Positions 1 to 64,000 of a stretch of DNA of 64,000 bases are shown here, in pieces (position 1 is the stretch's first letter; each line of letters starts with the position of its first letter). Under the pieces are notes generated by a model. That model was not told the origin of the DNA and searched no databases. It saw only the letters and a program-made list of their open reading frames with translations. The position numbers and the translations under genes are program-made. The DNA is taken from positions 10,044,001 through 10,108,000 of the forward strand of contig CP075496.1 of the NCBI GenBank assembly GCA_021613535.1, given 5' to 3'. The DNA is from Adineta vaga. Taxonomy: Eukaryota; Animalia; Rotifera.

Positions 1-290
1 TGTTTATGGTTGAGAATTTGTCAAGAAATAAATATTTATGTGTAAATATTGATATAGAAGAGGCCAAAAATATTCGTCACTCTCGTCACTCTAGACTCCC
101 TAGTAAAACTCATGATTGTGTTCCGCAGCAACATCATCAATTGTTATTTATCACTGAATGGTCGGATAAACAAAATGGGGATTGTCGTTTCAAGTATACA
201 TATACACACTATCATGAAACTAAAACCAGTGCAACGACACCAGCCATCGATATTTCTAGACATGATTTACATTCGCCACGACAAACATAA
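1..290 (+). CDS. Possible 3' end of a gene entering from the left edge (unknown product)
   Basis: Open frame to TAA at 290, followed by AATAAA at ~313. No recognisable motif. Confidence 0.3.
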   Translation, partial: FMVENLSRNKYLCVNIDIEEAKNIRHSRHSRLPSKTHDCVPQQHHQLLFITEWSDKQNGDCRFKYTYTHYHETKTSATTPAIDISRHDLHSPRQT

Positions 291-2202
291 TACTGTCTGA
301 TTATCAATTCGAAATAAAGCTGTTTTTTTCTATTTGTTATATACTAGATACTGAGAATGAGCATGATTCCAATCGATTTGCTTCCTTTTAATTTATTAAG
401 TAATGTCTTTATTAGAAAATATTGCATCAGAATAAAGAAGTAAAAGTTCATTTTAACAATTTACTTTCCACAATGGGAGCGCACTGTTATTGCACAGAAG
501 CAATCAATTTTCATCTTGCACTTTTGTTTTACTCTACCTGCTCCTTCTTTTTATAATTAAATATATTGGTGTGTTTTCTTCAAGATGCTCTATTATCATT
601 CGATAAGAATTATTTCTAAAAAATATTCAAAGTACGTCAACAATATTCTATTTCATTGAATCATGAATATTTACGTCAGTTTGCATGTTTATACCATGGA
701 ATATGTGATTATAGTATTGATAGTTATGACAAATCAACTCGAAAATATAAGACCAAGCAATTTAATTATAATTTCTGTAGTTTACTTTTTCCGATCACAA
801 TTGCAAGTCAAATAAATTTATTAAGTATAACTATTTGCCTTTTAACCAAGATTATTTTTACGAAATGGTATTGATGTGAATGCTTTACGACAGACATCAT
901 TTGATTTGGCGATGAATAACGATACGAAACAAATACTTAAGAATAAAACAAAACTTAGTTTGAAATCGCTTGTATGCATTCGTTGATAATAATTATTAAT
1001 CTAATTAATGACAACAAGACTTTTAGAATAGATTTTAAAACAATGCTCGCATTTGTGACAAATTATAGTTATCATCGGCATGAATGACTGAAAAATAAAA
1101 GTTTATTAATCGAAAGATTCATATGAAATGCTATGAGACTACGACAAATCTATGCAACAAATTTTTTAATTTTTTAAGAAAAAGGAAACTTTACTATACC
1201 AAATACAATTATCTTTTTTAGCTTTGATAATATTTTAATGTCATCAGTAGATGGCTCTCCATAGCACTCATCTAGTTACACACATAACATTGACTGAATG
1301 TCCTTGATCCTTTTTTTGTATACGGCTACATCGTATGGTCGTGGTTGATCGATTTTCAATCGTTACTGTTTTTCTCTATCTGTAACGGCACCTTTCTTGT
1401 TTTTTTATTATTGTGATCTATCATACCTGTTATTTATTATGGTAATAAAACATCTTATTTACAGATATTATTATTGATCATTATTTGATATGTCATCGAA
1501 CGACAAGGAAGTATGTTAATAATTATTTGAAAGTTAATATGATCTTTTTTTACGATAGTATTGGACCTATAAAGTATGATTCTATTTTGATAGTAGAATA
1601 ATTTCCAAAACTGACGAGTTCACTAATGAAAGTAATGGTAATTATAGTTGTATCTTCTTCTACAAACATGCACGACTCTCAATTAGATAAAAATCTATAG
1701 AATAATATATGAGTGTTTTGAAGTTTACTATTAATTAGAATTACTTAGTTGGTAGTTTTTTTTTGAGAATCAGTTCTAGTCGATGAAGCAAAGTTTCGAA
1801 TTATTTCAGTCAATCGAAGTAATGTTTCATCATGTTTCTGAAAATTATCATTTTTGTAAGATGAAAAGACTCTTACTTAGTCTTTATAAAATTTCACCTA
1901 TCGTATAGTCAAAAATCATTATAGACTTCAAGGGTATCAAATGAAAATGATATTTAGAATCTTTTACGTTTCATTAGAGTGAACCGTTCCTATGAATTAA
2001 GAGAGAAAAAAACGAAGTTTAATTTTGGCAGTTGTTTGTTCTGGTTAGAGATACTAATGAAAATATCGACTTTTCTAAAAAAAATATCATCGATACAAAC
2101 TTCATCGAACTTATTTTTAGACATTCATCGACTTCAGCGTACGATTGCAATTCTTTTGAAACATTCGTCGTCGTTATATTATAGTTTGTATTACTTATAA
2201 AG

Positions 2203-3579
2203 ATGACTGAATGTGATAACTTACAAATTGGTAAAGAATTTCTTGCTAGTCAAAACTGGCCTTTCACCCTATGTAATCCTGGTTTCGATCGATGCTACTG
2301 TAATCGATGTTATCTATCAACTTACCGAGATGTTTATTCAATTGGTGGTCATCCATATGTCATTCCTCGAGGATGGACTCGTTTTGGTATACGCGTCGAC
2401 GAACCATTTGCTAAACATCATGATGTATGGAGAACATGGGCTAACTGTTATCATGGAACAAGTATTGAACGTGCTAAATCAATAGTTGAACATCGACAAT
2501 TACTTCTGCCGCGTGATATAACATTAGATGGTAAAACATTAGAAATACGTGCTGGTCATATTCCAGAAGAAATGTATTTATTTACAACACCAACGATAAG
2601 ATATGCTGCTCTTAGTTGTTATACTCAATCCTATATATTTACATCGTCGAAAACAAATAAACGGTATAAAATTAAAGTTGCACTTCAATGTAAACAAAAA
2701 CAAGATTCGTTTACTGTTCAAGGTGAAACTGTAGGTGCACGTCGACGACAAGTGACTATATGTCCACATATACCCAACGAGCAAATCGAATGGAAAACAC
2801 AACAACGTTCAGCTGTTATGCCATATGCATTGCTACTTCAGATAATTCCTGAAGAAGAAAAGAGTACTAAAATCCCAGAACATACTAAAGTTCCAGAGCA
2901 TACTAAACTCCCAGAGCATACTAAACTTCCAGAGCATACTAAAGTTCCAGAGCACACGAAAGTTCCAGAGCATACTAAACCCTCAGAGCACACGAAAGTT
3001 CTAGATCCTACTAAAAAAAAGTCTCGGCAAGTCACTTGTCCACAATGTTCACAAACAAATGTGTTAGATTATGGTAATTCCAAGGACGCGAATGTTATCA
3101 CTTGGGCTTGTAAAGCATGTAAGACAGTTTTTCGACAATTCAACTGTCCTGATTGTTCTGGTGCTAATATATGGAAAGATGCCGAATATAAAGAAGGAAG
3201 AGTTTATACATGTATACACAAAAATTGTAAGAAAAAATTCCAACAAATTAGCTGTCCGCATTGTGCTGGTGCTATAATGTGGAGCGATGTTGATTATAAA
3301 CAAGGAAAATTGTTTACTTGTCCATATGAAAATTGTAAGAAAACCTTTCAACAAGTGAATTGTCCACATTGTCATGGTTCGAATACATGGAATAATGGTA
3401 CTTATAAAGAAGGAAGAATCAATACTTGTGCATACAGTAATTGTAAGAAAACATTTCAACAGGTCAATTGCACACATTGTGCTCGATCTATCGTATGGAA
3501 AGATACGACTTATTCACTTGGAACACCTGCTATTTGTCCATACGAAGATTGTAAAAAAACATTTACAATAAATCCTTAA
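2203..3579 (+). CDS. NEURL4-type ADP-ribosyltransferase (PARP-like) domain + PEHTK repeat linker + tandem CxxC/Cx4C zinc-ribbon repeats; intronless
   Basis: CYCxxC, YVIPRGWTRFG, CYHGT, FTTPTIRYA, ALQCKQK, EQIEW and PYALL match the C-terminal ART-like domain of NEURL4. The C-terminal ~180 aa are ~36-aa repeats FQQ(V/I)xCPHC...W...YKxG...TCxxxNCKKxF. Confidence 0.8.
   Translation: MTECDNLQIGKEFLASQNWPFTLCNPGFDRCYCNRCYLSTYRDVYSIGGHPYVIPRGWTRFGIRVDEPFAKHHDVWRTWANCYHGTSIERAKSIVEHRQLLLPRDITLDGKTLEIRAGHIPEEMYLFTTPTIRYAALSCYTQSYIFTSSKTNKRYKIKVALQCKQKQDSFTVQGETVGARRRQVTICPHIPNEQIEWKTQQRSAVMPYALLLQIIPEEEKSTKIPEHTKVPEHTKLPEHTKLPEHTKVPEHTKVPEHTKPSEHTKVLDPTKKKSRQVTCPQCSQTNVLDYGNSKDANVITWACKACKTVFRQFNCPDCSGANIWKDAEYKEGRVYTCIHKNCKKKFQQISCPHCAGAIMWSDVDYKQGKLFTCPYENCKKTFQQVNCPHCHGSNTWNNGTYKEGRINTCAYSNCKKTFQQVNCTHCARSIVWKDTTYSLGTPAICPYEDCKKTFTINP
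2875..3018 (+). repeat. Coding 18-bp minisatellite (CCAGAGCATACTAAAGTT; PEHTK[V/L]) x7 plus one degenerate unit
   Basis: Directly visible tandem repeat. Confidence 0.95.
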
Positions 3580-3990
3580 TTAGAATATTCAACATTTTTG
3601 TGGAACTCATTGTATCATACATTTACCACAGAATTAAATCTATCGTTAACTTATGTAATATACTTAGTACTTATTCAGAATTTTTATTTTCTAACAGTAA
3701 TATACATATCAATATAACTAGGCTTAATGAATATGCTTTGAAATGAGAATCTGTTTTTGAACAAAAAAAATGATTCTCGAGTATCGCAATTTCAATACAT
3801 CGATTGGTTCCATTGTTCTGAAACGATGATAAAAAAATATTCACACTATATATTTGAATCTCTTACAACCTGTCCGTTCAAGAATTGTTACGAGAGCGAT
3901 TTACTGTGATTGCCATAGAGCAAAATTTTTGTTTGATCAATCAATCATTATATTCTATTGAACTAATAATTTATTATGAAAGCTTTTGAT

Positions 3991-4998
3991 TCAATATTTT
4001 CGTGCATAAACGAAGAAGAAACAGAGCAATAGACTGATAATCATTCCGATCTCATTATATAATGAAATATTAGCAGTATTATTCGGTTTGATAGTAGTTG
4101 AAGTAACTACTTCACCTGCAAATGTGTTCATATCAAAATTCATTCTATAGAGTGATTGAACTTCTTCTTGTTTCTTTTCGGAATTACAGTTTGGCAATGT
4201 GCAGGTATACCAGAAACTGAATGTAACATTTCGATTTTTGATCCAATAGATCTTGCGATGTTCGAATTCAGCCCATACGGTTGTTTCGAGTGGTACAGCT
4301 CAATAACAAGCACCACACATGTAATCAGCACATGTTCTTGCTTCTGCTTTTACACATGTTGATATTGATGAATTAGAATGATTACCAGGTACATGGCAAG
4401 GCAAACAAAAAGGTTCAATAAATGATGATCCACTATTTTTTATGAAACTATCATATGTTATTGATTCGTTAACGGCGATCGTTTGATTAGCAGCAAGCAA
4501 TTTCATAATGCGATCAAAATCAAAATCGATCATCGTTGCATTCAAAACTCGTTTCATATTTTCCAATGTATTACATTTATCGGTTGAACAAAAGTAATAT
4601 ATGTAATCCATTCGAATACTTCGACGATCAAGTTTTCTGGATGCGATTTGCAATTCGATTCGTTCTTCACTTCGAACTGACGGACTTGTATCAAATCCGA
4701 TAAGATCTAAACGCAATTTATTTGCCCATGTCACTGCTGTTGAAGGTGATTGGCCATGATAATAATCAGATTCAATCCATATTTGAAACCCACATACGAC
4801 AGAATTATTCTTTATCGTTAAATCAGTTTTGCATTTGGAAGGTGTTAATAATTCAAGACTATCCACTGTCAATGGAAGTGTTATTGAGTCTGGATATACA
4901 TAACTACATGTATGACATTCGATGGATTGCGTTTCTGATACGCAGAGTAATGTAAAAAATAACTTTAATATAATATGAAGATTAGCGATTGAAGATAT
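3991..4998 (-). pseudogene. Secreted/GPI- or TM-anchored Cys-rich protein with two Ly6/uPAR-like modules; interrupted by an in-frame TGA and lacking an ATG
   Basis: One frame runs from ATA at 4998 through a signal-like LHIILKLFFTLLCVSETQS, then IECHTC..FCSTDKCN, TGA at 4302-4300, YTCTLPNCN, and a hydrophobic C-terminus ending at 3991. Confidence 0.65.
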
Positions 4999-5383
4999 GT
5001 CGTTTTTTCCTTTTCGTTAAATGTTTTTATAACGAAAAACACGTGTGTGTGACCCTTCTTTTTTATATGTTATCTAAACGAGTGAATAATTCTTTGTCAC
5101 ATCTACATTGTTTGCGCAATTACACATATTTTATCAATTCGCTACTCTTTGACTCTATGAATCAGATGAGAGATTTTTCAAATGACGTTTGTCAACACTT
5201 TTATTGCATAGGTAAATTTTGATATAAAATGATTCCCTTTTTAATTGTACTTCTTTTAATATCATACGAAAAACTTTAAAAAAAAACTCGCAAGAGACAC
5301 GAATCATCTTAGAATATATAAATAGAATTTGATGTCTTGTCACATTTCATGAGAAACAAAGTTGATCGAATCTTTTATTTATT

Positions 5384-5478
5384 TGTTTACGGGGTGAGGG
5401 TGGGTGTGGGTGGGTGAAGAAGATATGCTCACATCCACCCATCCCACTGCCCTCGTCCACACCCACACCCTCAAAACA
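5384..5478. repeat. Short GC-rich imperfect inverted repeat built from telomere-like TGAGGG/TGTGGG/TGGG units (MITE-like or interstitial telomeric relic; G4-capable)
   Basis: GGGGTGAGGGTGGGTGTGGGTGGGTG ... CCACCCATCCCAC..CCACACCCACACCCTC, flanked by TGTTT/AAACA, in an AT-rich background. Confidence 0.6.
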
Positions 5479-5986
5479 ATACAACTACAGTGCAAGAATT
5501 ATTGGAAAAACTTTTATTTTTTGTTTCTGATGGTTAATTTAATGAAATTTTAAACGTTCTTCTAAATTATATTTCATCATTCATACTTTTAACTATAGTA
5601 ACATTGTCGATTTTTTTTAGTGAGAGAATATTTTTTAAATGATATTTTTATGAAGGACATTCTTGATTGTACTCTAAATTTCCATTTGGATTTTTACTCG
5701 TTTACATGCATTCATCATTATATTTTTCTTGTAATCTTCATCTAAGAATAGCTCATCAATCCTATTCAATTGTTTAGAAAACAACCATAATTACACGAAT
5801 GTATATGAAATAATATGTATTCATAAAAAGAAATTAGAGGATAATTGAATAGTGAAACTAAGACAGTATTCATTATCTCACCACTTTCACTATATATATA
5901 TATATATATATATACGCTTCTTTTTACTAGAATATCTCGTTCGTAAACGTGCTTGTGATATTCCAAAAACTATTTTAATTTACGGA

Positions 5987-6964
5987 ATGTCAAACACAAA
6001 TGTAACAATATTGTACATAGCTTCATTACAATACATATCAGGACAAATAACTCTGTACATGTCAATGATCATTCTCATTTCTGGTATAGTTGGTAATATA
6101 TTGAATTGTTTAGTATTTACACAACGATCTATTCGTTCAAGACCATGTGTTATCTGTTTCTTTCTGGCTAGTATATTGAATTTGATTGCGCTTGTTTCAG
6201 GTATTACACCACGTGCATTTCAAAGTTTCTTTATGATGCCAGATCAAACAGAAACAATACCCATGTTCTGTAAACTGCGATTATTTGTCGTTTACACAAC
6301 ACGTACAATTTCCTCATGGCTTCTTTCTCTCGCAGCTATCGATCGTTATTTAATTTCAAGTTCAAATATTAATCGACGTCAACTGAGTAATATTAAAAAT
6401 GCTTGCCTTTCAACATTCATTATTAGTATTCTATCGATTCTAATTTGGATTGAAGTTTTTTTTTGTTTCGACGCTAATCTTATTGGTACTCCTCAAAAAT
6501 GTTATGCAAAATCTGATGCATGTCGTGTATTCAATGATCTAGCACAATCACTTATTACAACAATTATTCCATCTTTAGTAATGCTCTTAGCCGGTTTATT
6601 TACCATATCTCATGTTCGAGATTCACAACGGACTGCACCATCTTTAGAAAATGTGAATAAAAATACTATTCGTCGAAATAGAAAAGATGAACGTAGTCTA
6701 ACTTTAATGTTAATAGCACAAGTTATTCTTCTGACAATATTCACATTTCCTCAAGCAGGACAAAAATTTTATCTAACTTACACATTCTATCAAATAAAAT
6801 CATCAACTCAACGAGCATTAGAAAGTTTACTTTTCAATTTTGTTCTACTTCTAACATATATTCCAAGTTGTATGCCGTTTTATTTATATACAATAACCGG
6901 TACTATATTTCGAAAAACTCTAATTACATTATTTAAAAAACTCCTGTTTTTAAACAACAACTAA
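5987..6964 (+). CDS. Orphan rhodopsin-like (class A) GPCR, intronless
   Basis: Seven hydrophobic segments, GNILN in TM1, AAIDRY, TFPQ in TM6, PFYLY..G..FR. The start MSNTNVT at 5987 carries an N-glycosylation sequon. Confidence 0.9.
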   Translation: MSNTNVTILYIASLQYISGQITLYMSMIILISGIVGNILNCLVFTQRSIRSRPCVICFFLASILNLIALVSGITPRAFQSFFMMPDQTETIPMFCKLRLFVVYTTRTISSWLLSLAAIDRYLISSSNINRRQLSNIKNACLSTFIISILSILIWIEVFFCFDANLIGTPQKCYAKSDACRVFNDLAQSLITTIIPSLVMLLAGLFTISHVRDSQRTAPSLENVNKNTIRRNRKDERSLTLMLIAQVILLTIFTFPQAGQKFYLTYTFYQIKSSTQRALESLLFNFVLLLTYIPSCMPFYLYTITGTIFRKTLITLFKKLLFLNNN

Positions 6965-7213
6965 TTATATCATTTCGAATTACCATAAATAAAACTATTG
7001 ATGATATAAGAAAAGCAAAAATCTGATTACATGCTAAATAAATGACACCACAAGTTTGTTTAACTCTTTTATAAAATACGCTCCGATATTTCTTTATTAT
7101 TTCTGTGCTTTTGATCACAGTACATGTTAAATCTTTCTGAACAGATGAAGAAAAAATACAAGATATATTCGTTCTACCACAGTTAATGAATTTTATTTTT
7201 TTCCGGAAAAAAA

Positions 7214-7894
7214 TCAAAAAGTATCGTACATATTTAATAAAATCAGTTTCTTCTCATTCTGTTGTAATAATAGTTCTACAATTGAAGCGAGTGTATCAAT
7301 TCGACTTTCCATATAACTAATTAGTTCACTTTGTTTTTGTCGATAATTTTCTCGTTCATCTCGAATTTTGTGTAACTGAATACGTAAACAATTTATTTCA
7401 GTATGTTCAACTTGATATTGCCTTTGAAAATCAGTAGCACATTCGTTACATTTTAATAAAACGAATGGACATCCACGATAATGTTCATTAAAATTCATTT
7501 TAGTAAATTCTGCACTACATCCCGAACATGTTTTCAATCGATAATCACACGTTTCCTCGTGCGTTTCAAGATTATTGTATGGTAAACTTTCGGAACATCC
7601 ATGAGGTTTGTATCGACAAGTAATTTGTAGTTTAGACAAAGCATACATGTTTCCTGATGGACATTTTCGTTGAATATATTCATGATTATCGTGTGGACAA
7701 AGATGTGGTTCAGCCGCGTCGACTTTCCAATTTTTAATACATGAAATACAGAATGGTGTATCGCACGTTTGACAAGCAATCGGTAACCATAAAACTCCTT
7801 GACATAAAGAACATATAACAAGTTTTGGTATTGATAATGCAACAGCACGATCTTTTAGTAAATAAGGTTGATCACGTATAAAAGAGTCAGACAT
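7214..7894 (-). CDS. RING + TRAF/Sina-type zinc fingers + coiled coil (E3 ligase-like, no MATH domain)
   Basis: CSLC..P.ACQTCDTPFCISCI..W....CP RING; CRYKPHGC..LETHEETC, CSGC..EHYRGC and CNEC..EHTEINC fingers. Confidence 0.85.
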   Translation of the reverse strand: MSDSFIRDQPYLLKDRAVALSIPKLVICSLCQGVLWLPIACQTCDTPFCISCIKNWKVDAAEPHLCPHDNHEYIQRKCPSGNMYALSKLQITCRYKPHGCSESLPYNNLETHEETCDYRLKTCSGCSAEFTKMNFNEHYRGCPFVLLKCNECATDFQRQYQVEHTEINCLRIQLHKIRDERENYRQKQSELISYMESRIDTLASIVELLLQQNEKKLILLNMYDTF

Positions 7895-8397
7895 TTGCGA
7901 AAAGAGAATATGTTGTATATGACGAAAGTCAATTGTTTATAAGAATAAAACTTATCTACATTATTTTTCTCTTGGCTTAAAAGTAAAGAAGAGAAGGCAC
8001 ATGATTTTTGTGACTTCATTGAAAATTTCCAAGATGAATCATTATTATAGAGATAAACATAAAGTAAACGATAAGATGAATTGACTGCGAAAAACAAATG
8101 TGTCGTCATTTCATCTTTGAAGACTTATGATGAAGACATTATAAATACTATTATACTTTGTTAATTAAAACTAACTTTTCAGAATTTGCAAAACATGTGA
8201 CATCTTTTGCGAGTGTTGTTTCGTACTTCTGTCTGAAGAAAAGGTAAATATTATAATGATAAAACACTTACAAGCAAAGATAACTAAGGATGATGATGTC
8301 TTTACTGTAATTAAAATAGTTTATGATTATTATATTTTGTAGATAATAATTTGCATCATATATAAAACCAATTTTTATATAACTAACATTTGAATTT

Positions 8398-9821
8398 ATG
8401 GATCTATCATCTAATTTATTGGCAGATACAGAAATATTCCAACCATGGCAATATATTTTTAATGAACTCATCCAAAGAAATCGTCAATTGAACGAAAGGA
8501 TTACTCAACTTGAACAACAAGCCAATCAACTCACTGAAGTACATGTACATATTAAAGATTTACAGACTACAAATCAACAATTGAAAATAGAAATCAATGA
8601 TCATATTCGACGATCTTCTGAAGATAGATATAAGCAAGATAATCAGATTTATATGAAACAATTGGAAGAAGCTATGATTTCTCTTAACAATTGTATTCTT
8701 CAATTAAATATTCGAGTCAATACCAATGAAGTTCAAATAGAAAAATTAACGAATGAAAATAAACAATTAAAAGAACAAGTTAATGTCTTACAAAAGTATC
8801 CTCAAGAAATGTCAGAACAATCAAACAATTTCCATTTGAATTCCAATGAATCTTTTACAGAATCATATGAACAACGAAAGACAGTTCTAGGATATGCAAT
8901 TGATAAGATAAAACATATTTTAGGTAAAAGAAAGAATTTAATAGTTTGATAACATCATTTTCTTGGTCATTTAGCTGAAAAAACAGGTGGATCTGCTGTT
9001 AAATCATGTATAAATAACGAGATCGATCAAATACAAGAAACAAAACAGAACATCAATGAAAAATCAGGTAAACTCAAATGCAAGAATGTAAAGAATGCAT
9101 TTCTCTCTCTGCTGAATGCTTTATCAAAACTTTTGTTTTTATTTTTTTAGAGATTAGTAAGGAGAGAAACACTACTTTTCTAGAGAACATACAACAGGAT
9201 AATCGTTTGTTGACTCTGGATTTAAGTGGACGAGAACTAGCAGATGAAGATATAAGAGATGTTGTTCAGGCGTTGCATATTGACAATCGATACACAGGTC
9301 TTGCCTTACATCATAACAAAATTACTTGCATTGGTGCTGCAATGCTAGCCGAAGCGTTAACTTCTAATAATATATTAACACAATTGTCGCTGTCAGTTAA
9401 TCACATAGATGATGATGGTGTTTATGCTTTGGTTAAAACTCTTTCCATTAAGAACCAAACTCTAACAGGATTATACCTTGGATATAATCGAATTACTGAT
9501 AACGGTGCGAAATCTCTCGCTCAAATGTTGCAAATAAATACATCTCTAACATATCTTCATCTATCTGGAAATAATATAAGTAACGAAGGAGTTCGTGTAT
9601 TATCATATGCAATAGAACATCATAATTCTACGATAGAATCTTTATCGTTGGATTCGAACAAGTTATTGACTGATCTAAGTGTAGAATTCCTTTTGCAGAT
9701 GATTAGATATCACGGTTCGTTGAAGAAACTTCATCTGGTCAATTGTAGTCTATCTCAAAAAGGCAAAGAACGGCTTCTCAAAGCACAACAATGTAAAGAA
9801 AATTTTCAAATATTTGTGTAA
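8398..9821 (+). CDS. Coiled-coil + RI-like (NLRC3-type) leucine-rich repeat protein, 3 exons
   Basis: Exons 8398-8923, 8975-9067 and 9151-9821 join in frame across GT-AG introns. Repeats LxxLxLxxNxIxDxGAxxLA; Q/E/N-rich heptad N-terminus. Confidence 0.85.
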
Positions 9822-10348
9822 ATAATTCAGTTTTTTTGTTAAATAAAAATTCTATAAATTGAAATGCTTCGACGATTTTAGAGGAGCTTGTCGTCAACAA
9901 AGATAAGCAACATCGTGGATTTTTCATCATAATTTTTTCTTTTGTCGTTCTGTTTCTTATGTTGCATAATACACGTGACTTTCTATTCCAATATTATGAA
10001 GCCAATTGTAAAAGAACACTTGTAAAGTCTTGTGAAAATTTCCAAGCACGGCGATTCACCTATTTTAGTTCCTTCATATTTGCTCAATTTGGAAAAAAAC
10101 AGAGATTAGCAAATAAATCGAATTATTCATACAAAAATCAAAAAGATTTGATTTACTCATGAACAACCAAAAGTGAATTGCTCGAGTATAATTCTTCTGT
10201 AGAGTGTAAAGTTTTTTCTTTTATATAATGCCGACATACATACTGAAACTGGAAAAAACCATTTTATAAGAACTTTTCTTCAACACATTTTATATTTTGA
10301 TCACTTTGGATAGATTTTCTTACTGAGGACAGTATTATATTAGAATAA

Positions 10349-13273
10349 ATGGCCACAAATACCTGTCAGATTGATCTTCAACTCGATGATAACATACGAC
10401 TCTGTCGTTTATGTCTGTGGACAAATTATGATGGATTTGGCTTTCAATTAAATGCTGCTTCTCCTCCACCACACTTTATATCGAGAATCGAATCCAATAG
10501 TCCCGCAGCAGCAAGTGGTCTCAAAGTACGTGATGTCATTCTTCATGTGAATAATCTAGACGTGACAGAAGCAGATTTCACGGCAGTGGAAACGGCTATA
10601 AAAGCATCCAAAAATATCAGCAATAGTGTAGACTTGTTGGTTATAAAGCAAAGCGTTTATAAACTTTCAAAGATGAAAAATATAATGTTAGATTGTATGC
10701 CAACTTCTACTATCATCACACCATCCACGATGCCTGCGAAGTTTCTTGGATTTTCAAGAAATACTCCTCGACTATGTCAGATGCGTTTAGGAAGCAATGA
10801 TTCAACATTTGGTATTGGAGTTGCTGATGGAGAAAACCATGTTGGCGCATATATTCGAACAATTTATGCAAATTCATTAGCTAGTCATACTGAATTACGT
10901 GAAAGCGATCGAATAATCGAAATCAATGGTCGGAATGTAGACAACGATTCAAGTGAATATATTGGGCAGAAATTGGAAAAAGCGAAAAACAAGGGTAAAT
11001 TAAAATTATTCGTTGCTGATGTCCAAACATATGAATATTATATGAAGAATAAGATGAAATTCAAAAGCAAAGATTATTCAACGAATCGAACAGCATTTCG
11101 AGTTGAAAGAAGTTTGCAGCAAAGTAAGAATTAAACTATATTTTTATTTCATCGTACAAATTTGTTGAACAAATTAAATCATGACGATATTTATTTTTAG
11201 ATACCCTTACAAAACATCACGTTACTGATCAGAAAACTACTCGTGAACCACCATCAACAGGCTATGTCACACAAGCTATTCAAAATAAGAGTGTTCGATC
11301 GACTCATCAAAGTGCACGTACCGATCAAATATCATTAAATGATTTTATAATCTCAGAGAACAGTAGACGTTCTACATCATATGATACTCCAAGTAACATC
11401 ATGTTTCAAAATATTACTGATTCTTTTTTGAGAAATGTCTCATACTTTCTTTACGACGCTTTATAGGTCTTAGTACGAGCTCATCGACTGATACTGTTAG
11501 TATCACGGCCAGCATTGTTAACGATAATGCTACTCAAAGATCGATTTCTATTGTTTCTGACTATTCTGATACGCTTTCATCTCGAAATACTAAGCATAGA
11601 GCAGTATGAAATATATCCCAAGAATTCTAAGAATTAATCTGTTATTTTATGTTCTCATTGTAGAGTTCTACTACGATCGAATTCCCATTTCGAAACATAC
11701 GTCCTTCATCAACAGTCAGATCAACTTCTTCACAAACTCACTACCGTACTACGCAAGATACATTCAAGTCAACTTCTAAACTTGCTACATCACGATACAG
11801 CTCAGTAGATAATATCAGAACAACAAGTCGTTCAACTTCATCAGCAGTAGTCTTACCAAAAATTAGTAAGTAATACACAATAATGCCATCAAGATGTGAT
11901 ATATAACGATTGCGATTTCTTGTTATAGAAGTAAATGTATGTAGTGGAACAATTCAAGTTTGCCAAGGAGATTTGACAGAAGAAAAGGTACGTTTGCTAG
12001 TTAATCAGGAACACATATTTCTGAATCGCTATGAAGACAAATACAGAATTTTAGGCGACTATTTAAAAATATTTCTAGTAGTTTCATGTTTTAAAAACTG
12101 TATTCTGATAGGTTGATGCAATTGTGGTTGCATCCACATCTGATCGTCTTACAGCTAATGTTCTTCGAAAGGCTGGGAAATCTGTTTCAGCAACATATGA
12201 ATCAGAAAAACAGAGAAAACCATCGAAAGCAATTTGTACTGCTGGTGGTCAATTGTCATGTGAAGAAATTTATTTTATTCCTTGTCCGAAAATGTCCAAA
12301 AATGCTGATAAATCGGTATTTAGAAATTTTATTGGTGATGCGATTGTTTTGGCAGATAACAATGAGGAAAACACGATTCAATCCATTGCATTTCCGGCTT
12401 TAGGTTGTGGACAATACGGTTGTAATCCTAGTTTTGTTGCTGAAACATTACTTATGGCAGTTGAATATGAATTGACACAAAGACCTTCTTGGAAATTAAA
12501 TGTTTGTTTTGTTGTACAACAACATCAACAGCATGTGTTCGATGCTTTTCAGAAGAAATTGACGGAATTAGAAACTAATCAATTGTCTGATGTAAAAAAT
12601 CGATTGTATATAAATGAAGATTACTTAACACTTAAATCATCAGAACCACATAGACGTCTTGTAGATCGGTCGAGTCTGGAATATACGGAAACTATTAATA
12701 AATTCTGGAATACTATGACTACAACATTATGTAAAGAAATTGTGAGTATTGAACTTATTTGGAATGAACGTTGGTACAAACAATATCAAATTCATCGAAA
12801 TGAATTTAGCCAAAGATTAAAGAATGATACAGAACAACAGTTGTTTCATGGATGTTCTGAAAAAGCGGCTAAAAATATTATAAAAGAATATTTCAATCGA
12901 AGTTATGCTGGAGTAAATGGTAAGTATGTTTCTTCAGATGTATTCAATGACATACTTTGACTATTAAAACTATACGATAGAGATATCGACTAGAAGAATA
13001 AATATTAATAAAAATCATTGTTTAGGTACACTTTATGGTCATGGTGTTTATTTTTCATCCAAAGCAAGTTATAGTCATAGTTATGCAAATCGAAATGCAA
13101 AGGGAGAACGATGTATGTTTTTGGCCCGAGTACTCATTGGTAAAACTACAATAGGCAATTCTTCTACAAAGATTTGTCCAATTGGCTATGATACTACAAC
13201 AGATGGATCTCATATATATGTCATTTATCATGATGCCCAATCCTTTGGTCAATATCTCATCACATACAAATAA
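10349..13273 (+). CDS. Tandem NHERF-like PDZ-PDZ + Ser/Thr/Arg linker + macro domain + PARP catalytic domain (mono-ART type), 7 exons
   Basis: Exons 10349-11123, 11201-11392, 11467-11603, 11664-11865, 11929-11987, 12112-12919 and 13026-13273 all join in phase. Motifs: YDGFGF/TFGIGV (PDZ), GDLTEEKVDAIV and SIAFPALGCGQYG (macro), LFHGC..FNRSYAG.NGTLYGHGVYFS..MFLARVL.G..YVIYHDAQ (PARP). Confidence 0.85.
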
Positions 13274-13469
13274 CTATTCATTTGATGAATTAAAGATCTA
13301 ACTAATGATTTCTTTTTATACTCGGATCTTGAATAAAAAGGTCTCACTGATAAAGTTTTTCTTACTATTTTTTCACAGTATAATCTTATCAAAAACCGAG
13401 TGTGCAAGAAGGAGAACAACACGCTTACTCTTTCTTTTTTTCTTCTTTTCATAATATCGTATATTTCAT

Positions 13470-14277
13470 ATGTCAAGATCAAACAATCACACACTTTCAC
13501 ATGATTTCAATCTTCGATGTTGTACTCTAGAAGATGAAGATGCTGCTGTTGCTGTATGTTTACATACAGGAGATTCAGGAAATGATGCTAGTTCGTTTTT
13601 CGATGATCCAAAACTATTAGGATATCGATATGTTTCACCATACATTCATTTATCACCTGATTTATCATTTGTTTTGGAAGATTCAGAGAGACATGTATGT
13701 GGATATGTATTAGCTGCACTCGATTCTGATCTCTTCTACACACAATATGTAAATGAATGGCTTTCAAAAATGAAACAACTTTATCCAATTATGCCAACTG
13801 GTTAGTAGAAGAAACAGTATGATTCTTTTTCTTTCTATTTAGTTTTTTAGATGAAGAAAAAGAGAAAGGGAAAAGAGATTGGCAAGTAATAGATGGTTTT
13901 CATCGTGATAATGTGGAATCATTCAAACGTTTTGAAGATTATCCATCACATCTTCATATTGATTTACTTCCGATAGCTCAAGGTTAATTAATACTGAACA
14001 TCTTTAGTACGTAACACGAATGATTTATATATAGGAAAAGGTTATGGCACAAAAATGATATGTCATATCGAAAATGCATTGAAACAACTTGGATCGAAAG
14101 GAGTTCATTTAGGTAGGCCGAATTCTATCGATTTACAGCGTCATATTGATAGATACACTTGTATGTTTAGAAATGGCACCTGATAATACAAGAGCATTTC
14201 ATTTCTATACAAAACTTGGTTTTTTTGTTCTTGCTAATGATCAAGATACACTCTGGTTAGGAAAAAAATTATGTTGA
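13470..14277 (+). CDS. GNAT acetyltransferase of the bacterial stand-alone / O-GlcNAcase HAT-like type, 4 exons
   Basis: Introns 13801-13850, 13983-14034 and 14113-14170. Motifs VCLHTGDSG.DA, Y..PY....P.LSFVLED, GYVLAALD, YPSHLHIDLLP.AQGKGYG, GVHL, N.RA..FY.KLGF. Confidence 0.88.
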
Positions 14278-14435
14278 TTTTCCTCTTGATCATATATTCG
14301 AATATTCGATTGCACTTTATATGAATAATTATCATTATTTTATTTGTATTTACAGAGAAAAGTATATATTAATACTAGTAATTTTTCAGACAGAAATTTC
14401 AGTTTCTAAGAATATATATATATTCCCAAATGATT

Positions 14436-14840
14436 TTATTGACTCTGGTAATTTTGCAAATTTTTTAGAATAATTTCATCGTTTTGTTGCAGCATTTTCT
14501 TCGGTGGATGACTCATAAAGTGTCCAAATGCATAATTTGAAAGAAATTGTCCAAAACGTTGATCAGGTACATGAGGCCAAAGTTCAGCAATATTCTTCAG
14601 AATATCTCTCTGCACTTGTGATAATTCAGAAGCAGTTGATGTTGCTTCTGCTCGTTTAATGGCTTCGTTTAAACGTTGTTCAGTTTGAGTATCTTCAGAG
14701 TAAAAAATATCGCCTCGTAATGCCATCCAATCTGTCCAAATCCATTTTTCTAGGAGACTTCCTAGCGTTAGTATTTGATCGTATGCCCACAAGTGAGTAA
14801 CAAGATCAATAATTCGTTGAATTCGTTGAAATTCTCTCAT
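14436..14840 (-). CDS. 134-aa intronless protein with two tandem YihD/DUF1040-like (bacterial/phage) modules
   Basis: Internal duplication: MR...RI.RII.L...LW....LTLG.LL...DIFY.ED and ..IL..IAELW...PDQRFGQFLSN.....NDEIILKNL. Confidence 0.65.
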   Translation of the reverse strand: MREFQRIQRIIDLVTHLWAYDQILTLGSLLEKWIWTDWMALRGDIFYSEDTQTEQRLNEAIKRAEATSTASELSQVQRDILKNIAELWPHVPDQRFGQFLSNYAFGHFMSHPPKKMLQQNDEIILKNLQNYQSQ

Positions 14841-15294
14841 TTTTCAATCTGCAATGTAAAATACGATTTCGACCCAGATCAAAAAGATTAAATAATACTT
14901 TGTCCTGACTGATTCACATGACAATGACGGTTAAATAAATACCACGTGAGAAGAGAAAGAAGAAAATGTTTTATATGATATTTATTTATTTCATCACGAG
15001 GAAAGGTAATGATGTAACAACCAATGAGCTTGAAGAATCGTATTGATGAAATTTATTTCGTCATAAAAATAAAGAACTTGTGATAGAGAACATCATTTTT
15101 CCTTATTTTTCTCTTCCTCAATAAAATTCGTCACTGACATGTTTCATCACTTATGTAAATCTGTCGTCATAATGAGAAATTTTATCTAAATATTTCAAAT
15201 ACATGTCAATAGAAGAAGTGTTTAGCAACAATGATCATTTTTTAATGAAAAAAAAAAGAAGTTTCATGTTTGATATATGAGTTCTACAGTTTAA

Positions 15295-18200
15295 TTATTC
15301 CACAATAACTTGGAAAGTTCGAATTTGCATTGGATTTAAATTCACTATTGTCGTCTTCAATGATTTAGAATCTAAAATATGTCAAAGCAAAACATTGTGA
15401 CCTTATAAAAAAAAGAATAAATCATGTACAAACCATTTGGTTTCCAGTAGGATGATTCATTTTTATCTGTTCTCCAAACAAGACGTTTCATGTCACTCAA
15501 TGGTAAATTTCCTGTTAAAGTTAATTCAATTAAATCTATAATTTTACCAAATAAATTAAATAAGATTTGTAAATCGATCTCTACTGGTTTCGAATAAAGT
15601 TCATCTTCATTCATTTCAAAATAATGTTCAACTCGAACAAGAAAGACTTTTGCTGATAATTGATCAAAAGTTAATAAATGAACGTTAACAGGTAATGACT
15701 GATTTAAACTTGACCATGTTTGACGATAGTTCTTGGAATAGTTCGTATAAGATTGATTTGATAAAGCAAATGTCATTAGTGGATTCATAAAAAGATGTTG
15801 ACTAGCAATACGATGATAAAGTGCACTATATTCTGGTGGTTCAACGATAAGAAGATGTTTACCATGAATAACAAGACCTTGACCATAAGCTGTTTCATTT
15901 AGAGGTTCACCTACACCTTGAGAATCATCGTACAACGTACGACGATGAAGCATAAGTTCAACTGAACCATCATGCATACTTGATCCACCTTGTGAACGAT
16001 CTACAATGAGAAAAAAAATACATTTTTTTAAAATTCTGATGCAAAATTTAGAAGAAAATCAATACCTGTAAGTATAGTCATTTGTCTTTTACTATCTTTA
16101 ATCCAAATACGACTAGCAACTGGATAATAATTACCACTAACACTTTCATAGACTGTATAATTATAAGATGATCGATAATCTCGTTTTCTTTCTAAGACTT
16201 GTCGTCCGTTAGCATCAGTGTAGAAAAGTCCATCACTTTGAATATTTGTATCGTAACGCATAATGATTTCTTTGCCTCTATTATCTTCGCTTGGTATTGG
16301 TCCAACAATCCATTCAATTTCAACAATTCGTCCCTCACCATAAATACTTATTTCTTGACTAGCCCAATTGTTATACATAATAGAAGCTCTTTGAACTTGA
16401 TTCGTATATGTGCATGTTCTAAAGGAAAAGAAAAGAAAAGAAATAAAATATTATTCGAATGAATTATGATATACTGACATATTTCGAGTACTGCTCACTG
16501 GTAATGCATTTGGTGTTAATGGACGAAAGAAATAAGCACCTGATGCTTGGAATTCTGGTGATGAATTATTTCCTGGAAAGCCTGAAAATGTTGAATCGAT
16601 TAAAGATTAGTTTTTAATAATCAATGAAATGTTATTACTTGTATACCAATATAAGCCTTGACTTGAAAATGGTACATCGAAATTTCTATCAAGATTTCTT
16701 ATTTTAATTAGATTTCCTTTTTCATCAACTTCAATTTGAAGATGCTATATTGAAAATAAAATGAATATTTTCAATGAATATGTCATTTGTTCATCAGACT
16801 TTATTTTGAAGTGAACACGATTGATTTTTTATTATTCTTATATTTGATTTGGTTTCTTCTGTCAATTTACCTATTTGTGGACAATAATTTCGAGATTGAA
16901 TTCATCAAAATATCATTACTTTTCGCTTGGAAATAATAAGTATTAAAACCAAGTGCTGGTAACGATGTTTCAAATAATAATTCAAATTCAGCTAAACTTG
17001 TTCGACCAGGAATATTTTTTACAGATGTAGAAATTGGAAGTATCTATAAGAACCAAATTTCCATCGTTTAAAGAAAAAAAAATTTGATTGATCTATGATA
17101 CATCAGTTGCAATTACTTCACCAGTTGGACTTCGAATGGTATAATTTTTCGTTACTGGAACACGAACAATATGTTGAACTGTTTGAATTGTTGGATTCCA
17201 GATAGTTAATGTGAACTTATTTTGAATGTTATTATAAAATAAATTTTTAAGAATAATTTTTACTTACATTATCTTGATTTTCAATTGGTAAACATTCACT
17301 AATATTTAAAAAGTGACAGAAAATTTGATTTGGTACTGGTAATGATTGATTTCCTTTTGATAGTAATTTCATATATGCTTGATTTACAACATACTGAAAT
17401 CCGAAAAACTCAAACATAATGTTCTAGAATGACAATATCAATATTCTTACCGTTGCGGAATCAATACCTTGTGCTAATCGTTGAGCATAATCATTAGCTA
17501 CATGTTGTTTTTCAGTTCCACTGATTGCATCATGATGTTGAACGATACCTATTGCTTCGCCTATTATTGATTTAAACACAAATACAAAATAGATTCATCT
17601 TGTACACTAGTTTTACTTAGAGGAAAAATGGCATGACGTTGAGTAAGATTGGAAAAGGCATTCAATTGTTTTGTAACTTGAAGAAAATTATTCGAATATC
17701 GTTCATATCGTTTTAAAGCTGGTCTAGAAGAAAAGTATCCAGTCCATAGCCCATGTGTACTCCATGAAATCGGAAAGAAATCATCTGTTTTTGTTGTCCA
17801 AGTTTTATTCGCTTGATTTAGTGCATATAAATAACATGTTGGAGTCGAATAGATTAGATTTACATCACTTCCATTTGCTTGCTAAATAGAAAGAAATAGT
17901 CTAAAACGTTCCTCATTCTTTAAAAATTACCTGAGCATTAACATATTTCATCAATTTTTCTAAATTCTTAAACCATTCATTCGAATTTTCATAATGAAAA
18001 TCACTGCCCATAGTAAACATTATATGATTCGTCGTATAACTACGTGCCTAAGAAAGATTTAGTTCATAAATAGATATGTTCTATACGGAATTCTAACTTG
18101 AATATGTGCTGCATCAATGAATGATTGAACTCTTTCTGGTACATTGTAATCGTGTAATTGTGGATCATCCTAGAAGCATTCAATGTTATAATAGAGTTCT

Positions 18201-19218
18201 AATAATTCGAGTAAGAATTTACTCGGATTGGTTCATCGTGACAACGATAATCAAAACAGAATGATTGTGGTGCTGTATATGTTCTTGGAATAACACCCGT
18301 AAAAAGCCAACTTGATTCTCCCAAATCTGAACTACCTTTCCAAATCATTTCCATTGTTTTTGATTGATTTCTTTGTGCATAATCTTGAGAATCAATTCTT
18401 CCAAAGAATAATCCATCGAAACCCATCTAGAAAAAGAAGAAGATGTTTTTTCTCAAATCAAAAACTAAATTCTTTTGTAATTAATTGAATAACCTGCGCA
18501 AAAAGCGACGCAACTTCTCGTGAATGCCCAAACGGATCAATTTGCCAACCAAGTTTTGGCCGACCACATTCACCAAATTGATCACGTAGAAATTCGGCAC
18601 CTAAACTATGTTGATCGATGATTGAATTATAATGTGTAACACCTTCATCATTCATCGACCATCCACCAGATATAAATTCCAGATGTCCTATTTGTATAAG
18701 AACGAATCGATTATTTTCTATCGAAGATCGTATAGTTCTTTACTTTCATTGACTAGTTGTCTGACTGTATTTTGCATTTCTTCGGTTTGTTGCATCCACC
18801 ATCGCCAAAAGAAAGCAATCTCAACGTATACAAAACGACGATCAGGATTCTCAACTAACGCTGGAATAACTGAATCGAGAATGTATTGTACTGCAGCATG
18901 TTGAATATCATTTCGAGCTGAAAACAAACAAATTTGCTTTTAGAATTGACTATAGAATATTCTTCAAACCGCCATAATAATATTGATCGACAGTTTTCAG
19001 CCAACCCACGTCGTTGTGAGTATGTGGAACGATATGCACATTTAATTTATTTGGATCACCTAAATTACAAACCTATGAATACATAAAAACTGGTATTTTT
19101 ATTTCTTTAATTCAATTGTATTGTTTACATTGTAATCGCAACCATCCGATGATCCCACTGGTATTCCAAAACATATAGAAATGCAGATAGTCAGTGCATA
19201 GTATATCAAGAAATACAT
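15295..19218 (-). CDS. MAN2B1: Lysosomal alpha-mannosidase (GH38), multi-exon
   Basis: Signal peptide, [30 protein letters not shown] nucleophile motif, [35 protein letters not shown], terminal LNPMQIRTF. Confidence 0.93.
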
Positions 19219-19878
19219 TGATAAATAGAATCCCTTGAAACTGAGAAGTTTCAAAAATGACAATGCATTAAATCTTAACAATATATATATATATGTTAGA
19301 TATGCTTTGCGTTTTTGATAAGTATAAAATTATAGATAATAAGAGTTTGATAACAAGCAAAATGGTGGTGGAGTGTACGATTGAGTAAATGATACTTTTA
19401 AGACTTACAGAAAAGAATTCATCATATCGATAAAATAATTCAACAAATTCATTTATTTTTGTTTAACTGTGAACATAATTAGTAGCAAATCAAAACGAAT
19501 ATTCTATATACATAAGAATTCATCTATGAAACTTGATCTGTTTCTTAATTGAATTCTGAAGCCTTACGTTCACAACTCTATTAACTTTCATTTTCTTCTT
19601 CATACTACTCTTAGAAGCTAATAAAGAGGTGTAACAACTAACATATAATACACAGGCAAATGTGTTGATTTGTATTTTATAACAATTAAGAAATAGGACA
19701 TATTTATATTTTTTTTCCTCGTCAACTTTACTTTCGAAATAGAAAATATCGATTGTTGGAAGTCGAGAAATAAAACATTCAATTATCCATCAGAATATAA
19801 ACATAAAAATCAAGAATAAAATAGATACAGTTAGCTTTTGTTGTGTTCATCAAACAATGTTCACATATTTACATTCCA

Positions 19879-20587
19879 ATGTCGATAAATCGAACGAAAC
19901 CTTCGAATAAATCCTTGGAATATTCAATAGAAAAGGTAAATTACGTAGAACGTATTTCAAATCTTCATGATCATAAATCTAGTGGTTTTAGTCAACTATC
20001 TTGTCGTTGTCCTTCTCCACTATGTATATTTTTATCGATTCTTCTTGGTCTTTGGTTATAGCTACAACTATCGTCGCAACAGTTATCAAACCGAGAACTT
20101 CATTGTTAGATACGTAAATTCTAAAATCTGGTGATCAGATTATTGCTGTATATAATGCGATAGTTAGTCAATCAACGGACGGTTTTTATGGTTTGTTTCT
20201 AAATCAAATGGGAAGAAACACTGAATGCAACAGATGGTTTAGTTATAACAAAATATATGAGTTTTGGAACAAATTCTAGTAGTTATACCAATTCAATAGC
20301 TAATGCCTTTCGTTTTGCTACAGGAAATGATGATTCATAATGCAGTCCAATTAACATCACATTAGAAGGATCGAAATCAACATCCATAGCAGCATTTCAT
20401 CTTAGTTCTTGTTGGACTCTTCTCTACAATGGCTCAACAGGTATTCGTCCAACTAGTGATCCTGGCCGAAAAACATACATTCCAATACAAAAATTTTCAT
20501 ATACTATCGCTTATGCTAGTTATTTCAAAACGGAAAACAAGCAGTGCCGTGCAATATTCTGAAGTACAGATTATAGGTTGCATTTAA
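19879..20587 (+). pseudogene. Degraded type II membrane protein with a discoidin/galactose-binding-like lineage-specific domain
   Basis: TM-like CIFLSILLGLWL followed by a stop. Fragments FRFATGND*..PINITLEGS..WTLLYNGSTGI..DPGR..AYASY and VQYSEVQIIG are broken by stops and frameshifts. Confidence 0.55.
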
Positions 20588-21402
20588 TTTGATTAAAGTT
20601 GATTGTTCCATATTGATGTATTCAATAATCTCTCAAATACTTTAATAAGTTTTCCTGTATTTTAATTCAAATAAAACATCAGAAGTTCTTGCAAAACAAT
20701 CACGTTTTTTTTCTTGTTAAATAGGTTTCTAGTCTAGAAACTTAACGTTCAATCATCGATTTCATATATGGAATGCAAATCTACAGAATTTTATTCAAAC
20801 AGTCAAATCCGACAATTCTCAATACAACGTTTTTGTAAGAAAGAAATGGCAACGTATAGACATTCACACACGAACACTATGAAGCATTAGAATAAATTAC
20901 GATATAAAATTCAGTTGTTTCCTCTTTTTATGAGAAGACGACATCATTAAGGAACGCTTTTATGTTTTATCTGTGTTTTTTTTAAAAGCATTTTTTATAA
21001 AAATAAAACGAATGACTTATGCCGTTATTAAAAGATTAAAGTATATTCTCTCATTTATCACGACCAACACAACGATAAGAAGAAGTATTCTCGTTATTCA
21101 TCCGAAGAGTAAAGTTTTTTTGTACGATCGATGAAAAGTATAGAACTACTACAATATCAATATTCATCAATTACATGTCAGCCTTTCTAATATTTTGAAA
21201 TCATTAATATTGTTAATAAGTAATATATAACTAGGTCACTTCAATCTTATAATTAAGTAAACTAAGAGCATATTATTAACACATGATTAACAATGTAAAA
21301 TAAATTGTTTTTTAACGTAATTTTTCTATATTTTATCTTCGTTATTAATGATAAATATATACGTTCACAGCATTCATAGTCTAATGAGAGAAAGTATTCA
21401 TA

Positions 21403-22473
21403 ATGGATAGAACGAATTCAACACCTACTACTGCTATCAATCCTACATTGTTGATCATACCTTTTCAAGTGAATATTTGGTTTGGTTTATTTATATTTAT
21501 TACTGGTAATATAAGTACAATTGGTAATTTTATTGTATTTACTTCTCGATTATTTCGGGCACGTGCTTATTCACTTTATTTAATAGCCGAAAGTATATGT
21601 TCACTTATATATTTTAATTATGTCCTAGTTACACGTATGATTCAAAAAGGTTATCAATTCCCAATTATTAATCGTTATGATCCTATTTGTAAAATACGCC
21701 AATTTCTTTCCATATATACTCATCAAGTTGCATTTACATTATTTGCATTAGCTACTATCGATCGAATTCTATCTACACATCGATCTATTGGTAAGTTATT
21801 CAATTTTGATTCTATTGATAATGTAATAGTTATTGTTCTCGTTTTAGTTTACCGACAATGGAGTAATCGTAGAACACTTGTTTATAAATTGATTCCTGCA
21901 GTTGTGATCATTTGGTTTGTATGTGTATCTCATCGATTGGTTTTGTATAGTAATATCAGTGGAAGTTGTGGCCCTCAACTGGGTATTTATGAAAAGTTCG
22001 ATAGCTATTTTGAAGTAATCATGTCTGGAATGGTGCCACCAATACTGTTAATACTACTTGGTTGTTTACTTTTACGAAATGTTCGTGATGTTGCTCGAAG
22101 ACGAATTGCACCTGCTGATGGTACTTTAACAACATCACAGTCGAACAATGCCAAGTTTTTATATATTCAACAAATTGATGCACAAATAGCAACAACATTA
22201 TTATTACAATCATTTGTCGCTATTCCTTCTTTTATACCTTTTGGTTTTCAAAATCTTTATACAAGTATTACTCGTAGTTGGTACAAATCACCCTTACAAT
22301 TAGCATATGAAGATATTATTATTGAAATTATACGTCTTCTTTCATATATATTCTATAGTACTAGCTTTTATATATCAGCTTGGTCAAGTCATGGTTTTCG
22401 TAAACAAGTTTGGGATTCATTGGGATTCGGACGAAAGAAACAAATAGTCAATCAAACAAATACATTCACTTAA
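21403..22473 (+). CDS. Orphan rhodopsin-like GPCR, one 57-nt stop-free in-frame intron (21791-21847)
   Basis: TGNIS..GN, ATIDRI, seven TM segments, SFYI....S.GFRK; GTAAGT...TTTTAG intron. Confidence 0.9.
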   Translation: MDRTNSTPTTAINPTLLIIPFQVNIWFGLFIFITGNISTIGNFIVFTSRLFRARAYSLYLIAESICSLIYFNYVLVTRMIQKGYQFPIINRYDPICKIRQFLSIYTHQVAFTLFALATIDRILSTHRSIGKLFNFDSIDNVIVIVLVLVYRQWSNRRTLVYKLIPAVVIIWFVCVSHRLVLYSNISGSCGPQLGIYEKFDSYFEVIMSGMVPPILLILLGCLLLRNVRDVARRRIAPADGTLTTSQSNNAKFLYIQQIDAQIATTLLLQSFVAIPSFIPFGFQNLYTSITRSWYKSPLQLAYEDIIIEIIRLLSYIFYSTSFYISAWSSHGFRKQVWDSLGFGRKKQIVNQTNTFT

Positions 22474-22715
22474 AAAACGTTCATAACTTTGCTGAACTTA
22501 ACATATAGCTGTGATTGTTTTGTCTTCAATCTATCAGTATTCGTATTTATTTCTAATCAAATTCTTCTATCATTTCTTTTTACTCAAATAAATACCTATC
22601 TCATATGAGAAAGTTATCAATTGTTTTAAGAATATTTTATTTCTTTTGTATCGTATTATGAATTTCTAAATTAAGACTGCGACAGTTTATGTGAGAAAGA
22701 TTTGTAGTCGATTTG

Positions 22716-24150
22716 TCAATGTATAAACATCGAACCCCATTCATGAACAATTAATCCACTGTTTGATAAATGTTCATTGATGAAAACTTTTTGAATTTCA
22801 TTTTCCAATTCATCGAATGATGAAATTTCATTATCGTTATTTCCGAAACTAAAAACAAGAAAAATACGTAAGAATTGTTGAGGTAATGGTCGAATTGTTA
22901 ATTGAGCAGATTGAGAATAGATTTGAGAAGGAACGAAATGAAAGAGAATTTTCTGATTTTTATATTCAGGATCAACTTCATCCAATTGAGGAAGTATATA
23001 TGTTATCAAATCCTATAAAGAAAACGTCATCTTTTCATAAGATTAATGAAGTTTATACGTACATCACGATCTTCTGTAGATAAAGTCATTTTCTTTAGCA
23101 GATAGTTCAAAACTCGACTAAATTCATTTCGTGGAACGCATAGATTCTTCTGTTGAAGAAAACTCGGTATTGAACTAAGTGTCATTGCTTCCCAGAATAG
23201 CATTCGATGTTCAATTTCATTATCAATATGTGGATAAAATCGATTGATTAAATCATCTCGATTTTCTTTTTTGTCATCAAAAATAATCTTTCCATCAGGA
23301 TATACATTCAAATTAGTCCATTGTACAAAAGTTTTCTTATTCGTTATCGACGGATTTGGATACAGACTGGAAAACATCCATATATTTGGATCGAGTTCAA
23401 TTGATACATTCACATGTGGAATAATCTGATTAGTGGCTGATTTTAAACGAATAATTGGTTTACGAAGTCGTAATACAAGATGTAGACAACTTTCATTTAA
23501 GATACCATAATCTGTCAATGTTGAATTATCTTCAAGTTGTTTCCCACTGAAGATAAGACGTTGTTGATCAGTTGGAATACCTTCTTGGATTTGTATACGT
23601 TCTTTGATTATAGCGATAGTATCTGTTTTTAAACAGGTCTTAATATTTATCGTTTTACCAGTTAAAGTTTTAATGAAAATGATATCCATAGGTAATGATG
23701 AGGATGATTTCAATTGAATTAGAAAACGAGAATCATTAACTACATTAGACAATGTCTGAGAAAGATTAAGTGACAGTTGAGTATTTTCTTCCGATACCAA
23801 ATGATAATTATCAATATTTGATAAGTCAAGCAGATTCAATTCAGCCATTTGACAAAAAATATCACCAACAGTCACATGATTATTAACACTACGACACAAA
23901 CAAAAGAATAATAATTGAATTCAACATACAATTTATTCACAATAACTTACTAGATATCATAATCTTTGTTATTAAAAATTAATGTAATGATAAATAATCG
24001 AGGAATAGTCGATAGATCTTCACATGGATCAATATGTGCATTTCGAAGATCCATTGTACATTTGGAAAGTTTGTCCATATGAGTTTGAGCATCAATAGCT
24101 TTTTGATAACGTTTTATCAAATCGTCTATTGAATCATTCGTCAACGACAT
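22716..24150 (-). CDS. Ubiquitin-domain protein (no C-terminal GG) fused to a KPxIxL...FWEA...EWG domain of bacterial/fungal type, 3 exons
   Basis: Exons 24150-23951, 23888-23063 and 23012-22716 are in phase. [46 protein letters not shown] runs directly into [36 protein letters not shown]...LRIFLVF, VHEWG. Confidence 0.85.
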
Positions 24151-24382
24151 TTCTTTTGTTATCAAAATGCAAAAAAAACGAAAAAAAAAGAAGTATTTAT
24201 ACAAAGCTAAGCGGATGAAAAACAACAAACAATAACAGAATAGTCATATATGACATTCAATGTAATTAAAATAGATTGACTGTATCGACATCTTGCGATG
24301 AATCAATGTGAGAGTATTTTATTTAAGAAAAAAGAAAAGAAAAAACCTTTCGATGTCATTACGACTACACTTGACGTATTAT

Positions 24383-25108
24383 TCATGATGCATAGATTGC
24401 TGATTCAAGATTTTTCGAAATTAATTTCGATAATCTGAATGAGAATAAAACAATTACTAACTAAAAGAGAAATTATTTAACAATTAGAAGATATTTTCAT
24501 TGAATATTTACTTGTAAAATCAATGTTGTAATACATAAACCAATTGAACTAATTGAAGCAATAAGAATATGAGTATCGATTAAATGAAAGTACATCATTG
24601 TTTGAAAAATTGTTAATAGAGATACAATAAGAAATACACCAAATACACATAAAAATATTGTACTCAACCATGCAAACTAAAACTCAACTGTTTTCAAATA
24701 GAAATTCAAATTTTATATACAACATACTAATAATAATCCTTTGGAATAATAACGATAAGTAACGAATAACCAAAGACCATCATAAACAAGAGATACTAAA
24801 GCCCAACTGAATTCATATTGACGATTGAAATATTGACAAAACCATAAATTTGTATATTTCATACAAGGTAAACTGACAAAAGTCAGATACAATAGAGACA
24901 ACATCTAAAATTTCCAATAAACAAAATCGAATTTCTTTCCATTCGCAAAACATTTTTGTTCACTTACAATCATAATTGAAAGTAATAGAAGAAGAATCTT
25001 TCGTAATCGATCGATGTTCATCTTTCGAGATTGCTGAAAATGTACCGTATAATCGCTAGTAATGTTATCATTGTTGACAACTGTTTGAACACTTTCTTCG
25101 TTTTCCAT
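24383..25108 (-). CDS. Small multi-pass (~4 TM) membrane protein, paralogue A, 4 exons
   Basis: RLRKILLLL | ..SLVYDGLWLFVTYRY..GL.V | FAW.. | .VI.FSFRLSKLI; same exon layout as paralogues B and C. Confidence 0.75.
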
Positions 25109-25723
25109 TACTTCTCTTCAAATGTTGACTGAATGTCACTGACTTGATAGAATAGGAAGCACACTAATACTTTTCTATATTACTAACATACTAATCTGTC
25201 TTCTTTAGAGGCGTATTTTCTTTTAAGAAAACGACATGTTATTAGAAATCATTTTCATCAAAATTAAGAAAGAAAAAACGACAACAAACATTATAATAAA
25301 AAAAAAACTTCTCTCATAATTGACAAAAATAAAATATCAATGATGAATTTCTCAAATGAAATCATTTGTTCCAAATTAATTTAATATTCTGTATCGTTTA
25401 GATGACTAAAATATGTGAAACGACGTCGATCATACATCGCGTGACTACGATAAAAAAAAGAAAAAACCTTCGAAATTAAGTAGTAATAATTCTCCGAGGA
25501 TGTTCATCAAAAAATTACCCTCAAATTTATTGCTTATATGCAGATAAAGGAAATAGGGAAAAAGCGGAATTTCTTTATATAATTCAATAATATTGTATCT
25601 AAAATTAGATGTACATTGCATTAAATAACGTTTATATTGACAGAATTAATATATTTTTAGTTTATGATCTTCAAGATTTGTATTTCAAATATATTTACAC
25701 ATAAGATGATATCTTTTTAGCTA

Positions 25724-26417
25724 TCAAATACCACATACATCTATAGATTCGATTACTTGCTGTTCGATATGAGTAATTAATTTCGATAATATAAATGCGA
25801 ATCGAATTGTAATTAACTATAGAAATAGAAATGAACAAAGAATTTGTTTTTATAAAGAACATAATTTACTCGAAGTGATAATATACAAATCCAAAAGATA
25901 ACAAAAACAATATATCGAGGTGTATAAAATTTCATTTCATTCGAAGCAAGTGTTTCCTTATGACGTGGTATAAATAACATCATACCAAGAACAACACAAC
26001 TGCAAATAAAAAAGAATATTCCCATCCATGCGTACTAAAAATACAAGATATTAAAAAGATTAGATGGAATAAAGAAAATCTACTACCACACGTAAACATA
26101 TTCGAGAGCAAAGATAAGAAACAATTAATCCAAAAACATCATAAATAATCGAACAAAATATCCATATTAAAGGATAGTAAAATTTTACATTCTCTCTCAT
26201 CCATGAATTGACAGAATATAAATGTATATAAGCAAGGAAAACAATGAGATCAAATGTCTGAAAAATCGAATTGATTAGATATAGATTTGATGAACTTTGA
26301 TTTCTAACTTACGAATAAAATATCGATAAGAATAAAAAGAATTTTCTGTCGTCGATATATATTAGCTTCATATAAAAGCAAGTGAGGTGTTAGAGCTAAA
26401 TGTGGATGATTGAGCAT
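25724..26417 (-). CDS. Small multi-pass membrane protein, paralogue B, 4 exons
   Basis: RRQKILFIL | ..YDVFGLIVSY...CLRV | YAWMG.. | LITIRFAFILSKLI. Confidence 0.72.
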
Positions 26418-26760
26418 GATAGATTGATTGTGTTTCACCAACGAAGTTTTTTTTCTTTATCAGAGACAAATTCGAAGAATAGTATTTTAAGAGAAAAGCG
26501 ATAAGTAGGAACTAAATACAACGTGTTAGAATGTTATAATTATGAAGGAGTGCTAAGATAGTTTATTTATGAAAAATCACAACTACCAGACGTGTTAATA
26601 TTCGAATTTACATAATGTGTGTACCAAAAGTATGATATTTTATCACTTAGACTGGAATTTTACAACGATGATTCAAAAAACGATATATTTATTCCTTAAC
26701 CGAAATATTCTTTATTCTAGTAGGATATACTAACAATACTAAACAGTTTAAATAGCAGAA

Positions 26761-27481
26761 TTATACGGTTCGAATGATTGTTCGTTGATTATGTACAAGT
26801 AAATTCGATAATTTAAATGACAAACATATAACAATCATCTAAAACAAAAATATTCAAATATATATTTAAAATGAAAAGTCAATGAAATATTTACAAGAAT
26901 GATTGACGATATTGTAAAAATGAGCATATAAATTGTAGGACCAACAAGATCATCATCATCAGTACGAGATGAATTTTGATGTGTTGTATTAAATGCTGCG
27001 ATACAAAGCACGATAAAACTAGTTCCTACTAAAATCAAAAGAACTGTTCCAATCGATGCAAACTGAAATAGAAAAATAAATTCGATTGATTAAACAAAAT
27101 AATAATATTCAATACATTACCACACGTAAAGCTTTTTGAAAGTATCGAATTGTTACGATGAATCCAAAAGCATCATAGATAACTGACAATAAAGTCCAAA
27201 CTAATTCGTAATTACTTTTGAAATAGGAACTAAATCTTGATTTATCGACATAGGCATGAACAATGAAAATCAAGTAAATGGTATCGAATGTCTAAAAAGG
27301 ATGTCATTTCATTTAGATGAATACATTTTGAATGATAATTTACAAGTAAAAAACCAATGAGAATAAGAAGAATCTTTCGAATACGATGTATTTTCAATTG
27401 TTCAGGTGATAATCGTAACGTAACCGACTGGTTAGGGTCTTCGATCATACCGAATTTTTCAATAATATCTTCTTCATTCAT
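26761..27481 (-). CDS. Small multi-pass membrane protein, paralogue C, 4 exons
   Basis: RIRKILLIL | ..IYDAFGFIVTIRY...LRV | FASIG.. | MIVICLSFKLSNLL. Confidence 0.75.
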
Positions 27482-28051
27482 ATTTGTTTATCCCTTGTTT
27501 TTTTTCACAATTGCAAAGTAAAATAAATCTCGACATAAAAGTTAAATAGAGAAACACCAGCTGTCGCTTAGTTTGCCTTTTTTTTCTCTTCATTCTTATC
27601 TAGGAATCAATGAAAGAAAAGATGTCACATTATATTGTTAATCAAGAGAACAAAACTTCTCTTATAGACAATTGTTTTGAATATTAACTAGCTTTCTTTG
27701 GTATCAACTGATTTTATTTACAATTTTTAATCATTGACGATCGATGAAAAGACTAAACAATGATTGACTAGTAATGAAACAGCAAATGGTTGGATCATAC
27801 AACGAAAGAATTATAGATTTCATGAGATATTCTATTTCATTTTGTTGACAACAGAATATGATCAAACGATAAACTCTAATAGTGAAGTGATTCAAAACCA
27901 AAAATCTAAAATATACTTTGCATCTGATTTGATGAGCTTATTGAATAAACATTACTAAATTGTTACATCTATTTTTATTTCAACTCGTCTAATTAATAAG
28001 TTTCTTTCATCAACGAAAATTTTTTTTTCTGTTACTATTGATTGTGTTAGT

Positions 28052-29435
28052 TCAATGCTGATTCGCTGGATTAGTTCTGAGTTTTGGATGGTGCTGTCGT
28101 CTACGAATAAAACAAAAAAAAAGGAGATCATATATAGAAACTTTATTTGCAATATTCTATTCCAATATACAAACCTTGGATTCGTATTTTTTGATGTTTT
28201 ATCTCGTTCACTTGATTGATCATATTCTATTGATGAAGATAACAGATAAGAAAGTCGATTTTCGATACATAAAATATTCATTTACCTCGACTGGATTTCC
28301 CACCCTCTTTAAAGTTATTTCGCTTTGGCGTTGATATACTCACAAAAATGTGAGTATTCCATTGAGGAATATGTTTTTCTATAGAAAAAAATGCAGATGA
28401 TGCTAAATAGATATTGGAGACTCATCTTACGATTATATTCTCCAACTGCTGCAGAAGCTGATTCTTTATCAGCATAAACAACTTTTGCTGAGCACGGCGC
28501 ATCCTTATTAGTTGGATTCTTGAAAATAAATAAACTGGCTTTTTGGGTCGTTGCATCGTACTAAAATAGATATGAATGAAGATTTCTCAAATAATATTAC
28601 AGTTAAATAGATCCATTAGATTTACCTTAATACGACCGACTTTTGAAAAGAAGTCAAATACATCGTTAAATTTGACATTACCAGGTAGATTTCGAATAAA
28701 TATGGCATCATCTTCTTTCTTATTTTTATCATCGGTGCATGTTTCCGAAATCGATGAAGAAACACTTTCAGCATCAGAATCACCAGCAGGTGTTGCTGCG
28801 CTGCTGCTCCTGCGACTATGAGAAAAACAATCATCGTATACAAATGATTTTTAATCTAAAGATGATTTCAATTTACCTTTGTCATCAGTTGTTTGAAATT
28901 TCTTTCCCTTTAATTTATTGATCTCTGAAGTTTGTTGTTGGATTTGTTTCCTAAGCTGATTATTTTCAGCGATTAAGAAACCTAAAACAGGTCTCAATGG
29001 CTCAAAAATGCATCTCGATACATGTTCATGTAATTCTTCTCGTCGTCCGTTCCAGGGACATTTGATATCCATTGCTAGACATTGAACCATAGCCTTTGGA
29101 CAAATCTTATTGATATGATCCAGAAAATTTCCACGCTGTAAACCAGTTTCTTCACATAATGTACACCGGACTCGAATTTGATCAAGCATATTACGTAAAG
29201 GACGACTAGCTTGCGTGAGTTCTTTAGTCGATAGTGGTTTTTTCATACACGTTGGACATGATTGAATGGTATTCTTTGTTAACCAACGTGTAATACATCC
29301 TTTACAGTATGTATGATCACACGATGTGCATACAGGTTCTTTAAAAGGTTTCTGACAAATACTACATATTAAATTAGGATCAATAGAACTTTCATCTATA
29401 TATTCCATCGATTCAAATTCATTATTAGCTGCCAT
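28052..29435 (-). CDS. RING + TRAF-type zinc finger + coiled coil + FET-like RRM protein; apparent 1-nt frameshift or alternative acceptor near 28800
   Basis: CSIC..PF.EPV.T.CDHTYC..CI..W....CPTC RING; C..C...LQRGNF.DH....C and C.....C.W.G.R.EL.EH...C. Downstream exons give AIFIRNLP....F.DV.DFFSKVGRIKYD.TTQK....IFK....A.VVY.D..SA..AV.EYN. Confidence 0.75.
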
Positions 29436-31132
29436 TAGTTTTGAAAATTAAGATATCTAGAAAAAAAATATTAGTCTCCATGTGAATGACATTGACTTTT
29501 GTTTCTTTAACTTTACAAGGACAATAAATCATACACTTCGAAAAAGTTGAATCTAACTAAATATAAGTAATCATTCATCATAAACGATAACTTGTAAACA
29601 CGCAATATAGTATAAAAATATATTTCTGCTTGTTTTTATATGTACGATGGTTTACTCTCTCAATATTATTTCGTAGTAATACGCATGGTTTGTTTACTGA
29701 CATTATTCAAAATGGCCTATCTGATTGTCAACGTTGCCTAGACGACAATTTATACATATAACTGTACAAAAAATTTTACGTTCGTTTTTCTCATACGCTA
29801 AATAAGTTTTGTATTCATTACGTATGAATTTCGATGCATGAGAAGAAAGTATTACTATCGAAATATAATTCTCAAATTTTGCAAGTTAACACCGATATAC
29901 AACAAGAAAATGATGATAGTTTATATGTACATTCTCAAAATTAGACGTTCATTGTTGAAATTAACTGCATAGATAGTATTATTTAATATACATATATGGT
30001 ATGTAGAATCTTTCTATCACATGATTTAGTTGTGTGACTCACTTCTAGACTATTACTTTACAAAACCGTGTAAACATACGTCACTGCAATAAATAAAAAT
30101 GGTATGCGAATGACGATTGACAAAAAAACATCGAACATAAAGAACTATAAAGATTCATAAAAAAGAAAGGAAAAACAACATGATCACAAATAGAATTAGA
30201 AGCAACCAAGTTTCCAGACAGAATAGAACTAATGTTGTCACGAGCTTCTCTAACTATATGCTGTGTGTACGCATTTTTTCTCGTATTACTTTATCTTTGA
30301 TCGTTCCAAGGACTATATTTCTGTTCTGTTACTCTTCTGATAGGAAAAGAAAATTTCTCCTCTTTCTTCTTTCGCGAATTCATGTGCTTGTCAAATTATT
30401 AGAGAATAATGAAAAAAGAATATTCTATTCTGTCTCTTTATATTTTTGTTTTTCAAATCCATATTTAAGAAAGCTTTCTTATTTCAATAACATCATGTCG
30501 CTCTTTAAAATACCTTAACTGAGACGTGAACAATGCAAAAAATCTATAGATCTTAGAATGAAAATCTACGAAATCAGTTAATATTTTCTCAGTCCATTTG
30601 TCACATACACATGATCAAAAAACTAATCTTTTCTGATGTATTTTTTTAATATATAAATGCATCATCGACGAAACCTTTCATTGAATAAATAAACTCGAAT
30701 CTAATTTTCAATATATAAATATAAATTTTATAATTATAGTATTTTGACATAAAATAATCAAACTTTATAGCTTCTATTCATCATAGCAGTCACTTTAGCG
30801 ACAGCGTACAAAACTAATCTTGTCACTACTGCCATCACAGTACTTTGATGCAACTGGTAAAAATCGATGAATGAAAATCGTTGTAGTTCTTTTTATATAG
30901 AATGAATCAACACGTTAATCACGTTTATTTTCCAATCCAGTTGTGCAATTCTTCTACATTATAGTCAAACCAAACAAGTTACTAATAATTTTTCACAATA
31001 TAATTACCTATCTTCTTTCAGAACAAAGTTATCTTATTTATTACTATTATCGGTCGGTAGAGAAAAGAATATTATTGAAACTGTTATTTCTTTCACTTGA
31101 AAACAAATCACGACTTTTTGAGTTTTTATATA

Positions 31133-32984
31133 ATGTCCGACAATCTGTCAGTAAAAATTATCTCGACAACATGCTTTCAGCATCTACCTGCAGAAATTAT
31201 TCTCGATATTTTCCACTATTTATCTTCTCATCACATTCTTCAAGCATTCTTTCTCTTAAACTCACGTTTGCAAAATCTCATCACCAAACAACAACAACGT
31301 TATATCAATCCTTTCCAACTACCAACAACATATTTACATTCATGGTATCAAATCTTATCACTCTTTGGACCACATATTCATTCATTGATGATTGTTAATG
31401 ATCATTTAACTTTCTCATTAGATCTCTTTTCAAATCTCAGAACGCTCATCATTTCATCATCATCATATGGACTTCCAAAATGATCAATTCAATCTCATTT
31501 TAGATCACGAATGCTTTTCACAATTACATGCATTGAAAATCAAAGATGAAATCTTACAAAAATTATCAAAAAATGAAAGCGAACTTGATTGTGAACAACT
31601 GTTATTCAGAAAAGTGTTTAATGATGAAAACAAATTAGAAGTATTTGAATATATGCCTCAAGTGAGCAGTTTGCGATGGAGAAGATTTTATGGATTGAAA
31701 TGTAATGTTCATATACGATCGTTGACAATCCATTTACATGACTTTCAAGATCTGTTTACTTTTTTTGAATACACACCAAATTTACGTTATTTGAAGTTAG
31801 AATCTTTATCACCGTATCTGAGTGATACATATCAATATGATAATGTTTTTGGAATTGAACTCAATGAATTTCACATGAAATTTAATCCAGCTCAAACTGG
31901 ACCATTAGGAACTTGTTATATTGGTGTAGATTTCGATCGAATCATTCGTGCTATACTTCGGTTTTCATCATCATTGATAAGTTTATCATTAAATTTTGTT
32001 GATATGAATTGGATTCGAGATAGAGATGATTTTCCATTTAATGGTATCAAACTAGAAAATCAATTATTATCACAGTTAATTAATTTAGAAAATTTTCATT
32101 TCTACTCTCGAAAAGTTTTCAAAGACAATAATATACATCGAATTTTATCAACATTCAAAACTCAGTTTTGGTTCGATCGTAATTGGACTGTTGGTGCTCA
32201 TTATTACAATGGAGGTGTTTATATTTATTCTTTACCATTTCATTTCCATGAATTTCGTAGTTTTACAAATTTCAATCCTATTTTATATAATAATGATGAC
32301 GTTCTAACAAATACTCATAACTTATGGTCAAATATTACAACTCTTGAATTCTTCATAATTGACGGCCTCTATTTTAAGGAATTATTTCGTTTAATCAAAA
32401 TCAATATGCCCAAGCTCAAGGTTATCAAGTTTCTTCGAGATTTTAGTGATCAGTCTATATCTCCCATAGAAATCAAAGATATTGATATAGTATTGAATAC
32501 AGTAACAACAGTTAGTCTTCATCAAGTATTTCTAGAGGACTTAAAACAATGTTTTATTAATGCTCTACCAAATGTTAAACATTTAATTCTAATTTCTTCT
32601 ACATTACCAGCGGGAGGAAATGAATTGACGGATATGTTGAGTAGAAGAATTCAACGGTTAAATATTAATAGTTATTACGAAATACAAAATCTAGCAGAAC
32701 TAGATAAGAGCTATCTTACGAATTTGAAAGAATTGCAGTTAATATTTGGTGTAGGAGGTTTTACTAAGGAGAAAAATAGCCGTTCCAAATTGATAATGAA
32801 TTTGTTAAGAAATTTCCCAAGCTTGAAAATTTTATCGATTTATGCCTTACCTTGCAGTGGTTGCACCTTTTACAGTGCTGATCAAATATTTCAACCAGTG
32901 ATTGATTATTTAGATCCAGATGAAATGAAAAATAAATACGAAATTAAACGTTGTGGTCAATATCTTCGATTTGTGAAAATATGA
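31133..32984 (+). CDS. Lineage-expanded F-box + divergent LRR protein, frameshifted at ~31466
   Basis: F-box FQHLPAEIILDIFHYLS...AF..LN.R..NL. The long ORF 31467-32984 with TPNLRYL, F...FW....W.V and IYSLPF is in a different frame. Confidence 0.75.
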
Positions 32985-33511
32985 ATACTTGTTTTGACTG
33001 TTATTGTTATCAATAAAATAGAGAAGCAAAAAAATGTATTTATGATATTGTGAGTTAAACGTTTGTCATGATGAATTATATCTATTGCAAGTGATTTTCG
33101 TAGTTAAGATTATATTTGACACAGGAAAGCATTCGTTTCTTGGATTTATTGAATTTAATTAGCAGGCATGTATGAAAGAATCATCAATTGATGTATCAGA
33201 GTTATATGATCAAGATTACATTTTCCTTTGTTCAAGTTTATAGTTTAATTCATTTAATTCTAACTATCCTAAAACTCATTTCTGTCATTTCTTCAGACAC
33301 ACATATTTGTCTGCTCATAAGTATTCATTCATAGATAACGCGAAATATATCTCTTTCTCCGAAAAGTAAATGTCGATAGGGAGAAGATCTGTTTTGCTGT
33401 ATTTTGACGGAAGGATTATCATAAATCTCTGTTTTCATTATGTCAATAAACAATCGTTGTATTCAACACAAGTAGAATATTACAAAACACTTTAGCTACA
33501 TACATTTTACG

Positions 33512-34910
33512 ATGTCCGATAATCTGTCAGTAAAGACTATCTTAGCAACATGCTTTCAGCATCTACCTACAGAAATTATTTTCACAACAACAACATATTT
33601 ACATTCATGGTATCAAATCCTATCACTCTTTGGACCACATATTCATTCATTGATGATTGCTAATGATCATTTAGCTTTCTCATTAGATCTCTTTTCAAAT
33701 CTCAGAACGCTCATCATTTCATCATCATCATATGGACTTCCAAAATGATCAATTCAATCTCATTTTACATCACGAATGCTTTTCACAATTACATGCATTG
33801 AAAATCTAATGATTACATTCAATCGTTGACAATTCGTCTCGAAGAATTTCGAGATTTGCTTGTTTCTCTTGAATGTATACAAAATTTGCGTTATTTGAGT
33901 ATTCGATCAACATTTCCAACACCGCTAAGATATTCAAAGGAAATTAAACAATTTTTGAAAATTCAACTAAAAGAATTCTATTTTATATCGAGTAGACTTC
34001 ATCACACCTCAAGTGATTCATCGTTCTTTGATCCTAACCTTGATGAAGTAACTCGTACAATTCACATATTTTCATCTTTATTGATAAATTTGTTGTTAAA
34101 ACTTTTCAGTATTGGTTTACTTAATCATAGCATGTATCACAACAGTCGTTTATTGTGATTTGTCACGAACTTGAGAAACGATTATTAAAATTAATCATCA
34201 AATCAAAAGTTTTTTTTATCTCTACGTGAATACAGAAGGAGATCAAAATATTTACCAGGACATTTTATCCACGCTTCGAAGTCATTTTTGGCTTGATCAT
34301 AATTGAGTAATTAGTGGTCACCATCTTGATGCTGTTAGATACATATATTCCTTACCATTTCAATTCAATAAATTTGAAGGTGTAAGTGACTTTCATCAAG
34401 TCAAATCAACTAGTGATCAGATATTACGAAATAATTTTCGATTATGGTCCAATATTGAATCATCGCAAAAAAAATTATTTCGATTTGCACAAAACAATAA
34501 ACGATGTTGATGTAAGATGAAACTACAAGAAAATTTCAATCATTTAGTTTTAACCATTACTGATTTTCCACCAGTAGATTATAAATTAACTGTAGTGTCT
34601 AATAAGAAAGTTCAACGTTTAAAAATCAATGAAATAGCTTTCAGCGAAAAGCTAGCTACAATCTATTATAATTATCTTTTGCATCTACAAGACTTACATT
34701 TGAAATATAATTTCCATTCGCTTTTGATGAAACTCAAGAACAACCAACGATCATTATGAATTTATTAAGAAATCTTTCAAAATTATAACTTCTATCAATC
34801 TATATTGCATTGAGAATATCAAATTTTGCATACGACATGAAATATAGCTTTATGATCATTACTGAAAGACTTCTTGAGACGAAGATATCAGATGAATTTA
34901 AAACTAAATA
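33512..34910 (+). pseudogene. Tandem paralogue of the 31133 F-box/LRR gene with deletions, frameshifts and stops
   Basis: Same start MSDNLSVK; near-identical 33586-33806 segment; diverged fragments SLTIRLEEFRDL..NLRYL, FWLDHN*VI, YIYSLPF. Confidence 0.85.
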
Positions 34911-35959
34911 ATATTCTTAAAATTTACTAATCATAAGAAGAAAAACAGTATTACGAATAAAAAAATTCATATATCTTCATTGTTTCGAAATGATTTTATA
35001 ATTATTAATTAAATTTCAATATTGAAATACCGTATTTCTATGTAAGAAGATCTATTTCGTGCAATCTCTATTTCACACGAAATATATCAAAGGAATCAAT
35101 TTCTCTTGATATTCAACATACTTCTTTGAATCTTTCAGGATAATGAATGCATTCTCTCAGCATTGATTTACATATTTAGATTATTTTCTTTTGAACTGAA
35201 GTGACAGTTGTGTTTTTTTCTCTTCCAAAATAAAAATTAACAATCGAATGTATACATTATTCAAATAAATTTCTTAAAAAATCATTCGACTGATTACAAT
35301 CGAATCATTGATGATTATGTACCATTGCACAAAGGCAAATGAATCACTTTTCATACAGAGAACATGAAAAAGCCGACTGTTTTTCTAGGAGAAGACTCAT
35401 ATGTTGTTCAAGAAAATATTTTATTATATTTTATCTTAAATTGATTAGATCATTTATAAAAATAAATCTCAAATAGTTGAGACAATGTATGGCTTCTATG
35501 AAGACTTTCATTTACTGAATTGAAAAGAGAAAGATGATCGACTGAAATAATACTTCAACTAATCTCATAGGGAAAAAATTCAAGGATGTTGACAATAGCA
35601 CGTTCTTCTATTTTGAAATTGTCAACTAAGTGAGATTAAATATATTTGTTGATTGATGAACAGATTCGAAATTTATTTTTGCAAATAGTCACTGTCGCAC
35701 TATTTAGAAGAGAAAAAAAAGAACTGAAGAAGCAAAACCATAATATTAATAAAATACTGTCAAAAAAGAAAGAAAATCTTCTACAAGAGAAAGAAAGAGA
35801 AAAAGCGCACACACTTGTTATCTAATCTAATCTTGATTAAAAACTAAAAACAATATAAAAAGCATATTCTTTTCAGTATTCAAGCAGTGTACAAACAAAC
35901 ATGAGAATAATCAGATAATATTATCGTTCGGTGAGTTAAGACCAAGAGAACGAAAAGAT

Positions 35960-38939
35960 CTAGTAACCTTGATAGAGAATAACCGCAAGAACAAGAATAA
36001 TAACCACAATTAAAGTGACAAATAAATAAATGCCTAATAATGCTGGTTTCCATGATTTACTCTATTGAAAATCAAAAGATATTTTCAAATGTTATGTTCA
36101 ATTGAATACTTACAGGAGGAGGTTCACGTCTTACACGAAGATCTGAATTTTTTTCTGGATAATAATCTCCATCTTCAAAACCTAACAAACGAAGAAGCAT
36201 TAAGATTTCAGATGAAAACAAACTTACGTTCATATTCTTGTCTAGCATGACAACAAGCATGAATTTCAAATATTAATTGAACAATAAAATGAAATATACA
36301 CCAACCGAATAATAACCATGAGCACCATGTCCATAAATCTAATCGACGATTATCCATACCCAAAAAGATAACAGGAATAGCAAGACAATGAGCTAACGAA
36401 ACAATTAGCCAATGAATCCAATACCAAACACAATAGCGTTTTGTACGAGGAACAGGTCTCATAATACCAATCAATGGCTATAGATAGAAAATAAATAAAT
36501 ACATATATAGATAGATTTCGTTTTCATTAATGTCCTATTCTTTAATACACATACAGCAAAAAATGCACAAACAAGAACGATAACACCAAGAATTGAATGC
36601 CACATATGATGTGTTCCATAGGTCCACTTCCAATTGAGTTCAAAAAGTATACAAAAGAATGCAATCCATGTTAAAATTGCTACCAAACACATCAAAGGTG
36701 GGAGAATCTATAGCAATTTAAAGAAAATCATTATTTTCGTTGAGAAAAAAATTCGTTTGAAATTATTTACAGTAAAATAAGAAACTCGTCTTCGTCGTTG
36801 AATTCGTTCTCCAGTTACAACTCCACTACCATCAACAACAACACTTCGGTCATAATCTGGCCAAACAGAATCAAAATAACGAGCGACCATCACGCCAGCT
36901 GATGCAAGAAGAACCCAGGCAATAATATTTAAAATTGCTATAACGAAGAAGAAAGAAGAGAATTATAATAAAATATCTTTTCCTTTATTTACCATGGATT
37001 TTAGATAGAAGAGATGCTGCGTGTGGATGTGATTTAGGCCATATACGACGTTCAAAATCGATTGGATGATTATTAACAATTGGAATATCTTGAATTGGAA
37101 TACGCATACCTAAAAATCAAATTGTTCAATATTCTTCTTCATCTCGTTCTTGTTTTAATACTATACAAACCTTGAGAAGTTATTAAATCTTCATTCGAAT
37201 AAATTGGATACATGTAATGAGGCTTTTTCAAATCAACAAATTTATCTCGTTCAGCACCATCATGAAGTCGTCCATCACTTTCTACCAATGTATCTGAATG
37301 AGGTGATAATGTTCGTGTAAATCTACAGAATATATGTGTCGCATTCGAAGAACCATCAACATCTTGTAAACCATAAGCCGGTCGACCACGTAAGATATAT
37401 TGAGGCGTTTGAACACCAACGAACATATTATGTATATAGACATGTCCTTGAGCATCTTTAGTACAGAGCACAACTTGATCACCACCCTTGAATTAAACCG
37501 TAAAATATTTAGTTTTGATAGTTGATAGGAGAAGAAATTACTAGTAGTATCATGTCTACACTCTACCGATACTGACAATCATTAAGAAATAGATAGTATT
37601 ATGTCATCAGACGATAAGTAATTTGTTAAGTCACAAGAGATGACAGTTGCTCAAAGTATGACAGCTGGTGAAACAATATCGATTTTTAATATGATATAAG
37701 AATGGGATATAAAAGAGTTCACCTTGTCTTCTTCAATAAAACAACAGAAATAACAAAGGTTTTTCTTACTCAATAATATTAATAGATCTTCTATGTTACG
37801 TATCTAGTGTACATATGATCCCTATACACACATCAAATGTAATATACGTGATCATTATCAATGATGATGATCATTTTGGCTCAATCGATTTCTCATCCCC
37901 ATGGCAATTTCTGACAATATATCGGATGAGAATTTCCATCACGTCTAATGCGATATTCATATAAAAAATCTTACCCGTTTTTCATCATTGGAAAATCCTA
38001 CACCAGCAAAGCCTTGTGCTCTGGCGACGATACGAAAACTAGCTGAATTTTCACTTAAAACTTGCCATGAAAGTGTATATTCACATTTAGCATCATTATT
38101 ACATTGTTGAGGAACAATCAGACAACCCTGTGATTCACCGCAATAATCAATATTAATTGATTGATCTGCCGTATATGGTACCATTCCAGATGCCAGACGC
38201 TGAACACGTAAAAGAGAATATTCATTACAGAGATTAGCAGACGAATAAAAACAAGATATTTACTCGTCTTAAAGGAGCTGATTTAACTCGATATAATTGT
38301 CGATTTGAGACAATATCTGCTCTATAAGAATGTAAAAACGGAAGATACATCTATAGAATAGTTTCATATGAACTAACTTGAAAACAATTTCATCTAAATT
38401 TGGATTGAGACCACTTGCTCTCCATTGTAATGGAATTTCTCGATATCCACGACTTTCTACTCGATCGAGATAAATAACCTATTTCAAATATTCAAGAAAA
38501 AAAATGGATGAAATTTACATAAATCTATTGACATGTGATTCTTACACTAGCACCATTAGGGCATGTATGATGTCTCAATGCTAAATTTCCTGTTTGATGA
38601 TCATCAAATCGTCCAATAATATTTCCATCATAATCTATTGCCCGTAGAGCAAATTCACTAATACCATAATTTTGTCGTTTTTGTTTTATTGCCACTAGAA
38701 GGAGAAAAACATCATTTGTCTTACTTAAAAGACAAATAAATCTTACATAAAATTGTATCTTCCGGTAGAAATCTTCCTTCGTAAAGATCAATTTCGAACT
38801 CATCATTGCCATCAATCGATGACATTCCTGCAACTTCAACATCTGATGAACATAATGATTCGAATGTAATTTGACAACGAATTGTTCCGATTAACAGGAC
38901 AACGAATATAAACGAAAATAGATGACGATTTATAGCCAT
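35960..38939 (-). CDS. Ferric-chelate reductase-like protein (reeler + DOMON + cytochrome b561), multi-exon
   Basis: Signal peptide; reeler-like FALRA....IIGRF..C..G..V...LQW.A; CG.SQGC..P..C; DOMON GFAGVGFSND..GGD..V.C and IFCRFTR; b561 LKIHAIL..IAW......G...ARYF, WHSILG, RP.P...R....WIH. Confidence 0.85.
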
Positions 38940-40056
38940 CTAAAAATTTAAAGAATATATGACGAATATGTATCATACCGAAATGGAGAGAGAGAAGGAG
39001 AAAAAAAAGGTAAAATGTTATCATTATAACTAACTTGTATATCGGCAAACGAATAAAGATGCGTTTGTCGTATCTCTCAGGGTCTTCCTTCTCTTCTCAT
39101 TCGATGTAAACGCGAACTCCCACCATCACTACAAAAGATGTATGTGTATATGTATGTGTACACATACACAGATTCTTTTTCTCTTCTTTTAGCCAACATC
39201 GCCTTGTATGTATAAATGCGACGACAGGAGAGAAAGAATAGAAATAAAAAAAAACGAGCAAAAGAGGACAGACAGACGACACATCTGAGTAACCATCGTG
39301 TGGTTTTTTTTCTTTCTCTTAGAAAGTTGATGTCGGTGTATATGTACAATGAGTAAACCATCGACATTGTTGTCATGTCCTACGCTTGTATGCACTGATT
39401 TATATATATGCATACTTGATAAGCAAATGCTCAACCCACACATACACTTTCTTGAGATAAAAAAAATATGTAATTGTACGAATAATAAGACTTGAAGAAA
39501 AAGAAAGAAAAGAATTACTTTTGTATGAATCAGACTAAATGAATAATACTCATTCGAATTACTATCTCAGCATGTTATTAGTCAGAACAGATTTTAATTA
39601 AAGATGTATAAAGAAATAGAATATTATAAAATGTATGAAATATTACTACAGTACAATACGTAAATAGAAGAAGACGGGAGAGGAAAAAACTGTATATTTG
39701 TTGTAGGATTATTCTCTGATGTACGTGTAAATTTCACTTTTCGCTTATTCTTTCTTTTTACCTATAACCCTAAGATTCGTAATGGAATGGAAATGAATTA
39801 AAAAATAGAAGACATATATCAGACATATCAGTGATCAATCTATTTGACTACCGTAAGAGACTTTTCACCGCTAGATGTAGTAAAGTTTAGTTTTTAAAGA
39901 AAAAAAAAGGTAAGTAGATAGTCTTTCTACCAATAAAAATCGAGATATGATAGAGGTACGTTTGATGCATTTTGATTGGATATGATTATGCTTCTAAGAA
40001 AAATAAAATGTAAAATAAAGAAAATACATCAACCGATTGAATTAGATTCGTATCGC

Positions 40057-40404
40057 ATGGGTTGTAAACAATGGACATTAGCTACTGCGACTTTTCTTCT
40101 TTTAATTTTATCTTTTTGGTCATTTATTAATGCAATTTTACTTTGTATGAGCAAATATTTAGTAAGTTCTTCTCTTGTTCAAAGAAATCATAAAGATTTT
40201 TCATTCTTTTAAAATATTCTAGTATACTGATATTCATTTATTTATCCCACATACTCGCCATGGTTCTTTACAAATAATAAAAACTACTACTCCAAATGTT
40301 ATTACTGTTGTGAATACTTCGTTATTTGTTTACTAATATTCATATAGATATGTTTATGTAGATGTAAATACATACAGCAATTAAGAATTTTTTTTTCATT
40401 GTGA
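40057..40404 (+). CDS. Possible small membrane-anchored protein or gene remnant
   Basis: MGCKQWTLATATFLLLILSFWSFINAILL hydrophobic start, then a GTAAGT donor and a TAG acceptor opening YTDIHLFIPH...; the structure is uncertain. Confidence 0.3.
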
Positions 40405-41308
40405 TTAAATATGTAATATAGAATAATGCATTTGTGATATATGGTTTGATTTTTCTTTTCTGTAATCAAATCATTAAAGAGAAATGCTAGATTAAATGAA
40501 TATTTCTATAATTTCAAAGGAAAGTTTTTGAAATTCCTACAACAAACGTATGAATGGATTGATTTCAATCCATTTTCAAAAGAACAAATCTAGTTGTTGT
40601 TGTTGTTTTGAATTAAATTGACATTTTTGCTCAACCAAAAAATTGAACATAGTAACAAAGAAAAAGTATCATTTATGTATCTTGCGAAAAGATTTAAAAT
40701 AAAGATAAGATTCTTATGGCGGCACAACGTATCTATGTTATTGTTTTCAATGGTAATCCTCTATCATTCTTTGTGTAATCAAGGCAGAACTAATCAATCT
40801 CTTTATTATGATCGATTTCTTTGATCATTCAAGCTGTATCTTCTAATATTAACAATATGCGGCTCATGAGAATCTGTACAAGATATTTATCTTCTCGTTG
40901 ATTTGTCAATCATTATTCCATAGAAATTAATACGATTAATAATTCGTTGATATCTCGTATATGCGTACATGTTTTTGATTGATCTAACAAATCGATTTGG
41001 TACTAAAAAAAGAAGCTTATCATTGATCACTTTCATTAACCAGAAACAGAACTGTATAAAATATCAATCTTATCTTTTGTCTACAGTTAATGTTCTTGAT
41101 CACCACAGTATCCGAAACATTTGCATATAACGTTTATTCAGCTGTTCCTCATTTATTGAACGGATATGTTGATCACATGTTTGTATTGCTAAGAAACATC
41201 TATTATGGGAAGATCTTCAGTATGCTGTTAAATCATTCGACAGTAGTAGAAAAATCTTTGTTTATTAATTCGTTCATAATCACGAAAAAAAAAGAAACGA
41301 GTTATACT

Positions 41309-42340
41309 TCAATTGCCTTTTGGTCGAACCAAAATCGTTTGTCCACCACCGGCTGTTATTGTTATTGGACCAATCATTCGTCGATCTCGTTGATTCCAAC
41401 ATAATAATTTCGGCCATAGTTCTGGTAGACATCCAAGTGAAAAAAATGGTAATAATAAAATCAAATAACCAGTGAAATAGAAAAAATAGGGTTCAATACT
41501 CGCACCGAAATCATTCAAATCTGAATGAGTTTGTCGAACAAGAACAATTATTGATTGAGGAAGATTAATACATAATGAAAGTGTCGATATTGAAAGTAAT
41601 TGAATCGTCATTTTTCGATATTTTTTCCATTGAAAACGATTTTGAGAATAGTATTTCTTCCAAATTGTTCTTCCTAACAACGATATACTAAATACAGCTT
41701 CTAGAATATTACATAAAATTCCATTTAATAAATTATCCCATGTATTTAACCATGAAATTTCAAGATAACATGGCGATGAACCACATGCTAAATAATTAAA
41801 ATAGAAAATATTTTGACATGGTGGATATATAATTATGTTCGTATAAAACGTCAGAAGATAGATCGAAATAACAACTAAAGGTAAATAGTGTACATAGAAA
41901 ATTCGTCGTTTTGTACTAAGAAATTGTCGTCGATGAAAGACAAGTATATGTCTTTCAAATGAAGCCCACACAAGAAATACCGATGTGGCGCCATAAAATC
42001 CATAATCAATAAACCACCAAAGTAAACATAGATTAGGTGTTGATACCGATGTATTTCCATGACCTAATCGCCATCCATCAAGATATAATGAATTGTCAAT
42101 AACTAAGATAAAAAGACACAGAAAAAGTAAAACAATAATAACATGATTATGAATATGTTGACGTAAACGTCGGTCAAATATTAAATAATAGAGAAGAAAT
42201 ATTGTACAAAATAGGGATGGTATTTGTAAGATTAAATATGTCCAAAATTGAATTTGAGCTGATGGAATGAATATTTCATCTTCATCTTCATAATCGTAAT
42301 CATGCGAATTTGTATCATTATTTGTTCCATTATCGTTCAT
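41309..42340 (-). CDS. Orphan rhodopsin-like GPCR, intronless
   Basis: Seven TM segments, CLLWWF, WASFERH (DRY variant), KMT.QLL, NLP, LLPF. Confidence 0.9.
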   Translation of the reverse strand: MNDNGTNNDTNSHDYDYEDEDEIFIPSAQIQFWTYLILQIPSLFCTIFLLYYLIFDRRLRQHIHNHVIIVLLFLCLFILVIDNSLYLDGWRLGHGNTSVSTPNLCLLWWFIDYGFYGATSVFLVWASFERHILVFHRRQFLSTKRRIFYVHYLPLVVISIYLLTFYTNIIIYPPCQNIFYFNYLACGSSPCYLEISWLNTWDNLLNGILCNILEAVFSISLLGRTIWKKYYSQNRFQWKKYRKMTIQLLSISTLSLCINLPQSIIVLVRQTHSDLNDFGASIEPYFFYFTGYLILLLPFFSLGCLPELWPKLLCWNQRDRRMIGPITITAGGGQTILVRPKGN

Positions 42341-43461
42341 TGTGAATAAAATTCTTCGAATAGTTAACGCTGATTTATTTCGCTGATTAAATCGATTGGT
42401 TTAGGAATACAATACTAAATCAAAATGGAAATTAAAGAAAGGAAATCAAATTTCCGTTAAAGGAAACATATTGAAAAAATAATTTTGATGTACTCATGCT
42501 GATAGACATATCTTTAATATTCATGTCTAGTATGAGCAAAGAAAGAAAGTAACATACTCAAGTTCCAGAAAACAAAGATCTTTCAAGCTTCTCAAAGTAT
42601 TGAATTATACAAAGTTGATTTTATCAATCAATACGAGATTTTCTTTTTAAGTAAACACAAACTAAAACTAATCGGTATTATGTATTCACTCAATCAGAAA
42701 TATTGTCTGTAGAGTTCATCCTTAAGAAAGAAAAACTCAAGATTCGAACCTGTATTCAATTCATCTTATTAGTACATGTAAACTCGGAAAGAAAGTGCTT
42801 TCCTCAGCTTGATGGTAAGTCTGTAAATCTTTCTATTTTTATTGCCTATATATCTAATCTTGTAATTAGAAAATGTAACAAGGTAATGTCAGAAACAGAT
42901 AATTCAATAATCTACTGATCAGTTTTAATAGAAATTTCCTTCAAACAAATAACTGAAGTAGCTTTCTTTTTTCCTTTTATCATTTAAATTATGACACAAA
43001 ATATTAATATAATTTACTATCTTTATAAGTTTCAAGCTACTCAATCTGAACTTAATCTATTTTTTAAATTAAAGAAATATCATAGATGTTATTTTTATGA
43101 TAGAATGATTATCTTTTTTTATCAAAGGAAAAATAGTGTTTTTAAGAGAGTGAGTGAGTGAAAGGTAAAGAAATATAACCAAGGCTAGTTTGTAATCAAC
43201 TAAACAGCTTTGCATTTTCATTCTTATTGAAAAATTTGAAATTGACATATTGAAATCGTACGCACACTCCCTTTTTTTTAATGATATTTAATATATTCTT
43301 CTATTAAATCTTGCAATACTGATGGGGAAAAAAAACAGATTTAATCTTACAGAAGGAATGTAGAGCTAAATATCTGTCGAAAAATTTCCATTCTATGAAT
43401 CGAATATAAATAGATCATAAACTTTATCTATTCGAATGATTATCAATCCTTATTGAAAAGA

Positions 43462-44121
43462 ATGTTTTGTATTTATATTGTTCTGTTCTGTATTATTCAT
43501 GTGCTCAATACAAATGGAGCTTGGATTCAAACAACAATATCCATGAATGAACATGCGAAAGATTTAGCCCATTTAGGAGAGACATTTTGGTCACTGAAAC
43601 CTGTTGTATTTCAAAATGAAGGACCATTAGTTCTATGTCAATTCATTGATGAATATTGTACAACAGAAACAAATCGAATGCAAGCGATTTCACTGATGAC
43701 ATCTTCAATTGTCAATGAATATCGTAGTAAGAAACGTTATAATCAAGTATTAACGACATGTATGAATTCAACTACATTGGAAAATGTTCAACAATCTTCT
43801 CCATTGATACATCGGATGCTTTCACCCATGATTACACAAAGAGATAAGCATAATATTATACAACATCGAAAGATAATTATGAATTATTTTACAGAACTTA
43901 ATGATTTATTGAATTATATGAACAAATCTTGTAATGCAGAAGAAATTCATGCACTTTTATGTTTATCAAATACAGAATTATTAATAACTTGTGTTCAGAA
44001 AATTCTTCAAGATATCTATGAGAAGAATAATTCTGCAATTTATGAAGAATTTATAGAAAAAACAAAAGAAATACTGGTTGATCTTAATACACAATTATTA
44101 CAGTTATCCACATTGAACTAG
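43462..44121 (+). CDS. Secreted Cys-containing helical protein of unknown family, intronless
   Basis: Signal peptide MFCIYIVLFCIIHVLNTNGA, 219-codon ORF, TATAAA at ~43405, AATAAA at ~44129. Confidence 0.75.
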   Translation: MFCIYIVLFCIIHVLNTNGAWIQTTISMNEHAKDLAHLGETFWSLKPVVFQNEGPLVLCQFIDEYCTTETNRMQAISLMTSSIVNEYRSKKRYNQVLTTCMNSTTLENVQQSSPLIHRMLSPMITQRDKHNIIQHRKIIMNYFTELNDLLNYMNKSCNAEEIHALLCLSNTELLITCVQKILQDIYEKNNSAIYEEFIEKTKEILVDLNTQLLQLSTLN

Positions 44122-45126
44122 AATACAGAATAAACTGTCATGTAAAGAATACAAATTATGATAACCTATATTTCAATAAATTTCATCTCTATTCTCAATA
44201 CATTTTTTTCTTGATAATCAACAATCATATTTAGAAACATATCACTAAATATAAGTTCTACAAATTAAACAATAATCATTTTCATTTTATGGCGTTGTAT
44301 TTCATTCATATAGCATAGCGAACAAGATTCCACTCTCAACTAGTTTGTCTTGAAATACCAGCCATTCTATTTATAGATTGTCTTCCGAAGCAATCGACTT
44401 ATACGTGATTTTATGTCAAAAGAATTCTACTATCGACGTAATAGAATCAATCGTTAATTGTAAATCATCTTTCAAGAGTGAAAAAGTATTTCTTGAAAAC
44501 TCCACCTTTACGAGGGTTAGTTTGATTTTGAAAAAAACATTCATGCCGGTAACTTAAATAAATAATGATTCGAATTGATCAAATATTTATTTGAAGTACT
44601 TCTGAAAAATTTTTAATGATCCTTTCATTTCTTTACGTAGTCTTGAAAAACATTCATATATAAATATGAATTTAACTGAAAGAGGCCACAAAATTTCGAA
44701 AAAATAACATTTCATCAAAGATAAACAATGAAAGAGTGAGAGAGAGCAGACTATTTTTCAAGACCTTTATTGCATCACAACTATTCAATTCGTTATTTGT
44801 GTTAGTTTAACGTTCAGTAGGAAATATAAAGATTGTTTATTATTTTCGTTCATCATTATTTATTATTATAAGAAAAAAAAATCGAAAAATTGATGCTATG
44901 ATTTTTGTCTCTGATGTTTCGATACGAAGGTGTTATTCTGTTGTGAAATATAAAGATATAAGGAGACATTGTACATAAAAATAAGACGAGACAAATGATG
45001 ATACAGACAAAGAAACTAGAGAAAGAGATTCAAAGGATGTATTTGATGATGATAAAAAAAAACGAATTTATTAGTCGATGATGGAATTTTAAAAATGTCT
45101 TTTTTTCTTTTTGTTTATTGGCTGAT

Positions 45127-46942
<1,816 letters not shown>

Positions 46943-48600
46943 ATTTGATGTTTTTTATTACAATGAATGAAGAGTAGAGAATAGAAATGCTGTTGAAGAA
47001 AACGATAGAGAGAGGCGAACGACTAATAACGAACTCACACATACCTTTATATAGGGACATTATTTCTCTCGTTTTCTCTCTCTCTCCCTCACTTTTTGCT
47101 CTTGATGTGTTGCTGACAACCAACAACGAAGCATGTTGCCGTAGAAACATGCTATTCTTCATTCTCTCTCGTTTTTGCTCTTTTCTTCTTTAACGTCCGT
47201 CGTCGGGCGATGAACAAATAATATATATATAATACAATAACGACGAAGACGTCGACGACCGTTTTGTTTGTTTCGTTGCCACGAATCGCAACAAAGTTTG
47301 AAGTGTTGGTGTTCGTGATGAGTGCGAGATGGGAGGAAACAGCAGCAGAATGAACTCAACTATAGTTTGAGAAAAAAAAATTGAAGAATGAATCACATAA
47401 AAACGTAGCGATTCCTGTTACGAATCATGATCATCATGACAACTCAAAAGCGAATATTTGTCCATTTCATATGTTGTTGTTTATTCTTTTCTTTCGTTCT
47501 GTAATCGAGTGAATTTTTTTTTTGTGTGTATAGCATCCAGAAAGAAATACAGGATGAAACAGACTTGTTTATATTATAATTTTTGCTATACACAAATCCT
47601 AGTTACTAAATTCTCTTCATCGAGAAATTAACAGAAAGAAAAACAACTTGAGTTCTCTCTTTTTAAAAATGTATTTGAATAAAGACATGAATTTTAGAAT
47701 TGACTTGACTTGAAGCTGATTGAAATACTCCTCTAAACGATATTTCATCTTATGGATTTGCGTATGAATCAAAACTTGGAAGATTTATCGGATGATTGTG
47801 TTTCAGTATTTTAAATTCAATGAGCATCTCACTATAGAAATGTCAGATTATTATTTCACTTGATTGTTTCTCACACGCAAATCTGCATGTTTCATTTTCG
47901 ACAATATTCTAGAAGATACTAGCGTTCACCGATTAGTTTGAAAAGAAATCACAAGAGTACATAAATTGCCACAAGAGAAGAAAAAGAGAGGGTAAGTTAA
48001 AGTTGGTATACAATCATTCTTTTTTCTTTGTATATCTTTGGTAACCAACATTTTTGTGAATTCAGACAATTTTCTTCTTTCTGATAATTTTAACAATATG
48101 GAAGTCATACTAAATCGAAAAAAAGACTGAATAATTAGACGGAATATATAGTTGAAATACGAATAATTCTTATGTAAATATTCTAAATCTATGATTAAAC
48201 TCGTTGAATAACAACATTGTCTTTCAAAAAATGCTTAATGAAGAAAAACATCAGATGTCTGTAAAAACACATTTCCTTAGGATCGATGAGTCTTGATCAT
48301 TCAATATCTTTTATTGATCACTCTGAACATATGAATCAATTTATATTTTTAACCGCTGATATTAACGTTTAGAGGTGTTTTCCGGTCCGATCAAAAAATT
48401 TCAAAGATATATTATTAGCATGTTGATACATCTTACTTTAAATCAAGATTAACGATTTAAAGAAAAAAATGACAAATATATATATATATATAGGAAAATT
48501 GATGGATTAGTAAAGTTTATATTTGATAAAGAAACAACAAATTGGATAAAATGAATGAAAGAGTCTTTACATAAGACATGTAAAAAGAATAATCGAGTTA

Positions 48601-49119
48601 TTATTTTGTTTCCTTGTTCTCACTGGTTGATTGATTGTTATTTGAGGGTGTAGTAGTATTACCATGTTTGTTTAATGAACTACCTTGTTGTAGTTTAAGT
48701 TCAATATCTCCATGGTCATTCAGAACTGGTATTTTAACATTATCATTAACAGTAGGATCAGGTTGGCCAGGAGTTAATTCATTATCTTTATGATGACTTT
48801 GTTCTTTAGGATGACTTTTATCTTTATGATCGGCATTCTTTTTTTCTACGGATGGTGAAGATGTTCGGTGTTTTTGTACTTCACGATCTTTTTCTTTTTC
48901 TTCTTCTTCAATTCGATGTTTTGTTTTAGGTGACGGTGGTTTTGGACGTAGTTCATCAAGTTCTTGATCAATTTCTTCAATAGTAGGTTCATCTTCTTTT
49001 TTTTCTTGATCTTTGTTTTTATCGTTGCTCTTCACCATATGGACCGATTGAGGTTTTGGACTATCACCGTCATTTTCCGTTGATTTCGTCTTTGATTTAA
49101 CTTCTTCTTTTTTAGACAT
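48601..49119 (-). CDS. Highly charged hydrophilic, probably intrinsically disordered protein (172 aa)
   Basis: Long stop-free ORF rich in K/E/D/S/P/H/N with almost no aromatics or Cys; start MSKKEE. Confidence 0.7.
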   Translation of the reverse strand: MSKKEEVKSKTKSTENDGDSPKPQSVHMVKSNDKNKDQEKKEDEPTIEEIDQELDELRPKPPSPKTKHRIEEEEKEKDREVQKHRTSSPSVEKKNADHKDKSHPKEQSHHKDNELTPGQPDPTVNDNVKIPVLNDHGDIELKLQQGSSLNKHGNTTTPSNNNQSTSENKETK

Positions 49120-51093
49120 CGATGATTTCGTTGAAAAGCAAAATATCCACACTGTATGTTACTCGTGATATATCATACGACTAATATAATTTGTAAAAAA
49201 AAACATGAGTCAAAATCAATCATTTGTGACGATCACAATACACGCCTATCTGTTTCTTTCCTATTCTTTTACATTGAGTATAATGCATAAAAATCATCTT
49301 ATTCATGCGATACATTGAACTTATGATAAAGTTCATGAATGACTGTTTCGTAGTATTCATTTAGTTCAACATTACGAGCATGTAAATAATAAATAACAAA
49401 GTAGAATAAAAAAATCATTGTTACATCAATACAAATACTGATACAACTTTGATAGAAAAACTTATTTTATATACCAATTCGTATAGTATTTGACAAAAAA
49501 CTGTAATCGATAATCGTTCTAATTCGTGTTATGTTTTTCGTATATTTCTCTATTCATAAATATAATTTGTCTATCAGAATCCATTAGATGTCTAAAATTA
49601 GACAATATTTATTTCAGCCTATTACACTTCTGTCAATACAATAGTATGAGATTATTATCGTCTATCTAAAGTTAATTAAACACAACTGATGAGATAACAT
49701 TCTATGTAACAATAGACTCTATATGTCTTGTGTTACAAAAAAATACATTGACGTACTTGATGGAATGTTGGCAACAATTCTTCATAGCTTGTCTAATATG
49801 GATATTGTATATTAAATCGACCGCATGCTTATTAATCAGTAGCTTTATTAAATGGGTAAGAAATACTAATTACAAGAAAAGAAAAGTAATGTATTTCGAG
49901 TATAGTTTCAATAGAGAACGTAATATTAACGATATTAAAAATGAATGATACTGTTCATGAGTTTTATACTAAATCCTTTATCACAATTTTATAAATTTAA
50001 ATTTTATGTATTGCCAGTCGAATATTTAGATCAGTTGTTCCGAATTGGATATCTATCGATATATTTAGAATTGTCAATAAAAGATAAAAGAAAAAGAAAA
50101 GAACGGCCGATTTGGGATGTAAAATGTTCGGCATGGGATCTATATCACTGCGAACTGCTGTAATCCCAGTTATATGTTTAGTATAGAAAAAGCTGATAAA
50201 AAAATGGTCTTTTATATTTATTCGATGATAATCATCTGTTATCTCTGTAGTCAAATAGTCGTTCATGGTATATGAAGTGCGCTGTATTTTTTCGACTCTT
50301 GATTATTTATATGAAAATGGTTTCGATACAATAGAATTGTTTGTTCGACATTTAAACATGATCTGATTAACATAACTGTTATGCTAAAACTACGAATTGT
50401 ATACATTGACGCCTTCTGTAATTCTTTAAAAGCACATACTTTTTGTATCAAAGACGTTATAAGATAGTCGTCATAGGATATACTGCTAATATTAAAATTC
50501 TCGAGGGTTTGTCAAGGACTGATTAAGTAGAATGAAAAGAAGGCGAGATGAAAGGAGATTTTTGACAAACTATCAATATATAACTTTGAATGTGTTTTCT
50601 TTTCTTACTATAATAAAGCTTCGATAAGTGTCGCTTCCATTCTATGACAAATGATTCTTTGTATCTATAAACAGAAGTCTTCGTTGTAATTATTAGTTAT
50701 AAACGATATGTTAGTTCTGTGTGTGAGATAATTTCTCTCTTGAATGACCTTTTCATTTATGTTATCACCTGTTCTTTCTGAAAAATAGTATTGATGGACT
50801 GTGTGCTTTCTCCTCTGTTTCTTTTTATCTTCATTTTCCATTTCTCATCAAGACCAATTGTTTTCTGTCAAACAACAGCATCGAAGTAAATGTATACAAT
50901 GTCGATCTATGATGACAGATGCTGATAACACGAAGAAAAAGACGAAGAAGAAGAAGAAGGAGACGGAAAGGAAGTGCCGATATATTCAAGTAATGTCGAA
51001 GTAGAAGATAAAGAAAAAAAAGAAGGAGACGAAGCATCAGTTGACAATAAACAGACAAAATTGTATTTTAAAGAACCATATTGTTGCTAACAC

Positions 51094-53076
51094 ATGGACA
51101 GCAGACAAACCTTATCCATATTTGCTCAGGGAGCTAATGTCCACAGACCGAGCCATATTAGTAGTACAATGACATCAATGAATGATGATCATGATTTAGA
51201 AATCAATGGATTCAATGATCTTGCCGACAACGATTTACAACAACGACGTCGTTCAAGTCGAGTAAGTGTTGTCATTTGATAAGAAAACAATCATAGATCT
51301 CATCATTGCATTTATTTTCAGCTGAATTCTCTTCGTTTCCTACCGGATAATATTCTATTATCCATCTTTTCCTACTTAACACCATTGGATCTTGTTCGAT
51401 GTACAAGTGTATGTCATCGATGGCATCATTTAGTTTCACATCATTCACATTTATGGCGACGTCTTTTCTTACGACCCGATTCAACTAATGGTTATACGGG
51501 TGCTGTTCATGTTCGTCGTCTAGATGTATTTATTCATGCAATTGCTACACGTTTTAATTCATCACTACTCTATATTGATTTACCGATTGAATTAATTACT
51601 ACTGAAGTTTTACGTGAATTAGCAATTCGTTGTCCAAATTTAGAATATTTAACATTAGATTTTTCATCAGCAATGCAATTACATGATTTTAGTGATTTAA
51701 ATGAATTTCCATGTAATCTCAAACGATTATGTATTTGTCTATCAGAAGTTATCTTTCTCGAAGGTTTTATGCGACGAATATATTCATTTCTCTCATCATT
51801 ACATACATTACATATCGTTGGTACACTGGAAAAATCTTCATTAACATCAACATCAACACCTGAAGAAACAGATAACTATGAAACAATTAATATTAGTAAA
51901 ATCAAAGGAAGTGCACCGAATTTACGTATTATTAATTTATATGGTGTTGCTTTTGTTGATGATAATCATATTGAAGCAATTGCATCAGGATGTATACATC
52001 TTGAATGTCTTGCTTTAAATTTTTGCATAAAAGTAACTGGAACAAGTTTTAAGAATTTAATGAATCGATGTCGAAAATTGACATGTTTATTATTACAAAA
52101 TACGGGTAAATATCATTTCATAAAAAAAGATTTGATCAAGATAATTAAATCATCTTGATGAATAATCATAGGCATTCAAGATGAACCTATAATGGCTGTC
52201 AATTGGGCAACGACACAACTTTCAGAATTAGATATATCATCAACTGATCTCACCGAACAAGCACTTCTACATTTCTTTTCATTAGTACCAAATTTAACCT
52301 ATTTAGCTGTTCCTTATTGTGATGGTTTTACTGATGAAGTAGGATGAAATAGTTCATTTTTGTAAAATATTTTCTCAATCATTTTTAGGTTTTAAATTTA
52401 TTAATAACTCGTGGTGTATTGAATACATGTCGTGCATTTGATTTAAGTAATACAGTTAATTTAAATCTTGAAACTGTTCATCAATTCTTAACATCCTTTA
52501 CGAATGTGTCACATCGATTAGAAGCTCTAAGTTATACAGGAAATGTTGGTATTAATGAACAATTTTGGACTGATGCTATTCGATTTCTTCATCGAATTAA
52601 GTAGGAAATTTCGTTTCGAAACAAATTTGTAAATGGTTTCTTTTGTTAATTTTTCATTGAAAGAATATTAGTCATCGGTACATCACATAGTTGGTTTAAA
52701 CAAGTTACACGTCGTATTCATATTGATCAAATATTAGAATCATGCGCAGTAAATTGTCCACAATTACGACGTCTTGAAATTCAATGGGATCCTGAAACTT
52801 TGCGATTAAGTGAAAACTCCTCGAAATTTATTGATCATCTTCGGTAAACATTTTCTACATTATTAAAATCTTCAAGGAGATTTTTGTTTTGTTTTAAATT
52901 GTAGAATACGTTGTTCATCATTGTCGTCATTTGTTCTTTCCGATGGACCATATTATGAAGGTGCTAAAGCTAATTTTGAACGAGCTGAACGCTGTGGTGT
53001 CGTACGAACGACAACGATGTATCAAACAAGTATTATTAGTGCCCTTAGTTATTATAATGAATTAAAATTTAATTAG
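51094..53076 (+). CDS. Conserved invertebrate-type F-box/LRR (FBXL) protein, multi-exon
   Basis: F-box SFPTG..FSIIHL..FSYL...DLVRC..VCHRW....LWR; LRRs RCPNLEYLTLDF and CIHLECLALNFC.KVTG; terminal exon ends YYNELKFN. Confidence 0.88.
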
Positions 53077-53245
53077 GAAAAAAGAGAAAGATTCATTTAA
53101 ATAAAATATCATCGATGAGTCATATTTATATTTTGATTGCTTGAAAAAAACAAAGATTCAGATGTGTGTATGTTTATGTTTTTCTTGCCACGTTTCACAG
53201 TCAATACTATGAAGGAGAACATAACACATAACAGTTTTTCTTTCT

Positions 53246-54358
53246 ATGACTGGACTTGCAAAATCATCATGTAACAACATTCAAATGGGTATGAAAAATT
53301 CTAAACAGAGAAACGATTCTGTATATAATAATCGAACTATTTTGGAAGATTTAAGTAATGAACTTATTTATGAAGTATTCGATTATCTTTCATTTCGTGA
53401 TATTTTCATTGCTTTCGGAAAAGTGAATGGTCGTTTGAAAAATCTTATTGATAATTATTCACATTATTTAAATCTTCAACAGCATACATCGAATGATATT
53501 CAAATTTTTCCTCGATCGATACGTTCACTTAAAATCAATGCACGTTATCAATATTCTTTTATTGATTTTACACAACTTAATTCACTTCATCATTTATTAT
53601 TATCAAACCTATCACCAACACGTTTATTGCACATATTCAATACGATTTCTTTACAAGAACTTCAATATGTATATCTAGGTGTCTGTGAATTTAATGATAG
53701 ATCGGAGGAGAATCAGCTTAAAGAAGTTCAACAAAAAATTCTTGCATTAGGCCAATCGAATTTACAGAAATGTATATTTCGAATGTCATTACGTATAGAT
53801 ATTGATACATTACCAGTAAAATTAATATTTTTAAAATATTTACGAATTGATGGTTGCGAAAATCTTTCATTTGTCAATCAACTTCTTGATCGAATGCCAA
53901 ATTTATTATCGCTCTATGTATCCGGTCTAAAATCATTTAAAATAGATGAAAAATATACTGATCAATATAGGCATTCTTCGCTTTGTAATCTTAATCTTCG
54001 AGTGCAAGATTTTCTATCAAAAGATGAACTCATACCATTCCTAAAACAACATTGTCCAAATTTGGAAAATCTTATCATTCAATTTAGTTCTATTAATGTG
54101 GATAATTCTAATCAACGAGTATCTAGTTTATGTAATACTGATCTACATCAGTGGTTAGCAATAGAAATTTATCCATTAATGCCTAATCTAACAAATTTTC
54201 ATGTACGTCAACGTGTTATTTCACAAAATTACAAATCTCTCCAACAAATATATTATACTTCACCTTACATCGAGGATGTTCCATATCCGTTCGAGGATAA
54301 ATCTTGTCGAGTGACGATTGCTTCACATTTAGCCGATATATGGATAAAGAAAACTTAG
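53246..54358 (+). CDS. Lineage-expanded F-box + divergent LRR protein, intronless
   Basis: LEDLSNELIYEVFDYLS..DIF.AF..VN.R..NLI; LLDRMPNL.SL, CPNLENL. Confidence 0.88.
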   Translation: MTGLAKSSCNNIQMGMKNSKQRNDSVYNNRTILEDLSNELIYEVFDYLSFRDIFIAFGKVNGRLKNLIDNYSHYLNLQQHTSNDIQIFPRSIRSLKINARYQYSFIDFTQLNSLHHLLLSNLSPTRLLHIFNTISLQELQYVYLGVCEFNDRSEENQLKEVQQKILALGQSNLQKCIFRMSLRIDIDTLPVKLIFLKYLRIDGCENLSFVNQLLDRMPNLLSLYVSGLKSFKIDEKYTDQYRHSSLCNLNLRVQDFLSKDELIPFLKQHCPNLENLIIQFSSINVDNSNQRVSSLCNTDLHQWLAIEIYPLMPNLTNFHVRQRVISQNYKSLQQIYYTSPYIEDVPYPFEDKSCRVTIASHLADIWIKKT

Positions 54359-56218
54359 ATGAAGAATAATCAAATTTATAATTGTGCGTTTCCAATAATT
54401 CATTTTAAAGATTTCCTGTCGCGTAAATCACTATGAAAGAAAATCTTTTGTCATTTATGAATCAATAAATATCACAAATAGTTTCATTTATTTACATAAT
54501 CAACTGAGCAACAAAATAAATTACATTTGTTGTTTTATTGACAATTGATAAATGATCATTTCTTTTCTATAATAATCGATTCTGTATCAATAGTGAAAAG
54601 ATTAATTGCATTTTGTTTTTTGCACTCATAGCGAACTGTAATACTGTAATACTTCGAATCTAACAAAGAAATTCATCAGATTCTGATTAGTCAACGTTGA
54701 ATATGAATATAACTTTACGTGAAATATTCGAAACTATAGTTGTTTTCTTCATTGGTATAACAGAAATATGTCACGAACTGATAGATTATTGTCCTATGAG
54801 ACTAATTTTCTTTGCAATTAATTACAAAACATTTGAAGATATTATTTTCGTTCGATCTGTTTGTATTTATCAGATAATTATTTCTTTACATTGGACTATC
54901 ATAAACTAATGTTGTTTACGTCAATAAAAACAAAAATAAAGAGAAAACAGATGTCATTGTTCTTTCCAATGATATGATTATATCATTCTCTCATTCATTG
55001 AAATGAGAATATGGTTGACAAAGAAATCATCAATACAATCAATCAAAGTAAGTAGAGTACTATCAATATTTTACACATTATGAATTCATAGAAGAAATGC
55101 TTTGTTTGTTCGTTATGATCGAACTATAATCATTCATCATGTCAAAGTCAAGTAAAACATCAATTAGATAAGTTTAATAATAATGTCGAACACAACTGAG
55201 TTGTCAAAAGTACATAGTCCCTATTCCTTCAAATTTCATGACATTTCTAGTCAAAATTACTGGATTAGATTATTGTTTATTTTGACAAGTCAACATGTCG
55301 AAAAAACTTCAGAGTTCCTGTTAGTTGACTTATTATATATAGATTTCTGTTCTTTCTACCCGACGATACCTACTAGCGAGTAGTCATTTATATCCAATGA
55401 TAATTAATGATGAAAACAGCGTGTAAGAATGTAATACATAAACTCATTAATCGTACAATTCTAGGTAAACATCAGTCATATATATATATATATAAAGAAT
55501 GCATGAGGTGTTTATATATTTATCCTTATGAATATAATCACATGTAAGAAATACGATTAACATTTGTACTAGAAGATGTTCTTAACTATAACTGTGATGG
55601 AAAACGTTTCAGCTTGAATCAGACAGATTATAGTATGATGTTATTTTTTGACGTGATAAGATTCTTTCGTTCAACAGAAAACAGTATCACGATTGTCAAA
55701 TGTCATGTCAACTGTCTTTTCTCTTCCAAGGAAATTAATTGAGACAATAAGAATCAACTATTGCTTCTCATATTGATAGTGTCTAATAAAAAAATACTTT
55801 TTTTTAAAGAAAAGACATCTATATAAAAAATATCAGCCGCGTAAATTGAGAACAAATCATTTGATATGTATATGAAATAAATACTTCTATTCTAAAGCAA
55901 AAGATTTTCTTATTCAAAGAAAACTGAGAAAGAAAGATTAGTATTGAAAGGATAATTAATAAATGGAAGAGATATATTTTATATGAAAGAATAACTAACA
56001 AGAACAAGAATGATTTTTCCCTCGAATCAATGCTAAGCGAGAGTTCTATGACGAAGAAAAAGAAGAAAAAAAAAACTTTTTATGTCTGTCAGTTTTCTAC
56101 GACATTCAATGTTGTTTGCTCTTTCTTTTTCTCATTTTCTAGTAGATATCTTATTTCCAATTTCTTTTAACACCTGTCACGCTTTCCATTATATTCTTTA
56201 CTGAAAGAATTTAGCAAT

Positions 56219-57840
56219 ATGAATACATCAACAGATTCGTCATTTTTCTTACCTGCATTATTACCAGGAACACTTATGGATTATAATTTTGAAAAAGATA
56301 TCGGAAAGAATATCACTGATATTTCGATTTCAACAGATTATCCATCTTTTTATCGAATTGTTATTCGTTTGTTAAGTTTCTATGCACTAATACTTGTTGT
56401 TATTGGTACATTAGGAAATCTTCTAACTATAATTATTCTTTGTCGAAGAAATTTAAGACGTTTTGTTACAATGAGATATTTAATTGCTGTTAGTGTATGT
56501 GATATTATCTCATTATATGGATGGAATTTAAATAATTTTTATAAATTTACGATTAGTTCAAATTATAAGAATTTAGAAGAAAAATCTCTTGTACATTGTC
56601 GAGTAATGTCTTATTTAACATTTGTTGGTTTACAATTATCAAGTTGGTGTTTAACAGCTGTTAGTTTAGGTAATTTTTATTATACATAATATTGCTTATA
56701 GAATATACATCCAATAATTCTATCATTAAAAGTAGGAAAAATAATTTGGCTAATTATAATTCAATAAGAATACTTTTATAGAAAGAGAAAAAAAAAGACG
56801 TCTCAGGAAGTATAAATTGAAGACATATAGAATCTTCTCACGTCTTAAATAATTCATTCATTATAGTCTTGCCCTTGCTTTGCATAATATCATATAAGAC
56901 ATGATTAATTCTTCATTTCATTCAGAATGAAATCTTAATTAAAACTATATCGAATGAAAAACAAAAATTGTTTTTTTGTTTGTTTACAGATCGTTGTTTG
57001 AGTCTTTATTTTCTAACATGGAAACATAAATATGGTAAATTATCACGAGCAAAATATCATATTGCAATTTTAACCGTGATTTGTTTACTTTTAAATTCAC
57101 ATATCTTATTTTTCAATGGTTATCGTACCGATCCACCCGATAATTCTATTCGATGTTATCGAACGCGTACGAATATTTTCTATATCTATCCTGAATGGGA
57201 ACGCGTTCACTTAGCTGTATATAATCTTTGTCCTTTCATGATTATGTTATCTTGTAATACATATATTATACATGTAACGATCCGTTCAGCACGTATTCGT
57301 ACAATAAAACGTAAGACAAATGCATCGGGAAAGAGTATATCATCAAGTTCTACTCGTCATCGACAATTATCTATCATGTTAATGATAGTTACGTTTGCAT
57401 TTGTAATTTTAACATTACCATCGTGTATTTATTTTGTTTTCTTTCGTCATCGAATGCCAAAAACAAATGATGTTCGTATTTTTCGTCATTTGGTACAAAT
57501 ATGTCTTGGTAGTGTACAATTTACGTCGCATGCAATAAATTTCTTCTTATATTGTTTTTCGGCAACAAATTTTCGTGAAGAATTACGTGATTTTCTACGT
57601 GAATTATGTTTACGTCGTTCATTCATATCCAAATTTCGACAATCGAAAACAACATCAATCAGATTGACAACAATAAATAGATCTAAACGAACAAAACAAC
57701 AATTGAATTCAAAATCAATATCAGATAATTCCCATATAGAACGTAATCATATTATAAAATCACCAGACATTCAAAAAGCATTAATAAAAATCGATTTGAA
57801 AGATGTCTACATTCGTGATATTGAAAGTACTTCAAATTGA
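56219..57840 (+). CDS. Rhodopsin-like (peptide-receptor-like) GPCR, one intron 56670-56989
   Basis: GTLGNLL, YL.A.SV.D, SSW.LTAVSL|DRC, LTLP, HAINFFLYC....FR. Confidence 0.92.
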
Positions 57841-58506
57841 ACGCTTCAATCTTGTATATAAATAATAAATTATCAAAATTTGTTTTATGTGGTTTGTGAA
57901 TAAAAGAAATTTGAGGCGATTGTCTCAGTGTGTAATTAACACGTATGTGACAATAAATATTTATTAGTATGGTATCAAACGTGATAATTATATTATTTTT
58001 ATTGGGACAAATAGATCGATGTTAGTGATTATAGTAATAGAGATAATTCTTTTTATTCTTAAACATAGGAATAGAATGATCAATTTCTCGAAACAATAGA
58101 CTACTGCTGACTTGAATTGATGTTTTCGTGAGAAGATATTTATATACTGGTCCACGTATATTTTATTATTCAAATAACACCATGTCAGACATAATAAATT
58201 GGTGAAAATAAAAAAGAAAGAACAGAGGAACGAGATAAAATATCAAAAGAAACAAAAAAATTATGCTTTTTTTGAAATTTGCATTTTAGAAATGTTAGAT
58301 AAACTCGACAAAAACATGAGAAAATAGTTGTTTCTAATAGGAATACTTATCAGTTTTTCGTTCGAAATTCTCTTGGAAGTTAACAACTACTATTCAAACT
58401 GATAAGTTAAATATACGAAGACCAAATTATTCGATGAGAGAAAGGAGAACGAGAAAAAATCACACTTCTATTGACCTTCGTTGAAGAGGAGAATAAGAGC
58501 AAAGAT

Positions 58507-60592
58507 CTAAGTACGAGGCATAGTGATCAAATGATTATAATTGATGTAGATTGTACCTGTGTGCTCTTCATCATTCGCTATTGTACTTAGACTATAAAGG
58601 ATGGACGGATCTAAATAAAATAAGCATTTTTAAATCTTTTTTTCATACGATAATATCGAGTTTATACCCATTTTTTCACTGATAAAATCAATGACAGCTT
58701 TGACAAAAATTGTATCCTTGTGAACATATTGATCGTAATTTTTTTCAAGTAAGCTAAGTGGAAAAAACTTTCCAATACCAAAAGCCAGATGCATGTTCGT
58801 TCTTGGACGTTCAAAGCAAGTTGATGACACATCAGGCCAAAACGAATTCGATAAATCATCATGTGATGGTGATTGATTTATTAAAGAAAATATAACTCTA
58901 TATTTAAATGGCCAATGAAGAATAGCATCATATGCATTACGCATAATCACTAAATATAATGATATGTGTGTATCACGTGAATATTCATCACCATTTAAAT
59001 ATAATCGTAAACACATTTTATAACCAGTTGGAGACGAATAGAATGGCGGTGAGTCTATTGATCTTTGGCGATCTGTTTTTGCATCCACTACAAATAAATG
59101 GCAAATAGTTCAATTGAAACTCAAATATTTCTCCACATACTTAACTTTTCTTGAAAGTCACTTATTTTCCAAATAAACGAACCATCAAAAGAAATGGGAT
59201 GTTTATCTGCTATTTGTTCTTTGACAAATAGTATTTCCTGAGTCAATAGGTTTTGAGTATCGATAATTGTCATAATGGCATTATTGTTTATCTGGATTGA
59301 TGCCATGAGTGAAGATGCTTGTTCATGGATAGCTTCAATACAATTCTGTAAATGAATGCATTCTTGTTGAAGTTGTTCTAGATTCTGTTGCACAAGATTG
59401 GCATGAGTATTTAAAATAAAAATTGTATTAACAAGTACGCGTATATCTAAGCTACGATTGCCTAAGGCTCGACTTGAATCTAATAAAGAATGATTCAATG
59501 AACGAATTGCGTTAAGATTCGGTTGACTGTAACCGTTCTGACTAGTCTAAAATCATATAATCATCATTTTGCAACTAAAATCATCAGTGAATATTTTCTT
59601 ACTGTGGCATTAAAGATGCAAAAGTGTCTGTCACCGGAATGATTTTGACTCATATGATTCTAAACAATCGAACTATTATTCAATAAAGTAGATAATTAAA
59701 ACGACGTACTTGATAGAGATTCAATGATCCTGTCCATTTACAAATTGAACAAGTTTTTAAGACTTGTCTCATCTCATTTAACAAATATCGATCTAATCGA
59801 ACCTAAATAAAAACATAATCTACTTCAAACATGAATCTCTGATAAACATACTTGATCTTTGGATATGACTGTTGAGCATGTTGCACAACTAAAAACAAAA
59901 AAATTAATGAAATTTTATGTTTCAAAAAAAAAATAACTAGCTAACATACGTGTTTAGAGCATTTATACAAGATTTACATTGCCAATGACTACAAGCAAGT
60001 TGATATGGCTCATGAAAAGCTAATTTACAACATGGGCATTTAAAACGTTGATCAAATACTTCAATATCTTGCTCTTCAACTCTGTGTTCAGATGCGGAAG
60101 CGGCGCTTTTATCCATTGTTACATGACGATCAGAAGTATCAGATTGTTTAGCAATAATACGTTGCATAGCGTTAGTTGAGATACTATTCACTGCCTCTCG
60201 ATCAATCGATTGTGAAGAATTAACAGCTAATCCCATTTGAGCATTTGTTAATTCTTTTTCCAAATTTCTTTCGAGCCGAAATTGTAATTTCTCAGCTTCT
60301 GAAGAATGACGACCTTTAGTTCGAATCAAGTCATTTGAATTTTGATAATATACATAAATGCGTCGAACTTGAATTAAACTGTATATCGGACTTTTTAAGA
60401 TTTCATTAAGAAATTCTGCAGGTATATGGATATCAAATGCATCTGTTTTGCTAATATTATTGAACACATAATTTATTAATTCAATAAATTGCATACAGTA
60501 ATTACATTTGTTATTAAAATTAGTTTCTTTTTCAAATTTGGCCACAATAAAAGAACTTTTTTTGTTTCACAATCACTACTTGCTGAGGCCAT
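58507..60592 (-). CDS. TRAF-family protein (divergent N-terminal domain + RING + Zn finger + coiled coil + MATH); possible 1-nt frameshift near the 5' end
   Basis: FKCPCC....EPYQLACSH.QC.SC; DGSFIWKISDF; SPPFYSSPTGYKMCLRLYLNGD...THISLY..MR..YDAIL.WPF; FGIGKF. The ATG at 60592 is out of frame with the ORF below 60545; the first in-frame ATG is at 60494. Confidence 0.85.
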
Positions 60593-61350
60593 GGTTGATA
60601 ATTTAATACGTAATCTGCCTCAAACGTATAGATAATATAAAATAAAACTATATTATAATCTTTAATTAAAAAAATTGAAATCTAGAATAAAACTAAACCC
60701 GATATATTGTAATCAAGTTGCTACAATAATTTGAAATATTGAATTAAATTACATAAAAACTAATGAATATAAAGATTCCATTTTATGATAGAATGCTAAA
60801 TAATATTTAAGAAAGAAGTACATTAAAAGTGTCTGTAATTGAACATCTATTTCGATCTACAAAGATAATACGTTCAAAATATGAAAAAGCACATCATAAA
60901 CAAGTAGAGCAAACTAGTGTGTGCATAAAATAAACACTAATTAATCAACAATCTTCGATTTTCATACAAACAAAATGTTCAAGCAAGTGAATGCCAGAAA
61001 CTCAGTGCAATTTGGTTAAACTGTATACTATGATATGTCAATTTATCTATATCAATGAACTATTTGTTACTATTGATCTTTCTTATGAAAAATAACGTGG
61101 TAGAGACTCAACAATAGAATAGGATATTACTATGTGCACACATGTGATAATGGATAAAAAATGTAAGGATAATATTTTTGAAGAATAATAGCTTCACAAA
61201 AGCTGAACACACAAAGCGAAAAAAAATCTCTCTGAACAAGACTTTAAAATCAATTTTTTATCTCTTTGAAAAAAGATAAAATAAAACTAATAATCAGTCT
61301 TTTATAATATAGTTTCATCCATATTTATTAACTCTCATATTTACATGTTG

Positions 61351-62064
61351 CTAAAGTGTTCTAGCAAATACGCAAAGTCGAAGAGCACGATTATAATGTC
61401 GTTGAGCGTCTAATTCATTATTTTCATTTTCTCTCTTCTGATCACCTAATTCTTCTGAAAAGAGTACAAGATCAATAGATACCTTCATCAACAATCTTGT
61501 ATCATCAGCAAATACACCATCGATTTTTACATACGATCTAGCTAAACGTTGCGTATGACTAATTCGTCTTTTCTACAACGAATTACGATGGAACGAACAT
61601 TTTTATGGGCATGACTACGAGAAACAGTTTCTTGAAGATTGTTCTTCATTTGAATTAGCAATGAAGCTAATATTACCGAAGAATTAACATTTAACCAATG
61701 CCATAATTGTTCTGCTGCAGAGAAAAATAATAAAGTTACATCTTCATCTGATAAATATTCGTGAAGAATCGTTTTTAATGACGAGGTTTCTTCACCCAAC
61801 CATATTGCTACTATACTACCAGGCTGCACTAGAATCAAATAATAAAATAACTAAGATTATCTTGTAAACTTTTAGATCGATGACAAAAATGAACTTTCTC
61901 ATTTAAGTAAACTATAAGATCATACCATTACTAAGAATTACAGTAGATTCTTTTATTGGTTGGTTATCATTTTCGAGTGCTCTACTGCTTTCAGATGCTG
62001 GTCTTTGACAAGGATCAATCTGCAATAACTGAGTCTTTACTAATGATGCTATTACTGATGACAT
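61351..62064 (-). CDS. Uncharacterised protein with a receiver-like alpha/beta domain; 1-nt frameshift at ~61551
   Basis: Exon 1 MSSVIAS... splices into VQPGSIVAIWL..LLFF...VRSIVIRC; the sequence continues in another frame as QRLARSYVKIDGVFADD..AQRHYNRAL..*. Confidence 0.6.
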
Positions 62065-62468
62065 AAATTTTGATAATAAATGGATATTGTAAAAACAATG
62101 CAAACTGACTATTTATAAACAGAATTATCAAAATCTGAAATATACATATGCGATAGTACTCAGAACTAATACTTCGCCTGTAAATGCTTTAGTAAAAAAA
62201 AGAGTGCAAGAACAATGGCTTGGAAAAAACCCAGTTATGAGATCATATATAAACAAATTTAGAGTGAAAAAAACAGAACGAAACAACCAAGACAAGAGAA
62301 AATAATTCATATTTCATCTTTTTCATCTCTAAAGCAACGATAAAACGATTTCCATTCGACATTCCTATTAATATAAACTTCATACGATGTAAAGCAACTT
62401 ACCTCTAAGATGAAAAATACCAAATGATAGAACGAACGTCAGTATGGATAGACGTCAATACTGTGTGA

Positions 62469-62534
62469 GAAAATTCCAACCGCGATGGAAAATTCCTACC
62501 TTGATGGAAAATTTCAGCTGTGATGAAAATATTC
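62469..62534. promoter_or_regulatory. Three tandem 19-bp units each carrying GAAAATT(C/T)C (Rel/NF-kB- or NFAT5/TonE-like sites)
   Basis: GAAAATTCCAACCGCGATG / GAAAATTCCTACCTTGATG / GAAAATTTCAGCTGTGATG; ~400 bp upstream of the 62064 start; GACGTCA and ACGTCA immediately adjacent. Confidence 0.5.
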
Positions 62535-63399
62535 GAGTATCAAAAAGAGAACAGAAGAAACAATACTTCTTTTTTGTGTCAATCAAATATATATATATAT
62601 TCTATTCAACAAGGTGAATTTTCTAATTGCAGTACACTTGTTTTCTATCGATTCAATAACATTTAATATATAGTAACATAAAGATTTATTAGACAGATAT
62701 ATGATCATAAAAAAACCATAAAATGTACGACACAAAGGAAAACAAAACAACTACACATATATTAAAATATGTCTATTTGAAAAATATGACAGTCAAACAC
62801 TCTTAAACATTTAGGGATACTATTTTTTTAATAAGCAACGAATATATTGATATCGAAAGAGTTTGAAGTCACCGAGGAAAAAACTCACAACATACTCGTA
62901 CTCGCATAGAAAAAGAAAAGAAACTCGAACATTTGAGTAGAAAATGAACAAATCACTGTTGATGATCACTTAGATGAAAGATTTACAAAAAACTTTTTTA
63001 ATATCATTGATCAAAGAAAAAAACGAATCATTAAAATTTTAACAAATGTTTATTGCCACCCACCTCCCAATCCCAGAAGCAATAAATATGACGGATTATA
63101 GTTTTCTTTGATTGATATTGAGCAGGAATCATTCGGATGAAGAGACACAGATAATACTGATTTACTCGCATCTATTCAGAATTTACAGATGGAACATGAA
63201 AGATAATCGAACCTAGTTATACTAGAATAGTCAATAGATCTGAAGATATCTCGCATGTTGACATATTTCAAGTGTTCAGAAATTCTCCTTATTTGATCAA
63301 ATAGTTTTCAAATTGTCAGTATTTAAGAATAAGAAAGTATTCGAGAATAGTATTAGGTTTTACTGATCTAATTTTTGCAGTATTGAAAATCGATGATTA

Positions 63400-64000
63400 C
63401 TACGAACATATCATGCTGGAGATATCATCATCATTTTCATCAACATGCTGTTGATCTTTTGCTAATTCACCGATATCAACTAATAATGGTGTAACTAAAT
63501 AGAAAAAAGATAAGAAATCAATCTTTTTCGTCCTTTTAATAGAAAATTCTTACTTGGTTCAATAGTCGATATGTCAAAATGAACTTTAATCAACATTGTA
63601 TTATTTTGTATAAAACGACTTTGATTTATTCGGAATAAATCGAGAGGATAAAATCTCGGTATTCCATATGCGTCATTCATATCCGATTGTGGACGATTAA
63701 AACATAACAGATTTTTATTTGGCCAACAAGAATGAACAATATGACGTTCTTCGTTAGAAATCATGGATTGATCCATTAATGTGAATGTAACTTTAAATTT
63801 AAATGGCCATTGAAGAGCAAGCAAACTCGCCACGTCTAATCACATAAAATAAAGATATATGTGTATTTCTTCCTGTTGCATCTCCATTCATATACAATCT
63901 AAAGCCAATTTTATAACCTTTGGGATGAATATAGAATTCAGGAGAATAAATCGATTCCGGTTTTCCAGATATAGCATCTCCTATCGAAGAAATAATGAGA
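63400..64000 (-). CDS. 3' part of a second TRAF-family gene (MATH domain), frameshifted at ~63820; continues beyond the window
   Basis: SIYSPEFY.HP.GYK...RLYMNGD...RNTHISLF...RRGEF / LQWPFKFKVTFTL.DQ..F.RP.SDMN.AYGIPRF. Confidence 0.85.

What the first reader, a model, noticed from the sequence alone, without database searches (positions are those of the whole stretch)
22716..24150. Non-cleavable ubiquitin fused to a bacterial/fungal KPxIxL-FWE-EWG domain
Seen: a near-canonical ubiquitin ends LHLVLRLR and runs straight into KPIIRL, so the di-Gly needed for conjugation and DUB cleavage is cleanly absent. The following domain matches an uncharacterised family I recall from bacteria (KPVIYLYP..YLFWE..FI.YWLP..P.PD..RVFM..VVEWGG) and from basidiomycete ubiquitin fusions (LRLRGGKPVIYL). 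Inference: horizontal acquisition, probably via fungi, then intron gain and GG loss, giving a permanent UBL that may act as a proteasome-targeting tag or DUB decoy.
Basis: partly seen in the sequence, partly recalled or inferred. Interest (0 to 1): 0.78.

Follow-up and report, generated by a model that had tools for sequence, protein, structure and literature searches.

The report
Uncleavable ubiquitin on unnamed dimer domain
A spliced bdelloid rotifer gene joins a ubiquitin-derived domain that lacks its cleavage glycines to an unnamed domain also found in bacteria, fungi and protists; the domain is predicted to pair with itself, so the protein likely displays permanent ubiquitin-like handles, and its function is untested.

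Summary
The gene is real: minus strand, three exons, 440 aa, matching Adineta vaga I4U23_020359. Spliced contigs from three studies cross the LRLR|KP junction without a gap, so the missing GG is not misassembly. Corrections: the ubiquitin is 66% identical (48 of 73 columns), not near-canonical, and a second degenerate beta-grasp domain lies upstream. The C-terminal domain has no Pfam, NCBIfam or PDB match. Its relatives (1205 clusters) include prokaryotic proteins with leaders or anchors, and ubiquitin fusions in basidiomycetes, brown algae, Anaeramoeba and Cantina; a giant-virus protein matches by fold. No named animal outside bdelloids was hit. GG loss is nested among GG-bearing bdelloid paralogues and is common elsewhere (41 of 101 non-rotifer fusions lack GG). 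Rotifer copies do not nest in fungi or bacteria, so the donor is unresolved. The domain folds confidently (pLDDT 93.6) and is predicted to homodimerise (0.83, best control 0.00). Best reading: a dimeric ubiquitin-domain adaptor. Function is untested.

The parts
22716..24150 (-). Whole gene, 3 exons, 440-aa protein (A. vaga I4U23_020359)
23951..24150 (-). Exon 1: N-terminal helical segment and start of the degenerate beta-grasp domain
23889..23950 (-). Intron 1, 62 nt, GT..AG
   Evidence: skipped in contigs of runs X11 and X13
23711..23997 (-). Degenerate ubiquitin-like (beta-grasp) domain, aa 52-126, interrupted by intron 1
   Evidence: AF2 strand/helix pattern, 10-residue block pLDDT 57-88; Foldseek aligns about 160 columns to di-ubiquitin and ISG15; Pfam YukD only E=0.15
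23462..23689 (-). Ubiquitin-derived domain, aa 134-209, ending LRLR without GG; L8, I44, H68, V70, R42, R72, R74 and K48 kept; K29 is R, K63 is N
22719..23461 (-). Unnamed KP...FWE...EWG domain, aa 210-440 (interrupted by intron 2); beta-sandwich with helical insert; predicted homodimer
23013..23062 (-). Intron 2, 50 nt, GT..AG; position shared by GG-less bdelloid relatives

Best explanation
The gene encodes a ubiquitin domain that lacks GG, fixed to an unnamed C-terminal domain predicted to form a homodimer, so the protein likely acts as a permanent ubiquitin-domain adaptor that shows ubiquitin-like surfaces to ubiquitin-binding proteins. Shown: gene structure, splicing, absence of GG, retention of the L8/I44/H68/V70 patch, and conservation across Adineta and Rotaria. 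Predicted: the fold and the two-fold dimer, in which the sheet face K210/I212/Y243/M296/F298/E300 packs on the partner's helix (about aa 338-353), with K210, the residue right after the ubiquitin tail, at the seam. Inferred: no E1 activation and no DUB release (established need for the C-terminal GG, own knowledge); docking on proteasome, p97 or UBA/UIM-type receptors through the I44 patch, with avidity from the dimer. The cargo or ligand of the C-terminal domain is not identified.
For: The junction is real. Orthologues of A. steineri, A. ricciae, R. sordida and R. socialis are 50-57 of 73 identical in the Ub domain and 152-167 of 230 in the C-domain, so the GG-less fusion has been kept across two genera. 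In 20 GG-less rotifer Ub domains, position 44 is I in 13, V in 4 and M in 3; K48 is kept in 17 and L8 in 13. Dimer: score 0.83 against best control 0.00, runs agree in at least 94% of contacts, pLDDT at least 86. The mark was reached by 21 of 30 microbial proteins solved as pairs and 0 of 23 solved as single chains; on eukaryotes by 17 of 29 (only 1 of 7 with no older relative) and 0 of 30. No solved relative was found by sequence or by fold, so a pass from memory is less likely. In 408 non-rotifer sequences, 6 of 20 scorable predicted inter-chain pairs rank in the top 2% of coupling scores (0.4 expected). A review defines UDPs as non-conjugated domains that act through complexes or adaptors (PMC11354881, passages).
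Against: No binding partner was tested. The coupling signal cannot tell inter- from intra-chain contacts, and the median rank of the 20 pairs is only 2685 of 17578. The I44 patch has decayed in one GG-less paralogue clade (P0016 group). Short prokaryotic members are only an N-terminal hydrophobic leader plus this domain, so the domain probably does more than dimerise. All 46 rotifer sequences scored have lost a tryptophan kept in 416 of 418 others (W348), and Y296 is M in 49 of 51, so the rotifer domain may have drifted in function.
Confidence: 0.45

Rival explanations
1. The ubiquitin domain is a passive relic or folding aid of an old fusion, and the function lies wholly in the C-terminal domain (a ligand-binding or catalytic site built from K210, E300, R391, E433 and W434). 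GG loss is then near-neutral.
For: GG is replaced in 41 of 101 non-rotifer Ub-bearing relatives. Prokaryotic members carry no ubiquitin and fuse the domain to dockerin, SH3 or BspA repeats. K210, R391, E433 and W434 are near-invariant (393 of 394, 418 of 424, 412 of 413, 410 of 412).
Against: The Ub domain is as conserved among orthologues as the C-domain and more than the N-terminal UBL. GG often persists where the UBL is no longer detected (16 cases).
Confidence: 0.25
2. The uncleavable ubiquitin is a built-in degron of the ubiquitin-fusion-degradation (UFD) type that sets a short half-life for the C-terminal domain.
For: Uncleavable N-terminal ubiquitin is a UFD signal ubiquitinated at K29 and K48 (PMC2173284, passages). 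K48 is kept in 17 of 20.
Against: The domain is internal, behind 133 residues. K29 is R in 20 of 20 GG-less rotifer domains (one ancestral event, not 20), and K29R partly stabilises UbG76V-GFP.
Confidence: 0.12
3. The protein is a DUB decoy or sink: the intact LRLR tail and I44 patch occupy a deubiquitinase S1 site without turnover.
For: R72, L73 and R74 are kept in most GG-less domains. Tandem UBL-Ub aligns to linear di-ubiquitin.
Against: The tail runs straight into the first strand of a folded domain (model strand 211-217) that lies at the predicted dimer seam, which would likely block the DUB cleft. There is no direct evidence.
Confidence: 0.1
4. The C-terminal domain is an intramolecular isopeptide domain (CLIPPER or Cna-like), crosslinked through K210 on the first strand.
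For: Invariant Lys on strand 1; the best VIA match is CLIPPER 9ifr, with pilin and adhesin domains further down; prokaryotic members look exported.
Against: Z is only 4.5, below the level the tool calls meaningful. Known bonds are Lys-Asn or Lys-Asp (PMC12617251, passages), and no conserved Asn or Asp lies on the last two strands. K210 is on the predicted outer interface face.
Confidence: 0.04

Closest known systems
Ubiquitin-domain proteins (UDPs, integral UBLs such as Rad23; names from own knowledge, class definition from PMC11354881 passages)
   Same: Ubiquitin-fold domain that cannot be conjugated, fused to another domain, with the hydrophobic patch kept
   Different: Much closer to ubiquitin (66%); two tandem beta-grasp domains; the partner domain is an unnamed cross-kingdom family; TIGR00601 Rad23 score 35 against cut-off 207
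Patchy ubiquitin fusions to bacterial-type domains: ubiquitin-IMP and ubiquitin-NiSOD (Sibbald et al. 2019, PMC6332867; passages and part 1 of section 6 read)
   Same: Ubiquitin fused to a domain with bacterial homologues, patchy across eukaryotes, common in fungi, donor unresolved
   Different: In ubiquitin-IMP the ubiquitin is N-terminal, C-terminal, split or internal; here it was scored only directly upstream of the domain. Their alignment was not readable as text, so identity with the IMP family is not formally excluded.
UBB+1 and UbG76V UFD substrates (PMC2173284)
   Same: Uncleavable ubiquitin with a C-terminal extension
   Different: Internal position, K29 replaced by R, long evolutionary conservation
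Basidiomycete 'ubiquitin family protein' fusions (e.g. Moniliophthora, Coprinopsis, Armillaria)
   Same: Same C-terminal domain directly after a ubiquitin or UBL; often GG, often not
   Different: Separate clade; extra N-terminal domain does not match the rotifer one; W348 and Y296 kept

Membership tests
Conjugatable ubiquitin / cleavable ubiquitin precursor | C-terminal LRGG exposed by DUB cleavage | tested here: not met
   LRLR|KP in genome and spliced contigs
Conjugatable ubiquitin / cleavable ubiquitin precursor | Near-identity to canonical ubiquitin | tested here: not met
   48 of 73 columns, 1-aa insertion
Ubiquitin-domain proteins (UDP) | Ubiquitin-fold domain within a larger protein, no conjugation motif | tested here: met
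   PF00240 E=1.9e-24 at aa 137-209; no GG
Ubiquitin-domain proteins (UDP) | Non-covalent binding to ubiquitin receptors or adaptors | not testable with these tools
   Patch residues kept; binding not measured
UFD substrates | N-terminal uncleavable ubiquitin with K29 and K48 | tested here: not met
   Internal domain; K29 is R, K48 kept
KP...FWE...EWG family (unnamed) | Profile similarity and motifs K-P, W, FWE, R, EWG | tested here: met
   1205 representatives at E<=0.001, best non-rotifer-like hit E=1.1e-22; motifs
KP...FWE...EWG family (unnamed) | Trp of the FITYW helix (416 of 418 non-rotifer members) | tested here: not met
   I348 here; 0 of 46 rotifer sequences have W
Intramolecular isopeptide domains (CLIPPER/CnaA/CnaB) | Lys on first strand, Asn or Asp on last or penultimate strand, catalytic Asp or Glu | tested here: not met
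   Lys present; no conserved Asn or Asp on those strands; definition
Intramolecular isopeptide domains (CLIPPER/CnaA/CnaB) | Cna-like beta-sandwich fold | tested here: inconclusive
   VIA Z 4.5, rmsd 2.9, 92 aligned
Bdelloid horizontally acquired genes | Homologues in non-metazoans, none in other animals, on a rotifer chromosome | tested here: met
   (240 listed of 344 hits in the last two; many unnamed); contig of 15.2 Mb; spliceosomal introns
Bdelloid horizontally acquired genes | Nesting within a donor clade | tested here: inconclusive
   Backbone unresolved; AU p=0.264 for rotifer+fungi
Ubiquitin-IMP fusions (Sibbald 2019) | Sequence homology to the IMP domain | not testable with these tools

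The most novel reading that the evidence does not exclude
An undescribed, widespread homodimeric beta-sandwich/helical module, with no solved fold match, that bacteria and archaea export to their surface and that eukaryotes and giant viruses repeatedly wire to ubiquitin. The di-glycine then acts as an evolutionary switch between a DUB-released form and a permanent di-ubiquitin-mimicking adaptor, as in the main bdelloid clade. Tandem expansions in mushrooms and brown algae would fit a role in defence or conflict.
Probability: 0.25. Interest if true: 0.75.

Novelty: new variant of a known kind. Interest (0 to 1): 0.5.

Why it matters
Uncleavable ubiquitin fusions and foreign genes in bdelloids are both known kinds, and GG loss is frequent in this family, so the junction alone is modest. 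The larger value is the partner domain: more than 1200 sequence clusters across bacteria, archaea and several eukaryotic groups, no Pfam or NCBIfam model, no significant solved fold, a confident model and a strong homodimer prediction. Bdelloids hold GG-bearing and GG-less paralogues side by side, which gives a natural pair for testing how ubiquitin precursors turn into permanent ubiquitin-like domains.

Tried and rejected
Misassembly of GG: rejected. Contamination: rejected (introns, chromosome-scale contig, orthologues in two genera). Pfam, NCBIfam and PDB sequence searches of the C-domain found nothing significant (one search was swamped by ubiquitin). Foldseek on PDB: 0 matches at E<=0.001. 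VIA wide: 0 of 48161 chains at Z>=5, which does not show that the fold is new. ESM Atlas: all scores under 0.9, leads only. IMG/VR: three scans found no confirmed locus, so viral presence rests on one BFVD match. Prokaryotic gene neighbourhoods: no neighbour family in more than 3 of 52 loci. DUF2330 resemblance (recalled) was not testable: no hit in 5 genomes or 14 controls. Rotifer versus fungal N-terminal domains, and rotifer N-UBL versus its own Ub: no hhalign match. No run was on record as RNA. Expression tables: the gene number was not found in the held supplement of PMC10809525; the PMC12220480 supplement was cut when stored and gave no match, so unseen supplements may hold expression or HGT calls for this gene. 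Paper searches with no description of the family: (listing only). Earlier scan findings: none. No whole genome was held, so paralogues within this genome were not counted; none lies in the window.

Full report
Gene and observation. The window is about 30% GC, with short introns. The feature is a minus-strand gene with exons 24150-23951, 23888-23063 and 23012-22716, encoding 440 aa. A homologue search returned a 440-aa protein named A. vaga I4U23_020359, 100% identical over the 136 residues searched, on a 15.2-Mb contig. Four of 24 listed runs were laid on the region. Contigs of three runs from three studies skip the 50-nt intron, two also skip the 62-nt intron, and all three cross LRLR|KP with no gap. 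The fourth, DNA-like run shows no joint. The missing GG is therefore real and the gene is spliced.

Anatomy. Residues 134-209 match ubiquitin (PF00240 E=1.9e-24), but at 48 identities in 73 columns with one inserted residue (counted), so the domain is ubiquitin-derived, not near-canonical. L8, R42, I44, K48, H68, V70, R72 and R74 are kept; K29 is R, K33 is Q and K63 is N. Residues 52-126 form a second beta-grasp: the AlphaFold2 model has that strand and helix order, and Foldseek aligns about 160 columns to di-ubiquitin and ISG15. Residues 210-440 match no Pfam, NCBIfam or PDB sequence.

The family. A profile of seven rotifer C-domains finds 1205 representatives at E<=0.001 among 1.84 billion; 150 were listed. 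Named eukaryotic relatives are Cantina, Ectocarpus and Anaeramoeba, Nemacystus and many basidiomycetes, usually with a ubiquitin or UBL directly upstream and sometimes a RING or U-box further upstream. One Terrestrivirus protein matches by fold (E=5.5e-10, TM 0.61). A bacterial-like member retrieved 52 loci from Bacillota, Patescibacteria, other bacteria and archaea. There the domain is C-terminal, behind hydrophobic leaders read by eye, and in 10 of 28 proteins scanned it is fused to dockerin, SH3 or BspA repeats. No neighbour family recurs in more than 3 loci. No named animal other than bdelloids appears; 240 of the 344 hits of the last two were listed, many are unnamed, and the search depends on shared words.

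The GG junction. Bdelloids hold both states: the orthologue clade of Adineta and Rotaria has a clean two-residue deletion, while divergent paralogues keep GG. In distinct fetched proteins with a detected ubiquitin upstream, GG stands in 14 of 42 rotifer-like and 60 of 101 other sequences (groups assigned by motif, near-copies not collapsed). The GG-less rotifer clade sits among GG-bearing paralogues (0.997; 99; only 86/51 in the careful tree when the divergent P0016 is included, 97/97 without it). Intron 2 is present in the GG-less loci L054, L057 and L061 and absent in the GG-bearing loci L055 and L062/L064.

Origin. In a 46-row tree (LG+C20; rows chosen by me from about 300; group labels partly inferred from motifs and tree position), rotifers (100/99), fungi (100/100) and prokaryotes (97/84) each form one side of a branch, and the backbone is open. 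Rotifers are not nested in fungi. A sister relation to fungi is not rejected (p-AU 0.264). The extra N-terminal domains of rotifers and fungi do not match. The ubiquitin fusion most likely predates entry into bdelloids and came from a eukaryotic or viral donor that is not identified (inference). Old foreign genes shared by Adineta and Rotaria are common (PMC4632278, passages).

Structure. With 130 aligned sequences the C-domain folds at pLDDT 93.6 and pTM 0.88, as a beta-rich domain with a helical insert. Foldseek finds no PDB match. VIA finds only Z<=4.5 matches to Ig-like sandwiches such as CLIPPER, cohesins and macroglobulin domains, which may reflect only a common arrangement. The isopeptide reading fails on the missing Asn or Asp. 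Two copies of the domain fold as a symmetric dimer with score 0.83 against a best control of 0.00; runs agree in at least 94% of contacts and pLDDT is at least 86. The mark was reached by 21 of 30 microbial pairs and 0 of 23 single chains, and by 17 of 29 eukaryotic pairs (1 of 7 without an older relative) and 0 of 30 single chains. The interface uses conserved residues (K210, I212, Y243, M296, F298, E300, T346, Y347). Of the 25 contact pairs listed I dropped 2 self-pairs, and 3 lay outside match columns. Six of the remaining 20 rank in the top 2% of coupling scores among 408 non-rotifer sequences, though the median rank is 2685 of 17578 and intra-chain contact cannot be excluded. Rotifers have lost W348 (0 of 46, against 416 of 418 elsewhere) and mostly Y296.

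Mechanism. Most likely a dimeric ubiquitin-domain adaptor (0.45): it cannot be conjugated or released, keeps the I44 patch, and would present two Ub and two UBL domains from the dimer. Rivals are a passive ubiquitin with the function in the C-domain (0.25), a UFD-type degron (0.12; weakened by the internal position and K29R, PMC2173284 passages), a DUB decoy (0.10) and an isopeptide domain (0.04). Neighbouring paralogues in Amanita phalloides (three genes on one contig) and Nemacystus (g3689-g3691) hint at a defence or conflict role; this is inference only.

Comparison and verdict. It works like a UDP (PMC11354881, passages) and resembles the patchy ubiquitin-IMP and ubiquitin-NiSOD fusions (PMC6332867, passages and part 1 of section 6), whose sequences I could not see. 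Searches found no description of this family in the held library, which lacks most subscription papers. PMC10809525 (passages) and PMC5289972 (passages) were read without bearing on the gene. Verdict: a real new variant of a known kind; the unnamed domain, more than the missing GG, is the part worth following. Interest 0.5.

Noticed in passing
window 2185-3576 (+): 464-aa stop-free frame with a YHGT motif (resembles ADP-ribosyltransferase-fold proteins, recalled), TKxPEH repeats and C-terminal CxxC repeats; no Pfam match at E<=0.001.
   Followed up: partly
window 12112-12957 (+): Macro domain (E=2.8e-08) followed by the start of a PARP catalytic domain (E=0.00026).
   Followed up: partly
window 9072-9818 (+): Leucine-rich-repeat protein (LRR_6, E=4.3e-19).
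   Followed up: partly
window 21388-22473 (+): Seven-transmembrane-like frame ending about 240 bp from the studied gene's stop, tail to tail; no Pfam match at E<=0.001. Similar frames lie at 5849-6961 (+), 41312-42400 (-) and 56171-57837 (+).
   Followed up: partly
window 58633-60566 (-) and 63498-63839 (-): Frames that read like TRAF/MATH-domain proteins (recalled resemblance); not scanned.
   Followed up: no
L026:4419-8708 and L025, L041: Two or three genes carrying the studied domain lie in tandem in these Bacillota loci; dockerin was scored in L025:1161-2327.
   Followed up: partly
proteins P0044, P0094, P0129 (unnamed sources): Non-rotifer ubiquitin fusions with the same clean two-residue loss at the junction, away from rotifers in the tree: likely independent GG deletions.
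   Followed up: partly
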